A DNA stretch of 64,000 nucleotides, from positions 7,023 through 71,022 of the IMG/VR virus record IMGVR_UViG_3300049857_000028; one strand, given 5' to 3'. Of this stretch, positions 1 through 64,000 are shown piece after piece. The notes below the pieces were generated by a model. The model saw nothing but the letters and a program-made list of their open reading frames with translations, ran no database searches and was not told the origin of the DNA. Each line of letters starts with the position of its first letter. Positions within the stretch are counted from its first letter, which is position 1. Made by a program: the position numbers and the translations under genes. The DNA comes from a virus. Taxonomy: Duplodnaviria; Caudoviricetes.

Positions 1-1005
1 CAATTATTAACAACTGCCTCAATTTCGTTAAAGAATTATAGTAAAAGTAAAGCAGGGCATATCGCTGCCTATCATCATACTATCGGAGCGGTTATAGTTG
101 AGGTAGATGGAGATATTTTTTGGACGAGAACAATTGAGGCGAATGAAGATGATGGCTCTTTTTGTGATCTCGATAAGTTTTACTCCACAAATGAAGTACA
201 TCCTTCGAATGTTTCTGGTGTGCGTTTTGGTGATATACATAATGATTTCCTAGATCCAGATGTAAAAAAAGCTTTATGGATGGCTCCCGATTCCTTAGTG
301 AAAGTTTTAAAGCCTGAGCATCAATTTCTAGACGATGCTTTAGATTTCTATTCAGCTAATCATCATCACCGGGGAAATATTTTTACACAATTCGCTAAAA
401 GTATGAGTGGTATGGGTAATGTAGAGCATGAGCTTTTAAGATTAGTCGAAACCCATAATAATATTTGGTCTGATCCTGATGTTTATTATCACTATATTTC
501 GTCAAATCACAATGATGCTCTTACACGATGGCTTAAGGAAGCTGACCCTAAAGAAGACCCTGAAAATGCTTTGATCTACCATAAACTAATGGTTTATATG
601 TTAGAGCATACAAAGATGACGCCAAATGGAACATCAATTCCTAACCCATTAGAATATTTTATGAAGGAAAGAATTAAGAATCCTGATAAGACATTCTTCC
701 ATTCTCGTGATTCCAAAGTATTGCTTCAAGAGATTGATATGTCTCAGCATGGGGATCGGGGGCCTAATGGGTCTTTTGGCACTATGAAAGCTTTTGCTAA
801 CAGTGGATACAAAGTAACTATTGGACATCTCCATACTCCCGGTATGGAAAAAGGTTGTAATCAAACCGGGACCTGTAGTAGACTTAAGTTAGAATATGTT
901 TCTGGTTACTCCAGTTGGGCTCATACTCAAGAGATTATCTATCAAAATGGCGCTAGAACTCTGATCACTGTAGTTAAAGGGAGATGGAGATTGGCTGATG
1001 TCTGA
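1..1005 (+). CDS. Metallophosphoesterase-like (calcineurin-like) phage protein, 5' truncated by the window
   Basis: Frame 1 is open from base 1 (QLLTTASISLKNYSKSKAGH...). Motifs GDIH, SNHND and GHLHTPG. Confidence 0.65.
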   Translation, partial: QLLTTASISLKNYSKSKAGHIAAYHHTIGAVIVEVDGDIFWTRTIEANEDDGSFCDLDKFYSTNEVHPSNVSGVRFGDIHNDFLDPDVKKALWMAPDSLVKVLKPEHQFLDDALDFYSANHHHRGNIFTQFAKSMSGMGNVEHELLRLVETHNNIWSDPDVYYHYISSNHNDALTRWLKEADPKEDPENALIYHKLMVYMLEHTKMTPNGTSIPNPLEYFMKERIKNPDKTFFHSRDSKVLLQEIDMSQHGDRGPNGSFGTMKAFANSGYKVTIGHLHTPGMEKGCNQTGTCSRLKLEYVSGYSSWAHTQEIIYQNGARTLITVVKGRWRLADV

Positions 1006-1207
1006 TTGCTGTAAATCTACACCTTTTCAAAACGAACTTGAAAAGATTATGGAGAAAGCTAATCTAGATACATTTAATAAAGATGTATTGAATGTTTTAT
1101 ACTGTATTCAAGCAATTCAGATGACTGCTGGAAGAGAAGCTGCTGATGAATTAAGAAAGCAAATTACAGGATTTATTTTAGACGAAACCTACCCGGATTG
1201 GCAATGA
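998..1207 (+). CDS. Hypothetical protein
   Basis: 69-aa ORF overlapping both neighbours in an operon-like arrangement. Confidence 0.6.
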   Translation: MSDCCKSTPFQNELEKIMEKANLDTFNKDVLNVLYCIQAIQMTAGREAADELRKQITGFILDETYPDWQ

Positions 1208-1350
1208 AAAGATTTAAAAAGTCAAACCGTAATAAATATGCGATTAGTGCTCAGTTTAGAAATTCTGCGGGCGCTATGAAGGATAAAAAGTATGATAAAA
1301 AACTAAACCGAAAACGGGCTAGAGAAGAAGAGAAAGATGATCAAATGTAA
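1204..1350 (+). CDS. Small basic hypothetical protein (48 aa)
   Basis: Hand-translated MKRFKKSNRNKYAISAQFRNSAGAMKDKK...; ATGA overlap with the upstream stop. Confidence 0.5.
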   Translation: MKRFKKSNRNKYAISAQFRNSAGAMKDKKYDKKLNRKRAREEEKDDQM

Positions 1351-1693
1351 TTTCGACCCGTTTGAGGATGATAATCCGAACTTATCTTTTTTATATTCAA
1401 CCGATGGGTTTATAAATAAGGAACAAGTTGAATTGATGATCAAACGATTAACTGAATATCGAAAGCTTCATAGGCACGTTCTAGGTTGCCTAAACAATGT
1501 GTCTGCTGAACATTATAAAGTATGCGATTTTGAGACTTTAAAAAAACTAAAACAACCGATACAAATTTTATTGTATGCCCGTGAAGGTTTAAAAAAAGTA
1601 GATGAATCTTTAGAAAAGGATATAGAAACGTGTCAACAATACTTGGAGATGTTAAATGGAATCGTTCCAGACAAAACTATTGAATCTGATTAG
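1337..1693 (+). CDS. Hypothetical protein
   Basis: 118-aa ORF filling the operon. Confidence 0.6.
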   Translation: MIKCNFDPFEDDNPNLSFLYSTDGFINKEQVELMIKRLTEYRKLHRHVLGCLNNVSAEHYKVCDFETLKKLKQPIQILLYAREGLKKVDESLEKDIETCQQYLEMLNGIVPDKTIESD

Positions 1694-2021
1694 TGAAACA
1701 GATCTTACTTTAGGTGAAATTTTATACTTTATGTCAACAACTATGGTTGGATTATTGGAGATGGGAGGACCTCCTCCTAAAGAAGTGGAACCTGAAATTC
1801 TTACAGTAGAACAAGCAAAGGATGTTGAGGTTTTAAAAGAAGAAAAACCTGCTCTGGATATTGCTATGTATGAACATGCTGAAGTGATTAAAAATGAAGT
1901 CATTTTAGTAGAAGGTGCAAACCCTACAGGGACTTTTAAAGACAAGAGAAACAAGGCAAAGTTATTGAAGGAAGAGACTTTTGAAGATGTTAGAAAACTC
2001 GACGATGATTCATTATTCTAA
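1656..2021 (+). CDS. Hypothetical acidic protein
   Basis: 121-aa ORF filling the operon. Confidence 0.6.
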   Translation: MESFQTKLLNLISETDLTLGEILYFMSTTMVGLLEMGGPPPKEVEPEILTVEQAKDVEVLKEEKPALDIAMYEHAEVIKNEVILVEGANPTGTFKDKRNKAKLLKEETFEDVRKLDDDSLF

Positions 2022-4293
2022 AGTAGCTGCTTTTGGTGTAAATCCTGAAGACTATATAAATATAACATTGGTAGAGACACCAACGGCGTATAAAGCTGCT
2101 ATGGAATTTTTAAAAGATTATAAAATTGTTTCTGTCGATTCAGAAACCGTGGGTTTAGATGTTCAAGATCTTTTTATGCAACAATTGGAATTGGAAAATC
2201 AATACACGGCTATGATTAACTCTGATCCAGAGTTTTACGAAAGTGGAGAAGAGTCTTTAAATGAATTGAAACGTTTACGTTCTGAATATGAATCCTACTT
2301 AAAAAATAAGTATAATTCAAAAACAACTCCGGGTGTGAATATGATACTTCCTGACGAAAGAGCAACCTTAACTCTTAGGAGGAAGGCAGTAAAAGAAGCC
2401 GAAACTACCTATACATCTATTATAAGTTGTCAAAAGTTAATTACTCAACATGAAAGACTTCAAAAGAAAATTGATCAGGATGAATCTGGCCTTAAATTCA
2501 ACCGGAATATTTTAGCTCTTGTTCAAGTAGGTACAATGGATGGGCATCAGTTCCTTATTGATCCTAGATTAATTCAGGATGATTTTAAAGAGTGGATTAA
2601 AACCCGAACCGCTATCATTGGAGCTAATTTAAAGTTTGATATGGTCCAGTTCTATTTTCACTTAGGAATCCGTTTTGATGATGCTCCTGTCGTTTGCTAT
2701 GACATTCAATTAGCGGCTAAGATGGTTAAATCTGGATTGATGAGATCTTTTAGCTTGCAGAACCTCTCGAAGGAATTTCTTGGATATTTCCAATCAAAAG
2801 AGGAAAGACTGTCTTATTGGTTGAGAAGACCCTTAACCCCTGACCAAACAAAATATGCTGCTTTAGATGTAATCACCCCTAACTTACTTTTTTATATTTT
2901 AAAACAAGAGATTAAAGAAGCTGGAGTTGAAGAGGCAACTAAACTTCAAATGGAGTTTTTAAAAGTTTTAACTAAAACAGAGATTACGGGTTTATATATT
3001 GATCTAAAAGGTATTAAGGAAATTGAAGCTACGATTGACCTTCTAGCTGAAGAAAAAAGAACAGACTTAGCAAATACTTTAGGGGATGATGTTTGGTTTA
3101 ATCCTGAAAAGGGCCATCGAGAAATCAAAAATAATAAAGATTTTGGGTCCCCTAAAGTAACTTTAGAGCAATTAAAGGCTTATGGTAAAAAGCATCGTAT
3201 AATGCCTTTGACTTTTTTATCCAGCACAAGTGCGGATGCTTTTGAGGAAATTGAAGAAGACATCCCTCTTCTTACAGATATTACTACTTTTAGATCTTTA
3301 ATGCATACTAAAAATACGTACTGTCAACCAATGTTGGATTTTAATATTGATAGTAGAATTCATTCTTCTTTTGTTCAAATTTCAAGAGAAGGAACGAGGA
3401 TGTCTTCAAATTCTCCGAATGTTCAGAACTGGCCTAGACCTTTAGAACGTCAAACTCCTGCTGAACGTTTAAGAGACCAAGCAACACCAACTCCCGGATA
3501 CAGGCTATATGATGCAGATTACGGCGCTATCGAGCTTTGTATGATCGCTTATTATAGTCAAGATTATATGATGCTCAAGGCTATTAATGAGGGTGTAGAT
3601 CTCCATGCTTTGACCGCTAATAGGATATTTAGCCTTGGTTATACTTATGAAGAATTATCCGATAAAGCCACGTTAAAAGAGTTTAAAAAGAAGTATGGAA
3701 AAGAACGCCAAATTGCGAAAACTTTTAACTTTGCTGTAGTTTATGGCGCTGGTCCTAATAAACTTAGAAAACAATTAATGATTGAAGCAAATATTTATGA
3801 TCTTTCTGAAGAAGAATTAAGAACAATGAAAGCCGAATGGTATGCATTATATCCCGGTGTACAAACATGGCAGAACAATATTCTCCATGTCGCTAAGCAC
3901 TATGGATTATGTACTACCAGAATGGGGAGGAACATTTACTTTGAAGAACCTTCTAAAGTATATTCAAAAGCATTTAATACACCTATTCAAGCATCCTGTT
4001 ACGAGGGATTACAAAAAGCCGGAATTATATTCAACCAGAAAGTTAGAAAACTTGAAGAAGAGGGTAAAATCCTCCCCGATTCGATACGAATTGTAAACTT
4101 CATTCACGATGAGTTTTTAGTTGAAGCTGCTGAAAATATTTCTGAAAAATCGGTTATTAAATTAATAAATGAGTCTATGATTGAAGGTATGCAACCTTTA
4201 ATGGAACGATATGAAACACCTGATATGATTTACGAACGGGTAAATGTTTCTGTTGATTGTTCACGGGTTGAGAAATGGGGAGACAAAGGTTGA
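1981..4293 (+). CDS. polA: Family A DNA polymerase with 3'-5' exonuclease domain
   Basis: ExoI DSETVGLD, ExoII ANLKFD, ExoIII YAALD, motif A DADYGAIEL, motif B RQIAKTFNFAVVYG, motif C HDE. Confidence 0.95.
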   Translation: MKMLENSTMIHYSKVAAFGVNPEDYINITLVETPTAYKAAMEFLKDYKIVSVDSETVGLDVQDLFMQQLELENQYTAMINSDPEFYESGEESLNELKRLRSEYESYLKNKYNSKTTPGVNMILPDERATLTLRRKAVKEAETTYTSIISCQKLITQHERLQKKIDQDESGLKFNRNILALVQVGTMDGHQFLIDPRLIQDDFKEWIKTRTAIIGANLKFDMVQFYFHLGIRFDDAPVVCYDIQLAAKMVKSGLMRSFSLQNLSKEFLGYFQSKEERLSYWLRRPLTPDQTKYAALDVITPNLLFYILKQEIKEAGVEEATKLQMEFLKVLTKTEITGLYIDLKGIKEIEATIDLLAEEKRTDLANTLGDDVWFNPEKGHREIKNNKDFGSPKVTLEQLKAYGKKHRIMPLTFLSSTSADAFEEIEEDIPLLTDITTFRSLMHTKNTYCQPMLDFNIDSRIHSSFVQISREGTRMSSNSPNVQNWPRPLERQTPAERLRDQATPTPGYRLYDADYGAIELCMIAYYSQDYMMLKAINEGVDLHALTANRIFSLGYTYEELSDKATLKEFKKKYGKERQIAKTFNFAVVYGAGPNKLRKQLMIEANIYDLSEEELRTMKAEWYALYPGVQTWQNNILHVAKHYGLCTTRMGRNIYFEEPSKVYSKAFNTPIQASCYEGLQKAGIIFNQKVRKLEEEGKILPDSIRIVNFIHDEFLVEAAENISEKSVIKLINESMIEGMQPLMERYETPDMIYERVNVSVDCSRVEKWGDKG

Positions 4294-4478
4294 AACCGGT
4301 TGATATTTATACTTGTACTTATGATAAAAGAACATTTTATTACTATCTAGATCATTTAGGAGAACATAAATTTAAAGAATTAGATCATATTCGGCTATGG
4401 TTAGAAAAAAGAAATATGTCAATTAGAGACATCGGTCCGTGTAAAACAAAAACAATGTGCTGTAAGTCAGTATTTTAA
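4275..4478 (+). CDS. Hypothetical protein
   Basis: 67-aa ORF filling the gap between polA and ruvC; start uncertain. Confidence 0.45.
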   Translation: MGRQRLKPVDIYTCTYDKRTFYYYLDHLGEHKFKELDHIRLWLEKRNMSIRDIGPCKTKTMCCKSVF

Positions 4479-4485
4479 GGAGACT

Positions 4486-5055
4486 ATGGATAACGTAAAA
4501 AAGATAGTGGCATTTGATCCCGGTTTAAATTTAGGCTGGTGTGCTTCTGACCATAAAAGAGTAATTTCAAGTGGATGCATAAAAAATGATGCCTCAAGAC
4601 CTATGCAAGAACGGCAAAATGAATTAACGGATTTTATTACTCATTTAATTTTGATAGAAAACCCTGATGTAGTTGTTGTTGAAGCTATTAATAGAGTAGC
4701 TGGATCAAGTACTGATTTAGAAAAAAATGGATCAACTTGGGCTCTTTATTGGATTTATGGGGAAATTATTAGGTTATCGGGTAAACGAAATATCCCCGTT
4801 TTTCCTATAAGCCCCTCCTCAATGAAATCGGCTGTAACGAAAGGTAAACGTGAACCTGACGCAAAGGGATTAGCCTCAAAGGAAGAGGTGATGCGGGTTG
4901 TCAAGAGTTTATATGGTGAGAGAAAAATGAGATCGGATGAATCTGATGCCATAGGTCTTGCCATTTGCTATTGGATGATCTATGATGGAGAATATACTGT
5001 GACAAAGAGTAAACCGAAGAAAAGGAAGAAAAATGCCAAGTCCAAAACGGATTGA
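4486..5055 (+). CDS. ruvC: RuvC-like Holliday junction resolvase
   Basis: VAFDPG, VVVEA and SDESDAIGLA acidic motifs; AGGAG RBS. Confidence 0.85.
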   Translation: MDNVKKIVAFDPGLNLGWCASDHKRVISSGCIKNDASRPMQERQNELTDFITHLILIENPDVVVVEAINRVAGSSTDLEKNGSTWALYWIYGEIIRLSGKRNIPVFPISPSSMKSAVTKGKREPDAKGLASKEEVMRVVKSLYGERKMRSDESDAIGLAICYWMIYDGEYTVTKSKPKKRKKNAKSKTD

Positions 5056-5245
5056 TGAATTCGTTGAAAAAATTCGTATTATTTGGAAAGAGCACCCTGA
5101 TTTTACTTTCGGGAAATTAGTTACTTTTATCTTCAATCAATATAGTAATCATTTCAGTATTTTAAACTTTATGAGAGAAGATGATGATTACTGGTTTATC
5201 TGTTTAACTTCTCTAACAGAAAAGGAAGAGAATGAAAAGGTCTGA
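5033..5245 (+). CDS. Small hypothetical protein, YihD/DUF1040-like
   Basis: PKRIDEFVEKIRIIWKEHPDFTFGKLV resembles the family pattern. Confidence 0.5.
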   Translation: MPSPKRIDEFVEKIRIIWKEHPDFTFGKLVTFIFNQYSNHFSILNFMREDDDYWFICLTSLTEKEENEKV

Positions 5246-5561
5246 ATATATTGAAGAATATTTAAAAAGATATGGTAAATCTAGCTTACCTTATTTAGCT
5301 TTTGCATTCGATATTGCAGGAGAGGTAGCTCATAAATTCTACCACTTATACACTTCAGAGACTATGCTGGATGATATTATCCAAGAGATGTTATTAGATG
5401 AAAGTATCCCGGTTGACGATTTAGATGACTTGATGCATCCTGCCTTTAAGGAAGGGTTACGGGCTGGTTTATCCGCCATGTCTTATGCATTAGAGTATGA
5501 TCATAGAAATACATCAAAATTTATTAAAGAAGCTTTTGATGAAGGAGTATCCCGTGGCTAG
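5232..5561 (+). CDS. Hypothetical protein
   Basis: 109-aa ORF in operon. Confidence 0.6.
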   Translation: MKRSEYIEEYLKRYGKSSLPYLAFAFDIAGEVAHKFYHLYTSETMLDDIIQEMLLDESIPVDDLDDLMHPAFKEGLRAGLSAMSYALEYDHRNTSKFIKEAFDEGVSRG

Positions 5562-6579
5562 ACTATCCGCATCCGGTATGAACGCTCAAGCCAAATGTGA
5601 ATTGGCTTATCATCTATCGAAATCTGAAGCTGGTAAAAAACTTAGACAGGATAATGGGATTAAATTTGCTATGGTTTTTGGTACTATTCTCCACCATGCT
5701 TGTCAAACGTATGATATTGATAGATTTACCCATAAAATTGATGTACCTAAAACTTCTGAAGAAATTCAAAAAAGATATGAGGAAGCTTGGGAATATTTTT
5801 TTACTAATGAAGCTTCAATTAAAAAAGAAAAAATAAATGAAGAACAACAGGAACTAGCGGTAAAAGTAATTCTCCCAAAACTAAAAGAATGGCTTTGGGA
5901 AGAATCAGTTAAAAAACAAGCGGAATTGTCTTATTTTCTGAAAGCTCAGCAAGACAAGATGATGTTCATCTTTATGGTTAAAAAACCTCTTTCTTGGTAT
6001 TATGAAGATGGCTTTAAGCTTTTCTATGAATATATAATGCATAATCCTCTTGATATATATGGGATACCTATTGAATTTCAGGTAGAAAAAGGGTATCCTA
6101 TTAAGTATGGGGATACTGATGATTTTCTTGGATATATCGATGAACGGTTAGTTTTTCTAATAGATGGTAAAAAAAGTATATTTCTTCGAGAATTAAAAAC
6201 ATCAGCTACCCCCTATACACCGGAAGATTGCCAAGTAGATAATCAGATGGGATTATATGTTTTTTATGAAAATATTGATACAGGAACTCCTCTTGAGGAT
6301 ATATACGTCGTTATGCACCAATTACCAACCGGCTTATGCACGATTACCCAAAGAACAGAAGAGAATCTCGACTATTTACTCCGACATGCGGAAGAGAGAT
6401 TAAGGAGACAAAATGAAGTTGACCAAGGTGTTGCTGAACCTTTACCTTCGTGCGGTACGAACTCTTTTGACCATTCTAGACTAATGTGTGATTATAAAGA
6501 TATTTGCCCGATTTGGAATCAAATTAAAAATCAACCAAAACCTATTGTACTAGGAACTCCTAAAGGAAAATCAAAATGA
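5497..6579 (+). CDS. PD-(D/E)XK nuclease (RecB/Cas4-like exonuclease)
   Basis: LSASG...C, GTILH, GYID...ELKTS, Q-x-x-x-Y, and C-terminal C...CDYKDIC; start may be a little downstream. Confidence 0.85.
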   Translation: MIIEIHQNLLKKLLMKEYPVARLSASGMNAQAKCELAYHLSKSEAGKKLRQDNGIKFAMVFGTILHHACQTYDIDRFTHKIDVPKTSEEIQKRYEEAWEYFFTNEASIKKEKINEEQQELAVKVILPKLKEWLWEESVKKQAELSYFLKAQQDKMMFIFMVKKPLSWYYEDGFKLFYEYIMHNPLDIYGIPIEFQVEKGYPIKYGDTDDFLGYIDERLVFLIDGKKSIFLRELKTSATPYTPEDCQVDNQMGLYVFYENIDTGTPLEDIYVVMHQLPTGLCTITQRTEENLDYLLRHAEERLRRQNEVDQGVAEPLPSCGTNSFDHSRLMCDYKDICPIWNQIKNQPKPIVLGTPKGKSK

Positions 6580-6776
6580 TTAATTTTAACGCAAAAGAAG
6601 TTTGTATGGTTCAAGATAATCAACAATATAAGATTTCTGTATGTTTTAATGGTGAATTTTACCAAACCCATGTATTACATCCACCTAGCCCTATGTGGAA
6701 CCTAATTGGAATCGGTAAAACTGAAACAGAAGCAATTAATAACTTAATGGATAAACTTTCCGACTTAGCGGCTTAA
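6576..6776 (+). CDS. Hypothetical protein, weakly HicB-like
   Basis: GIGKTETEAINNL pattern only. Confidence 0.4.
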   Translation: MINFNAKEVCMVQDNQQYKISVCFNGEFYQTHVLHPPSPMWNLIGIGKTETEAINNLMDKLSDLAA

Positions 6777-6793
6777 ATATTAAGGAGACAAAG

Positions 6794-7693
6794 ATGATTC
6801 AAGACCCGCCCGAGGTCATGCTAGCTAAAGCTATGGATAAACCGGTAGACTTTTACTTCGGCTGGCATATCCAAGAGAAAACTGATGGAATTAGAGCCCT
6901 TATTATAAAAGAAGGGTCTACTGTTAAAGTTTTTGGTAGAAATCAGACTAAAAAAGGTAGAGCTGATTTTACAGATTCTTTACCTGAAATTGTAGATTTC
7001 TTCAAAGAAGCTGAAGACTTTATCCTTGATTGCGAACTAATGAGTAAAGATTTTTTAACTCTTCAGACTAAAGTTAGAACGACTAAAACGGTAGTTTATG
7101 ATCCGTTTCTTTATGTAAAAGCTTTTGATATCCTCGTGGGACCTAATTTTAATGTATTTGAGTTCCCTTATTCCCATAGTGAACGTCATCAGTTATTAGA
7201 AGAGTTTGTTGCTAGTTTTGGGGAACAAACATTTTTAAGAAAGATTATTCAGGCCCCTAAACCACTTGATTCAGAGGATTACTTAAATCAATGCTTGGGA
7301 AAAGTAGTTGATAAAGGTGGGGAAGGACTTATCTTAAAGAATCCTCAAGGACTTTATCAACCGGGTAAACGTTCACCTCATTGGGTTAAAGTCCTCCCTG
7401 ATAGAGAGATGGATGTAATGTTTACCGGTGTTGTTAAAGGTGAAGGGAAGTATGGTAATACTCTAGGGGCTTTAGTTGCTCTTCCTTATGATGATTATTT
7501 AAATGCTGAAAACAAACGTCAATTCAATGTCGGGACTGGATTTGACGATGCTTTACGCAACCAAATTTGGAAAAATGCGGATGAGGAGAATTTCTTCCCC
7601 ATTCCCGGTAAAATTAAGATGAAAGATATATACCCTACGGGAATCCCCCGTATGCCGGTTTTCAAAAGCTTTAATGTGGACAAGGAGAAATAA
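6794..7693 (+). CDS. lig: ATP-dependent DNA ligase
   Basis: QEKTDGIRA (motif I), LDCEL, FDIL, EGLILK, YQPGKRSPHWVKV, and OB-fold VGTGFDD. Confidence 0.95.
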   Translation: MIQDPPEVMLAKAMDKPVDFYFGWHIQEKTDGIRALIIKEGSTVKVFGRNQTKKGRADFTDSLPEIVDFFKEAEDFILDCELMSKDFLTLQTKVRTTKTVVYDPFLYVKAFDILVGPNFNVFEFPYSHSERHQLLEEFVASFGEQTFLRKIIQAPKPLDSEDYLNQCLGKVVDKGGEGLILKNPQGLYQPGKRSPHWVKVLPDREMDVMFTGVVKGEGKYGNTLGALVALPYDDYLNAENKRQFNVGTGFDDALRNQIWKNADEENFFPIPGKIKMKDIYPTGIPRMPVFKSFNVDKEK

Positions 7694-7864
7694 ATGACTA
7701 AACTAGAATTAATGTTTTATGTTATTGCTATTCTTTTAGGCATTGGTTTATCTTATTTAGATTTTACGCCGAAACCCGCCGTAAATACTTTTGAAGATAA
7801 ACTAATTCAAAGATTGGACAGAATGAACACTATTGAGGCTCATGAAAATGTCCCTATGGGTTGA
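7694..7864 (+). CDS. Small single-pass membrane protein (56 aa)
   Basis: Hand-translated MTKLELMFYVIAILLGIGLSYLDF...; AGGAG RBS. Confidence 0.55.
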   Translation: MTKLELMFYVIAILLGIGLSYLDFTPKPAVNTFEDKLIQRLDRMNTIEAHENVPMG

Positions 7865-8480
7865 AAAGTGCTATAAAGCTTGCCATCATTTCATTTTGAA
7901 ATATACTGAGGGGTCTGAGATACCTCCTGAATGGATTGCTGGGATTATAAATGTTGAATGTGGTAGATTAGACCCTAAAGCATCACGTTTTGAACCTCAT
8001 GTATACGAGTCCATTATGTGGGTTAAAAAAGGAAACAAATCGAAGAGTTTTCCCGGATTTAACACTGGTAAAATTTATCAATATATTAGTAAAACGAATG
8101 ATGTTTCTTTACTTAAATCTTTAGCTACATCTTATGGTTTAGGTCAATTGATGGGGTATCATTATCTAGATAAATTTAATATTAAACCGGAAGAATATAT
8201 GAACCTTACCTTTGAAAGTTCAGTGAAGTATACCGTAGAATTCGCTAGAATTGGTTATAAGTTTATACACTTTCCCTATCGAGAAAAAGGAGCCCAAAAA
8301 TACTCTCCTTTTGATCAGCTCCTACGCTGGTGGAATACCGGAAGTACTACTGGAGTAACTTACAATTCAGACTATACGAAACGTGCAAATGAAGCGGCTT
8401 CACTATATAAGCAATATATGAATGAAATGGAGACAAAAGCAAATGAGCTCAAAAAAGATGACAGTGGAAAGTTCGACTGA
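7833..8480 (+). CDS. Lysozyme-fold muramidase/transglycosylase (DUF3380/SLT-like), putative endolysin
   Basis: IAGIINVECG (catalytic Glu), RFEPHVY, TSYGLGQLMGYHY, WWNTG. Confidence 0.75.
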   Translation: MRLMKMSLWVEKCYKACHHFILKYTEGSEIPPEWIAGIINVECGRLDPKASRFEPHVYESIMWVKKGNKSKSFPGFNTGKIYQYISKTNDVSLLKSLATSYGLGQLMGYHYLDKFNIKPEEYMNLTFESSVKYTVEFARIGYKFIHFPYREKGAQKYSPFDQLLRWWNTGSTTGVTYNSDYTKRANEAASLYKQYMNEMETKANELKKDDSGKFD

Positions 8481-9039
8481 TCAAGTAGAAAAACCTACAC
8501 TAATTATTTTTGCTGGAAAGATGCGATCCGGGAAAGATACTGCTGCTGGTCATTTAAGGTATCTTGTACCCTCTTTCAACCGAATGGCTTTAGCAGATAC
8601 TCTAAAGGAAATTGTAGCGAAAGTTTATGGAATTTCAGTTGATGAACTAGAAAAACGAAAAGCGGAATTTAGGGAGAAGCTTATTTTTGCTGGTCAAGTA
8701 GGTCGGGCTTTAGACCCTGATATGTGGATCAATAAACTTTCCCATAAAACTTTATTCCATAGTAACACCACGATTACCGATGTTCGATTTTTGAACGAGT
8801 TTCATTACTTTAAATCCTTGAAAAGAACGCATAATATATATACTGTTAGGGTTCATGCTATTGAGTCTATCAGAGTTAGTAGAGGGGCTCAATTACAGTT
8901 TTCCAGTGATCCTTCAGAGAAAGAACTCGATAGTATTCCAGATGCAGAGTTTGATTTTATTATTGAGAATAACCAGAATGATATATCAAATTTAGACAGA
9001 CAAGTGAGGGAGATGATCGACAAATTCGCTCTAAAATAA
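8422..9039 (+). CDS. Deoxynucleoside monophosphate kinase
   Basis: GKMRSGKDT P-loop, ALADTLK, ITDVRFLNE, SEKELD. Confidence 0.9.
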   Translation: MKWRQKQMSSKKMTVESSTDQVEKPTLIIFAGKMRSGKDTAAGHLRYLVPSFNRMALADTLKEIVAKVYGISVDELEKRKAEFREKLIFAGQVGRALDPDMWINKLSHKTLFHSNTTITDVRFLNEFHYFKSLKRTHNIYTVRVHAIESIRVSRGAQLQFSSDPSEKELDSIPDAEFDFIIENNQNDISNLDRQVREMIDKFALK

Positions 9040-9105
9040 GTTATAATATATTTGGAGCGGTGACGTTCTAGTAACAACTCTCCTTTCACTCTTTGTCTCC
9101 TATTT

Positions 9106-9131
9106 CTCCCGGCTAAATACCGGGAGTTTTC
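9106..9131 (+). terminator. Rho-independent terminator
   Basis: CTCCCGG-ctaaata-CCGGGAG followed by TTTT. Confidence 0.7.
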
Positions 9132-9152
9132 ATAAGAAATGTTACAAAAAGC

Positions 9153-9181
9153 TTGACAAAGAGATGCTCCCAAGTCATAAT
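9153..9181 (+). promoter_or_regulatory. Sigma70-type promoter
   Basis: TTGACA-N17-CATAAT upstream of the ORF at 9208. Confidence 0.75.
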
Positions 9182-9207
9182 TAGAGTATATACATATCGA
9201 GGTACAA

Positions 9208-9711
9208 ATGTCGGTAAACTTGTTTCTATATGGAAAAACTAGAACCGGTGACTTTCACGCTTTTGGTGGTGGTTTTGTTGAGTCAACTGCTAGTGTTGAT
9301 CCTATGGTTTTCTTAGGACCGATGGTGAAGGTTATTGATAATGCAGTCCTCTATAAAGGAACAAGAGTCGTAGGTCAATCAATTGTCTCTAACAATGCTG
9401 TTGTAGGGAGACCTGAAGATGCCAGTAAAATTACAGATTCTCAAATTCAGCAAGGATTGTTCTTTGTATTAATTTCGCAACAATCGGTTGTAAGAGACAA
9501 TACTCAAGTGTATAATGAATCTCAGAAGATAGAAACTCCAGTGATGATTTTAGGATATTCTAGAGTAAAGGATAACGCTATTATTAAACAAGGTACGTTT
9601 AAAGATCAAGCTGTAATTCGAGACAATACAGTGGTTCCAGTACCTTTCTATCTTCCCGAATATTTTAACTATAAATCATCGCCTATAAATGTTACAGGAG
9701 AAAACGGTTAA
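9208..9711 (+). CDS. Hypothetical protein with left-handed beta-helix (hexapeptide)-like repeats
   Basis: Recurrent DNA(V/I)/NNAVV hexad pattern. Confidence 0.55.
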   Translation: MSVNLFLYGKTRTGDFHAFGGGFVESTASVDPMVFLGPMVKVIDNAVLYKGTRVVGQSIVSNNAVVGRPEDASKITDSQIQQGLFFVLISQQSVVRDNTQVYNESQKIETPVMILGYSRVKDNAIIKQGTFKDQAVIRDNTVVPVPFYLPEYFNYKSSPINVTGENG

Positions 9712-9725
9712 TTAAAGGAGACAAA

Positions 9726-10787
9726 ATGGAAGAGACAAACGCCCTTATTTTGCTTGATTCAAATACAGATATTAAAGTCGTAAAGCCGGGTAAAGCTTTA
9801 CCAGCGGCTATTAAAAAAGATCCTGAGGCTGTTCATACGGCAAAAGTTAGCGGTGGATTCGTTAGACTTTTTCCTTCTTTCTATCAAGTAAATAATCAAA
9901 ATGTGGTTGATCCTAAAACTAAAAAGAAAATTACTGAAAAAGCTACTTTTACAAGATATCTGCAAGTTCCCGGACAAGAGAAAACGGCTATCTTTACTAC
10001 TAAAGAGGTTTATTTTATTCCTCTTGATATTAAATTTGCCCGTCAACTTTATCTAGGTAAATATGATGCTAAAGATGTTAAGCCGCCGGATTGCCAATCT
10101 GTAAATGGCATTGTTCCACAAACAAATAAAATTGCCAAATCTTGCGATGAGTGTCCTCATTCCAAATGGCAAAATCAAACTCCTCCACCTTGTGGGGAGA
10201 TGCCAGAGATTCTAGCTTTGGATATGACATCTAAAGTAATTAAAGACCCTGAGGAAGCTCAAGCCGTTACGAAAGAAGCGGTGACTCTTTCATTCAAAAA
10301 ATCGGCTATTGCTCCTCTTAAAAAATTGATGAAAGAATTAGCTGAACCAGTTCTCTTCGATGATGGGTCTTATGGACAAATTGATATGACTCAATATATG
10401 GTCAAAGTTACCTTGGAGGTTGCTATTGATGGAGAAGGCAAAGAAGCTAATTATTGTGTCCCAACTTTTGAAATCGTGGGTCAAGTACCTTTTGAGGTCT
10501 CTGAACAGCTTCTTCAAATGCTCAATTCTCAAGTTCCTAATCAAGGCAATAAAACCGTCCGTGAACTATTTGTTGGACGAACTGAACCTTTTACCGATGT
10601 TTCTGCTGAAGAGCCTGAAGCTCCGGTACAAAATGCAAAAGTATCAGGAGCCGCTCCTCCCCCTGCAAAGCAAGAAAAAGCAGAAACTGTTACTATCGAT
10701 GTTGAGGTATCTGAACCGGAGGAAGTCCCTGAAGAATCAGTTGCTCCAGTACCGGTTGAATCAGATGATGACGAAGTAGTATTCTAA
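9726..10787 (+). CDS. Putative ssDNA-binding/annealing protein
   Basis: Cys cluster (CQS, CDECPHSKW, PPPC) and an acidic tail ending SDDDEVVF; adjacent to the helicase. Function inferred. Confidence 0.55.
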   Translation: MEETNALILLDSNTDIKVVKPGKALPAAIKKDPEAVHTAKVSGGFVRLFPSFYQVNNQNVVDPKTKKKITEKATFTRYLQVPGQEKTAIFTTKEVYFIPLDIKFARQLYLGKYDAKDVKPPDCQSVNGIVPQTNKIAKSCDECPHSKWQNQTPPPCGEMPEILALDMTSKVIKDPEEAQAVTKEAVTLSFKKSAIAPLKKLMKELAEPVLFDDGSYGQIDMTQYMVKVTLEVAIDGEGKEANYCVPTFEIVGQVPFEVSEQLLQMLNSQVPNQGNKTVRELFVGRTEPFTDVSAEEPEAPVQNAKVSGAAPPPAKQEKAETVTIDVEVSEPEEVPEESVAPVPVESDDDEVVF

Positions 10788-12350
10788 ATGCACATTAAAA
10801 TTAAAGTAGGTCCAACAACCTCAACCATTTTGAAAGCGAATACGCAAATCTTAACTGCTATTTCAGATTTATGCTCATATCAAAAAGTGTCTGAAAGAGC
10901 TAAAAAGTATTCTAAAGCTTGCCAAAGTGGTTGGGATGGAAAGATCTCTTTAGTTGATAGATTCTCAGGTAATGTTCCAACAGGTTTAGTTCCTAAAATT
11001 GTAAGATGGTTAAAAGATGAGGGTCATACGGTTGAACTTGAAAAACACCTCCCATCAACTAATGAATCGAAAAAATTGGAAGAAATCCATGCTGGCCCAC
11101 GCCTACGGGTATACCAAAGGGAAGCCGTATCAAAATTCATACGAGCCAAGAGAGGCATTTTACAACTCCCTACTGGAGCGGGAAAAACTGAAATTGCTGT
11201 TGGAATTGTTGGAGAACTTAAAAGAAATACAATCTTCTTTGTACACACAAAAGAACTGGTTAAACAAGCAAAAGAACGTTTCGAGTTATATTATCCAACA
11301 GTCAAGATCGGGTCAATTGGTGATGGGAACATCGACCCCGGACCTATTACAATTGCATCTATTCAAACTATATCTTCGTGGCTTATCCCTCCTAAGGAGC
11401 CTGTTCAAAAATCTACTGAGCTTACTACGGTTTTTCAAGAACGTTACCAAAAATATTTAGATAAAATGGAAGAATGGAAAACTTTAAATGATCGAGCTAA
11501 AAAATTTCTTTCTAAATTCCCTGTTGCTATTTTTGATGAGTGCCATCATTTGGCTGCGGATACCTTCTTCACTTGCGCCCAAGCTTGTGAGGGAGCCGAA
11601 TATCTTCTGGCCCTCTCCGCTACGCCATTTAGAGACGATGGGGCCGATCTGCTTATTGAGGCCGGATCTGGCTCAACAATATACTCACTCACTTTATCAG
11701 ATCTTGTCAAAATGGGCTACCTTCTACCGGCTGAAATACATATCCACGACTACCCGCCTCTTCCGCCGATGAATTTAAGTTCAAGCTATGCTGAACAATA
11801 TAAAGTATGTATTACACAAAATGAGGATAGAAATGCTAAAATTGTTAAAATCATCAAAGAAGAAGTCTCAAAGGGTAAAACTATTCTCGTTATCTGTAGG
11901 GAGATTGAGCATATCAATCTACTTTCGGAAGCCTGTGAATTTGAAAAAATTGATCATAGAACTGTTCACGCAAAAACTAAGGATAGAGAAAAACGTCTTG
12001 AAGCATTCAAGAATGGTGACGTACCTGTTCTCATTGGGTCAACGATATTTGATGAAGGTGTGGATATCCCCGCCGTCGATGTCATTATATTGGCCGGAGC
12101 CGGAAAATCAAGGGTCAAGTCCTACCAACGAATTGGACGTTCTCTTCGGATCTTCCCCGGAAAAACATTTTCTATAATTCACGATTTTAGGGATCAAGTC
12201 AAACCGTTTTATTACCACTCATTAGAAAGATTAAAATTATATAATGCTGAAGATTGTTTTACTGTTATTAAACATTATAAGAAAAAAGAAAGAAATGTTA
12301 TTAAAAAACAATTAATGATTAGTAAAAAATTGGAGATGTTTGATGTCTGA
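10788..12350 (+). CDS. Superfamily 2 helicase (UvsW/XPB-like)
   Basis: LRVYQ, PTGAGKT, DECHH, SATP, EGVDIP, QRIGRSLR. Confidence 0.93.
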   Translation: MHIKIKVGPTTSTILKANTQILTAISDLCSYQKVSERAKKYSKACQSGWDGKISLVDRFSGNVPTGLVPKIVRWLKDEGHTVELEKHLPSTNESKKLEEIHAGPRLRVYQREAVSKFIRAKRGILQLPTGAGKTEIAVGIVGELKRNTIFFVHTKELVKQAKERFELYYPTVKIGSIGDGNIDPGPITIASIQTISSWLIPPKEPVQKSTELTTVFQERYQKYLDKMEEWKTLNDRAKKFLSKFPVAIFDECHHLAADTFFTCAQACEGAEYLLALSATPFRDDGADLLIEAGSGSTIYSLTLSDLVKMGYLLPAEIHIHDYPPLPPMNLSSSYAEQYKVCITQNEDRNAKIVKIIKEEVSKGKTILVICREIEHINLLSEACEFEKIDHRTVHAKTKDREKRLEAFKNGDVPVLIGSTIFDEGVDIPAVDVIILAGAGKSRVKSYQRIGRSLRIFPGKTFSIIHDFRDQVKPFYYHSLERLKLYNAEDCFTVIKHYKKKERNVIKKQLMISKKLEMFDV

Positions 12351-12756
12351 TTTAGAAGATGAATTTTTAATGGGAACTGGAATTTCGATGTCTGATGTAA
12401 ATCAAAAATTTAATTTTGAAGTGGATCAAGCTTTTGTTTTGAATAATCTAGCTCAATCTATTCATTCGGATAATGCTAGAAAAGGTTTTTGGGAAAATTC
12501 AACTCACGGTTATGAATCTAAAGCTACAAAAATTGCTTTAATTCACTCTGAGCTTTCTGAGATGCTGGAAGGTTTAAGGGGTAAAAAAATGGACGATAAA
12601 CTAGAGCATCGGACAATGGAGGAAACTGAACTTGCAGATGCACTCATTCGTATTTTTGATTACGCTGGTGGCTATGGTCTTGACCTTGGCGGAGCGGTTA
12701 TGGAAAAATTGGCCTATAATCGCCAAAGACCATACAAACATGGGAAGGAATTTTAA
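12340..12756 (+). CDS. MazG-like all-alpha NTP pyrophosphatase
   Basis: IALIHSELSEMLE and ETELADALIRIFD. Confidence 0.85.
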   Translation: MMSDLEDEFLMGTGISMSDVNQKFNFEVDQAFVLNNLAQSIHSDNARKGFWENSTHGYESKATKIALIHSELSEMLEGLRGKKMDDKLEHRTMEETELADALIRIFDYAGGYGLDLGGAVMEKLAYNRQRPYKHGKEF

Positions 12757-12846
12757 TGGGGTATGCAGATATTGTTTAAATAAAACAGGGCATTCTTTAG
12801 TAAATGTTTGTTATAGTTGTGAATATAATATAAAGGAAGAAGATTA

Positions 12847-13326
12847 ATGTATCAATTATATCAAGTAGATAGTATTAAAGATATTGAACCGAATAAAGAA
12901 TTTATGATGGAAGACTACAAAGGTTCTTTTGTTAAATTTACAAAGAAATTAAAATACTTTCAATTTTTAAGTTTAGTTTTAGGCTACATAAAAATAGAAA
13001 AATATGATTACGATGAAAAAACACCTCGTTCAGAGCTTAAAGGCATTTACCAAGCCTTTGAAACGAATTCAGAAGATTTGCTATCTTTTGTCTATAATTA
13101 TGCAAAAAATGTAGATGATCTTAAAAAAGGAGATGTTTTAATTCTACCTTATTCAGGTTTTCAAACAGTTGTAGAAGATAGTATCTATATCGGAGAACCT
13201 AAAAGTAATACTTTAGTTACTACGGATAAAGGAACCTCTAAATTCCCTTCTGGAAACTATGTGCTCGTAAGAAATCCTAACCACTATAGTTTGAAAAATA
13301 AAGTGAAAGGTAAGAAAAAGAAATGA
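12847..13326 (+). CDS. Hypothetical protein
   Basis: 159-aa ORF. Confidence 0.6.
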   Translation: MYQLYQVDSIKDIEPNKEFMMEDYKGSFVKFTKKLKYFQFLSLVLGYIKIEKYDYDEKTPRSELKGIYQAFETNSEDLLSFVYNYAKNVDDLKKGDVLILPYSGFQTVVEDSIYIGEPKSNTLVTTDKGTSKFPSGNYVLVRNPNHYSLKNKVKGKKKK

Positions 13327-13466
13327 GTATGAATGATCCTACGCCTACTTACATTCCGCCATATCAACCAGTAGGGACCACAATACCGGAGAAAGATTAT
13401 ATTCTATCTCAAATTTTACTTGAACTTAAACAAATTAAAAAATTATTGGAGAAAAAGAATGACTGA
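13323..13466 (+). CDS. Small hypothetical protein (47 aa)
   Basis: Hand-translated MSMNDPTPTYIPPYQP...; overlaps both neighbours. Confidence 0.45.
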   Translation: MSMNDPTPTYIPPYQPVGTTIPEKDYILSQILLELKQIKKLLEKKND

Positions 13467-13821
13467 AGAAGAATTACAAGATGCCTTATTAGCATCGGAA
13501 GCTAAAGCCGCCGCATGGGAACAGAAGGCCAGCACGCTTTTGATTGCTATACAAACCAAGCTTACAGATGAAGTAGTTTCTGGATTATGGGCTGATTATA
13601 CGGCTGAACACGGGACATATCCAGATTCTTTCGTTCAACTCCAACAGGCTGCTGCCGCTTCATTACCGGAAGCTTCTGAGCAAGAACCTATTCGTCAGGT
13701 AGTTAAGCATATTCTGGAAATGATCCCGGACGAAAATACTTTAAATATGAGCAAAGTAGCTGATGTATCGGTTGCTCTATCTAATCTTTCGCCTATAGCA
13801 AAAATGTGGGCTCAATTTTAG
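13459..13821 (+). CDS. Hypothetical protein
   Basis: Likely start ATG at 13459 (MTEEELQDALL) within ORF 13420-13821. Confidence 0.6.
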   Translation: MTEEELQDALLASEAKAAAWEQKASTLLIAIQTKLTDEVVSGLWADYTAEHGTYPDSFVQLQQAAAASLPEASEQEPIRQVVKHILEMIPDENTLNMSKVADVSVALSNLSPIAKMWAQF

Positions 13822-13830
13822 GAGATAAAT

Positions 13831-14682
13831 ATGCCCGAATTATTTAACTGGTATACGGACAAAAAAATTGATTTACCAGAAGCAATCGAAAAAGCCAAAA
13901 CTTTTAGAGGTGCCAATTTAGCCGATGTCGATTTAATCTATGCCAATTTAGCCGATGTCGATTTAATCTATGCCAATTTAGCCGGTGCCGATTTAACCGG
14001 TGCCAATTTATCCGGTGCCAATTTAAGCGGTGCCAATTTAAGCGGTGCCAATTTAACCGATGCCAATTTAACCGGTGCCAATTTAACCGGTGCCTATTTA
14101 AGCGGTGCCAATTTAAGCGGTGCCAATTTAACCCGTGCCTATTTAATCCGTGCCAATTTAATCTATGCCAATTTAACCCGTGCTAATTTAACCGGTGCCA
14201 ATCTAACCGGTGCCGATTTAACCCGTGCCTATTTAATCCGTGCTAATTTAACCGGTGCCAATCTAACCGGTGCCGATTTAACCCGTGCCTATTTAATCCG
14301 TGCCGATTTAACCGGTGCCAATTTAGCCGGGACATGTTTAGACCTTAATCAACCGATAAAAGGCTTAACCAAAGAACAAGCCAAAGAATTAGGGTTTGAA
14401 ATTAAAAGTAATTACGTTTTTGGTTATCGTACAAAAAATCAATACTTAAATACCTCTAAAAAATCATATGAAGTCGGAAAAACCTATCAATCGCATGTTT
14501 TCAGTCACGGTATTGTTACAGAATGTCATCCCGGTTTGTTTTTTCACCCTTCTTTGGATTATATTAAAGAAAATTATAATTCGCATAAAGGTTACATAAA
14601 AGTAAAAGTAAAAATAGGTAATTTTATAAAAGCCGGTGAAAAATACAGAACACCAGAATTTGAAGTTATTGAGGTCTTTTAG
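13831..14682 (+). CDS. Pentapeptide repeat protein, copy 1 (28 repeats plus C-terminal globular domain)
   Basis: A(N/D)L(T/S)G-type repeats; AGGAG RBS. Confidence 0.9.
   Translation: MPELFNWYTDKKIDLPEAIEKAKTFRGANLADVDLIYANLADVDLIYANLAGADLTGANLSGANLSGANLSGANLTDANLTGANLTGAYLSGANLSGANLTRAYLIRANLIYANLTRANLTGANLTGADLTRAYLIRANLTGANLTGADLTRAYLIRADLTGANLAGTCLDLNQPIKGLTKEQAKELGFEIKSNYVFGYRTKNQYLNTSKKSYEVGKTYQSHVFSHGIVTECHPGLFFHPSLDYIKENYNSHKGYIKVKVKIGNFIKAGEKYRTPEFEVIEVF
13912..14331 (+). repeat. 15-bp coding tandem repeat (consensus gccaatttaaccggt), 28 units
   Basis: Visible directly in the DNA. Confidence 0.95.
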
Positions 14683-14691
14683 GAGATAAAT

Positions 14692-14940
14692 ATGCCTTCT
14701 TTTAATAGTGTTGAAATAAGAGTTATAGAACAATTATATTATAAGGAAGGGAAACCTATTTGGATTTATCCTTCTACAAAAAATGAATTAATAAATAAAT
14801 GTATTATTGATTGCGATCCTCAAACAAATGGTTGTACTATTACAGAGTATGGCAAGAAAGTTTTTAAGTTTCATCAGGCTATTAAAGCTGGCTTAGTGAA
14901 AACTAAAAAATCAGAATGCCACGGGTGCGGAGGATGCTAA
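14692..14940 (+). CDS. Hypothetical protein
   Basis: 82-aa ORF with RBS; ends CHGCGGC. Confidence 0.6.
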   Translation: MPSFNSVEIRVIEQLYYKEGKPIWIYPSTKNELINKCIIDCDPQTNGCTITEYGKKVFKFHQAIKAGLVKTKKSECHGCGGC

Positions 14941-15416
14941 ATAAAATTGTACAGTTCCTAATTGTTTTATTTTTCCTAGCTTTGCTATTTGCTCAAGCGT
15001 ATACTTATGGAGATACGCTGCAAGCTGGTATTTCAAATACAAGAGTTCTCCCATCTTCAGAAACGAAGTGGAAGGTTACTGCTACTCTGCTTGAGACAAA
15101 TGCCCCTAATCGTTTCAAAGAAGTTTCTAGACCTATCTGGATATTAAGGGAGAAAGAGGGTAAAATAACCCTTAGTAATCCCCGTACTACCGCTATAGAT
15201 ACGATTGATATTGATGATGTAGAGGATTATTATGACGGTGAATTAATGTTCGGGTATACCTACCATACAACATCAAGAATTGTATCAGAACACTTGAACT
15301 TTAGGTTAAATGGTGATACATTTGAAGGTATAACACTAATGGAATATACCTTTAAGAAATCTAAACCTCTTTACTATTATGCTAAATATAAAATAGTAGG
15401 ACAAAGGATTAAATAG
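14916..15416 (+). CDS. Hypothetical exported or membrane-anchored protein
   Basis: N-terminal hydrophobic segment IVQFLIVLFFLALLFAQA. Confidence 0.6.
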   Translation: MPRVRRMLNKIVQFLIVLFFLALLFAQAYTYGDTLQAGISNTRVLPSSETKWKVTATLLETNAPNRFKEVSRPIWILREKEGKITLSNPRTTAIDTIDIDDVEDYYDGELMFGYTYHTTSRIVSEHLNFRLNGDTFEGITLMEYTFKKSKPLYYYAKYKIVGQRIK

Positions 15417-15425
15417 GAGATAACT

Positions 15426-16106
15426 TTGAAAGTTGAATACATCACCCATATGGGCGATGATCTTATGGTCGTCGATGCAGCTAGAGTTTCATTTGACAAG
15501 AAAAGTGAATGGGAATCTGATTTTAACGAAGAAGTTTTAAAAGAATCGGATAAAAAGCTTATTCAATATTTAGCTGAAAATGGTCATTGGACTCCTTTTG
15601 CTCATCCTCAAATTCAAGTTCGCATGACTGTTCCTATTTTTGTAGCTAATCAATTAAAAAGACATCAGATAGGGTTAGCTGTAAACGAAGTTTCACGTCG
15701 ATATGTAGATGATGAGCCTGAATTTTATATCCCTACGGAATGGAGAGCCAGACCGGATAAGTCTATTAAACAAGGGAGTTCTGATGAGATTATTACTGAA
15801 TTTATCTCTGGCCCAAATCAATATATAACATTAAGTGAAGGGTATGAGAGTAGTATTATGGAAGCTTTGAATTGTTATCAAGGAATGATCGAAGCTGGTG
15901 TAGCCCCTGAAATGGCTAGAATGGTTCTTCCTCAATCTATGTTTACGTCTTGGATCTGGACGGGTTCATTAATGGCTTTTTTACGAATTTATCAACAGCG
16001 CTCAGATCCCCATGCTCAAAAAGAATCTCAAGAAATAGCACGTCAGTTAAAGGAAATCATTCAGCCTTTATTTCCTGTTTCATGGGCTGCTTGGTTTGAA
16101 TGGTAA
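15426..16106 (+). CDS. thyX: FAD-dependent thymidylate synthase
   Basis: AARVSF, HWTPF, QLKRH, NEVSRRY, ARMVLP, HAQKE. Confidence 0.97.
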   Translation: MKVEYITHMGDDLMVVDAARVSFDKKSEWESDFNEEVLKESDKKLIQYLAENGHWTPFAHPQIQVRMTVPIFVANQLKRHQIGLAVNEVSRRYVDDEPEFYIPTEWRARPDKSIKQGSSDEIITEFISGPNQYITLSEGYESSIMEALNCYQGMIEAGVAPEMARMVLPQSMFTSWIWTGSLMAFLRIYQQRSDPHAQKESQEIARQLKEIIQPLFPVSWAAWFEW

Positions 16107-16118
16107 AGGAGAATAAAA

Positions 16119-16217
16119 ATGGCTAAAAAGAAACAAAGAAAACCGGCTGGAAAGCAAAATGGTAAATCAGTACCACCTCCACCGAAACCTACGAATAAAG
16201 GGAAAAAGAAAAGATGA
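16119..16217 (+). CDS. Very small Lys/Pro-rich protein (32 aa)
   Basis: MAKKKQRKPAGKQNGKSVPPPPKPTNKGKKKR, with AAGGAG RBS. Confidence 0.5.
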   Translation: MAKKKQRKPAGKQNGKSVPPPPKPTNKGKKKR

Positions 16218-16501
16218 CACTCAGAGACTACCCATCAGCTATTTGCCATGATTGCGGTATGAAGTATGGTAGACGAGCACCTCATATTGCTTGCTATCAT
16301 ACTTCGGAATGTGATTTATGCGGTCAAACCGCTAGCCTTACTGAACCTAGAGATTATGGTCATTTAAATGAGAAGAAAATTGAAAAAGAGTTAAAAATTA
16401 AGTTTAAAAAACTTGAGCTTACTCAAGAGCTTAAGGATTTATCCTTTATGATGAATTATATGTTAGAATCTCCGCAAATAAAGCGAAGAATAGAGGAATA
16501 A
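16214..16501 (+). CDS. Hypothetical Zn-finger protein
   Basis: CHDC and CDLC motifs. Confidence 0.55.
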   Translation: MTLRDYPSAICHDCGMKYGRRAPHIACYHTSECDLCGQTASLTEPRDYGHLNEKKIEKELKIKFKKLELTQELKDLSFMMNYMLESPQIKRRIEE

Positions 16502-16508
16502 TCTCCGC

Positions 16509-16754
16509 ATGGAACTAGCTGTAATAACAATGGTTTTAACTTTTTTAGGGCATAAGATATCTGATCAACTGGATCATAAACATGAGAAGGTTGAAATGAT
16601 GTCTAGGCTATGTTTTGAAAAGAATGAATGTGAGCCTTTGAAGCAGTATCTAATGCGTAATAAACTAAAATCTGTAGAACAGGATAAGCTAAATTTAGAG
16701 GAACCTCCTAGACAGGTGATAACACCTCTAGATGAGATAAAAGAGTTACCTTAA
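16509..16754 (+). CDS. Hypothetical protein
   Basis: 81-aa ORF. Confidence 0.55.
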   Translation: MELAVITMVLTFLGHKISDQLDHKHEKVEMMSRLCFEKNECEPLKQYLMRNKLKSVEQDKLNLEEPPRQVITPLDEIKELP

Positions 16755-16756
16755 TC

Positions 16757-19660
16757 TTGGCCCTAAATAGAGACATAATTGAAGAGATTAAACGGGCGAA
16801 TCCCATTGAAGATGTGATTCAGCAGTTTATTGATACCCACTCTCTCCCTGTAAATACTAACGGGAGTGGTATATTTACACATCACCATTTCTGGAAGGAT
16901 GACCCTAATCCGGGAACCGCTCTTTGGGTAACTCCTTCAAACCAGCTTTGGTCCTGCTTTTCGTGTAAACAAGGCGGGGATGTTATCCACCTTGTTCAAT
17001 CCTTCTTATATGGACCGGACTATGAACCTAGAAACTACGGTCAACTTGTGCAATCTTTGCACTGGTTGGCTGATCGGGTAGGAATACCTTTTGAAGCTCC
17101 TGAAGAGGAGGATACAGACCTTGCGGAACTTCGTATTTTATATTCTATCTATGGCGATTTCATTGATTATTGTGTTAAAAATTCTTTTTCAATAAATAAA
17201 GCTCAGGAAATCTATGAATTAATCGATCAAAGATATCCTTTGAATCAAGAAACTATTGAGAAATTTAGAATCTGTTATTTTGATAGGAAATGGACTCAAC
17301 CGTTTTACAATAAACTTTTAGAAAAATATACGCACGAGGAATTAATTGGATCAGGCCTATTCCAACAATATAAAGAGAATATAAACTGTATATTCCAAAA
17401 TAGGCTGATTATTCCCTACATCCAGAACGGGGATGTGGTCTATATGATTGGTAGAGAAACAGTTCACTCATCTTGGGAGGATGAAAATGGTATTAAAAAG
17501 AATTATGATGGCGGTAAAAAGTTCAAGAAATTATCAGTATATGATGAATCTAAAGTATATACTCACCACATATCGAAGCATGTTAGGAATGACTATATTT
17601 TTGGTTCAGACTTCATTAAGAAAGGACAGGACCTGCTCATTACTGAAGGGATTGGCGACTGCTTGGTCTTACTTCAAGCTGGCTACAATGCTATTAGTCC
17701 GGTCACTGTTTCCTTCAAGAACGAAATGCTCGAACCCGTTTCAAGCAAGCTTAAACGAGTAAGACAAATCTATATATGTAATGATAATGAGCTTTCTGAA
17801 GCGGGTGCTAAAGGCGCTCTCAGGATGTATGATTTCTTTCTTTCTAAGGGGATGGATGCTAAAGTGGTGGAACTTCCTTTAGAGGATGGGGAAACCCATA
17901 AAGATGTAGCTGAATACTTTCAAAAACATTCTGTAGAAGACTTTAAGGAGCTTTTGGAATCCTCAAAGTCTGCTTTAGATATGCAAATAGAAACCATTAC
18001 ACCCGCTTCACATAAATTAGATGTTCAAAAGGTTTGGGAGAAGATTCTGAATTTGGACTCCTTTGAACGGGATATGAAAGCTGAATCTCTTGCAAAGAAA
18101 CTCGGTAAACGAGTTAAAGCCCTAAAAGAGTGGTTTGGAAGTAGCGCATCTGGACCACTCACTTCTAAAATGGTTTTTGAAGCTCCGGCTAGGTTGATTC
18201 CAGCTCAAGATTTTAAACTGGATGAGTTCGGAACGAAACGAGCTTACTCATGCGTCTGGGTTCCGGTTCAAATTGATTCGTTAGGAAATGATCCAACTAT
18301 TGAGAACCATCCGCATTTAATTGAAATGGAGTATGGGGTTGAAGGTAAATTAGACAAAAAGATTATTGATTTAAACGAAACCCCGATTAATCCGTTAGAT
18401 ATGCAAAGAATCCCTGATGAAGCTCTTACTTTTGATCGGTGGAGATTAGATACGAAATACCCTTACTCAGTGGGAAATTTTATCTCAGCTAAGTCTAATT
18501 TAAAACCGGATGTAGATGCCGTATTCCATTCTCTATATGAGATTTTTGATAATTATTTTTGGTATCCTAGGGAATCGGAAAAATTAATTCAAACACTATA
18601 TATTATGCTTTCATATTTCTATCAAATGTTTTCCGCTGTTCCCGGTTTGCATATGACGGGACCTAAAGATTCTGGTAAAACAAATGCAATGAAGATAGCC
18701 CTTTGGACTGCTTTTAACGCTTTTAAAGTGGTGTCTGTTAAAGAATCTTTCTTGTTCAGAACGGCTCATGCTACTTCAGGGGTTTTTATCGTAGATGAAG
18801 CCGAAAAATTAACTGGAGAAGAGAAAATTGGTAATTGGGATGATGTAATGACTCTCCTTCGGGCTAGATACAAGCAAGGGGATTGTGTCCCACGTCAACA
18901 TAAAGATCCAGAGGGTAAATTCATCACAATTATGTACGACACATATGGGCCTACTTATGTAGGTTCTATTTCCCATTTAGAAGATGCATTAGCATCTCGT
19001 ATGATTATTATTGAATGTTTAACTAAAGATGATTTGTCTGATTTGAAGAATTTCACAAATGATGAGTGGGAGATTCAAGTTAAGTGCGCCGACATCAAAG
19101 ATAAAATGTATACTTTAATGATGCTGGATTTCCCTAGGGTAATGGCTGCTCATGAGATAATTAAAAAAGATCCTAGAGTTCAAAAGATTAGAAATAGAGA
19201 GTGGGAGAAATGGAGACCACTCTTAACCATTGCTCAATGGATTGATATGAGTGCTAAGCATACGAATAAAAAGCTTGTTGATCAGCTTATCGAAATTCAA
19301 GAATATAAACAGCAACTGCGTAAAAATGCTGAATCCTCAAATAATAAAGAACTTATTCTGCTTGAGATTATGCTTGATATCCTTGTGAATCGAGAAGGCT
19401 CTTCTCATAATTTCAAGGTTTTAGATATTGGGGATGGAAATCAATCGGTTGCTGCCGATCAATTCTATAATAAGATTAACGAGAAACTTAGAGCCATGTC
19501 TATTCAAAGACAATTTGATATGCAATCTAAATCCCTGTTTGATAATGCCTTAAGGAAGAACCAAATCTGGCAAGTTGGGGATGGAAAAATTGAAAAAGGA
19601 CGTATCATTATAAATACTATTAGATTAGAAGAAGCAATTAATAGGTTGAAATTAGGATGA
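16757..19660 (+). CDS. DnaG-type primase fused to a P-loop helicase/ATPase domain
   Basis: Zn-binding WSCFSC...GGDVI, RLIIP, Toprim TEGIGD and DND, P-loop GPKDSGKT, Walker B IVDEAE. Confidence 0.9.
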   Translation: MALNRDIIEEIKRANPIEDVIQQFIDTHSLPVNTNGSGIFTHHHFWKDDPNPGTALWVTPSNQLWSCFSCKQGGDVIHLVQSFLYGPDYEPRNYGQLVQSLHWLADRVGIPFEAPEEEDTDLAELRILYSIYGDFIDYCVKNSFSINKAQEIYELIDQRYPLNQETIEKFRICYFDRKWTQPFYNKLLEKYTHEELIGSGLFQQYKENINCIFQNRLIIPYIQNGDVVYMIGRETVHSSWEDENGIKKNYDGGKKFKKLSVYDESKVYTHHISKHVRNDYIFGSDFIKKGQDLLITEGIGDCLVLLQAGYNAISPVTVSFKNEMLEPVSSKLKRVRQIYICNDNELSEAGAKGALRMYDFFLSKGMDAKVVELPLEDGETHKDVAEYFQKHSVEDFKELLESSKSALDMQIETITPASHKLDVQKVWEKILNLDSFERDMKAESLAKKLGKRVKALKEWFGSSASGPLTSKMVFEAPARLIPAQDFKLDEFGTKRAYSCVWVPVQIDSLGNDPTIENHPHLIEMEYGVEGKLDKKIIDLNETPINPLDMQRIPDEALTFDRWRLDTKYPYSVGNFISAKSNLKPDVDAVFHSLYEIFDNYFWYPRESEKLIQTLYIMLSYFYQMFSAVPGLHMTGPKDSGKTNAMKIALWTAFNAFKVVSVKESFLFRTAHATSGVFIVDEAEKLTGEEKIGNWDDVMTLLRARYKQGDCVPRQHKDPEGKFITIMYDTYGPTYVGSISHLEDALASRMIIIECLTKDDLSDLKNFTNDEWEIQVKCADIKDKMYTLMMLDFPRVMAAHEIIKKDPRVQKIRNREWEKWRPLLTIAQWIDMSAKHTNKKLVDQLIEIQEYKQQLRKNAESSNNKELILLEIMLDILVNREGSSHNFKVLDIGDGNQSVAADQFYNKINEKLRAMSIQRQFDMQSKSLFDNALRKNQIWQVGDGKIEKGRIIINTIRLEEAINRLKLG

Positions 19661-19814
19661 TAAAAAGATTTAAAAGTATTATAAAAAATGAATTTTACTG
19701 GTTTTTAAGTTGTTTATTTGTGGACATATCTGAATATACTAATAAATTAGCTTTGAGATTTGATAATCAAATATCTAATCATTATTTTGATTTTATTGAT
19801 AAAGAGGAGGAATA

Positions 19815-22013
19815 ATGTTTCTATCGGATTCCTTTATAGATGAGTATAAAAATAAAGAAGTTCCCTTTGGGCCTTTAGGGTATGTTACATATAAACGAAC
19901 TTATGCTAGACCTGTTGAAGGTGAAAATAGAACTGAAGAATGGTATGAAACTTGCCGTCGAGTTATTGAAGGTAATCTTTTACTTGAAGTCAATCAAACT
20001 AAAGAATTAAATATCCCTTGTAGGCTTACAAAAAGTGAAGCTGAAATAATGTATGATGATATGTTTCATATGAGATGGCTTCCTCCGGGTAGAGGTCTTT
20101 GGTGCTCCGGTACAGGGATTGGGTTTGAGAATGGAGCGGCTTTGACGAACTGCTATTTCGTAGAAATCAAACCGGTGAATGGTAAAATTTCCTACCCATT
20201 CCAATTCGCTATGGATATGCTGATGCTTGGAGCTGGGGTAGGTTTCTCTGTAGCAAATGATTTAGTTTCTAAAATATCAAAAGTAATGAATAAAGTTAAC
20301 CTATATGTTGTTTGCGATCCTACCCATAGGGATTTTAATTATCTCAATGTGGATGAGATGCCTAGAGGAACCAAGCAATATATTGAAGTATGGGATTCGA
20401 GAGAGGGTTGGGTCTATGCTTTGAAAAAGGTGATAGATTCGGCCTTCCTCTCTAAAACCAAGAATCCTAAGACACTGGTGATTGATGTTTCTTTGGTACG
20501 GCCTACTGGAGAATCTATTAAATCATTTGGGGGTAAAGCTTCTGGCCCTGCTCCGCTGGTTGAAATGCTAAGATTCATCAACAAATTGTTGAATAGTCGG
20601 GTTGACTCTAAACTTTCAGATGTTGATTGTACGGATATTATGAACGTTATTGGCCGATGTGTAGTAGCTGGTAATGTTAGACGTTCGGCCATGCTAGCTT
20701 TAGGGGACGCTTCTTCAGAAGCCTTTAGAACAATGAAAACTTATGACCATGAAGCGGTTGACAAGTTAAACAATTTCATTCAAAATGATCTGAGATCTCT
20801 GAGAAAGCTAACGGATACTGAATTTGAGGCTCTTTACAATGAAAAGAGTAAATCAGAGATGGTTAATCACCATCGTTGGGCAAGCAATAATTCTATTCTT
20901 ATTACTGATGATTTTGATAGTAGTCTTATTGTAGACTCTATAATTAAAAATGGTGAACCGGGATTTCTAAACCTCAATCTAATTCAGAATTTTGGTAGGT
21001 TAGTTGATGGGGGAGATAAGGTAGATGTTGCTACAGGAACTAACCCTTGTGGGGAAGTTTCATTAGAATCTTATGAGCCATGCAATCTATCTGAAATTTT
21101 CCCATCAAATTGCTCTAGTTGGTCCGAAATTCTACGAGTAGCCGAGTGGGCTTACAAATACTCTAAACGAGTTACTTTGAGTAGCTATGGATGGGAAGAA
21201 ACTCGTCGAATTGTTGAAAAGAATCGTCGTATTGGAGTATCTCTTTCTGGTATTCAAGATTGGGTATTTGAAATGAAGGATGAGAATAATTATGCATTCG
21301 AAACCTTTGAGGAACATTTTAGTAATCTGCTGGATGAACTCTATATTCATATCTCTGTTATGGATTCTTTGTATTCAGAATATCTTCAAATCAATGAATC
21401 TATTAAACTAACAACAGTTAAGCCTAGTGGAACAATTTCTCTGCTTGCTGGGGTATCCCAAGGGATGCATTGGCCTTATGCACCTTACTATATTCGCTCA
21501 ATCCAGTTTCAAGAGAATGATCCGATGGTGAAATATTGTGAGTCACTAGGCTTTAGAACTAGACCTTCGGTTCAAACCCCAAAGGCTATTCTAGTAGAAT
21601 TTCCTATTAAAGATCCTAATGCTGAAAACTCTAAGTTTAAATCTGCTGGGGATGTTTCCGCAAAGGATCAACTAGAATTTCAGTTTCTTTTGCAGCAAAA
21701 CTGGTCTGATAATCAAGTATCATGTACCGTGTCATTTAATGAATCTGAACATGGGGAACTGCCTGAGTTGATAAATGAATATTCAAAGAAGCTCAAATCA
21801 ACCTCCATGCTTCCTTATTTTGACTTAGGGAGACAAGGTTCCGATATCAAAAAGTATTATCCTGATCTTCCTATGGAGCCTATTTCAGCTAAAGAATATG
21901 AGAAGCGTATTACAGAGATCAAAGAATGGCCTAAACGTTTGGTTGAAGATGGTGATAATTTTGAAGTATTAAATAATGAAGAATGCAAAGGTGGAATATG
22001 CCCGATAAAGTAA
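19815..22013 (+). CDS. nrdJ: Class II (adenosylcobalamin-dependent) ribonucleotide reductase, monomeric RTPR type
   Basis: LPPGRGLW, ALTNCYF, VAGNVRRSA, TNPCGE, TTVKPSGT, C-terminal CKGGICPIK. Confidence 0.95.
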   Translation: MFLSDSFIDEYKNKEVPFGPLGYVTYKRTYARPVEGENRTEEWYETCRRVIEGNLLLEVNQTKELNIPCRLTKSEAEIMYDDMFHMRWLPPGRGLWCSGTGIGFENGAALTNCYFVEIKPVNGKISYPFQFAMDMLMLGAGVGFSVANDLVSKISKVMNKVNLYVVCDPTHRDFNYLNVDEMPRGTKQYIEVWDSREGWVYALKKVIDSAFLSKTKNPKTLVIDVSLVRPTGESIKSFGGKASGPAPLVEMLRFINKLLNSRVDSKLSDVDCTDIMNVIGRCVVAGNVRRSAMLALGDASSEAFRTMKTYDHEAVDKLNNFIQNDLRSLRKLTDTEFEALYNEKSKSEMVNHHRWASNNSILITDDFDSSLIVDSIIKNGEPGFLNLNLIQNFGRLVDGGDKVDVATGTNPCGEVSLESYEPCNLSEIFPSNCSSWSEILRVAEWAYKYSKRVTLSSYGWEETRRIVEKNRRIGVSLSGIQDWVFEMKDENNYAFETFEEHFSNLLDELYIHISVMDSLYSEYLQINESIKLTTVKPSGTISLLAGVSQGMHWPYAPYYIRSIQFQENDPMVKYCESLGFRTRPSVQTPKAILVEFPIKDPNAENSKFKSAGDVSAKDQLEFQFLLQQNWSDNQVSCTVSFNESEHGELPELINEYSKKLKSTSMLPYFDLGRQGSDIKKYYPDLPMEPISAKEYEKRITEIKEWPKRLVEDGDNFEVLNNEECKGGICPIK

Positions 22014-22534
22014 AAAAATATTATACTTGTACCGGGGATAACGGTACTACTTTATTAAACGGTAATCGTGTAGGAAAAGATAATAAAGAGATTGAACTAA
22101 TCGGGGATATTGACGAGTTGAGTGCTAATATTGGTATGTGTATTATTACCTTAGCTTCGGCTCATAGGGAAAATGCGGAATATGAGATTATTAGATTGCA
22201 ACATATTAGAAAAATATTGTATGAAATCTCGTCAAGAATATATGAGGGCAATTTAGTAGTATCCACTCATTATGTTGATTATGTAGAGAAGACTATAGAA
22301 TTTATCAGTTACCATAGATTAACTGAGTTTAAAATAGATAATTTTCTTACTTTTGATGATTCTTTTAGTTCTGCCCAACTAAATATCGCAAGAACAGTCT
22401 GTAGAAGAACTGAACGTAGCTTTGTAAAAGTATTTCCATTTTATGCTACAAATGCTTTCTTCAACCGGTTAAGCTCCCTTCTCTTCGTTATGGCAGTAGC
22501 TTTCTCCCCAAATAAAGAGACTTTTAAAGTATAA
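21998..22534 (+). CDS. pduO: PduO-type ATP:cob(I)alamin adenosyltransferase
   Basis: YTCTGDNGTT...GNRVGKD...GDIDELSANIG, ARTVCRRTER, NRLSSLLF. Confidence 0.85.
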   Translation: MPDKVKKYYTCTGDNGTTLLNGNRVGKDNKEIELIGDIDELSANIGMCIITLASAHRENAEYEIIRLQHIRKILYEISSRIYEGNLVVSTHYVDYVEKTIEFISYHRLTEFKIDNFLTFDDSFSSAQLNIARTVCRRTERSFVKVFPFYATNAFFNRLSSLLFVMAVAFSPNKETFKV

Positions 22535-22567
22535 TAAAGAAGTAGTAATCCCTCGTAAGGAGGCATT

Positions 22568-22789
22568 ATGTACTTACTGATTTGTAGAACCAGTAACTCC
22601 AAACCGCAAGATGATAACATCATCGGAACTTTCGACAATCTCACTGTGGCAATGGACGCCTTATCTAAAGAGTGTAAGGAAAAGAAAGAGTATCTCCTAT
22701 TTCAAGGGGATGAATTAGCTATTTTTCAAAGGGATCAGGAGCGGTGGACTATTGAAATATGGTCAAAATCCGTGTATTATGATAGGTAA
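22568..22789 (+). CDS. Hypothetical protein
   Basis: 73-aa ORF with AAGGAGG RBS. Confidence 0.6.
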   Translation: MYLLICRTSNSKPQDDNIIGTFDNLTVAMDALSKECKEKKEYLLFQGDELAIFQRDQERWTIEIWSKSVYYDR

Positions 22790-22872
22790 GTACTTGCTCC
22801 TGAGCGGGTTGGAACTTGCCGATATTGAAAACCCACTAAACGCCTCAGGAGCTTTTCTTTTGGGAGAATGAT

Positions 22873-23184
22873 ATGAAAAAATTTGCCGATCTTCTTGCCG
22901 ATCTTTTAACCAATTTTGTAGGTAGTTGGTACTTCATAAGTCTCTTTTTTGGGGCGATGTTTAGTTGGATACTCTTAAATTCTTTCGTTATATCTATTGA
23001 TCCTTTCCCTTTCATTCTTTTAAATTTGGTTCTGTCTACTCTGGCCGCTGTTCAGGGCTCTATCATTATGATGAGCCAGAAACGCCAAGAGGTTAAGGAC
23101 CGCCAAAGGCAGGTTGAAATCCACCGTTTAGTAAAGAATTGTGAAGAATTCGTGCAAAAGATTGACAAGCATACCGGGGAATGA
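22873..23184 (+). CDS. DUF1003-family membrane protein
   Basis: VGSW...DPFPFILLNLVLSTLAAVQGSIIMMSQKRQ. Confidence 0.85.
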   Translation: MKKFADLLADLLTNFVGSWYFISLFFGAMFSWILLNSFVISIDPFPFILLNLVLSTLAAVQGSIIMMSQKRQEVKDRQRQVEIHRLVKNCEEFVQKIDKHTGE

Positions 23185-23190
23185 TAAGAT
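23162..23190 (+). promoter_or_regulatory. Sigma70-type promoter with extended -10
   Basis: TTGACA-N17-TAAGAT preceded by TGn. Confidence 0.7.
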
Positions 23191-23196
23191 AGGTAT

Positions 23197-23540
23197 ATAC
23201 ATTGTTCTTTGACATTTTAAGTCCCTTAGAAAATACCCTCCCCATCTACTTACTATCAGGATAATAGTAACAGCCGGGTGTTTGGGAAGTCCTGTTCTTT
23301 AACATTGAGGGTATCTTCTAAGAGACTTAACCGGCACAAACAGATTAGCTAACTCTTTGTGAGTAGGCGGCTGAATAGTCTCCTGCGCCCGGTTGCCTTT
23401 AGGGAGAAAGCCCTCCAAAAAATATACTGTTAGCTGAAATTTCAGCATTTGCGGATGTTTCAAGACGGTATACGCCAATGTTAATTAAAACCTAACGGAC
23501 GGTAAAGTAGGCTTGACACGGTGAGAGCACCGACCTTTTA
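23197..23540 (+). ncRNA. Candidate structured RNA or long regulatory leader, family unrecognised
   Basis: No substantial ORF seen; a 22-bp inverted repeat, several nested hairpins and a terminal hairpin plus TTTT downstream of a consensus promoter. Confidence 0.45.
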
Positions 23541-23560
23541 TTAATAAATGGAGACAAAAA

Positions 23561-23710
23561 ATGACAAACGTACTTAAAAATGTAGGGAAAACAGTAGCCG
23601 CTCACGGCGTCTCACTTACTCTTTACAATAAACTTGTACGCAAACTCAATAAAGAAGGACGAACAATTACGGAATTTATCCAAACCTCTATCCGTAATTT
23701 CGTCAAATAG
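23561..23710 (+). CDS. Small ribbon-helix-helix-like DNA-binding protein (49 aa)
   Basis: Hand-translated MTNVLKNVGKTVAAHGVSLTLYNKLVRKLNKEGRTITEFIQTSIRNFVK; GGAG RBS. Confidence 0.55.
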   Translation: MTNVLKNVGKTVAAHGVSLTLYNKLVRKLNKEGRTITEFIQTSIRNFVK

Positions 23711-23739
23711 ATTCCTTATTGGTTATTAACAACGATTCT

Positions 23740-23771
23740 AAGCCCTAGAAATAGGGCTTTCTTTTTTTTTG
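23740..23771 (+). terminator. Rho-independent terminator
   Basis: AAGCCCTA-gaaa-TAGGGCTT followed by a long T run. Confidence 0.9.
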
Positions 23772-23792
23772 TAACAAATGTATTACAATTTA

Positions 23793-23821
23793 TTGACTTG
23801 ACCTAGGAAGTGATATATACT
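23793..23821 (+). promoter_or_regulatory. Sigma70-type promoter
   Basis: TTGACT-N17-TATACT. Confidence 0.65.
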
Positions 23822-23827
23822 TATACT

Positions 23828-24388
23828 ATGGAGACTAATTTATCAAAACAAGATTTGACTGGTAAGATCTTTAAGCAACGAAAGCTTACAGATTTTGATT
23901 TTCATAGAGCCACTTGTGTCGAAACAAATTTCTATAATACTTATCTCTTTAATACTAATTTTTACCATTCAAATTGTTTGAAAGCTTCTTTCATGAATAG
24001 TTATATCGAAAATTCAGATTTTATAAAAGCTGATCTTAGAAATACAAACCTTGAAAATTGCTTTCTGTATAACGTAGATTTTCGAGGTGCTGATTTACGA
24101 AATGCGAATCTTAAAAATGCAAAGATTAAATTAGGGACCGATTTCAGAGGTGCTGACTTGAGAGGGGCTGATCTAACCGGAACAGGTTTAGTTATCTTTC
24201 AAGCGGATAATCAAACGATAATCCTAAGCGATGATACGCTTTCAATTCCGTGTAAACAATACTCTCACCCTGACTGGACAGAATTTGATCAAGATAGAAT
24301 CGAGTCCGAAGTTCCCGATCAAGTTAAGTGGTGGAATAAGAACGGCTCTATTGTTAAGATGCTTTATGGAGCTTTGCACAATGCTTAA
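23828..24388 (+). CDS. Divergent pentapeptide repeat protein
   Basis: ADLRN, TNLEN, VDFRG, ADLRG, ADLTG repeats; ATG 23828 preferred over GTG 23810. Confidence 0.8.
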   Translation: METNLSKQDLTGKIFKQRKLTDFDFHRATCVETNFYNTYLFNTNFYHSNCLKASFMNSYIENSDFIKADLRNTNLENCFLYNVDFRGADLRNANLKNAKIKLGTDFRGADLRGADLTGTGLVIFQADNQTIILSDDTLSIPCKQYSHPDWTEFDQDRIESEVPDQVKWWNKNGSIVKMLYGALHNA

Positions 24389-24590
24389 GGATATTAATTA
24401 TGAGAAATTCTATGTCGTATCAGATACTGACTTATCCTGCATCCTGTTTCACGGGAAGAATTTGGAAGAAGCCAAGCAACACAGAGAAGCCTGTAAAATT
24501 CTATTTCCAGACAGGCAGATTGTTATCTTTGAAAGAAATGATCTTCACAATTGGGAAGGTAAATTCTACGCCAAAGAAGGTGTAATGTGA
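24381..24590 (+). CDS. Hypothetical protein
   Basis: GGAG RBS before ATG 24381 within ORF 24231-24590. Confidence 0.5.
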   Translation: MLKDINYEKFYVVSDTDLSCILFHGKNLEEAKQHREACKILFPDRQIVIFERNDLHNWEGKFYAKEGVM

Positions 24591-24784
24591 CACAAGAGAA
24601 TCCTAAATCCTTATGTGCCTTAGAAGCTAGAGTAGAATCACTTCAGCTTCAATTAGCCGAATGCATGAGTATTCTGGATTCAGTTATAGCAGAAGTTCAA
24701 CTCTTTGCGGAGAATCAAACTCTTTACAATGAGATTACTACTAGAACGGTTCAAGATCTTATAGATTTTAAGGAGAGGTACTAA
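24587..24784 (+). CDS. Hypothetical coiled-coil protein
   Basis: 65-aa ORF. Confidence 0.55.
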   Translation: MTQENPKSLCALEARVESLQLQLAECMSILDSVIAEVQLFAENQTLYNEITTRTVQDLIDFKERY

Positions 24785-25188
24785 TGTGTGATTCTGCTAC
24801 ATATAAGATAGAAGACGTTTCCTATGAAGTAAGCAAAAATACTTTTTATGAAAATGTATCTAACATCATTCAAAATATTAAATATAAATCAAATATGGTT
24901 TTTAAATTAAATAGGAAAAAAAATAATGTTGAATTTAAAATGTATACAAAATGTATAGTTACGAATAGACGAGGTTCGTTTACCTTTGATTTTAGTTTAA
25001 CAGAATGTAGGTATTATTCTATAGAGGATCTAACTGAATATGTTTTAAATTCAGTATTAAAAGGTATTGCTATGATTGAATTACATGAAATGATAGAACA
25101 CTTCAAATTTAAAGGAAACCATTTTATTGATCCCCACCCTCTAGGCCCTGAACCTCATTGGGATATTAAGGAGATACTTTATGCTTAA
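24784..25188 (+). CDS. Hypothetical protein
   Basis: 134-aa ORF with ELHEMIEHF...FIDPHP. Confidence 0.6.
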   Translation: MCDSATYKIEDVSYEVSKNTFYENVSNIIQNIKYKSNMVFKLNRKKNNVEFKMYTKCIVTNRRGSFTFDFSLTECRYYSIEDLTEYVLNSVLKGIAMIELHEMIEHFKFKGNHFIDPHPLGPEPHWDIKEILYA

Positions 25189-25765
25189 ACCAAAGAAAAA
25201 TAAATTCATGTTCCACATTTTAGTAGATATGGATGAGGTTACTTGTGATCTTCATTCTGAATGGGTGAAATGGATAAATGAGAATGGAGATCCAGATTTA
25301 AAAGCGGAAGATGTTAAATCTTGGAACTTTGATCAATACACTTCAATTGGAAAGAAATGCTATGAATTCCTTGCAATTCCCGGTGTATTCCTAGACCTGA
25401 AACCAAAACAAAACGCTTTACAGGTCATAGAGAGGCTTCGAAAAATGGGCCATACCATTCAATTTTGCACATCTCCTCCTATAAATAGTCCTACGGCTAA
25501 AGAAGAGAAAACCGAATGGCTTAAACACCATTTCAAATGGTTTAACCCTGAAACTGACGTTATCTTCTCCCATGATAAAAGTGATGAGGAAGGGGATATC
25601 CTTTTTGATGATAGAGCCAAATGGTGCTACGAATTCCCCGGCGTTGGGGTCTGTATGGATGCTCCACATAACCAAGGTTATGAAGGTTTCCGGGTTACAA
25701 ATTGGCTGGAGTTTGAATCCCTCATTAAGCACTTTACTAAATATCTCGATTTGGAGAATATGTAA
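25181..25765 (+). CDS. 5'(3')-deoxyribonucleotidase (HAD, NT5C type)
   Basis: LVDMDEVTCD, CTSPP, EKTEWL, DILFDD. Confidence 0.9.
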   Translation: MLKPKKNKFMFHILVDMDEVTCDLHSEWVKWINENGDPDLKAEDVKSWNFDQYTSIGKKCYEFLAIPGVFLDLKPKQNALQVIERLRKMGHTIQFCTSPPINSPTAKEEKTEWLKHHFKWFNPETDVIFSHDKSDEEGDILFDDRAKWCYEFPGVGVCMDAPHNQGYEGFRVTNWLEFESLIKHFTKYLDLENM

Positions 25766-25987
25766 ATGTTTAGATTTATAGATTTTCTATCTCGTATAGT
25801 CTTAGTTTTACGAAGTATACCTTATACTTTGTCAAATTTATCAGATAAATTTTTGTGCTTATATTTAGGTCATAAATGGCGAACCATAAGTTTATTTACT
25901 CATCATACTTATCTTGAATGTAGGTATTGTCGAGTTAGACAACTTCTTACGTTGGAAGAGGCAAAGGCGAAAGGGATTAAATGTTAA
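25766..25987 (+). CDS. Hypothetical protein
   Basis: 73 aa with C-x3-GHKW...CRYC pattern. Confidence 0.5.
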   Translation: MFRFIDFLSRIVLVLRSIPYTLSNLSDKFLCLYLGHKWRTISLFTHHTYLECRYCRVRQLLTLEEAKAKGIKC

Positions 25988-26286
25988 AACAGATTAAGCA
26001 TAATTTTTTAGGCCCTTTAACACATGGGCAATGCCGTATGGTAAATAAAATATTTAGAAAAATTAAAAGAAAATCAAGGTATAAGAATTTTGAGATTAGA
26101 TTAGTAATAGAACCTCATCATTATCTTTTTAGTAATTCTGTTACTATTTTATTTAAAGGTATTATCTTCAATAAAGATAAAACAGAATATATAATAGGTA
26201 AGAAACCTGAATGCTGGAAATATATAACTTGGTATGATGATTTAAGCCGTAAAAATACCCGCATCAACAGGGTCTTTGCCCACTAG
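25981..26286 (+). CDS. Hypothetical basic protein
   Basis: 101 aa; last + strand gene, 3' overlap with the convergent structural operon. Confidence 0.5.
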   Translation: MLKQIKHNFLGPLTHGQCRMVNKIFRKIKRKSRYKNFEIRLVIEPHHYLFSNSVTILFKGIIFNKDKTEYIIGKKPECWKYITWYDDLSRKNTRINRVFAH

Positions 26287-27117
26287 ATGCCCGGTACTCT
26301 GATCCACATCAGCAAATAATATTGTATCTAAATAAAGCTCATAATCCTGAACCTCTTCATTTGTAGTCCCCCCAAAGAGGTCTTGTGCTACGGTAATTTG
26401 TGTAAGAGGAAGCTCTGAAATATCGATGTAAGCTAAAAGCTGTTGATCGTTAATAAGAATAGATGTTCTTAAGTCATACACATCGACCGATTTATAGTCT
26501 ACCGCATTCGAATCTTGAGGTTCGATTACTACTGGTAAAATCTGTTTCCAGCGTAGGAGGTATTTTAAATCCTTAATATGAACCTTCCCGTCAAAAGCTG
26601 CTTTATACTCCGCTACTGTCATTTGTTGTTGTTTTGGTACGGGGATAGATGTCTCCCGTCTTAAATCACGATTAAATTTAACCTCAGGGTCAACCGGAAG
26701 AAAGACTAATTTTAAATAAGGAACTGAACGGCACGGTTCTAACGGTTGAACAACCGTATTTGATATATCCATTTTAACAACTTGGGTCGTTGTCTGAGCG
26801 TTTACAACCGTTTTATTTGCCCCTGCTTGAAATGGACTACCCCCTCCACCAAAAGAAGATGCTCCAGTTCTAATAGCACCTGTAGGATCAGGCAAAAAGG
26901 AGTCTATAGAGATGCCTCCGGTTAAAACGGTTGTATCGATTCCAGCATTAAATAAAGGAGTTCCTCCTAAAGTTTCCGATCCATCTATGTTAGCTGGAAT
27001 ACCCGTATTACCGGCATCAGTAGCATACGTTTGAACATAGCCCTGAAGAACAGGCCCTCCTGTAGTTGAAACTCCGGCTGAAAGGACATCTCCTGAATCC
27101 GATATTCCATCTGGCAT
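26242..27117 (-). CDS. Putative tail-associated protein
   Basis: End of the TAATG-coupled tail operon; Gly/Thr-rich N-terminus. Confidence 0.55.
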   Translation of the reverse strand: MPDGISDSGDVLSAGVSTTGGPVLQGYVQTYATDAGNTGIPANIDGSETLGGTPLFNAGIDTTVLTGGISIDSFLPDPTGAIRTGASSFGGGGSPFQAGANKTVVNAQTTTQVVKMDISNTVVQPLEPCRSVPYLKLVFLPVDPEVKFNRDLRRETSIPVPKQQQMTVAEYKAAFDGKVHIKDLKYLLRWKQILPVVIEPQDSNAVDYKSVDVYDLRTSILINDQQLLAYIDISELPLTQITVAQDLFGGTTNEEVQDYELYLDTILFADVDQSTGHLVGKDPVDAGIFTA

Positions 27118-28586
27118 TATGTTTTAAGCTCCATAACATTAGCTAAAGTTTTATTTGCTGTATTATATAAATGAATTTCAATAGAGTTATCTTGGTTAGT
27201 TGTAGCAGGGAAGCTATCCCCGAATTCTCCTACTGTTTTCATATCCTCTAGAGTAAATGAATTATCAGGTTGTCTTTTTAAACGAATAATTGTTGCTTGA
27301 ACATTCTGAACCGATCCATCTCTCAAAAGAACTTTGTGTGACGATGGTACATCTTTCACATTTGTAATCGGGGAATTTAAAACTAAAGACTCACCGGTAA
27401 TTGCTTCCTTGACTCGAATACTATGAATTAAAGATTCAGATCCGATAGGAAGCACAATGCTCATTCCACCGGTTGGAGCTGTAGCATCTACAATGGTGCT
27501 TACTAAAACCCCATTCAAATACATATTAACATTGTTACCTGAAACGTTAATTCTCATTTTAGCTGGAATTGTTTTAATACTTGCTACGGGGGAACCTAAA
27601 GCTGACCATCCAGTTCCATCGTTATAGTTTAAAATTTGATTATCTGTAACACTGTTATCATTATCTAAACTGAATGTACGAGAAGCATTACCATCCCCAC
27701 GCCATTCGATACCAATAAACTTAGATTGATCAGCAGCTCCAGCATCGAGGAATCGGAACTCAATTTCAATATCAGCATTACTAGGTACATTAAAACCAAG
27801 TCTTGATACCATTCCATCATCAACACGTTTAATTCCAGTCGTCTCATTTGACCACGTTCCATTTGTTAACGCTAAATTGCTTGATAATTGATTTGCGTAG
27901 AAGTAATAAACATTCTTTAGATCTCTAAAAGTCTCCTCAAAGAAATCTGAATTTTGTATAGTAGAATATAATCTATAATCTGAGACTGTCCCGCCATTAT
28001 TTAAACCACGTTGCAGTTTAAATCTAAGAGTACATGTTGCTGTATTTGGATTGATTACCTCCAAATCAATTTCACGCTCCGCTTCATTTGCAGGGGCATA
28101 GGTTAATCTAAGCTGGTCTCCATATTCATCAGATTCACCAGCAGTAACCATTGCAGCGTGATCAATAATATAATCAACCGTACTATAGATTGGATAAGGA
28201 GACCCGCTCCCGTTTGTTACATCAAAGATTCTATATAAGCCGTAGTTCACATTATTAGGTACTCTGTACCGTATGAACTTATAAGCCTGAAGACCAAAGG
28301 CCATATTTATTCTCCCATTTACTAGCCAATTAAAAGTTTTATACTGAGAAATGATCCCGCCGACTTTCCAACTGCATTGTCGAGTTCTTGCAACGGTTCC
28401 ACCAATTTTCCAACTATATTGTTTTGTATTTGCTACAGTCCCGCCGACTAACCAACTAAAATCTTTTGTTTGAACAACAACTGGAGCTAACTGTAAACCA
28501 TAACCAATGTATTCACCTTTAAGAAACCTTTCGTTTGAAAAGTTCTTTAAAAGCTCCCCTTTATAAAATTTCCAATCTGCTGCCAT
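27117..28586 (-). CDS. Putative tail protein with W-repeats and a lectin/concanavalin-like C-terminal region
   Basis: 14-aa SWxxGG repeats, beta-rich sequence, position in the tail operon. Confidence 0.6.
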   Translation of the reverse strand: MAADWKFYKGELLKNFSNERFLKGEYIGYGLQLAPVVVQTKDFSWLVGGTVANTKQYSWKIGGTVARTRQCSWKVGGIISQYKTFNWLVNGRINMAFGLQAYKFIRYRVPNNVNYGLYRIFDVTNGSGSPYPIYSTVDYIIDHAAMVTAGESDEYGDQLRLTYAPANEAEREIDLEVINPNTATCTLRFKLQRGLNNGGTVSDYRLYSTIQNSDFFEETFRDLKNVYYFYANQLSSNLALTNGTWSNETTGIKRVDDGMVSRLGFNVPSNADIEIEFRFLDAGAADQSKFIGIEWRGDGNASRTFSLDNDNSVTDNQILNYNDGTGWSALGSPVASIKTIPAKMRINVSGNNVNMYLNGVLVSTIVDATAPTGGMSIVLPIGSESLIHSIRVKEAITGESLVLNSPITNVKDVPSSHKVLLRDGSVQNVQATIIRLKRQPDNSFTLEDMKTVGEFGDSFPATTNQDNSIEIHLYNTANKTLANVMELKT

Positions 28587-30736
28587 TATGAAACCGTCAA
28601 ATCATCCCAATTTACTGTTACCGATTTTCCAATAGCAAAAAGTCTTAATATATAAATACCGTCTGAAGGGATTGTATAAGTTAAAGTAAAAGCTGACCAT
28701 GTACTAGCCGTTAAAGTGGTTTGTTGAGATTTAGATAAATAAGAAAATATAGAAGGATAAACTCCTTGCGTATCTGCTTGCTCTTCACTCATTAAAAACA
28801 TAGTAGGGGCATCCGCCCAAGTTGGGGAAGAGGGGTTAGTATAGATTTGTATTGTTTTACTTCCCGCTGTTAGGTAGATAGGAACATCAAAATAAATTGT
28901 CGGGGATGCGGCACTATGATCAAACTTAATTGAAGGAGAATTTGTTTTAAAAACAGAGGTATCATCCTTAACCGTACCAGAGTTAATGAAGAAATTTGTA
29001 AAAGCATTTGATACCCCATTTAATTTTGAAGTTCTAATACTCGTTCCAAACTGATTTCTAGCATTTAAACCATATACTATTCTATTAGTTTCTCCTGAAT
29101 CAAATGTTACACCATTTAGAATATGTAACATAGGAGCCCCTACAATATAGAGGGAATTTAAATTATTATTTACACGCCCATTTGTTGTTTTACCAAAAGT
29201 ACAATTGCTAAAAATATTTGCTCCCTGATCAATTTCTATTGCATACGAACTGGCTGCTCGAACGCCAAAGAAAGAGCATCCATTAAATTGGCAAGCTCTT
29301 GGATCTTCAATACCAATTTGGGAGTTATCTATATTTCCAATTCCACAATTTTTAAAAAAAGAACTTTGGGGCGTTAATAAAACGTTTCCGCCTCCCCCAT
29401 AAAAAATACAATCCTGAAAATAGCTATAGAAAACAGTGTTCATTAACCGGCTGGCTGTTCCAGAATCATTTGTTGCTGTTAAATAGCTTCGAATAAAATT
29501 GTTAGGTTTTCGTGTTCCAGCTCCCGTAATAATAGAAGTATTCGCACTGGCTGAACCGCTTTTAAACCCGCTACCTACACCATACATAAACATGCCACGA
29601 TCAGATAGGGTACTGTTGTTTATCGTTTTACAATCAAAAAGATTTGAATTATAAAGGACCATACCTTCACAACCACAATTGATAGCAGTCCAAGTATCAA
29701 ATTTAGCGTATGAAACAATGGCAGTACTAACTGTACCCCCACTTGCTCCAAAAAGAGAGGTAGAAACTCCAGTCAATCTTACATTAAAGTCATCCATTAA
29801 AAGGATGGAGCCTTTATGAAAGGCTGTAGCTGAAGATGAACCGGCTGTTAAAGTTTTTGTACCTGAGTTATACGAACTCGAAGTAGGGAATATATTCCCG
29901 GATTTCGCTACGGCATTTGCTCTCGTAACAAGAAAACTTCCTCCCGGCGTTCCGGCGGGGTACAAATCATCTTCTAAAACATAGTCTGTCCCTGATGTAT
30001 GGTCTGCTGATAATATCGAATTCACTAATTTATCTTTAGCTCTAAAGACTAAACAATTTGCTACTGTAAATGTATTCTGAACTTTATCAACTAATGTAGC
30101 TGTTTTTGTTCCCCCTACATAAGATGCGACTTGAACTAATTGAGCATATGCTGTAGTTGATGCGGAAGTATTTCTCTCAACAAGCCAGATCCAATCGTTC
30201 GCTGCAAGGGCAGGACTCATATCTCCATTTACTACAATGGTTGAAGCCCCTGCATTGGCCTGAGCTGTTATTACATCACAATAAACATCTGAGTTTGCAT
30301 GTTCCCTGTGTTTACCCCAAACATTGTAATTAACGGTTCCCGCATTAATAGTCATATTCCCTGAGGTGACTAATAAGCAGGTGTTACCCGCTTGAATAGG
30401 ATTAGTTCGAGTCCCTGCGTTAAAGTTAAAAGTTGAGGAAGCGTTTATAGTACTAATCGTAAACTTTAATCCTGTATTATTATCTTTCTTAAAAGTTAAG
30501 GTTCCATTGTTTGTTCCCGGTGCATCGCATTGGAGTAAAATAGCAGTAGCTTCTCCGCTTAGATCTGTTGTAACTGTAATAGTGTGTCCTGCTGAGATAA
30601 TAGCAGTATCTCCCGAACCGGGCCAATCAATACCTTTGGTTCCGGGAGATGCACCAGCAATGCCTACATGAGAAACAAGAGACCAGTTTGCTCCGTCTTC
30701 CCAATTTCCAGTTACTTTTGAATAAAATACTGCCAT
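28586..30736 (-). CDS. Putative tail fibre/tailspike, receptor-binding (beta-helix)
   Basis: GNWEDGANW...PGSGDTAIISAGHTITV N-terminus, then a Gly/Ser/Thr/Asn beta-helix-like region. Confidence 0.65.
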   Translation of the reverse strand: MAVFYSKVTGNWEDGANWSLVSHVGIAGASPGTKGIDWPGSGDTAIISAGHTITVTTDLSGEATAILLQCDAPGTNNGTLTFKKDNNTGLKFTISTINASSTFNFNAGTRTNPIQAGNTCLLVTSGNMTINAGTVNYNVWGKHREHANSDVYCDVITAQANAGASTIVVNGDMSPALAANDWIWLVERNTSASTTAYAQLVQVASYVGGTKTATLVDKVQNTFTVANCLVFRAKDKLVNSILSADHTSGTDYVLEDDLYPAGTPGGSFLVTRANAVAKSGNIFPTSSSYNSGTKTLTAGSSSATAFHKGSILLMDDFNVRLTGVSTSLFGASGGTVSTAIVSYAKFDTWTAINCGCEGMVLYNSNLFDCKTINNSTLSDRGMFMYGVGSGFKSGSASANTSIITGAGTRKPNNFIRSYLTATNDSGTASRLMNTVFYSYFQDCIFYGGGGNVLLTPQSSFFKNCGIGNIDNSQIGIEDPRACQFNGCSFFGVRAASSYAIEIDQGANIFSNCTFGKTTNGRVNNNLNSLYIVGAPMLHILNGVTFDSGETNRIVYGLNARNQFGTSIRTSKLNGVSNAFTNFFINSGTVKDDTSVFKTNSPSIKFDHSAASPTIYFDVPIYLTAGSKTIQIYTNPSSPTWADAPTMFLMSEEQADTQGVYPSIFSYLSKSQQTTLTASTWSAFTLTYTIPSDGIYILRLFAIGKSVTVNWDDLTVS

Positions 30737-31098
30737 TATGCTAAAGTCTCCCCGGTTAATCTTATATTTATATCTTGCGGGTTATCAGCTAATTCCGCTG
30801 TATCCGCATTGAATTTTACCCATACTGGAACCCATGTATTCGCTGGGATTGAATACCAGTGTAAACTTCCCAAGTAGTCTGTAAAGAACTGAGGTCTATC
30901 ACTAAAATCCTTTGCTATAAACCAAGATTTCCAAGCCAAAGCTGTTACAGCTTCAATTCCTATTTTGACATCCGCCAAACTTTGATCACTATAGAACCAT
31001 AGTCTTTTATTCTCTGATTCCCCTTTGGAAAAGTTCCCAATTGAAAAAGGGAAGGATATCGGAGTTTCTTTATCTGAATCAAACCAGTATATAGTCAT
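30736..31098 (-). CDS. Putative small tail protein (beta-sandwich-like)
   Basis: 120 aa, TAATG-coupled. Confidence 0.55.
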   Translation of the reverse strand: MTIYWFDSDKETPISFPFSIGNFSKGESENKRLWFYSDQSLADVKIGIEAVTALAWKSWFIAKDFSDRPQFFTDYLGSLHWYSIPANTWVPVWVKFNADTAELADNPQDINIRLTGETLA

Positions 31099-31367
31099 TA
31101 GAATATGTCTCTTAATCCTAAATTTCTCAATGTCTCTAAAGCAGCTCTAGGATCATTATAAATGATTAATTGCTTAGATGCAATTGAATCTGTTGTGGTA
31201 GATGCTGGAACATCAGAAATAGAGTTTTGAACCATCTCAGGAGGTACGTCAGGGGTTCCATAAACTAAACCGGGAGGTTGATCTGTCTGAGTACTTGATA
31301 TTGTTATGTTAAAAACACTGACTGGATCAGGTACTTGAGCTGTTACAGGATAATCTGAAGCTGCCAT
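31098..31367 (-). CDS. Putative small tail protein
   Basis: 89 aa with AGGAG RBS. Confidence 0.55.
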   Translation of the reverse strand: MAASDYPVTAQVPDPVSVFNITISSTQTDQPPGLVYGTPDVPPEMVQNSISDVPASTTTDSIASKQLIIYNDPRAALETLRNLGLRDIF

Positions 31368-31375
31368 TTTAACTC

Positions 31376-32230
31376 CTAAAATGTCTTAAAGTATTTTGAT
31401 AGTCCGATAGGGGAAACCGCTACACCGGGTCCGGGGAAATAAGGAACACTTTCTTTAGGTATATACCCAACAATTCGTGTAGTTTCATCTGCTTTCAAAA
31501 GAGCTACACAAGCTCCTTCAGGTAGTATTCCACTAATGACCCTACCATCAGTAAGCTTGATATTAACATTCAAAGGAATCCCTGAATTATTTGGGTATGT
31601 TAATGAAATTCCGTGTTCTCTAGCTTGATCATCCATACTAATAGGATCAGCCATTCCGTTATAATATCTAGCAGGATTATCAGAAATAAACCCTAAGTAT
31701 CTAATTACATAAGCGGTATTTGTAGTTGAAGCGTACTCTTGGGTAACATATACTGGAAAATTTAAAGGAGATAACGTTTCAGAAGGTCGAATAATATTAT
31801 ATTTATTGTGTTGCAAATCCATATCACTGTATAACATTTGATTGATACTAATTAAATCCTGTTTAACAGGATCATTCCATCCTACATTTATCCAAATAGA
31901 TCCAGATGTATTTTCTTCAGCAGCGCTTTGCCATACTATCTGATTAGGATTTTTAGCATTTCTTAAACGAATTATTTGTCCTGAATTAGATTCCCCGCTA
32001 TGCTTCGCCCAAAAAACTGCTTTAGGATTTCCTGTATCTGGACTTGTTGGTAGAAGCTGCCAAGAACATTGGAGTTCTAAAGTAATTGTTTTGATATTCC
32101 AAGAAAAAGTTTTCCCAACTTGAGGGTTCCCGCCAATCTTCCAGCTAACTTGTTTACTGGAATCTACTGCATAGTAAACAGGGTTTCCAAGCTGCCATGA
32201 AGATAGTAAATGATTTTCTACAGTTGTCAT
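31376..32230 (-). CDS. Putative tail protein with W-repeats
   Basis: SWQLG, SWKIGG, FSWN, CSWQ repeats. Confidence 0.55.
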   Translation of the reverse strand: MTTVENHLLSSWQLGNPVYYAVDSSKQVSWKIGGNPQVGKTFSWNIKTITLELQCSWQLLPTSPDTGNPKAVFWAKHSGESNSGQIIRLRNAKNPNQIVWQSAAEENTSGSIWINVGWNDPVKQDLISINQMLYSDMDLQHNKYNIIRPSETLSPLNFPVYVTQEYASTTNTAYVIRYLGFISDNPARYYNGMADPISMDDQAREHGISLTYPNNSGIPLNVNIKLTDGRVISGILPEGACVALLKADETTRIVGYIPKESVPYFPGPGVAVSPIGLSKYFKTF

Positions 32231-32231
32231 T

Positions 32232-33479
32232 TTAAACCTTTTTGTATAGTCTTATGTAACTTTGAGAGGCATCATCTTGAACAATTACAATTTGAGTTGT
32301 CTTATCATCCACTAATTGAGAATCTGTTCTAGAAGGGGTTGCAGGATCACTTTTAGTTGAAGATGGTTGTCTAGGTTTAGGTCTAGGAACAGGGTCATTT
32401 GTGGGATAAAAAACATCTTGTTTATCTACTAAAAAGATATCAGGTTCTCTCTGAAATATAGTATTAGTCATCAAGTCAATAACAGTAGGTTGACAGTGAC
32501 ATGGGTCATCTTCTAAATCAGCTAAAGAAGGGAAGTAAGTTTGGGGTTGTTGAATACTTGTGCCTATTTGAGAGATACCTGTAGCTATCTGAGAAGTTCC
32601 TCCTTTTAAAACATCCGGGTAATATTTAGGATTTTTTTGAAGGGAGGCTAATTTAGGTATTGCTTTAATAGCTTTAATTCCATTTGCTGATGTCGAAGGA
32701 TGAAAAGTTAATCCTCCTGATGAATTAATACTAACCGCTATAGGAGCTCCGCCTCCAGCGGGATATATAATTCGAATCTTATCTCCCGGCTGTTCTTCTA
32801 TACTGGCATCTGTTCCAATTTGTTTAGATTGGATTTCTCCTGTATTATTTATAGGAAGATCAATAATTGGAGATCCTCCTTCTCCTCCCGCTGTAGCTTG
32901 AGGTTTTAAAGGAATAGAAGGTGTTGTAGGTTGACCTGCGCTTCCACATCCACTAATTGAAGAAGGTAAACATTTTGGCCCTCCGGGACCTGCATAAATA
33001 CTAGCACAACTTGGAGATCCATTACCCGGTCCAATTGTTCCGGGAGCTCCTAAATGACCGCTAGAAGGGCATATCCCGTGACCTATTCTATATCCACCAA
33101 AAAAAGCAGTATACCTGATACCACCACAAATCATATCGATATAATGAAAATCATAGCAAGCGATTTTAGCTACCCATTCAGATGCTGTTCCCGGAGAACT
33201 CCCGCTCCCGCCTCCCCCTGTCCCAGATCTAGCAGGGGAAGGTTGGAGTGGTAGATTAACTATGCCTGTTCCATTTTTAGGATCTTGAGGAGCTGTACCT
33301 CCTCCCTCAGGTCCCGGTACATCTACACGGAGAGAAATTCCAGCAGATAAAGCCCCGTTGCTTATAGGTGCATCTGGGGCTTGCCCTGTTAGGGATGGAT
33401 CTTCTTGAAGATCGGCTGCTACTCCTATTTGCTTAGTATTAGCAGCATCACTTAATGTTGATGGGGTTTGATTTGCCAT
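32232..33479 (-). CDS. Pro/Gly-rich tail-region protein carrying Cys-rich domain A and domain B
   Basis: Shares domain A with 33831-34985 and domain B with 33479-33838. Confidence 0.65.
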   Translation of the reverse strand: MANQTPSTLSDAANTKQIGVAADLQEDPSLTGQAPDAPISNGALSAGISLRVDVPGPEGGGTAPQDPKNGTGIVNLPLQPSPARSGTGGGGSGSSPGTASEWVAKIACYDFHYIDMICGGIRYTAFFGGYRIGHGICPSSGHLGAPGTIGPGNGSPSCASIYAGPGGPKCLPSSISGCGSAGQPTTPSIPLKPQATAGGEGGSPIIDLPINNTGEIQSKQIGTDASIEEQPGDKIRIIYPAGGGAPIAVSINSSGGLTFHPSTSANGIKAIKAIPKLASLQKNPKYYPDVLKGGTSQIATGISQIGTSIQQPQTYFPSLADLEDDPCHCQPTVIDLMTNTIFQREPDIFLVDKQDVFYPTNDPVPRPKPRQPSSTKSDPATPSRTDSQLVDDKTTQIVIVQDDASQSYIRLYKKV

Positions 33480-33838
33480 TAATAATCCAATGCTGTTCTT
33501 GAGGATGAATCTTGAGCAATAACAACTTGCTGGATATTCCTGTTTAACGAATTAGTTTGTTGAATTTGTTGACTTGCAAGATTATTTGATGTAGGTGTAT
33601 TTTCTTGTCTAGGTCGTGGTCTTGTATCTGTTCTAGGATAATAAATCGTTAATTTTTCCCTATCAATAAGAATAGGGTACGGATGTATGATTGTTAAAGT
33701 ATCTGTTCTAACAACCATAGGATCACAAACACAATCCCCTCCAACAATTCCTACATTAAATAAATCAGGTTTGCCTGTTCCTTGAGTTTGGGAAGGAGTC
33801 AAAAATGTTTGTGTATTAGGGTAGAATTGATCAGCCAC
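33479..33838 (-). CDS. Tail-region protein, domain B only
   Basis: DCVCDPMVVRT...IYYP...PRPRQ aligns with the C-terminus of 32232-33479. Confidence 0.6.
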   Translation of the reverse strand: MADQFYPNTQTFLTPSQTQGTGKPDLFNVGIVGGDCVCDPMVVRTDTLTIIHPYPILIDREKLTIYYPRTDTRPRPRQENTPTSNNLASQQIQQTNSLNRNIQQVVIAQDSSSRTALDY

Positions 33839-34985
33839 CGGTAGCCCCGCCTATTGGTTGATACTCAGTATAAATACCTTCATAGTTCAATATATCTCTT
33901 TGTAGTTGTCGCTCAGTAAAAGATTCATTTGTTCCGGTAATATCTGGAGTAATATATCTCGTGATACCTACTTTCAAAGCTCCTTGATTAGGATTCGCTA
34001 CTTTCTGAACAACTGGATATTTATCGACGGTTGGTTTAGTAGGGTCAGGGGTTTGCGTTAAATTAAATATTTTATTCACCTGTTGTTGGTAAATATCAGG
34101 ACCATCATTTCTATATTCTGCAATAATTCTTTGTCTTTTATCAGGGTCATTTAATGTGGAAATTATTGCAATAGAAGTGAAAAGATCTTTCACAAAAACT
34201 CTAGCATATTCATTTTTTAAAATAGATACGCCAGCTTCCGATTCAGTTCCCATTTGATCTGATGATCTCGGCTTTAAGTAATCTATAAACATTCCAATTA
34301 CAGTTCTATTTTGAATACTGTTAATTAATTTAGTTTTTTCTGAATCATTATCTCCATCCTCTACAGTAGTATTCATTGGATAATCAATTATCTGAGGAGC
34401 TTCTTGTTCCGGGGTTGATGATGATGCAATATTTGACATAGGTTGACTGAGAGGAGTAGACGGAGTTTTTTTCTGACCTGAACTTCCACATTCCGAAACT
34501 TGTTTAGGTAAACATTTCGGCCCTCCGGGACCTGCGTAAATACTAGCACAGCTAGGTGAACCATTGCCCGGTCCAATTGTTCCGGGAGATCCTAAATGAC
34601 CGCTCGATGGGCATATCCCGTGACCTATTCTATAACCACCAAAAAAGGCTGGATATCTCATACCTCCACAAATTAAATCTATATAATGAAAATCATAGCA
34701 AGCGATTTTAGCGGTCCATTCAGATACGGAGCCGTTTGACCCTCCCCCACTCTTCGTACCAGCTCTAGCCGGTGAAGGTTGTGTTGAAAGCGTTCTTTTA
34801 CCATTTCCATTTTTTGGGTCTTGTGGTATAGGTCCTTGATCTCCATTAGGACCCGGCTTATCTGATAAATCATTTATAAACGAACTTGTAGGATCGGAAG
34901 TTCCTTCTTGAACCTTTTCCGCTGGGGCATCCAATGAAACATCATCGGAACCTACTGAAATAGAAATTCCTGCCTTCAGTACCAT
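33831..34985 (-). CDS. Tail-region protein with Cys-rich domain A
   Basis: ~80-aa near-identical Cys/His/Gly domain shared with 32232-33479. Confidence 0.65.
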   Translation of the reverse strand: MVLKAGISISVGSDDVSLDAPAEKVQEGTSDPTSSFINDLSDKPGPNGDQGPIPQDPKNGNGKRTLSTQPSPARAGTKSGGGSNGSVSEWTAKIACYDFHYIDLICGGMRYPAFFGGYRIGHGICPSSGHLGSPGTIGPGNGSPSCASIYAGPGGPKCLPKQVSECGSSGQKKTPSTPLSQPMSNIASSSTPEQEAPQIIDYPMNTTVEDGDNDSEKTKLINSIQNRTVIGMFIDYLKPRSSDQMGTESEAGVSILKNEYARVFVKDLFTSIAIISTLNDPDKRQRIIAEYRNDGPDIYQQQVNKIFNLTQTPDPTKPTVDKYPVVQKVANPNQGALKVGITRYITPDITGTNESFTERQLQRDILNYEGIYTEYQPIGGATGG

Positions 34986-35554
34986 TAGATATTATTCCCC
35001 GGCATAAATACTACGGCATCTTCTTGGCATGGCATTTTATCTAAACTATCTCCATTACTTTGTTCATTATTTGGATTATCATTCATTTCTAATTTTACAA
35101 TATCTGTCCAATCAGAGGGTACTCCAGATCGAGTAACAGTTCTCATTTGAAAGTAAATTTTCCCTTTGATAATAAGAGGGCGAATTGTTAGTTCACTTTT
35201 TAAACCCACATAATCATTTGTATCAGGATCATAAGGTTCATTTGGATCTTGCAAAACTGCTGAAGCCCCTAAAGGAGCTACTTTCTGATGGAATGTCCAT
35301 ACAATATTTTCATCTTGAAAATCCGTAGCGGCTCTTTCATCATAAGTGAATCGAGTCTCTACATATTGGATTTCAACCGGCGGAACAATTGGTTGAGGTA
35401 AACCTTTGGGGTCAAGCAGGTCATTTCTATTCGGATACTGAAAAGCAACATAAAGACCTACGGTTCCTTGGGTTTTGGAAGTAGGTTCTTGTGGAGACGC
35501 TTCGGGAGCTCCTCCTTGTGCTGATACATATCCCTGTAAAACTGTTTCTGCCAT
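34985..35554 (-). CDS. Putative tail protein (FN3/Ig-like)
   Basis: IYFQMRTVTRSGVPSDWT resembles an FN3 C-terminal strand pattern. Confidence 0.5.
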   Translation of the reverse strand: MAETVLQGYVSAQGGAPEASPQEPTSKTQGTVGLYVAFQYPNRNDLLDPKGLPQPIVPPVEIQYVETRFTYDERAATDFQDENIVWTFHQKVAPLGASAVLQDPNEPYDPDTNDYVGLKSELTIRPLIIKGKIYFQMRTVTRSGVPSDWTDIVKLEMNDNPNNEQSNGDSLDKMPCQEDAVVFMPGNNI

Positions 35555-37611
35555 TACGTTTCTCTATCATCATAATAAGTGAAACCAGTTGGATTTACGG
35601 GAACTCCTCCTTTTTTTAACCCGAAGTGTAGATGAGGTCCGGTCGATCTCCCTGTATTTCCAGTATAACCTAGTATCTGACCACGTTTAATAGACTGTCC
35701 TTTTTTCACAATGATTTTACTTAAATGAGCATATAAGGCTTGTGATCCATCAGTCAAATTTATTTTTATATATTTACCCGCTAAATTTATGTGAGGGTTG
35801 GATTCCGCTACTGCCACTACTCCATCTAGAATTGCATATATGGGTGTTCCGATAGCTGCTGAAATATCTATGGCTGTGTGATCACTGTTTGCTACCCCTG
35901 TTACAGGATGGGTTCGTGTACCAAAGCCATCTGTAATTGTCCAAGGCTGTTTAATCGGTGGATAGTATTTTCTCGTCTGTTCATATCCCGGAGAAGGAGC
36001 TACTGGTTCTGAACCGCCATCAGTAAATACAGGGTATTCATCTGTAATACCGCCGTAAGGTGTCCCCGATATATTATAGTCAGGAGTCACAATAGTTGCT
36101 GTTACCGTGGTAGAAACTTGAATCTGATCTAATATTTCACCACTTGCTTCAGCATAGATATCTGCTCCTAGTATATCAGGCGGGGAGGGTTTTAGCAAGC
36201 GTTCTTTACGAATCTTTACAATCTCTGCTCCGGTTCCTAAACGAGCATACCGAAGCTTCATAGAGGGGCCTCTGAACTGAGCCCTATAGGTATAAACACG
36301 ATCACCTATTTCATCATTACCCTGATGGTCTCCGGCAGAATCTACTTCAACTTCTATTACAGGTACTGTTAAATCATCAATTCCTCTATGGAAAGAATTA
36401 ATGTTAATAGAAGCTCCAATTACAGGGGGACGGTCATTATAGAATACAGACCCGACAATATCCGGTTGCCCATATCGAAGAAGATAAGCTTCCCCGATTT
36501 GTTGCAACAAACTATAATCAGGCTTTGTAGGGTCGGAATCTCCTGATTCTTTTTGTAAGTAAACATCAGGAGCATTTACAGTTGTCATCCAAATACCCGG
36601 TTCACTATCTGGTAATTCCTCAACATTGGTTCCCTCAGCAAGAGGAGACGCTCCAATTCGGGCTCTAATCGCATTTATATTCTCTAGGCTAGAGGTTACA
36701 GTAACGATTACTTCTTCTTTTTTCTGTTTCCCTTGCCGTCTATTTTCTTGATTTACATCACCGGCATCTAGAACATTTCCTATAACTTTAACTCGGCTAA
36801 CCCATTTTTCGATATCTTCTCTAAATTCAAATCCATAGAAATTTTTGTTATCTACATCATCATTAATATCAAAAAATGAATCTTGTCTTGTATTATAAAT
36901 TTTTGGGAAACTTTGATGATGAAAATTCCATTCCGCATCAACCCACCAAAGTAATCCAGCTTCTCTACAAATTTGATCGATAGCATCTTTATGCGTCATT
37001 CTTCCAATCTCATAATCAAAAGGAAGAGCAAAATCATCTGTAGCCGCTGTGTCATTATCAGTTGGAAGACCGTACCTAGGGTCAGAAGCAATTGCTAGTA
37101 AATCTATAAGTTCTCCGGGATTATTACCAATAAAATCTGGGAACTGGTGTTGATCTGTTTTAATGCTAACTTGAAATCCATCTCTGGAATTTCCAGTAAC
37201 ATCCGGTTTAATTTTCTCTGGATCTGTGGCACCTTCAGTCCATTTTTGATTGTAGATTCCGGGTTCTGTAATTTTCTTTTCCATTAAGACGGATGCATCA
37301 CGAGCGGATACTTGATATTGCATTACTCTAGCGAATATTTCCCCAAATCCGGCTTGAATTTGTATAGCATCAGAAATGACACCAGAGAATATTGTTAGAT
37401 CTGAAACATTATCGGATACCCACGTTAAGATAGATCCGGCCCTTGGTTTAAAATCGGTTGAGGGGTCTATTACCATTTGGCAACTGAAAGTTGATTCACC
37501 CCCGTGAGCATCAATATCTACACTTAAAGAAGAGTGATATTGAACAGTCTCACGTTGAACGTATTGACTCACGTCAAATTGAAGGCCATCATCTAATATA
37601 TAAAATGGCAT
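35554..37611 (-). CDS. Tail tip/hub-like protein with C-terminal M23 peptidase
   Basis: Follows the tape measure gene; HTAID, YAHL and TGPHLHF motifs. Confidence 0.85.
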   Translation of the reverse strand: MPFYILDDGLQFDVSQYVQRETVQYHSSLSVDIDAHGGESTFSCQMVIDPSTDFKPRAGSILTWVSDNVSDLTIFSGVISDAIQIQAGFGEIFARVMQYQVSARDASVLMEKKITEPGIYNQKWTEGATDPEKIKPDVTGNSRDGFQVSIKTDQHQFPDFIGNNPGELIDLLAIASDPRYGLPTDNDTAATDDFALPFDYEIGRMTHKDAIDQICREAGLLWWVDAEWNFHHQSFPKIYNTRQDSFFDINDDVDNKNFYGFEFREDIEKWVSRVKVIGNVLDAGDVNQENRRQGKQKKEEVIVTVTSSLENINAIRARIGASPLAEGTNVEELPDSEPGIWMTTVNAPDVYLQKESGDSDPTKPDYSLLQQIGEAYLLRYGQPDIVGSVFYNDRPPVIGASININSFHRGIDDLTVPVIEVEVDSAGDHQGNDEIGDRVYTYRAQFRGPSMKLRYARLGTGAEIVKIRKERLLKPSPPDILGADIYAEASGEILDQIQVSTTVTATIVTPDYNISGTPYGGITDEYPVFTDGGSEPVAPSPGYEQTRKYYPPIKQPWTITDGFGTRTHPVTGVANSDHTAIDISAAIGTPIYAILDGVVAVAESNPHINLAGKYIKINLTDGSQALYAHLSKIIVKKGQSIKRGQILGYTGNTGRSTGPHLHFGLKKGGVPVNPTGFTYYDDRET

Positions 37612-37619
37612 TTATTCTC

Positions 37620-39368
37620 CTAATTCTGGAAAGCTGGCCCATTACGGGAAATTGGATTTAATGTTTTTCCTTTAGTCATTTTATTTAAACTCCCTGAAAA
37701 TGTTCTGGCATTTTGATGTGCTTGGGCGAGTTGTTGAGGTGTCATTTGAGCGGGTATAGACATAGTTGAACCGTCGGCATTTCTTAGGTTTATATTTACA
37801 TCCGTAGCGCCAATACCGCCTCTCGTAGGATTTAAAGCCCCACCGGCCCCAAAGGTCGTAAGGAAACTTTTAGCAGCGGAGGGGAATCGTGTAGAAAATG
37901 CTGAACGCATTGTCGAGATCCAATTTCTCCAATGTTGCGTATTGTCTTTAACTTTTTTATTGTTCTCATTTAATGCATCAGTTAGACCTCCAATAGATTC
38001 TACCTGAGTCTGAGCAAGAATTTCAGCCTCTTTTTTCTTTTTATTATCCTCTTCTTGGAGATTGGTAGATACGCCGAATGCTCCGGCCATTTTTTGATAC
38101 ATATCATGTATTTTTTGCAATTGAGCATATGCACCATCCAACATAGGACCTATGGCATTATCAATTTTATCAATCCAAGAGTTTAACGTTTGAAGAGCCC
38201 CGTTTAATAATACTAAAATCGCATATAAGGAGTCTACTAAACTTATACTACCCATACCAAAAAGTCTAAAAAATGGACGTAATAATAAAATCATAGTATT
38301 TGTCAAGTTTATAAATAGAGCATTCAACTGTCCTATTGTACTTAAATAAGATGTTACACCTTGAGTATTTTCAGTAAAAAGTTTCATTAAACTTTTTTGT
38401 AAATTTAAAACAGGAATCATTATTTCATCAAAAATAACCCCCAATTGTCTCAATAAAAATTCGAATTTTTTTGATGCTTTAGCTGTTCCATCAGGTAGTC
38501 TAGTAACAAAGTAATTAGTAAACTCCTGAAGAGCTGAATTTATTCTCTTAAAATCAAATTCTGAAATCATCTGCTCTGCATATTGGAGCATATCTTTTAA
38601 CGTATTTTTTAAACCCTCTAGAGTATGTGATAAGATCTCTTGAGCTTGAATATAGGGTTTTAATTTAGCCATTAAAAAGTCGTATAATCTGCCTTCTTTT
38701 TTAGCGGCATCATACGCTTTTTTTCCTAACCCATCGGTAAGACCTAATGTTCTAGCTAGGGTATTAATTCTATCATTTTTACCTGTTAATAAAGCGTTCG
38801 TTTCTCTGATAACTTGGTTTATACCGCCCTTCATTACTGAAGGTCCTAAAACGTAGGACGTAGCGACCATAGCATTTGCCATTTTTCTAGTTTTTTCAAT
38901 GCCATTTTCGCCTTTTCTAGTAGTTGCGGATACCGCATTTCCTAAGCCGATATAAGCATTCGTTAAATCTTCGGTAGTACCTACGCTAAGGACAGCATCC
39001 ATCCTTAACTTATTCATTAAATCTTTTGAAATTATAATAGCTCTATTGAATTGTTCGGCATAAGTTAATTGTTTCCCTGAAGCATCTGTTATTTTATTTG
39101 TAGCTAGTAAAACCGCTGCCATACTTACTTGAAGGCCCTGCCATTTACTAGCTGTATCAATAATATGAACAACAACGCCTTGAATAGCCGATTCTATTTG
39201 AAGAATAACTTCAAGTATTTTATACCAAAGGGTTGCATCTAAAAGTGCGTTTAAACTTTTTGCAGCATTTTGTAAACCCCCTAAAGCAGATCCCGCTCTA
39301 CTCATTCCGTTTACAAATTGTGCAATATTAGCCCGTAATATCGCTGTTAAAACAATATTAACGGCCAT
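37620..39368 (-). CDS. Tail tape measure protein (582 aa)
   Basis: MAVNIVLTAILRANIAQFVNGM start, helical Ala/Leu-rich sequence, downstream of the tail assembly chaperone. Confidence 0.85.
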   Translation of the reverse strand: MAVNIVLTAILRANIAQFVNGMSRAGSALGGLQNAAKSLNALLDATLWYKILEVILQIESAIQGVVVHIIDTASKWQGLQVSMAAVLLATNKITDASGKQLTYAEQFNRAIIISKDLMNKLRMDAVLSVGTTEDLTNAYIGLGNAVSATTRKGENGIEKTRKMANAMVATSYVLGPSVMKGGINQVIRETNALLTGKNDRINTLARTLGLTDGLGKKAYDAAKKEGRLYDFLMAKLKPYIQAQEILSHTLEGLKNTLKDMLQYAEQMISEFDFKRINSALQEFTNYFVTRLPDGTAKASKKFEFLLRQLGVIFDEIMIPVLNLQKSLMKLFTENTQGVTSYLSTIGQLNALFINLTNTMILLLRPFFRLFGMGSISLVDSLYAILVLLNGALQTLNSWIDKIDNAIGPMLDGAYAQLQKIHDMYQKMAGAFGVSTNLQEEDNKKKKEAEILAQTQVESIGGLTDALNENNKKVKDNTQHWRNWISTMRSAFSTRFPSAAKSFLTTFGAGGALNPTRGGIGATDVNINLRNADGSTMSIPAQMTPQQLAQAHQNARTFSGSLNKMTKGKTLNPISRNGPAFQN

Positions 39369-39578
39369 TAGCTTGCTCCATTAATCGTCCGAAAGCTGAT
39401 ATCGTATCCGATGACATCTGAGGTCCTACAGGTTGTTTGGTATCTTCTATCATAATACTACAAATCGTCATAAACTCATACCCATCCAATTCCCATACAA
39501 TAGGTATAGGAGTAGAATATGTTCCAGCTATATGTAGGATTAATCTGTTAAAGTTACGTTGAAATTCGGCATCTGTAT

Positions 39579-39977
39579 CTACGGGACTGGATTCGGCTCT
39601 TTTGGTAACTCTGGCTGGCTTAGAGTTAAGCCGAGAGACTCCCCCATAAGCTTACTCCAGTCAATCGAAACTAGGAATTCTCTAAATTCTTTAATGAACT
39701 CATGGCCGTCCATATTTCGAACTTCTAATTCGGAGCGTCTACTAGCTACTGCTAAAAGTTGTATAGCCGTATCTTCAGCATCGCTGGCAGATGTAATAAC
39801 CTGAAAAATTAGGGATAGAACACGTTCCGCCGGAATTTTTGAGAAGATATCTTCACCAGCTCCAACTCCGCCAGAAGCTTCAATTAGTGCTACTACTTCA
39901 TCGATATTTTTTTCAAAATGTTTTAAAAATCGTCCTAAAAGAAAAACCGTTTTTGTATTAAATGTATATTGAGCCAT
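39579..39977 (-). CDS. Tail assembly chaperone; probable -1 frameshift extension ending at 39358
   Basis: Between tail tube and tape measure genes; G-GGG-GAG at 39645-39639 opens an ATG-less -1 frame. Confidence 0.7.
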   Translation of the reverse strand: MAQYTFNTKTVFLLGRFLKHFEKNIDEVVALIEASGGVGAGEDIFSKIPAERVLSLIFQVITSASDAEDTAIQLLAVASRRSELEVRNMDGHEFIKEFREFLVSIDWSKLMGESLGLTLSQPELPKEPNPVP

Positions 39978-40006
39978 AACATTCTCTCTCCTTCCACTTT
40001 TGTCTA

Positions 40007-40498
40007 TTAAGCATCGACGACATTAAAATAACGCTGGCCGTCAGATTTGCTTTCATCAGATTCCATTAATAATTCTACTGAAAACGTAACAGATTCACCA
40101 AGTTGGTGTTTACCGGTTGTATTACCGTTGAAACGAGCATTCCAAATAGTGAATGTTCTAGTTGTACCGCCGGGGCCATGACCTACAAGTTTGACTTCAT
40201 GGGTTGCGCTTAAGGAAGCGTTACCACCACCTACCGCTACTCCGGGGTTTGAGAAAGCGTAAAGCATATTCGCTAATGACAGATCTTCGAGATCAAAACG
40301 TAGAGATCCTCGACAAGATTTCAAATAAGACCCGCAAAGCAAGGGGCTTTGGTCTGAGATCTTTTCACCGAGTTCTTGAGTGTGCATAAGTTCAACACCA
40401 CCAACAGTGGCCCCAAGCAATACGTTGTCAACGTAAATTTCAGTAGGACCGTCAAAGATATTTCCGCAATTGATGGGTGACGCATTGAATTGGGTCAT
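40007..40498 (-). CDS. Major tail tube protein
   Basis: LGATVGGVEL and FDLEDLSLANM; canonical position. Confidence 0.75.
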   Translation of the reverse strand: MTQFNASPINCGNIFDGPTEIYVDNVLLGATVGGVELMHTQELGEKISDQSPLLCGSYLKSCRGSLRFDLEDLSLANMLYAFSNPGVAVGGGNASLSATHEVKLVGHGPGGTTRTFTIWNARFNGNTTGKHQLGESVTFSVELLMESDESKSDGQRYFNVVDA

Positions 40499-40509
40499 CT
40501 ATTTACTCC

Positions 40510-40980
40510 TTAACGATTTTTATAATACAGGCTTAACGTAAAAGTATTTCGCATTAATTCGGGCATATCTTCTTCGTATATAGTATCTACCGGATCTAAT
40601 AATCTCCATTGAATGTCAGAATTTAGAGGGATATATGGTTGTGAATGCCTTAAAATTTTACCATCTTCATCTAGATATTTATTCTTAGGGGTTCTACGAG
40701 GGGCTCCGGGTATATCAGCAGCAAGGTTTAATTGTTCAAGTATTTGTTGGGTAGTTTGATCACATTCAGCTCTTTTCCATTCAGTAAAAAGTATATCTAT
40801 CTGAACTTCTGTCATCCACATTGAGGTGGTGTTTGTTTTTTTACTTGACCCCCAGTGGAAGACAATCGCTGGGTACTTTAGAATTTGAAAGTTAGGTTCC
40901 GGGTAAAAATTAATATTTGGAAAATTATCAGCTAATAATTCTCTAAAAAATTTAGTAAATGTCTGTTTGGAATCTAACAT
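40510..40980 (-). CDS. Tail terminator-like protein
   Basis: YPAIVF...VQIDI pattern and position. Confidence 0.6.
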   Translation of the reverse strand: MLDSKQTFTKFFRELLADNFPNINFYPEPNFQILKYPAIVFHWGSSKKTNTTSMWMTEVQIDILFTEWKRAECDQTTQQILEQLNLAADIPGAPRRTPKNKYLDEDGKILRHSQPYIPLNSDIQWRLLDPVDTIYEEDMPELMRNTFTLSLYYKNR

Positions 40981-41003
40981 TTCTACCTATTTAATTATAT
41001 CAT

Positions 41004-41645
41004 TTATTTAGCTAATCTACTAATCGTCCACCCGGACCGGAGGTTGCTTGTCAAAACAGGGCTTTTTTTTACAATTTCCCGTAACCAAAGAGATATTCCT
41101 CTGTTTAAAACAATTGCAATCAAGTCTCTTGGGCGAGATCCGCTAGCAAATTTAGTTCCAGCAATTTGTTTACCTAGAAGCATACCAAAAATAATTGTAG
41201 TAGCATCCGATAAATCCTTCTCTAACCTAGGAGCGATAATAGGAATAGAATCCCGTACCATACGCATAGGTTTCATGCCTTTAACGGATTTTCTAAAAAG
41301 AAAACCTACAACTCCGGGCATTTTTGTCTTGACTTTTGCTAATATATCAGGATGCTTTTTAGCATTTTCAAAAGCTTCTAAACGTGTTTCAGATCTTAAT
41401 TTATCCATATATTTTCTTGAGACGGGGATAAGAAGAGCCTTAGCTGTTTTAGGTGTAATCGGAACTTTAGGGCCATCCCCATCGTTGTATATACCGGAAC
41501 CAAATTCCGCTACAACTGCGTGTCTCTGTCTATTTGTAATTCGAGCTTCAATATCCCCGCTAGTTCTACCGAGGGTACTGGAAATAGAGCCCACCAATTT
41601 GGCCCAATTTCTATCAAAAGTTAGACTTATAAATTGATCAGACAT
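41004..41645 (-). CDS. HK97 gp10-like neck/tail completion protein with atypical motif order
   Basis: AVVAEFGSG, ITPKTAKAL and a C-terminal SPVLTSNLRSGW. Confidence 0.6.
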   Translation of the reverse strand: MSDQFISLTFDRNWAKLVGSISSTLGRTSGDIEARITNRQRHAVVAEFGSGIYNDGDGPKVPITPKTAKALLIPVSRKYMDKLRSETRLEAFENAKKHPDILAKVKTKMPGVVGFLFRKSVKGMKPMRMVRDSIPIIAPRLEKDLSDATTIIFGMLLGKQIAGTKFASGSRPRDLIAIVLNRGISLWLREIVKKSPVLTSNLRSGWTISRLAK

Positions 41646-42450
41646 TACTTTCCAAATAAGGGATTGCTCTACTTCTACAAAAATGAAAAATAGGTTTCAT
41701 GTTAGGATTGCCATATACTGCCGGAGGATACATAAACTTACTTAGACTTTGAGGCTCTACAAAAGGCTCCTGTACTAATTTTACTTGTTCATGGAGATGA
41801 ATGCAAGGTGGTGTAGTTACTTTATCTAAGGTAGAATACCATTCTTTTTTTAATCCCGGAACATTTTTCTCTAATCCAAGCAAAACTTCATGGTTTGCGA
41901 CGTTATATGCTGTTTGGTATATATGATGAACCGCTCTCTTTGTGGGGGCAAGTTGGGTATCAAATTGTTGCTTAATCGCTTGAACGGTTTCCCCCTCACT
42001 TCTCCCGTGGATAAAACCTAATTGGATAGTACTTTTAATTTTCTCTCTAAGACCTCCAGTAAACTTATACAAAAAATCATCGACATTCATTTCTAATGTT
42101 TTAAGAACAGTTAACTCAACAGGTCCATATACAAGTTCATCTACAACATCTTTAAAACGTTTACCATACATAGCGTCAAAAAGCTTAGATTGATCGTTAA
42201 ATCCTTTTGAAGACCCCTCTTTCATGATATTAGTATACTCAGATCCTAACTGATCTTTTAGCTCCAGCATTAAGAGATCAATATTCTTTAAAGTTGAAAG
42301 CATACTGGTTTCGTTAAACTCACTCTGACTCTCTAAAATAGATCCGATTACTTCTGTTCGTGTTTTCGTTAGTAATCTTAAAATCCGTTTCAAAGCTTCT
42401 TGTTGAGATCGTTCTAATTTCTTATCTTGATTTCGTATGAAATCATCCAT
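41638..42450 (-). CDS. Minor head protein (Mu gpF/SPP1 gp7-like)
   Basis: WYSTLDKVTTPPC...PP...HFCRS. Confidence 0.8.
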   Translation of the reverse strand: MDDFIRNQDKKLERSQQEALKRILRLLTKTRTEVIGSILESQSEFNETSMLSTLKNIDLLMLELKDQLGSEYTNIMKEGSSKGFNDQSKLFDAMYGKRFKDVVDELVYGPVELTVLKTLEMNVDDFLYKFTGGLREKIKSTIQLGFIHGRSEGETVQAIKQQFDTQLAPTKRAVHHIYQTAYNVANHEVLLGLEKNVPGLKKEWYSTLDKVTTPPCIHLHEQVKLVQEPFVEPQSLSKFMYPPAVYGNPNMKPIFHFCRSRAIPYLESNV

Positions 42451-42925
42451 TTACCATCTGTCTCCGACGTAGAAAGCAAGTCCAGAAAGACCTAAAACGT
42501 TCACGAATCCCAGAACCGCCTTCTAAAACGTAACCACCAATCAAATCGTAGTTTGGTTGGGTTTCTGAGATAGGTGGATCAGCATCCGGGTCATCGCTGA
42601 TATAAAATTCGGATTCTGTTAGTATTTCTCTAGATACTGAAAGTCTATCAACTCTCAATTCTAGATCACCTTTTCTAACTAAACCTACTTGATCTATCTC
42701 AAAATCTCGTCTAGTATCTGCTGAATGCGGCGTAGGATAGATTATTTCCCAAGGTCTATCAGCATACCCCGGTTTACCTAAATCGAGGTCCTGCTCTGTT
42801 CTAACTAGCCTATTTCGAATCCAAACAGATCTACGGCGTCCTCCTAATTCCTCTTCAGAAAGTTCCTCTGAAACTTCGAAAAAAGCCTCATCAATCTCTC
42901 TTTGAGCACTATCTTGATTGCCCAT
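42443..42925 (-). CDS. Putative head closure protein
   Basis: Position and size. Confidence 0.5.
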   Translation of the reverse strand: MGNQDSAQREIDEAFFEVSEELSEEELGGRRRSVWIRNRLVRTEQDLDLGKPGYADRPWEIIYPTPHSADTRRDFEIDQVGLVRKGDLELRVDRLSVSREILTESEFYISDDPDADPPISETQPNYDLIGGYVLEGGSGIRERFRSFWTCFLRRRQMVNG

Positions 42926-42926
42926 T

Positions 42927-43394
42927 TTAACCTCTATCTATGTGATTAGAGGAAGATCCCGTCTCTCCAGTATTTGTATAATTTTCGATTTCCTGTTTGG
43001 TATAGATTGGGATAAATGTTTGAAGCCGAGTGCGTAATAATGCTCTTTTTTCTTCTGGATAACTAACCCGAAAATCTACTCTCTCTGCTTTGGAAAATTT
43101 AATTACTTTTGTAGAAATCTTATCCCATTGATTTACTAATTCATGAACTCTAAACTGTTGTTGCGATGTTAAGACCTCTAGATAACCATACAAAGCATCT
43201 CTAAGCTCATCTTGGTTTTGAATAAGTACTCTAGATTTCCCTAAGCCAATTAATGCATCCCCTCTAACTGTAAATTGATTCGAAATTGGAAGAGGTCCAA
43301 AAATCTCAAACAATAAGTTTATCTCCCTATCAGTTAGGGATAGCCCATTCATTTGCCAATAAATAGGATTTGAATCTTGTGATACAGTTGCCAT
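42927..43394 (-). CDS. Putative head-tail adaptor
   Basis: Position and size. Confidence 0.5.
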   Translation of the reverse strand: MATVSQDSNPIYWQMNGLSLTDREINLLFEIFGPLPISNQFTVRGDALIGLGKSRVLIQNQDELRDALYGYLEVLTSQQQFRVHELVNQWDKISTKVIKFSKAERVDFRVSYPEEKRALLRTRLQTFIPIYTKQEIENYTNTGETGSSSNHIDRG

Positions 43395-43714
43395 TATGCA
43401 GTCTCAACCCATCCATAAGCAAGACCAGAAACATTTGCTAAAAATTCAACATTCAATGCTGTATTCTTTGGGAGTCTAAAATAATGTTCAGATTCCTTAG
43501 AACTTAACTCAAAGGTCTCTTTTTGACCTGCATCTAGCAGGAGAGGGCCAAGAATTAACTCGGCTCCTGAATACACATTAAAGAATGTAGATAACAAAGG
43601 GTCTTGATTTTCAACATTTAATTCCCTAACCCTATGTTTCGCATTTAAATTTGCGGGTAAAACTTCGTTCATACCTGTAACTAAAGGTACATTAAAAATA
43701 TTTGGTACAGCCAT
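43394..43714 (-). CDS. Hypothetical virion protein
   Basis: 106 aa in the structural operon. Confidence 0.55.
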   Translation of the reverse strand: MAVPNIFNVPLVTGMNEVLPANLNAKHRVRELNVENQDPLLSTFFNVYSGAELILGPLLLDAGQKETFELSSKESEHYFRLPKNTALNVEFLANVSGLAYGWVETA

Positions 43715-43718
43715 TTAG

Positions 43719-44066
43719 TTAATCCTTTAAAGTACGTTTCACGGCTTTTGATAAATCATATCTATCTAATTCTTTTTGAACTTTTTGTTTTGCCATTTTA
43801 TTTTCTAGACTAAATGCTTCAATTTCATCTTCAGTAGCTAATCTTCCAAGACCATCCACTAAAACTTGAGCGGCATGTTCACAACCTAGGATTTTAATAG
43901 CTTCTTTTTGATTTTTAGGTGTCATCATAACATACTGATCTTCACCTTTAAAAGTGTTTTGCATAAGATCTAGCATTTTCATATTTCTGATTTGTGCTTG
44001 AGAAGGTTGATGACCGGGTAATACAAAAGGCATATTGGATGAAGTGTATGCGGCGTCTGAACTCAT
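43719..44066 (-). CDS. Hypothetical protein
   Basis: 115 aa with AAGGAG RBS. Confidence 0.55.
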   Translation of the reverse strand: MSSDAAYTSSNMPFVLPGHQPSQAQIRNMKMLDLMQNTFKGEDQYVMMTPKNQKEAIKILGCEHAAQVLVDGLGRLATEDEIEAFSLENKMAKQKVQKELDRYDLSKAVKRTLKD

Positions 44067-44094
44067 TTTTTATCTCCTTTACTCTAAACATGAA

Positions 44095-44125
44095 AGGAGA
44101 GGGGGAAGCTAGGCTGAACCCCCTC
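44095..44125 (-). terminator. Hairpin downstream of the major capsid gene
   Basis: Minus strand GAGGGGG...CCCCCTC followed by TCCTTTC. Confidence 0.55.
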
Positions 44126-44136
44126 ATCCTCTACGA

Positions 44137-45093
44137 TTACGAACGAACTTCCAAACCGAATTGGTTACGGCCAATACCTACACCATAAAGGGTGTCGATA
44201 GTGATTTGAGCACCAAGGATATCGGCATTGTAGTTCATAGTTACACGGATAGCCATACCATCTTCTTCAACGAAGGTTTGGATAACACCCATACCAGCAG
44301 GTGCAACAGGGAGTTTACGTTGGGCAAAGATGAGGGCATCGGGGGTGAAAGCGATGTTGTGGGTTTCGTTTACGTTGGTAATAGGAACCATTTGGTTTTC
44401 GAAAACCATAAAGTTATGGAGTTTACCTACACCACCGAAAGCGATAGCAGAACCATTAGCGCCACCACCATCAGGTCCAAAAGCAGAAGAACCACCAGCG
44501 GCATCTGCCAAACCACGAGTTTGCAATTCGGTAAAACGGGAAATACCAAGCAAATCGGTGTAAGCTCCGGGTTCGACAACAAGACATTTCATAGAAGCTT
44601 TAGGGGCTTTAGATTTAACGAGAGTTTCACGAGCACCTAAAATAGTAGCTTCAGTTAATGAAGAGTTGTAAGCACCAACAGGGGCATTTGCAGTAAAACC
44701 AGCGTAAGCTGCGGAAATGATCGATTGATCAATAGCTTCAGCTAAGTTGGCTACAGCCTGTCCAAGGTTGGTGGTTTTAACATCAACAGGAGTGAAAAGT
44801 TCAGCAATATCGGTAATTTGGAAAGAAACATATTTGTGTTGGTTCAAAACAATTTGGGTTTTATCCATTGTAGGGTTTTGTTTTAGAACAGCGTTACCGT
44901 CTGCCAAGTTACTTACATTGAACAAAGAGGGAATACCAACCGTAATCGTGTCACCAGCAGTAGCTAGTTGAGCTTCATAATCACGGTTTACCAAACGTGT
45001 CATACAAGTATTCGCTTTCAAACGAGCGAGAGCCTGAGAAGCCACCTGTTTGAGGATAACGTTAGCTACCTCGACTGATGTAATTGCGGCCAT
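44137..45093 (-). CDS. Major capsid protein (HK97 fold, P22 coat-like)
   Basis: VNRDYE...GDTITV, AVANLAEAIDQ, HKLHNF-like region, and ITIDTLYGV; follows the scaffold gene. Confidence 0.9.
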   Translation of the reverse strand: MAAITSVEVANVILKQVASQALARLKANTCMTRLVNRDYEAQLATAGDTITVGIPSLFNVSNLADGNAVLKQNPTMDKTQIVLNQHKYVSFQITDIAELFTPVDVKTTNLGQAVANLAEAIDQSIISAAYAGFTANAPVGAYNSSLTEATILGARETLVKSKAPKASMKCLVVEPGAYTDLLGISRFTELQTRGLADAAGGSSAFGPDGGGANGSAIAFGGVGKLHNFMVFENQMVPITNVNETHNIAFTPDALIFAQRKLPVAPAGMGVIQTFVEEDGMAIRVTMNYNADILGAQITIDTLYGVGIGRNQFGLEVRS

Positions 45094-45112
45094 TATGGTC
45101 TACCTTTCTTTC

Positions 45113-45868
45113 TTATTTTGTGTTAAAAAATGCGTTTAATGATTCTTCGGGTAAAACTTGTCTGAGATCTACTTTCGCTAAGTCTGAAGGTTTCATTTTA
45201 TTGAGATCTTCTAAACTTGTAATTCTTTGACCACCTGATCCTGACGATTTATTTGTTGCGCCTGATCCGCTAATATTTCTCGGAGGAAGAAAGTGTGATC
45301 CTTCAGAGTTTAGCCAATCCGTTAAACCTGATTTTAAATCTTTCTCATCTTCAAACCCTAATGTAGGATCTACTACTCTGATCTTAACTTTTCCGCTTTC
45401 ATCTATAATAATATTATCACGAATTAAGCGGTAAACTTGATCACCTTTTTCAACTTTAAGGTTTGTTAATGCGCTAAGAACTTCAGATTTTACCCGTTCA
45501 TCAACAGCTTGTCGAGAAGCATTATCTTTCTCCTGTTCCGCTTGCTGAAGTTTTTTTTGAACATCTTCAAGGGTTTTTTGGAGTTTTAGTACTTCTTTAT
45601 CAACTGTAGAAGGTTTTTGACTATCAACAGATTCTGCTTGAGGGGCTTGGAATTTTTCGAATTGCTGTAACAGAGGTGCAAGTTGTGTTTGGATATTCTC
45701 TTGAGTCTGCTTTTCGAGTCTCTTGTTATATCCAGTCATTGCTCTGTTCAGTTGTTCAATCGTAACAAATTGAGCTTGATTATCTGTTGAAGATGTGTCA
45801 TTTAAAGATTGACTATCTTGCGACCCATTCTCGGCATCGGTCGTCTGGCCGTGATTATCGTCTGCCAT
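45113..45868 (-). CDS. Capsid scaffolding protein
   Basis: Acidic N-terminus, coiled coil, directly upstream of the capsid gene. Confidence 0.75.
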   Translation of the reverse strand: MADDNHGQTTDAENGSQDSQSLNDTSSTDNQAQFVTIEQLNRAMTGYNKRLEKQTQENIQTQLAPLLQQFEKFQAPQAESVDSQKPSTVDKEVLKLQKTLEDVQKKLQQAEQEKDNASRQAVDERVKSEVLSALTNLKVEKGDQVYRLIRDNIIIDESGKVKIRVVDPTLGFEDEKDLKSGLTDWLNSEGSHFLPPRNISGSGATNKSSGSGGQRITSLEDLNKMKPSDLAKVDLRQVLPEESLNAFFNTK

Positions 45869-45946
45869 TTAGAATTTGCTCTCCTTCATTATAACATAAA
45901 TATCTAAGACCTATTAATAATATACATTATACCTTATTCATATGCA

Positions 45947-47575
45947 TTAAGGCAACCCTGCCGCTGTTTCGATATAAGTAGCAATAATTTGGTTGGCGGC
46001 TGTAGTTGGATGGGTTTTATCTGCTTGATAATAAGTTCCATCACTCGTATCACTAAAAGCTGCATCTGGAGCAATATCCACAATAAAGGCTCCTGATGGC
46101 GGAGTCCAAGTTGTTATTAATGTGTTCAATGCTGCGGTTGCCGTATCGTAAGATCCAGCTCCAAACTTAGGTATAGTAAGAACATATACTTCATCAAAAC
46201 CATCTGCCAATGCTTTAGTTGTCATATCTTGGATATTTTGGAAAATGGTAGCATTTGATACCGCCGCTACAATATCATTTGTTCCTGAATATATGACTAA
46301 TCTAGAAGTTTTATCGTGGTATGAAATCCAATTAGCTGAATAATTCTTATTTACTCTATCCAAATTTTGTGTAGTTGTTTGACCTATGATAGCATCATTA
46401 TGAATTTCATAAGTCGAAAGTCCTAAATCTGCTCCGATTAAACTAGGCATAGAGGTTTGACCGTCTAAAACTGCTTGGGCTTCTGCTGTACGGGAATCTC
46501 CCATGAAAGCCCAACTATGCTTATAAGCGTATATATTTACTTGATCGTTTATGTAATGCCTAATATTTCTTTGTTTCACAAAATCTATAGCACTTTGAGT
46601 AGAACCGGCTAAGAATGCTACAGGTCCAAGTTGACCGTTTAAACGATAGGATGAAGTTTGCAGACCGCCTAAAATAATATTAGTGATACTATTTCCAAAA
46701 TTAGCTGCACTTCCAGTAGTACTTGCGGGAAGTAATTCTGCTCCATTAAAGTAGATTAAAGATTTCCCGTCTGTCTTATCCCATCTATGTTCTAATATAC
46801 CTAGAAAAGGTACTGAATTAGACGTATTAGATCTTGTTACTAATGTGCCAGATGGCTTACCACTGAAAGCCAAAGTTTGAGTTCCAGTCATGTAAGCTTC
46901 TATACCAGTATTTATAGTAGCCGTACCTAATTGATAGAAACCTAATGTCCCATCATCCGCATCAACATGAACAGCGAATACAGAAACGAAATGTCCTTGA
47001 GTCTGAAAATCTACTACTCCAGATGTTTTTTCAAGCATTTGGAGTGTACCTGAAAAATCAATAATAGGTTTACTATTAAAATTACTATCTGAGGATACAT
47101 AAGTTGGATAATTTGCAGTTGCTGTTAAAGTATGCCCATTTCCTGATAAATCTTCATAACTATTCACATTTACACCTGATGAATATCCAATAGTTGATCT
47201 AATAGGACTCCAATAGGAATGTAGACCTGCTCCTATATATTCTCTTGGGTCAGAATTTAAATACCATTCAATATTTAAGCTGGTGGAGACTGTACCGCCA
47301 GTTGGTAAATCTATTAGTTTAGTATTTGAGACTGTTTGTAAGGCTTCCCATGAAATATTTTTAGTATTAGAAGCTTCTTGTAAAGCTTCCCATTCTATCA
47401 TTTGAGTGTTAGAAGCTTCTTGTAGAGCTTCCCATTCAATTAATTGTGTATTAGCGGCTTCTTGTAAAGCTTCCCATTCAATTAATTGGGTATTAGAAAC
47501 AGACATAGGAGGGCTTGAAAATCCTCCATTTGTCGAGTTTAAACTCGATACACCTATAAAAATACCAAATCTCAC
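45947..47575 (-). CDS. Putative head spike/fibre with W-repeats, LamG-like region and SGNH hydrolase domain
   Basis: GDSRT, SGTND and DKTHP SGNH blocks; 14-aa EWEALQ repeats. Confidence 0.7.
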   Translation of the reverse strand: MRFGIFIGVSSLNSTNGGFSSPPMSVSNTQLIEWEALQEAANTQLIEWEALQEASNTQMIEWEALQEASNTKNISWEALQTVSNTKLIDLPTGGTVSTSLNIEWYLNSDPREYIGAGLHSYWSPIRSTIGYSSGVNVNSYEDLSGNGHTLTATANYPTYVSSDSNFNSKPIIDFSGTLQMLEKTSGVVDFQTQGHFVSVFAVHVDADDGTLGFYQLGTATINTGIEAYMTGTQTLAFSGKPSGTLVTRSNTSNSVPFLGILEHRWDKTDGKSLIYFNGAELLPASTTGSAANFGNSITNIILGGLQTSSYRLNGQLGPVAFLAGSTQSAIDFVKQRNIRHYINDQVNIYAYKHSWAFMGDSRTAEAQAVLDGQTSMPSLIGADLGLSTYEIHNDAIIGQTTTQNLDRVNKNYSANWISYHDKTSRLVIYSGTNDIVAAVSNATIFQNIQDMTTKALADGFDEVYVLTIPKFGAGSYDTATAALNTLITTWTPPSGAFIVDIAPDAAFSDTSDGTYYQADKTHPTTAANQIIATYIETAAGLP

Positions 47576-47578
47576 TTA

Positions 47579-47818
47579 TTATAGAACTCCAACAATATCT
47601 GTAGCAGTTGTGCCTGTTGAATATATTCTTTTCGCTCCAATAGGGTGAATCACTCCAGCAACTAAGGCTTTTAAAGTAACAGTGTTCCCTGCAAAATCAT
47701 CTAATTTTAGGTCGCCTGAAACACCTACTAAAACTCCTCTAACAGGATTTGGTAAATCTGCACCATCGTTTGGGGTAATATCAGCATATTCTAAAGCTGG
47801 TGAATCTGATCTAGACAT
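47579..47818 (-). CDS. Head spike base protein (RcGTA Rcc01079-like)
   Basis: ITPNDGADLP..RGVLVG..GD...G.TVT...GVIHPI..KRIYSTGTTA matches the family pattern from memory. Confidence 0.75.
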   Translation of the reverse strand: MSRSDSPALEYADITPNDGADLPNPVRGVLVGVSGDLKLDDFAGNTVTLKALVAGVIHPIGAKRIYSTGTTATDIVGVL

Positions 47819-47819
47819 T

Positions 47820-49340
47820 CTATTTCCTCATTTCTCTATTCACACCATTTGGTTTCTCTCCTTGCATAGCAGGTTTAGACATTCCGGGGGTTTTAAAACC
47901 TGAATTACCGCCAAAAGCAAGGTTCATGGGATCTTCCACAATTTGGGCAAAATCAAATTTGTCAATTTCTTTCTTAATTTCATCTTTGACTTCTTGATTT
48001 TGATCTTCTAGATAATAATCGATTAATCTTTTTTCCATTTCTTTATTAAAGGTTTCAGAATGAATATTAATAGCTCTAAGTTGTAAAATCTGAGCTAATT
48101 TCTCAGTTGTTGAATCGTTATCAAATGTACTAAAGCCAGATACATCCCATTCAATGGATTCTTTTCGAGCTTCACTTACCCAAGCTAATATATTCTGCAT
48201 TCCATCTCTGATGATATCCCCAAATGCCCGAAGAACAACTTCGGTTGCATATCTATCTTCCTGTTTAGAATTTCCACTCTGCCGAGTTTGGGATTTGGTT
48301 TGTTTAATAGATAAAGATAGCTGGTGGACAACTCTAAACATTTCATCTTTGAGCATTTCACGGCGTTTTAAGCCGACTTCCATCATTTTACCTTCTGGCT
48401 CACTCCATTCAAAAGATTCGTCAACATCAAGTTTGATAAAGTAAGATTCGCCCATTTTCTGTTTGAAATCTTTGCCTTCTCTTAATTTGATTACAGGCAT
48501 AGAATAATGCCCTTGATACTCTTGCCAAGCGAGAGCATTATCTAAATTAAAAAGTTCTGTTTGAATAGAGCCTAGTTTATTCATAATCCAAAGTCCTTTT
48601 GGGACTTCGATAGAATAAATAGGAACTCTTCCGGGAAGGGAGTGTTTTCCACTCTCTACCAAGGTAGCTTCTTTTAGGTCGTCATCTTGAGGTACATCAG
48701 GATCTTCATCATACTGAAATAGCTGATATCCATCTTTTCCATAGATATACCATTTGTGTCTCTTAATTTCTTTGGAATTGAAAGATTCTTTAAATCGTTC
48801 TTCTGAATGGAATTTAACCCATTCAAAATTTCCTATATCATCTAATTGCCAGTCAATCATTTGTTTCTTATGAAAATTTACAAGATAAGCTCGTGTAAGA
48901 CCTAACTCATCTTCTTCCTTTTTACTTTGTGGAATTATATCGGCAGGAAGAGATGGGAAATCTACTAAAATATATGATTGCCGATAGATGAGAGTTTGGG
49001 TGAATACTTCCCTAAAAAAATCATTTATTTCAGTTCCTTTTAAATCGACATTACTAAGGAACTCATCATAGAAAGGGTTTTTATCTTTTTTCTGGCTAAT
49101 ATTAGCATTAAAAGCAAAAAGATTGGAGGAAAAATAATCAATAATAGGTCCAACATACCCAATGTAAAATGCCCGTGTTAGTCTTTCATTGTATAATTTT
49201 TGCGCTTCTGAGTGTCTTTTAGGCAAAAACAATACAACTTGCTTGAGGAATGCCTCTCCACCTTCGTACAAAAGTTCATACTTAGTTAAGAGTCCGGCAT
49301 CGTACTCAGGATGTTGGACTTTTAATTCTTTAACTTTCAT
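47820..49340 (-). CDS. Portal protein (DUF4055-like)
   Basis: HPEY...YEGG...YLP-like LFLPK...YNERLTRA N-terminus; size and position. Confidence 0.85.
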   Translation of the reverse strand: MKVKELKVQHPEYDAGLLTKYELLYEGGEAFLKQVVLFLPKRHSEAQKLYNERLTRAFYIGYVGPIIDYFSSNLFAFNANISQKKDKNPFYDEFLSNVDLKGTEINDFFREVFTQTLIYRQSYILVDFPSLPADIIPQSKKEEDELGLTRAYLVNFHKKQMIDWQLDDIGNFEWVKFHSEERFKESFNSKEIKRHKWYIYGKDGYQLFQYDEDPDVPQDDDLKEATLVESGKHSLPGRVPIYSIEVPKGLWIMNKLGSIQTELFNLDNALAWQEYQGHYSMPVIKLREGKDFKQKMGESYFIKLDVDESFEWSEPEGKMMEVGLKRREMLKDEMFRVVHQLSLSIKQTKSQTRQSGNSKQEDRYATEVVLRAFGDIIRDGMQNILAWVSEARKESIEWDVSGFSTFDNDSTTEKLAQILQLRAINIHSETFNKEMEKRLIDYYLEDQNQEVKDEIKKEIDKFDFAQIVEDPMNLAFGGNSGFKTPGMSKPAMQGEKPNGVNREMRK

Positions 49341-49344
49341 CTAA

Positions 49345-49716
49345 CTAGGTTTTTAAGTAAAGTACTCGTAAAGGCATACTCGTGAGATTCGTAACACGTT
49401 GGGCATCTGCCTGAAGAACGGCTAGAGCATCCGCAGCGGTAGCTGCAAAAAGCGTGTTATAAAAAGGAGTTGCAGCGGTGGAACCGCCCATACGGACCTG
49501 TAAAGTATAGGGATAAACATAGTTAGCGCCTGAAATATCCTGACCTGAAAGAGCAACGTTGGTTACTGTTCCTAATTGCATTAAACCGGCGCAAGCCGCT
49601 CCGAAGATTCTGTTAATAGTGTTTTTAGCGATAGTATCTGCATCGCCTGAAGTTGCAGCATAGAATTCAAGATTGAATTCAAACTTCAATTCCGAGTCTG
49701 TATCATAATTGGGCAT
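49345..49716 (-). CDS. Hypothetical protein
   Basis: 123 aa with GAGGAG RBS. Confidence 0.6.
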   Translation of the reverse strand: MPNYDTDSELKFEFNLEFYAATSGDADTIAKNTINRIFGAACAGLMQLGTVTNVALSGQDISGANYVYPYTLQVRMGGSTAATPFYNTLFAATAADALAVLQADAQRVTNLTSMPLRVLYLKT

Positions 49717-49727
49717 TTATTTTCTCC

Positions 49728-50357
49728 TCAGAAGATCAATTCTTCACTAGAATAACCGGATTCTACTCCACTCTTAAAGTGTACCACATCTGTTGACTTA
49801 ATAGCAAGTGCTCCCGCCCATACAAAATCATCTGAACCTCTATCTGGATGCTTTAAAGTTCGAGGATCAAGTTCGTATAACTCCCGTCTAAAAATCTTAT
49901 GATACTGGTGATCGGGATTAAATTCGATTAATTTTTCCTGTAAAACAACTCTAAAAGCTTGTATCATATCCCTTTTAAGCGGTAAAGTAAAGATAACACC
50001 CTCAATCCTAGGGCCAAAATATTCCTGAAGATATTCAAAAACTGCTTTATGGGAGGTGATATCTACAGTTATTTTAGAGAAATGGTATCTCTTGTCCAGT
50101 TCGATAATTTCTCTAGCTTGGTTTAAATAAGTTACGTTTTTAATCCCATCTGGATTAATTGTCAGATCTCTTTTCATTCGGCATTTTAATGTAGGATTTG
50201 GATTGTCAATTGTAGGGGTTTCTTTTGCTAATACGAAAAAAGCACTTCTATCCGAAGTTTCAGCAGGGTCAAACCCCGCCCATACTCCCGGATGAGTAAG
50301 TTCGTCTCTCAAGTGAATTCTTAATTCGCTTGTTAAAGCTTTACTGAGACTGTCCAT
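49728..50357 (-). CDS. terL: Terminase large subunit, stand-alone C-terminal RNase H-like nuclease domain
   Basis: AGFDPAETSDRSAF, TVDIT, HPDRGSDDFVWAGALA. Confidence 0.8.
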   Translation of the reverse strand: MDSLSKALTSELRIHLRDELTHPGVWAGFDPAETSDRSAFFVLAKETPTIDNPNPTLKCRMKRDLTINPDGIKNVTYLNQAREIIELDKRYHFSKITVDITSHKAVFEYLQEYFGPRIEGVIFTLPLKRDMIQAFRVVLQEKLIEFNPDHQYHKIFRRELYELDPRTLKHPDRGSDDFVWAGALAIKSTDVVHFKSGVESGYSSEELIF

Positions 50358-51159
50358 TCATCTTTTCGGAATACCCTGCAAACATAATAGCAAAGGCACT
50401 CCCTCCACTTGTTCCAGACCATCTAACGGGGATATAATTTGATTCTACAAGAGCTCTAACGACTCCTATATGAGCTCCTGATCGGATACCTCCTCCTGAT
50501 AGAGCCATGCAAATTGGTGTAGGTTTATCATTATCTATTAACCCGAAATATTTTAATTGTTCCCTTGTTTGGAGGTATGCAAATTTTATCATCTCCTCTT
50601 TTTCAGATTTTTTTAAGCCAAATTCAACTGAAGATATATCAGATATCTGAGGGTAGAATGTACGAACCCTATCCCCATATAAAATTTTAGCAGTTTGATA
50701 ACTCTCAAAAGATTTAAACTCCCACGAATAGAATAATTTTTCAATCCGACCTTTTGGAGTTTTTCTATAAGGCATCATCAATTGACTTACAAAAATAGGG
50801 AGAGGATCGTTTTGCCACTGAGCTATGCAGGGGTTTTCGGATACCCCTCCGTCTATATACTCATCTTTATCTATAAAGCCGGGAATAGCTATAGATCGAG
50901 ATATAAGTTCTCCATATCCCGATTTTTTAAAATCTTCTAGAGAGTATATCTCTTCAATATCTCTTTTAGTATTTACACAATTGATCCAAACATTATCAAC
51001 AATTGGTAATCCAAGTTTATTAAACCATTTGATAAATCGTTCGGTTTTTAATTCGAAAAGTGTTGCTTGAGTCTTAAAAAGGCCCGGAAGTGAGAACAAA
51101 TTGGCAAAATTTGTCTCTAGAAAAACCTTCTCTACTTGGTCAATCACTTCCTTTTTCAT
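50341..51159 (-). CDS. Patatin-like phospholipase, circularly permuted
   Basis: DGG at mid-protein, while ALSGGGIRSG and SGTSGG lie in the last ~60 aa. Confidence 0.85.
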   Translation of the reverse strand: MKKEVIDQVEKVFLETNFANLFSLPGLFKTQATLFELKTERFIKWFNKLGLPIVDNVWINCVNTKRDIEEIYSLEDFKKSGYGELISRSIAIPGFIDKDEYIDGGVSENPCIAQWQNDPLPIFVSQLMMPYRKTPKGRIEKLFYSWEFKSFESYQTAKILYGDRVRTFYPQISDISSVEFGLKKSEKEEMIKFAYLQTREQLKYFGLIDNDKPTPICMALSGGGIRSGAHIGVVRALVESNYIPVRWSGTSGGSAFAIMFAGYSEKMNGQSQ

Positions 51160-52257
51160 CTAGATATCATACAAAACTTCTGAGTATACTTCGGAGACAT
51201 TCAGATAGCATGAAATAACTCCGCTATCCGGTAATTCGCTAATAGTATGCCCAGATCCCATATCAATACTTAAGTCAAGTTGAACCCCAAAACTTAAGAA
51301 AGGTTTAATCGGTGATGTAGTATGATATTGCTGATCTCCGTTTGTTGTAGTATTTAAATTACCTGAATTTACTATTTGATTTGCTGGTCCACCATAACCC
51401 ATCTTAACAACGGAGGCAGGTAGAGTTAGTCCTAAACCCCCATGTACAATAAAGCCCATATTTACTATTGTCATATCAGGAGGAATTACAATTGCCAATG
51501 TATCTACTTGATTTGATGGAGTTGTATTTGCTTTAATATAATCACCAGTAAATTTATATTTAATCCATCTGTTCAAACCTGCAACGTTTATACCCGTTAA
51601 ACCCGCAATATCAGAGGTATTTTGAGCGATATCTGAAGTGTTTTGAGCGATATCTGAAGTGTTTTGGGCTACATCCGCTATAACTTGATCTAAAGCCTCT
51701 CCTTGCAGTTCAATAAAATCATCTAATTGATCTTGAACATTTATAACGGATTCTTGAAGAAGACCATTTATATCTTGATTAATTTCAAAATCTGATCCCG
51801 AATTATCCATATTAGCTTCGGCAGTAATGCCAGATGCTTCAGACGCTCTACCTTCATTCACGATAAGGTCAGGAGAATCTACAATTTTAAATTCTTTAAT
51901 TTGAGATCCGTTTAAAAGAACTGATCTAGCTCTAACTTTATACACTCCAGCCTCTGCAAAAAGACTTGCCGGAAAGGTGTAGTAATATCTGGAATTATCT
52001 GGAGTATCTACAGTTGCTGAATGGACAGGTACTAATGAGCCTGATCCTTGAGAACCTGTTGAACCTGTTCCGGCTGCTAATGCCCCATGTAAAAGAGTGA
52101 ATTCTACATAATCAACATCTCCAGTTGATCCTGCAAAACTATTAGTTACGACTGCTTCTAAATCAGTTGTATTGGTATTTAAAAATGGAGATTCAGGGCC
52201 ACTTAGCTCAAGCGTAGTTGTACTTGTAGATTGTATAAGAGTAGGTAGTAATGACAT
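51160..52257 (-). CDS. Putative virion protein, paralog 1 (beta-sandwich, heptad coil, C-terminal domain)
   Basis: DVDYVEF, GVYKVRARS, DIAQNTS heptads. Confidence 0.6.
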   Translation of the reverse strand: MSLLPTLIQSTSTTTLELSGPESPFLNTNTTDLEAVVTNSFAGSTGDVDYVEFTLLHGALAAGTGSTGSQGSGSLVPVHSATVDTPDNSRYYYTFPASLFAEAGVYKVRARSVLLNGSQIKEFKIVDSPDLIVNEGRASEASGITAEANMDNSGSDFEINQDINGLLQESVINVQDQLDDFIELQGEALDQVIADVAQNTSDIAQNTSDIAQNTSDIAGLTGINVAGLNRWIKYKFTGDYIKANTTPSNQVDTLAIVIPPDMTIVNMGFIVHGGLGLTLPASVVKMGYGGPANQIVNSGNLNTTTNGDQQYHTTSPIKPFLSFGVQLDLSIDMGSGHTISELPDSGVISCYLNVSEVYSEVLYDI

Positions 52258-52268
52258 CTTCTTTATCC

Positions 52269-53297
52269 TTATTCTGGAATACTAAAACACATTCCAAGTC
52301 TTATACTCATTGTATCAGAGATATCTTCTAAATGTATTCCCACACCTGTTACGTTAACTATCAAAGGAACTGTCGGCCCAAATTCTAAAATTTCATTATT
52401 ATAGGTAAATCCGGTTAGGTTTGTATTTTTTAAGTCAAAATTTAAAATAGGGTAAGTTTCTACTAAAGAATTGTAAAAATCTACCGTTGTCGTTGTACTA
52501 GGGCCGGTGTCAAAACTAACAATCACTATAGTTAATCCAGATCGTCTAGGATTCCCTGCCCCATTTCCATACTCTTCGGGAGCATAGGAGAATTCAATTG
52601 TTCCATTCGTAGCGGTTGCGATATCCACACTAGCATCTGTTAAAGCAGTTTTTAATTGAGCTCCCGTTATAGTTACTTCTTTCCAGACAGGGACTCCAAA
52701 AGGAATAGAAGTATTAGTTTGCAAATCCGTAATATCACTTTGAATAGTAGTGATATCACTTTGAATAGTAGTGATATCTCCTTGAATATCTGAAATATCC
52801 GAATTAATATCGCTTAATTGAGCGCTAAATCCATCAAAATTGGCTTCAATAACATTTAAAAAATTATCTGGGAATATGTTATTCTCATCCGATTTATCCC
52901 TATCAAGCATAATGAAAGGTTCGGATTCACCAATAATAAAGTCTACTATTTTCCCTTCGAAATCTTCAGTTATAGCTCTGGCTCTAATTTTATACATTCC
53001 GGGGTTTTTATACCAGATATTATCTAAATTATTATCCCCTGTAGTAATTGAAACTTGATACCAACCTAAAGCGTGAGGATCAGTCAATTTCTGAGTATAT
53101 AAAGGGATTAAAAAACCTCTCTCAGGAAAGTTCGGATCATACACCGGACTATGAAGTACTTGAAATTCAACATAATCTACATCTACAGGATTATCTTCAA
53201 AGAAAGTGTAGATATCAAAGATAACGTTTTGAAAGTTATCTTTATAAAAAGGTATATCAGGTAATGCTACCTGTACATTACAAAAATCTACAGACAT
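52269..53297 (-). CDS. Putative virion protein, paralog 2
   Basis: DVDYVEF, GMYKIRARA, DITTIQS heptads. Confidence 0.6.
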   Translation of the reverse strand: MSVDFCNVQVALPDIPFYKDNFQNVIFDIYTFFEDNPVDVDYVEFQVLHSPVYDPNFPERGFLIPLYTQKLTDPHALGWYQVSITTGDNNLDNIWYKNPGMYKIRARAITEDFEGKIVDFIIGESEPFIMLDRDKSDENNIFPDNFLNVIEANFDGFSAQLSDINSDISDIQGDITTIQSDITTIQSDITDLQTNTSIPFGVPVWKEVTITGAQLKTALTDASVDIATATNGTIEFSYAPEEYGNGAGNPRRSGLTIVIVSFDTGPSTTTTVDFYNSLVETYPILNFDLKNTNLTGFTYNNEILEFGPTVPLIVNVTGVGIHLEDISDTMSIRLGMCFSIPE

Positions 53298-53371
53298 TTT
53301 AAATCCTTCTTATAATTTGAGCTGCAAAACTTAGTTTTAACCTAAGTAATGCAGCTCATTTTAAAATAATA

Positions 53372-54172
53372 TTAGAGGGAAGCGGGAACTACAACGGCCC
53401 ACATAACTTTAATCATTGTGGAATCCGCTAATTCAGAAACAGTATCTCCAGTACCCATATCGATTCTAAGATTCAAATCGGAATCGGAAGTAGGGAGGGG
53501 TACAAAAGAAGCGCTGTTTGCTACAGCAGCTACTGTATCAAGATCAGCAGAAGCTACCACATTACTTGCGCTTGAACCAGAACCTAGTTTAGCAACAGCG
53601 TCTGTATCAGCATCAGCTACTTCGATAGAAAGAGCTCCACCTAAGAGTACAGAGCCTTCAGCCAGATCAGCTAATTTCATGTTAGAAGCTTGTTGAGAAG
53701 CATCTGCTACATGAGCTTTAATCTGAGCTCCTGAGAGGGACATTGATTTCCAAACTACGCTACCTGAAGCAGCTTCATCGGAAAGTTCATTATTTGAATC
53801 AGCTTGATTTTTATCAAGAACAGAGAATTGAGCGGATTCAGCTAAAGCGAAACTAGATACAACAGGACCTGTTAAAGCTTCACCACGAACTCGGACTTGA
53901 TATCTTCCGGGTTCAGCAAAATCAGATGCGGGGAAGGTATGGGAATAATGGCCTGTAGAACTAGAAGTATCCTCAACACCTTGGGATTTAGCGATTAAAA
54001 GACCGCCTTCACCGCCAACAGCAGCGTAAAGAAGTTCAAAAACAACTCTATCCACATCGACATCGCTTCCTTCAAATTGAGAAACAGCCGAGACTGCTAG
54101 AGAAAGCATATTACTCTTGTATAGAGGACTAGGTAAACTAGATAGGGAAATGGAAAGTGAATCAATTGCCAT
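53372..54172 (-). CDS. Putative virion protein, paralog 3 (no coil)
   Basis: DVDRVVF, GRYQVRVRG, WKSMSLSGAQIK. Confidence 0.6.
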   Translation of the reverse strand: MAIDSLSISLSSLPSPLYKSNMLSLAVSAVSQFEGSDVDVDRVVFELLYAAVGGEGGLLIAKSQGVEDTSSSTGHYSHTFPASDFAEPGRYQVRVRGEALTGPVVSSFALAESAQFSVLDKNQADSNNELSDEAASGSVVWKSMSLSGAQIKAHVADASQQASNMKLADLAEGSVLLGGALSIEVADADTDAVAKLGSGSSASNVVASADLDTVAAVANSASFVPLPTSDSDLNLRIDMGTGDTVSELADSTMIKVMWAVVVPASL

Positions 54173-54186
54173 TTAAAAACTCCTTC

Positions 54187-54720
54187 TTAAATCGTGTCAC
54201 CAGTAATTTGCATTGTGTAATTGTTTGTTTGGGCCGTTGAACCGACGGAAACAGTTCTTTTAAATGCGATATGAACAGCATCTCCGGGGGCGATTGATGT
54301 TGGAAGAGCCAAACCTCCTCCGGGGATAGTTGCGAAAGTAATAGGTCCACCATCTGTTGGAGCCGTATTCTCATCAGCACCGGCAGTAATTGTACTATTT
54401 ACAGCGGCTGATACATAAGCTTGTAGAGCGTTATCACCAAAAGAAGATGCAGAAATTTTTAAAACAGCATTATCTAGAGTTGAACTTGAAGCATCGGCCA
54501 AAGGGCTATCCAATTTAACAGCGATTACACGATAATCCGCTGTTTGGCTAGTATCTACGTTACCGGCAGAGTGATTTGTACCTGTAATATTATCCCAGAG
54601 ATTGTTTAAACCTGACCCAATTTGAGTTGTGGATCTTACTCCACCTAAGGAAGCATAAGGGTTTGTATTCCCCGACCCACCCGTTAAATAAAATTTGATA
54701 TCGGATGTTTGAACTGCCAT
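54187..54720 (-). CDS. Conserved-type phage virion protein
   Basis: DIKFYLTGGSGNTNPYASLGG...NLWD..DYRVI; GGAGGAG RBS before MAVQTS. Confidence 0.6.
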   Translation of the reverse strand: MAVQTSDIKFYLTGGSGNTNPYASLGGVRSTTQIGSGLNNLWDNITGTNHSAGNVDTSQTADYRVIAVKLDSPLADASSSTLDNAVLKISASSFGDNALQAYVSAAVNSTITAGADENTAPTDGGPITFATIPGGGLALPTSIAPGDAVHIAFKRTVSVGSTAQTNNYTMQITGDTI

Positions 54721-54755
54721 TTTAATCTCCTCCAATTATTTAAATAATAACATAT

Positions 54756-55709
54756 TTAAAACCATTCGTCAAAGGTTCCGGTTGAACACGCATCTAATAA
54801 CGAATAAGGAAAAAGTGAATGACTTTCATCCACTGGAATGCACATATATTCTTCATTAAAGATCTCGATAGGTAAATCGTGTCTCAATTGATCTAAATCG
54901 GGAGGAGGGTTTACTGTAATTGGATATTTTAGTACTTTCCACCCTTTTACATTTTCCTCCGATAGCCTGTCTTGAGTGATATCATACCAATGATTTTTTC
55001 CTTTAAATGAGCTAAATAAAACAATTTTACCGCCTGTTCTAGATACGAAAGGGAAACAAGCAGCTTGCATTTCGGGCCAATTCGGCATTTTCGCTATCTC
55101 ATCCCCAATCAAAAGATCAGCAGTATAACCTGAAGCGGTATCCGGGTTAGCGGGGACGACGACAATACGGGACCCATTATTAAATTCTATTTCTTCAGCA
55201 TTTTCATGTTTTATTTGGAAATCCATCTCCAATCCGGGTTGGTCATATCTTTTTTTAACCGTACTCCAGTCTACTTCTAAACCACTTAAAGCTCCTAGTG
55301 TGGAAATCATAGATTTTGGGTCTATATTACCATCCTCTTCAGAATCAACATATAGCTTATTCTCGTTCTTTCCCACTCTCCTAAATATCTTTTTGATGGA
55401 AAAATTACGTTTAGTTAAAAGCTCTTTGACTTGCCTTTCCCCGGTAGAAATGATCAAAACCGTTTGATTAGGTATACATAAAGCCCACGATAGGGCTAAA
55501 ACAGCGATGCAAACTGATTTACCAATTTGCCGGGAAGCCACAACGGCTACTCGGCTGTAATACATCACGCATCTCAAAATTTCGCATTGGTAATCGAATA
55601 AACTAATCCCTAGTATGGATGTTGCGATTATAACTAAGGCGTTCCAAGATTCACTGGATAACAAATAAGGATCAGTTCGTTCGTTTACAAAATCTTTATA
55701 TAATTTCAC
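54756..55709 (-). CDS. terL: Terminase large subunit, stand-alone N-terminal ATPase domain
   Basis: ASRQIGKS (Walker A), LIGDE (Walker B), FSSFKG, and FNEEYMC at the end of the domain. Confidence 0.9.
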   Translation of the reverse strand: MKLYKDFVNERTDPYLLSSESWNALVIIATSILGISLFDYQCEILRCVMYYSRVAVVASRQIGKSVCIAVLALSWALCIPNQTVLIISTGERQVKELLTKRNFSIKKIFRRVGKNENKLYVDSEEDGNIDPKSMISTLGALSGLEVDWSTVKKRYDQPGLEMDFQIKHENAEEIEFNNGSRIVVVPANPDTASGYTADLLIGDEIAKMPNWPEMQAACFPFVSRTGGKIVLFSSFKGKNHWYDITQDRLSEENVKGWKVLKYPITVNPPPDLDQLRHDLPIEIFNEEYMCIPVDESHSLFPYSLLDACSTGTFDEWF

Positions 55710-56203
55710 CTACATCATTCCGTGGGCTTTCAAATCGTAAATATAAATAGCAAAAATAAAGTTCATAGCGACCATAACCATAAATCCGGCTGATAATGTC
55801 CAAAAAATGGACATAATCACTTGTCCCCAATGGGGGAGTGATAAAAACCAATCAGTAAAGAACTTAAACACTTGGCTCCAATCTAATTCCCAATTGAATT
55901 ACAGTAAAAAGTAGGCATAAACCAATTCCAATCTCCGGGTCTAGAAAAGGTTGGTTCTGATAATATAGTTGAGCTCCTAGAATCATATTTACCATTGGTT
56001 TATTTTGTTTACAAACAAAGGCTAGTCGCATATATCTCCTAAAAGTATTTATCTAATTCTTCGACTGGGTTATAGATTGAGGTTCGTTCAAATTCGGAAC
56101 TAACTTCTTTAGTTTCATTACTAATATTTCTAGTTTCGTAGGCAATTCGAAATAATCTAATTTCTCGAATCAGCTCTCTCATCAGATTGTCTGATATTGA
56201 CAT

Positions 56204-56290
56204 ATTATACCAAATTCGTCTCTTAATATATTATATTATACCAAATTCGTCTCTCTTGATATATTATACTATACCAAAGGGATTTGTCAA
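56204..56290 (-). promoter_or_regulatory. Late-operon promoter cluster
   Basis: Minus strand TTGACA (56290-56285)-N16-TATAAT (56268-56263), plus two TGGTATAAT boxes at 56240 and 56209. Confidence 0.6.
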
Positions 56291-56293
56291 TAG

Positions 56294-56316
56294 AAAAGGG
56301 CCAACTTCGGCCCTTT
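56294..56316 (-). terminator. Hairpin terminator, possibly bidirectional
   Basis: AAAAGGGCC-aacttc-GGCCCTTT. Confidence 0.65.
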
Positions 56317-56512
56317 AATCGTATAGATTTTAAAAAATGAGTAATCTTTAACTCATAATTTTAGAATAGCATAGGTTTTATATTTGTCAAGAAAAGAAAA
56401 GAAAAGACCCACATTTCAAGTGGGTCAAAGCAATAAGAGGTTAGTTAATTTATAAGAGGTTGGTTAATGTATAAATTACTTTTAATAACGCAGTTAATAC
56501 GTGCGTCTTTAT

Positions 56513-56541
56513 ACTATAACTTATTCCAAGAGGAATGTCAA
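56513..56541 (-). promoter_or_regulatory. Sigma70-type promoter
   Basis: Minus strand TTGACA-N17-TATAGT. Confidence 0.55.
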
Positions 56542-56554
56542 GTGTTTGTATATA

Positions 56555-57175
56555 CTATTCTTCAGATAACTTAATAGGAGGTGGCGTTGTGGAAATCTGA
56601 TTTTGACCTAATCGGGTGAAAACAGCCTCTGCGAGGGCTTCTACAGTGACAATAGGTGTACCAGAACTCGATAATTTAGGTTCCATCCCCGCACCCCCAC
56701 CTCCATTTAATACCAAGGTCTTATGCTCGTGGAGATTCATGGGTCGGGACGAAGCGACTTGTCCGATAGATTCTAATAACCATTTCGCCAGATCTTTGTC
56801 TTTTTGAACTGTCAAGTGATACATGATGGTTGCTTGAGCTGCTATTTGAAGGTCAGACCAGATAGCCGGAGCCATTTGAGTAACCAACGTAGCGAAACCG
56901 TCAACCTGAGAATATTTACGAACTGCTTTTAAAGGGATTCCTAGTTCCTCTGCAATCTGTGGCTCACTCAACAACTTGGCTTTCATCATCGCAATCGTAA
57001 ATGGGAGTCCTTCAAGAACTGTTCCTTTCACTCTGGTTGCGATAGATTGAATAGCTGCTATTTGATGCGGTTGATTTGCTTGCAATCTTTCAAGCTGCTC
57101 AGATATATCCGCATTTTTGAGTTTACGGTCTAATTGCCTAATTTTTACATCGGGTCTAAGATTCATTATCACCAT
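56555..57175 (-). CDS. Putative terminase small subunit (HTH)
   Basis: SEPQIAEELGIPLKAVRKY HTH-like segment, upstream of terL. Confidence 0.55.
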   Translation of the reverse strand: MVIMNLRPDVKIRQLDRKLKNADISEQLERLQANQPHQIAAIQSIATRVKGTVLEGLPFTIAMMKAKLLSEPQIAEELGIPLKAVRKYSQVDGFATLVTQMAPAIWSDLQIAAQATIMYHLTVQKDKDLAKWLLESIGQVASSRPMNLHEHKTLVLNGGGGAGMEPKLSSSGTPIVTVEALAEAVFTRLGQNQISTTPPPIKLSEE

Positions 57176-57383
57176 CCGGGACTATTTCATCTGCTTCTTC
57201 ATCTGAGTCAAACATATGCTCTTCCATTCTCTCTTTTTTTACAGTCATAAAAGAGGCGGATTCAACATAGATGTTTGCAACTCGATCCCCAGCAATCAAA
57301 AAGGCCCACGCTTGAAAATAAGTAGCTAATATAGAGAAATGGAAAATTAAAATGTTTTGAATAAACCATTTAAACATTTCCAC
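57156..57383 (-). CDS. Hypothetical membrane protein
   Basis: 75 aa with hydrophobic N-terminal half and GGAG RBS. Confidence 0.45.
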   Translation of the reverse strand: MEMFKWFIQNILIFHFSILATYFQAWAFLIAGDRVANIYVESASFMTVKKERMEEHMFDSDEEADEIVPDGDNES

Positions 57384-57637
57384 TTTATTTGACTCCTTTA
57401 ATTTGAGTGCTAATTTAATTATAACCTCAACCGGAAGATTTGGAAAGATGTTAAATTAATCTAAACCGTAAAAAGTGTTAAATTGATCTCAACCGGAATT
57501 AACCACCATTTAGTATTAAAGATGACTATAAGATGTAACGTATAATTTTAAGTTAGTACATGTGCGTAGGTGCTCTTGATAAAATTATTATACGTTTTAT
57601 ACAGGATTACGGTTGCGATTTGTTGCTTTTAGTCATC

Positions 57638-57929
57638 TTTACAGTACAAACAGTACAAACAGTACACTTTATTTCATCCAAAATGCGTGTTTTAATATTT
57701 TTTTTCATACAAGTTTAATATATACTAATTAAGCTTTTCTTTCTTTCTTTTTTTTCTCCACCTTACAAACGTATAAACATAAAGTGTACTGTTTGTACTG
57801 TATGTACTGTAAAGAATACTATAATATTCAAAACAATCAAATTTTATACATAAAAGGGCCTCTTTTAAGTAAATTTATATAAAACGTATAGGATTTTAGG
57901 TGTACTGTGTGTACTGTATGTACTGTAAA
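57638..57929. repeat. Three 30-bp iteron blocks (3 x 9-bp GTACTGT units each), candidate origin or pac region
   Basis: 57638-57667 is inverted relative to 57784-57813 and 57900-57929. Confidence 0.85.
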
Positions 57930-58527
57930 TACGAAATGTACTCATAGCAAGGCTTTCCAGCGATTACCCTATACAACTATGCCCTAAAACGTATAAAACG
58001 TATAGTATACTGTCTATGTATATACCACACCATCTACTTCAGCACTTTTTCGAGCCTCACTTTTCAGCAAGCCTCAACCGTAAACTTTTATTAACTTAAT
58101 CTTTCTTATCCAATTGGGTTCCTTTCGCTTACCTCTATACTATAATAAAACCGATGAGACCGCAAAAATTGCTACTTTGGGGTGTGAGTTTTACGAAAGT
58201 TTACATTTTACTATTTTTTACGGTTTGGTATGGTGTTTGTTGCATATGTTATCTGTTTAGTACTCTGTTTACTGTGGTAGTGGTATATGCATACTCAACC
58301 GTAAACCCCTAAACCTCAAGAAACCATACAAAATGCCTACCTATATAATAGGATAGCGTAGGGAGCCTATGAGCGTAGGGAGACTTGACCTATAATCCTA
58401 TACGTTTTATACAGTTGTAAACCAGTGTAACAGTATTGATATTTTTTAGCAATTTTATCTTGTAAAATGTTTTTATTCTAGTATAATCAAAGTATAAGCA
58501 AAGAGGTTAATAAGAGGAGTAAATAAC

Positions 58528-58710
58528 ATGATATTAAAGCGTGTTAAATGTAATGATTGTAATAACGTATGCATTACAAAAGCATCAATTGTAATTTGTA
58601 CAGAATGTTCAGATAATTATTATACTTGCGTTTCCTGTAAAACTATCGGCCATGAAAAGGAATGTGTCTTTGATGGGGATTTTACTCCATTTTGCGTAAA
58701 CTGTAAATAA
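58528..58710 (+). CDS. Small Cys-rich Zn-finger protein
   Basis: CNDC, CTEC, CVSC, CVNC. Confidence 0.65.
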   Translation: MILKRVKCNDCNNVCITKASIVICTECSDNYYTCVSCKTIGHEKECVFDGDFTPFCVNCK

Positions 58711-58780
58711 AAGTAACAAAAAGGCAATTAATCAAAACCGAATGTTTTTATTTAAGTATAAGTAAAGAGGAGTCTATAAA

Positions 58781-58963
58781 ATGCTTAAAGATTCTCATTT
58801 AAGAATCAAGAGAATGTTATCAGAAGAGGCAAAAAAAGTTTTCAATCAATTGCTAATTTTTTGGTTTGTTATCGGTTTGGTTATCGGCTTATCCATAGGT
58901 TTTACCGTACAAAACCATAAAACCATAAACCAAAATACTTCAGTATGTGGGTCTAACGGTTAA
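58781..58963 (+). CDS. Small membrane protein
   Basis: One TM segment; ends TSVCGSNG. Confidence 0.6.
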   Translation: MLKDSHLRIKRMLSEEAKKVFNQLLIFWFVIGLVIGLSIGFTVQNHKTINQNTSVCGSNG

Positions 58964-59034
58964 AAAAAGTAACAAAAAGGCAATTAATCAAAACCGAATG
59001 TTTTTATTTAAGTATAAGCAAAGAGGATAGCAAA

Positions 59035-59205
59035 ATGGATAATTTCATGTTAAAAGCTTCAATCTTTCTTTTAATTTTAGTTATTTTTGCCATTTATGCC
59101 ATTTTTGCCATTTTTGCTTTAATTAAAATTGATATTAAATATGGAGACATTGAATTTCATTTAAACAGTAAAACCGTAACTTCAGTATGTGGGTCTAACG
59201 GTTAA
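59035..59205 (+). CDS. Small membrane protein (56 aa)
   Basis: Hand-translated MDNFMLKASIFLLILVIFAIYAIFAIFALIKID...TSVCGSNG. Confidence 0.6.
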   Translation: MDNFMLKASIFLLILVIFAIYAIFAIFALIKIDIKYGDIEFHLNSKTVTSVCGSNG

Positions 59206-59280
59206 AAAAAGTAACAAAAAGGCAATTTATTAAAACCGAATGTTTTTATTTAAGTATAAGCAAAGAGGAGAAACAAAAAA

Positions 59281-59508
59281 ATGACTACAGTAAGAACATC
59301 AGACTTCAATCTAATATATGTAGACTCTCATACTATGACGGCTCGACTTGAGACTAAAATTCAGCACCCTAATGGTTTAATGGAGACAATTCAATTAGAA
59401 GCGCCTATCACCTCTTATGATTTTAAATATGCCGTTAAAAAATTCCTTAATGTAGCAAGTGAAAGAGACTTAAAAGACTTGCAAGAAGCAATCAATGCCA
59501 GACTATAG
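59281..59508 (+). CDS. Hypothetical protein
   Basis: 75 aa with GAGGAG RBS. Confidence 0.65.
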   Translation: MTTVRTSDFNLIYVDSHTMTARLETKIQHPNGLMETIQLEAPITSYDFKYAVKKFLNVASERDLKDLQEAINARL

Positions 59509-59547
59509 GAAAAGGAAACTGCTACTACTTAACACGCTCTCTTTACT

Positions 59548-59582
59548 CCCTCCTCCATTTTAAAAGAGGAGGGGTTTCTTTT
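59548..59582 (+). terminator. Rho-independent terminator
   Basis: CCCTCCTC...GAGGAGGG followed by GTTTCTTTT. Confidence 0.75.
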
Positions 59583-59640
59583 CCTACCTAACACGGTTAA
59601 TAGTTAACATATAAATGAGTACTGAAAGAGGTAACAAAAA

Positions 59641-59751
59641 ATGATTAAATGCCATAAATGTAAAAAGGAAATTAAAAACTATGATACAACCTTTACAATC
59701 TTTATATTGTGTACTGAATGTGAAAGCCATAACAATGACGATACTTTTTGA
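59641..59751 (+). CDS. Tiny Zn-finger protein (36 aa)
   Basis: MIKCHKCKKEI...CTECES with GAGG RBS. Confidence 0.5.
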   Translation: MIKCHKCKKEIKNYDTTFTIFILCTECESHNNDDTF

Positions 59752-59923
59752 GAATGAAAATTATAAAATCTTTAAAATCGTAAACCAAAAAGGCTCAAGA
59801 ATGACAAGTGACTTTGGAAAACCTAGCATTGTTTATATTGACAAAAAAAATGGTTTAAAAATCGAATATGCTAATTTACCTGAAAAAATAAAAGAGTATC
59901 TTTTGATAAATAATTTGATTTAA
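59735..59923 (+). CDS. Hypothetical protein
   Basis: Likely start [10 protein letters not shown] within ORF 59681-59923. Confidence 0.5.
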
Positions 59924-59936
59924 TGGAGGAGTAAAA

Positions 59937-60539
59937 ATGCCTAAACTTTATAACCGGTTAAATGGAAAAATTAATTTACCAAAATTAATAGAAGAAGCCA
60001 AAACCTTTGTAGGTGCCAATTTAAGCGGTGCCAATTTAAGCGGTGCCAATTTAAGCGGTGCCAATTTAAGCGGTGCCGATTTAACCGGTGCCAATTTAAG
60101 CGGTGCCGATTTAAGCGGTGCCGATTTAACCGGTGCCGATTTAACCCGTGCCAATTTAACCCGTGCCGATTTAACTGATACATGTTTAGACCCTAATCAA
60201 CTAATACAAGGCTTAAATAAAGAACAAGCCAAAGAATTAGGGTTTAAAGTTAAAGGCAATTACGTTTTTGGTTATCGTACAAAAAATCAATATTTAAGCT
60301 CTTATAAAAAACCTTATGAAGTAGGTAAAACCTATCAATCGCATGTTTTCAGTCATGATATTTTCACTGAATGTCATCCCGGTTTGTTTTTTCACCCTTC
60401 TTTGGATTATATTAAAGAAAATTATAATTCTTACAAAGGTTACATAAAAGTAAAAGTAAAAATAGGTAATTTTATCCAAGCCGGTGAAAAATACCGGACA
60501 CCTGAATTTGAAGTTGTTGAAGTTATTAAAGAAAAGTAA
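59937..60539 (+). CDS. Pentapeptide repeat protein, copy 2 (11 repeats)
   Basis: Paralog of 13831-14682; 15-bp repeats at 60015-60179. Confidence 0.9.
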
Positions 60540-60605
60540 CAAAAAGGCAATTTATCAAAACCGAATGTTTTTATTTAAGTATAAGCAATAAGAGGAGAAA
60601 ACAAA

Positions 60606-61583
60606 ATGGCTCATGAATTAGTGGAAAATAAAGACACTATGTTTTCAGTAAAGGAAAAACCTTGGCACGGTCTAGGAACTGTTTTAGAAAACTCCCCTAC
60701 AATTGAGGAGGCAATTAAATATTCCGGTCTTACTTGGGAAGTCGGTCTAAAACAATTGTATGCGCCACTAACAGGGGAAACAATGGTAAACGATTCAGCT
60801 ATTCAAGAGGTGGAAGCACAAGCAACGTACAGAAAAGACAATGGAGATATTTTAGGCGTAGTCGGTATGAATTATAAACCGCTACAAAATATTGATTCTT
60901 TCAACTGGTTTCAACCATTTATTGATTCTGAATTAGTAAGTTTAGAAACCGCTGGTAGTCTTTTTGCCGGTAAAAAAGTTTTTATCCTTGCTAAAATTAA
61001 TAGCCCTGATTCTATGATTGTCGAAAAATCTAATGATAAAATCGAAAAATATATTTTGCTCTCAAATTCTCATGACGGTAAAACCGCTATTAGAGTAGGC
61101 TTCACGCCGATTAGAGTAGTATGTAATAATACTTTATCCATGGCCCATAATAACAGTAAATCTAAACTTATTAGAGTAAAGCACACTAACAATTCAATTA
61201 ACAACCTTGAAAACATTAGAGAAACTATGAATCTAATTAATCAGGATTTTGAAGCAACGGCGGAACAATTCAGAAAACTTGCTACTATTGAAGTAAACCA
61301 AAATGACGTTAAAAACTATTTTACTGAAGTTTTCAATCTTAAAAATGAGGATGAAGCAAAAAGGAAACAAAGAACATTAGACTTATTAACCGAATTGTTT
61401 GAAACAGGGAGAGGAAACCACTTGCCCGGTGTTTCTGGTACTGCTTGGGCGGCTTATAATGCTAGTACGGAGTATATGCAATACTACGGAGGAAGAAACA
61501 CCGAAAACCGTTTTGGCTCTTTATGGTTTGGCCAAAATGAATCAAAAAATCATAAAGCCCTTGAAATTGCTCTCACTTTATAA
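60606..61583 (+). CDS. DUF932 (TIGR03299-like) phage/plasmid protein
   Basis: MAHEL...KPWHGLG, ETAGSL..GK.VF, NSHDG, PIRVVCNNTL. Confidence 0.9.
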   Translation: MAHELVENKDTMFSVKEKPWHGLGTVLENSPTIEEAIKYSGLTWEVGLKQLYAPLTGETMVNDSAIQEVEAQATYRKDNGDILGVVGMNYKPLQNIDSFNWFQPFIDSELVSLETAGSLFAGKKVFILAKINSPDSMIVEKSNDKIEKYILLSNSHDGKTAIRVGFTPIRVVCNNTLSMAHNNSKSKLIRVKHTNNSINNLENIRETMNLINQDFEATAEQFRKLATIEVNQNDVKNYFTEVFNLKNEDEAKRKQRTLDLLTELFETGRGNHLPGVSGTAWAAYNASTEYMQYYGGRNTENRFGSLWFGQNESKNHKALEIALTL

Positions 61584-61605
61584 TTGCTCTCACTCCTCTT
61601 TTAAT

Positions 61606-61634
61606 TACCCTCTTAAATGAGGGTATTTTCTTTG
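61606..61634 (+). terminator. Rho-independent terminator
   Basis: TACCCTC-ttaaat-GAGGGTA followed by TTTTCTTT. Confidence 0.8.
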
Positions 61635-61713
61635 TAACAGTTTAGTAATATTTTAGCAATTATTTAATTTTAAATGTTTTTATTTAATTATAAGCAATAA
61701 GAGGATTGATAAA

Positions 61714-61872
61714 ATGATTCAAAAGTATGAAATAAATAGATTTTTTGAAATAAGCGATATTCTAGATGAGGATAGAAACACCTATCTTTGGGGTGATATT
61801 TTTTTCTGTTTACTTGAGATTCGAAAACATTTAAAAAATTGTTTAGAGAGGAGTACCAAAAATGTTATTTAA
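61714..61872 (+). CDS. Hypothetical protein (52 aa)
   Basis: Hand-translated; follows repeat copy 6 and an RBS. Confidence 0.5.
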   Translation: MIQKYEINRFFEISDILDEDRNTYLWGDIFFCLLEIRKHLKNCLERSTKNVI

Positions 61873-62293
61873 AACTAATCTTACAAAATCTGAAGCTTTA
61901 CAAAGTTATGGCGGATATTCAATTATAGAAAATTCTCTTTATGTATGTGATTTTGAAAATAGGGAAACTGAGCATGATAATATAAATTCGTGCTTTATCG
62001 TAGGGATTGAATACGATAAAAATGGCGCTAATTTAAATTTAAATGATAAAATGGTTAAACAGATTTTAGATGATGTTTTTAAAAATGCTCCTTATAGTTT
62101 TAAGAACATTGAAGGCGCTTGGGAAGGCGATGATTTTAGCCCTATTGAGGAAAATTCAATCTTAATCGATGCTTATTTTGATGACTTAAGCATTGATTGG
62201 GGTGTCTATGGAGAGCGCTTGCGCTTGGCTTTCCGACAAAAGGCAGTTATAGCGGTTTTACCGGATTATTTTAGTTATTTAATTGAGGAGTAA
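61862..62293 (+). CDS. Hypothetical acidic protein
   Basis: 143 aa with GAGGAG RBS. Confidence 0.6.
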   Translation: MLFKTNLTKSEALQSYGGYSIIENSLYVCDFENRETEHDNINSCFIVGIEYDKNGANLNLNDKMVKQILDDVFKNAPYSFKNIEGAWEGDDFSPIEENSILIDAYFDDLSIDWGVYGERLRLAFRQKAVIAVLPDYFSYLIEE

Positions 62294-62301
62294 ATAAATA
62301 A

Positions 62302-62502
62302 ATGAGTATATTAGTTAAAAATTTAATTAACCTTATAAATATGCTAGAAACTGAAATTATTAATAACAGGAGTCAAATTAAAAGTATTAACCAAGAATTA
62401 GACAGGCTTGGCGTACCAAAGTTTCTAAAAAATGGTAAGGGATGCACTACACCCTATGGTCGATTAACTAGAATAAAATCAGTTTATTTAATAGAGGAGT
62501 AA
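62302..62502 (+). CDS. Hypothetical protein
   Basis: 66 aa with RBS. Confidence 0.55.
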   Translation: MSILVKNLINLINMLETEIINNRSQIKSINQELDRLGVPKFLKNGKGCTTPYGRLTRIKSVYLIEE

Positions 62503-62508
62503 TTTTAA

Positions 62509-62694
62509 ATGTTAGATTATAAAATGATGATTGGAGTAAAGAGTTATCCTTATTTTAGCATTGAAAAAATGATATATAGAAAACCTTTTATATCCGGTAA
62601 CAGGTACAAAATTAGATATAAAAAGAAGGTATATAATCTAATGGGATGGACAAGAAAACCTACTTATATTGTAGTAAATAAAGAGGATTTATAA
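62509..62694 (+). CDS. Hypothetical protein
   Basis: 61 aa with RBS. Confidence 0.5.
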   Translation: MLDYKMMIGVKSYPYFSIEKMIYRKPFISGNRYKIRYKKKVYNLMGWTRKPTYIVVNKEDL

Positions 62695-62931
62695 ATGTTT
62701 GAATTTAAAGAAGCTACTTTAAACGGTAAAAAAATCTGTTACCATAATCAAACGGAATTTTTAGTACAAGTAGGCAAAGACAAAGGAAGTTATAAAACCC
62801 GCTATTCTTTCATAGGTAATCTAGGGCAAGCGGTTTTATATTTTAACGGTATAAATGTAGGGAATGGCTATAAAAAGCGCCTATATGTCCCTTCATTCAA
62901 TAAACCGGTTTTAGCAAGGCAGTTTAGTTAG
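62695..62931 (+). CDS. Hypothetical protein
   Basis: 78 aa with RBS. Confidence 0.55.
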   Translation: MFEFKEATLNGKKICYHNQTEFLVQVGKDKGSYKTRYSFIGNLGQAVLYFNGINVGNGYKKRLYVPSFNKPVLARQFS

Positions 62932-62946
62932 TAGGAGGTGAACAAA

Positions 62947-63117
62947 ATGAATATGGGTTATTGTCGTTTTGAAAATACGGTTTCAGCTCTTTATGACTGT
63001 ATAGAAAATTATTTCCCTACTTCTGATTCTGAAATAAGACATAAACAGTTATTAATAAAAGCTTGTTTAGACATTTTATTATTGGAAGGGTATGAGGTAA
63101 AACGAAATGAATATTAA
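62947..63117 (+). CDS. Small phage protein with YCRFENT motif (56 aa)
   Basis: Hand-translated MNMGYCRFENTVSALYDC...; AGGAGG RBS. Confidence 0.6.
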   Translation: MNMGYCRFENTVSALYDCIENYFPTSDSEIRHKQLLIKACLDILLLEGYEVKRNEY

Positions 63118-63334
63118 ACCAGATGAGATAGACCATTTTCATAAGATTGAAGGGGCTTATACAGTCCTTTATAATGCGCTTAACTTATACCGCTTGCATA
63201 AAAAAAGGAATGAAGCGGAAAACTTTGATTGTAATAAATGTGATTTTTGTAAGCTTCAAAAGTCTAAAATAAATAAGGCAAGGCTTGTAATTATCAACCA
63301 TTTAAATAATTGCTTGGGGGTTCAGAATGCCTAG
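63107..63334 (+). CDS. Hypothetical protein
   Basis: 75 aa. Confidence 0.5.
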   Translation: MNIKPDEIDHFHKIEGAYTVLYNALNLYRLHKKRNEAENFDCNKCDFCKLQKSKINKARLVIINHLNNCLGVQNA

Positions 63335-63506
63335 AAAGTTTTTAAAGCTTCCTGATGGCTCTCTATATGAACCAGAACAAGTTGAAGAAGGGAAACCAAA
63401 GAAGCCTATGCCTTTATGGTATTGGTTTCTCTTTGGGTATTTTTTCCTTGTGTTTCTGTTAATCCGGTTTATGATAGGGCTTTTCCTAGGGGTGCTGAAG
63501 TCTTAA
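63327..63506 (+). CDS. Small membrane protein (59 aa)
   Basis: Hand-translated MPRKFLKLPDGSLYEP...WYWFLFGYFFLVFLLIRFMIGLFLGVLKS. Confidence 0.55.
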   Translation: MPRKFLKLPDGSLYEPEQVEEGKPKKPMPLWYWFLFGYFFLVFLLIRFMIGLFLGVLKS

Positions 63507-63813
63507 CCCTCTTTTTTAAACCCCTTACAAGCCCTCTTTAGGGCTTTTCTCTTTTGTAAAATAATCCCGTACGGGATGTTTAAACCATTTTCAACCATAA
63601 AACAGGTAAAATAATCCCGTACGGGATGTTTATTTAATTGTAAAATAATCGTAATAAATAGGCAATTTTCATAAACTTTTTGTTTTTATTTAAGTATAAG
63701 AATAAAACAAAGTTTATGAAACAAAAGAGGAGATAAAGAAAATAAAAGATATTTAATAAAACTTAATAAAGAAATGTAAAATATAAAACTTAATTAAGAA
63801 ATGTAAAGTTCCC

Positions 63814-63884
63814 GCCGCTCGTGCCGCCGCCGCTCGTGCCGCCGCTGCTCGTTCTACCGCCCGCCGCTGCTCGTTCTACCGCCC
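63814..63884. repeat. GC-rich short tandem duplications (2 x 15 bp, 2 x 22 bp)
   Basis: gccgctcgtgccgcc x2 and gccgctgctcgttctaccgccc x2. Confidence 0.85.
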
Positions 63885-63891
63885 GCCGCAC

Positions 63892-64000
63892 ACCCAAGAC
63901 CCAAGACCCAAGACCCAAGACCCAAGACCCAAGACCCAAGACCCAAGACCCAAGACCCAAGACCCAAGACCCAAGACCCAAGACCCAAGACCCAAGACCC
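63892..64000. repeat. Perfect heptamer tandem array (ACCCAAG)n, at least 15 units, running off the window
   Basis: Directly visible. Confidence 0.97.

Follow-up and report, generated by a model that had tools for sequence, protein, structure and literature searches.

A circularly permuted patatin-like hydrolase encoded in the terminase gap of a tailed virus

How does a gene lying between the two separated domains of a large terminase come to encode a patatin-like protein with its catalytic motifs in reversed order, and what could such a protein do for the virus? The gene in question was found in the window analyzed here, a stretch of 64 kb taken from a virus record that is 71,022 bp long and carries direct terminal repeats, in which the late operon runs on the minus strand. 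The translation of the open reading frame was read directly. In the protein, the DGG motif (residue 103) comes first, GGGxR (222) follows and GxSxG (249) stands last, which departs from the canonical patatin order of GGGxR, GxSxG and DGG. The sequence ALSGGGIRSG occupies residues 219-228 of the 272-aa product. The motifs, their positions and their reversed order agreed in each point with what an earlier note on this DNA had claimed. In the alignment of the protein family, residues D103, G104, G105, S221, G223, G224 and S251 are invariant, and at least 90% of the sequences retain G222, R226, T250, G252 and G253. D103-G-G was aligned with the DGG of PlpD, VipD and the canonical relative P0019, and the oxyanion loop was aligned near the start of the PF01734 model and to residues 5-52 of PlpD. 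The non-canonical order is that of a rotated chain and does not reflect the loss of a domain. The coordinates of the gene, its motifs and the flanking terminase genes are collected in Table 1.

Table 1. Positions in the window of the permuted patatin-like gene, its motifs and the adjoining terminase genes.
Feature	Position	Strand	Basis or remark
Stand-alone TerL nuclease-domain gene	49728..50357	-	phrog_5909, phrog_5713, phrog_2; conserved in relatives
Overlap of the patatin 3′ end with the TerL-nuclease start	50341..50357	-	17 nt
Circularly permuted patatin-like hydrolase gene	50341..51159	-	ORF, 272 aa; PF01734 44 bits; family alignment; AF2 model
Nucleophile elbow G249-T-S251-G-G253	codons 50401..50415	-	about 20 (19-21) residues ahead of the stop
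Oxyanion-hole glycine loop G222-G223-G224-I225-R226, near the C-terminus	codons 50482..50496	-	after strand 214-220
Variable linker, ~aa 205-213, bridging the canonical C- and N-termini	50521..50547	-	least conserved internal stretch
Catalytic Asp motif D103-G104-G105, N-terminal half	codons 50845..50853	-	invariant in 18/18 sequences
Stand-alone TerL ATPase-domain gene, other side of the gap	54756..55709	-	PF03237 E 3.3e-16; phrog_7579, phrog_2; conserved synteny

The relation of the protein to the patatin family was assayed with profile searches. The PF01734 model matched it in two stretches with an E value of 3.8e-11 and a score well over the gathering threshold of 27.7 bits; the best stretch aligned residues 219-262 with model positions 2-46. 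A six-frame search of the genome gave 36.9 bits and placed model positions 154-185 upstream of positions 2-58 on the coding strand. Split matches in inverted order, which the earlier note had proposed as a check, were therefore obtained in both the protein and the six-frame searches. Because linear profile models recognise no more than a 45-residue piece of such a protein, the corresponding genes are scored too low or annotated as partial. In the case of PlpD, the family profile aligned query residues 214-261 with chain residues 5-52 and query residues 83-123 with chain residues 163-208, and in the case of VipD three stretches were aligned in circular (rotated) order. A profile-profile comparison with hhalign matched positions 8-209 of the family profile (A1) to positions 57-286 of A3, a 289-column profile of canonical relatives, with a probability of 100 and an E value of 1.2e-40. 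In a rotation test, the protein was rotated by a script at every possible point, and each product was aligned locally to six canonical relatives. The score peaked for rotation at aa 197-220. For P0019, it increased from 171 to 267, the alignment then ran from end to end, and shuffled sequences gave 33 ± 5.

The fold was predicted with AF2 on the basis of the family alignment. A single compact domain was obtained, with a mean pLDDT of 91.4 and a pTM of 0.91; an independent model from the ESM Atlas has a pTM of 0.86. The C-terminal unit of the AF2 model is composed of a strand (214-220), a helix (224-239), a strand (242-249) and a helix (252-270), all with pLDDT of 94-98, and the nucleophile elbow is placed between the last two of these elements. 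This unit corresponds to the strand, GGG loop, helix, strand, nucleophile elbow and helix that open canonical patatins. The model comprises no targeting or attachment domain beyond the catalytic one, and neither a signal peptide nor a membrane segment is visible in the sequence of the window protein (P0001).

The model was then compared with solved structures by means of a sequential structure aligner, in a wide search among 48,161 solved-chain representatives and in a Foldseek-seeded search. The best chains, i.e., the ten best in the wide search (Z of at least 5.4) and the 13 best in the seeded one, were patatin, cPLA2 or iPLA2 enzymes. Of these 13, only one or two were matched beyond model residues 1 to ~215 (in 12 of them the match ended by residue ~216), and the matched residues correspond to the part after their own nucleophile. 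The match to Pat17 (Z 11.1) was in agreement with the patatin alpha/beta fold. The patatin domain of PlpD from Pseudomonas aeruginosa (5FQU/5FYA) was aligned over 183-188 residues with Z of 13.4-13.5 and an rmsd of 3.0-3.4 Å; the alignment of model residues 1-208 to PlpD 70-311 gave Z 13.5 for 188 aa. The two chains are rotated relative to each other: model residues 1 to ~214 correspond to PlpD 70-311 and residues 214-261 to PlpD 5-52. As a control, the canonical relative P0019 was modelled (pLDDT 87.8). Its model shows the same secondary-structure elements, rotated in order, and was aligned end to end with PlpD over 239 aa at Z 26.1. A colinear permuted structure was found neither in BFVD nor in the ESM Atlas nor in the PDB (48,161 solved-chain representatives), where the matches were partial and canonical. 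The Pfam, profile, profile-profile, rotation, AF2 and structure-alignment results all bear out the proposed permutation, and the gene product is a genuine circular permutant of the patatin domain. Judging from the confidence of the fold (pTM 0.91) and the conservation of the motifs, the Ser251-Asp103 dyad is probably assembled in the predicted structure.

Next, we asked whether the permuted gene has been maintained in other genomes. Seventeen relatives of 240-278 aa with 51-67% identity were collected from JGI, ENA, Logan and NCBI assemblies. Sixteen of them are intact (268-278 aa), and all 16, which come from independent assemblies, have the rotated order. Variation within the family is greatest in the linker at ~205-213 and at both termini. 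Between loci, dN was 0.27-0.50 and dS was 1.9-3.6 or saturated, and where the ratio was computable, dN/dS was 0.10-0.20. Together with the invariant catalytic residues and the confident fold, this data supports the view that selection has kept the gene with its catalytic set intact. In one member, P0017, from a 6-kb ENA contig, the sequence departs from that of the family beyond about residue 225 and the GGG and GTSGG motifs are missing, which is consistent with a frameshift, caused either by decay or by a sequencing error. This sequence is what could be cited if the gene were taken for a non-catalytic remnant, for two gene fragments fused together or for an artefact of assembly. However, such an origin is extremely improbable in view of the 16 other members, which are intact in assemblies from all four sources and have invariant catalytic residues, and of the dN/dS values and the confident single-domain fold. 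Neither chance nor an assembly artefact, the latter named by the earlier note as a refuting outcome, therefore explains the rotated order.

The nearest sequence relatives of the permuted proteins are canonical patatins that matched the family profile with E values from 8.5e-34 to 2e-26. P0019, P0020, P0021 and their kin align end to end with the phage protein after rotation; they differ from it by the canonical N-to-C order and by not being located in a terminase gap. For the tree, the permuted proteins were first rotated back. All 17 intact members, the window protein among them, fell into one clade (SH-aLRT 100), which was nested with P0019 and the P0020/P0021 set with a support of 96. A single permuted clade indicates one founding event. 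The rotated order would thus have arisen once, long ago, among small canonical patatins of a phage-borne lineage and been kept under purifying selection since. Circular permutations usually arise by tandem duplication, in-frame fusion and the loss of the outer parts, and this would be the simplest route also in the case of the patatin. The route is taken from general knowledge because no intermediate was found: a search for longer forms of 477-2000 aa, in which two patatins stand in tandem or the patatin is fused to TerL, returned none, which is weak evidence.

A different origin had been proposed in the earlier note, namely that the open reading frame was excised as a circle of ~790 bp, reopened at the sequence AAAAG and reinserted beside the TerL nuclease gene. 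We confirmed that copies of AAAAG lie close to the two ends of the gene (nt 5-9 and 794-798), and a circular intermediate would also yield a short linker at aa 205-213 between the old termini. However, AAAAG occurs five times in the patatin gene, at least one common 5-mer was found in 79% of shuffled end pairs, and the gene ends of homologues have 5-mers other than AAAAG in common, so the microhomology does not rise above chance level. Moreover, dS is saturated between family members, which means that no nucleotide footprint of the founding event can survive, and the event is older than the whole clade, so a nucleotide-level relic is not possible. For these reasons, we regard the circle as very unlikely. 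The sequence obtained by joining the end of the gene to its start had been described as a natural patatin continuation. It does fall in the right loop, but the join is not clean: relative to P0019, the native termini form an insertion of ~12 residues in the loop after the nucleophile helix, and the exact junction is therefore not recoverable.

The family profile was also run against 1.84 billion cluster representatives and matched 5480 patatins. Among the best 150 of these, two were colinear over the full length, and both are members of the permuted family; the other matches in the best 150 showed the canonical offset, with query residues 6-200 on ~50-290 and query residues 210-261 on ~2-60. 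The patatin gene region had no counterpart at the DNA or protein level among 50,697 phage records, which were searched for cultured relatives, and no prophage copy was present in 185,579 species genomes. In the literature searched, we found no description of a permuted patatin, cPLA2 or FabD-like fold. As far as we could find, this is apparently the first time that a natural circular permutation has been documented for the patatin/cPLA2-type lipase fold. Its clear canonical sister group makes it a clean case of an enzyme that tolerates a nucleophile elbow moved to the extreme C-terminus. Natural circular permutants are known in other enzyme families, exemplified by C5 DNA methyltransferases and the permuted papain-like NlpC/P60 proteins. 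The event is of the same kind there, since the motif order is rotated and the fold is retained, but the fold is a different one.

The phage protein resembles PlpD and the RssA-like small patatins in its three catalytic motifs and its single-domain size. With PlpD it shares ~12% identity, and it differs in having neither a POTRA domain nor a barrel partner. The CapV/CapE effectors of CBASS (9JEH, 8ZR9 and 9IOM) resemble it in the patatin fold (Z 10.6-11.4) and in the motifs of the Ser-Asp dyad; unlike the phage protein, they are host-encoded and signal-activated and keep the canonical order. The named patatin subfamilies CapV, RssA, VpdC and DS2_1 were considered as possible assignments and rejected, because all scored far under the curated cut-offs. 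The window protein gave no match to NF041079 (CBASS cGAMP-activated phospholipase CapV) and, at E of 0.01 or less, none to the RssA model NF007623. The canonical relatives reached 20-26 bits with NF041079 (cut-off 200), and P0019 reached 29.5 bits with NF007623 (cut-off 272).

The surroundings of the gene were compared with those in related loci. The earlier note had placed the gene in the terminase gap, with its stop overlapping the start of the nuclease gene, and this arrangement proved to be correct. In the relatives, the patatin and nuclease genes either are separated by 2 nt or overlap by 1 or 11 nt. The conserved order is TerL-ATPase, gp182 (~180 aa), one or more Ig-like genes, the permuted patatin, TerL-nuclease, gp123 (~125 aa), portal, gp251-like and MCP. 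The full order was found in four complete related loci, and the part from the patatin to the MCP in a shorter fifth (L015). Between gp182 and the patatin, four loci have one to three variable genes, as a rule with an Ig-like one among them, and the permuted patatin is always the last gene of the gap. Identity between loci is 53-67% for the patatin and 53-63% for the nuclease gene; diverging at about the rate of the nuclease, the patatin behaves as a core gene. The gene can thus be flagged as one for a conserved, probably active lipase that belongs to the core of a head and packaging module whose terminase is split, in a lineage without cultured members.

Neither the patatin gene nor the nuclease gene is preceded by a Shine-Dalgarno motif, which is present in 30 of the 49 genes checked, and the patatin ATG directly follows the stop codon of the upstream gene (TAG ATG). 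Combined with the overlap with the nuclease gene, these features imply that the patatin would be synthesized late, by translational coupling with the head and packaging proteins.

Several other features of the gap were observed. The large terminase (49728-55709) is divided at its domain boundary, and the same gap layout is present in the four related loci that span the gap. Protein and profile scans with the TerL-nuclease returned only the already known locus. In the case of the portal gene, only distant phage relatives with at most 31% identity were matched among the 50,697 phage records; the best of them, MW202476, has an intact TerL beside its portal gene. The 9-mer GAYGAATGG, which occurs at both terminase breakpoints of the window, was considered as a possible mark of the division and rejected, since it is not present in L001, L003, L006 or L012; only the EW codons at the ATPase-end breakpoint recur in relatives. 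At 51160-54172, three paralogues (266, 342 and 365 aa) with a common N-terminal Ig-like part are encoded, and two of them carry heptad-like repeats (DIAQNTS/DITTIQS). Since the relatives have only one or two Ig-like genes, an expansion took place inside the terminase gap of the window.

Taken together, the product is probably a single-domain patatin-fold Ser-Asp acyl hydrolase with a permuted chain of one ancient origin, expressed late and in a coupled manner. The chain opens with the segment that canonically comes after the nucleophile helix and continues with the strands bearing the catalytic Asp (D103 of DGG) and with the C-terminal helices. The variable linker (~aa 205-213) leads to strand beta1, the GGGxR loop (222-226), a helix and strand beta2, followed by the GTSGG elbow (S251) and the final helix, with which the chain ends. 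The motifs and the predicted fold point to Ser-Asp acyl hydrolase activity, in which catalysis would be carried out by S251 and D103 with an oxyanion hole composed of G222-G224 and R226. The substrate would presumably be a glycerolipid ester.

What such an activity may serve was considered in view of the gene context. Our leading guess, a tentative one, is that the enzyme may attack the host membrane late in infection as a helper of lysis. This role is favoured because of the position in the late operon, the failure to match endolysin families and the precedent of phage WO. Ten common endolysin Pfam families gave no match in the whole 71-kb genome. Two of them, GH108 and GH19, were also blank in all control genomes and are therefore uninformative, and because about half of the genes of this genome match nothing, the missing endolysin families are weak evidence. 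For phage WO, a patatin-based lytic cassette was proposed (PMC9203015). There, likewise, the patatin is phage-encoded, a lysis role is proposed and no endolysin is recognisable. The WO patatin differs in its canonical order, in its location upstream of the tail module with a holin-like gene as neighbour, and in belonging to an unrelated phage group (PMC9203015).

The context of the canonical relatives was examined in the same way. Three of them (P0019, P0020 and P0021) have a readable context, and all three lie in early or accessory regions of phage-like contigs of 53-133 kb, which argues against an ancestral role in lysis or in the virion. P0019, the nearest of them, is located directly downstream of a gene of the Gad2 family (PF26128, anti-Gabija; L007 7119-8789, 53-kb contig), possibly in an anti-defence neighbourhood. 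P0021 adjoins a 5′-3′ exonuclease and P0020 adjoins Dam. An active enzyme could instead serve host takeover or counter-defence, for example by remodelling lipids or by removing a lipid-linked or membrane-bound component of host defence, and its place in the late operon would then be incidental. Besides the Gad2-family neighbour of P0019, the position of P0020 and P0021 among early, replication and methylase genes and the weak matches of the canonical relatives to models of CBASS and other anti-phage phospholipases are in line with such a role. On the other hand, in all six loci the permuted gene lies among late head and packaging genes, to which it is translationally coupled, the window protein matched no PADLOC model, including those of phospholipase effectors, and no mechanism is evident. 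We consider takeover or counter-defence possible yet rather unlikely; owing to the early and accessory context of the canonical relatives, it stays close behind the lysis role.

A third role would be that of a virion-associated enzyme, packaged or attached to the head, that helps to breach the host membrane at entry. The gene does lie inside a structural operon, beside Ig-like and fibre-like genes of the terminase gap, and other esterase domains (GDSL) are present on structural-module proteins of the same lineage. Nevertheless, the protein shows no similarity to any PHROG structural family, its canonical relatives are found outside structural modules, and its model contains only the catalytic domain, so that we hold a role at entry to be improbable.

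The rotation itself might not be neutral, in which case the lipase would have gained a new mode of control, with its dose or activity tied to DNA packaging, and would act as a factor of lysis timing or of membrane-linked packaging. If so, the cut after the nucleophile helix would leave two terminal helices unconstrained at the entrance to the active site, and the tie to packaging would follow from the obligatory coupling to a separate TerL nuclease. We give this idea only a slight chance of being correct.

Outside the gap, some further genes of the window deserve mention. The gene at 45947-47575, located between the portal and gp251-like genes ahead of the capsid gene, encodes a 542-aa protein. 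Tandem repeats (NTQLIEWEALQEA) are found in its N-terminal part, and a GDSL/SGNH esterase domain (PF13472, E 2.5e-11) in its C-terminal part. In L003, a GDSL protein is encoded inside the terminase gap instead. No tRNA gene was found in the 64-kb window. A set of genes for nucleotide supply is located at 15426-22534 and contains ThyX (15426-16106) and a ribonucleotide reductase of class II type (19815-22013). Directly after the reductase lies a gene for cobalamin adenosyltransferase (21983-22534; PF01923, E 1.2e-30), the product of which would supply the cofactor of the reductase.
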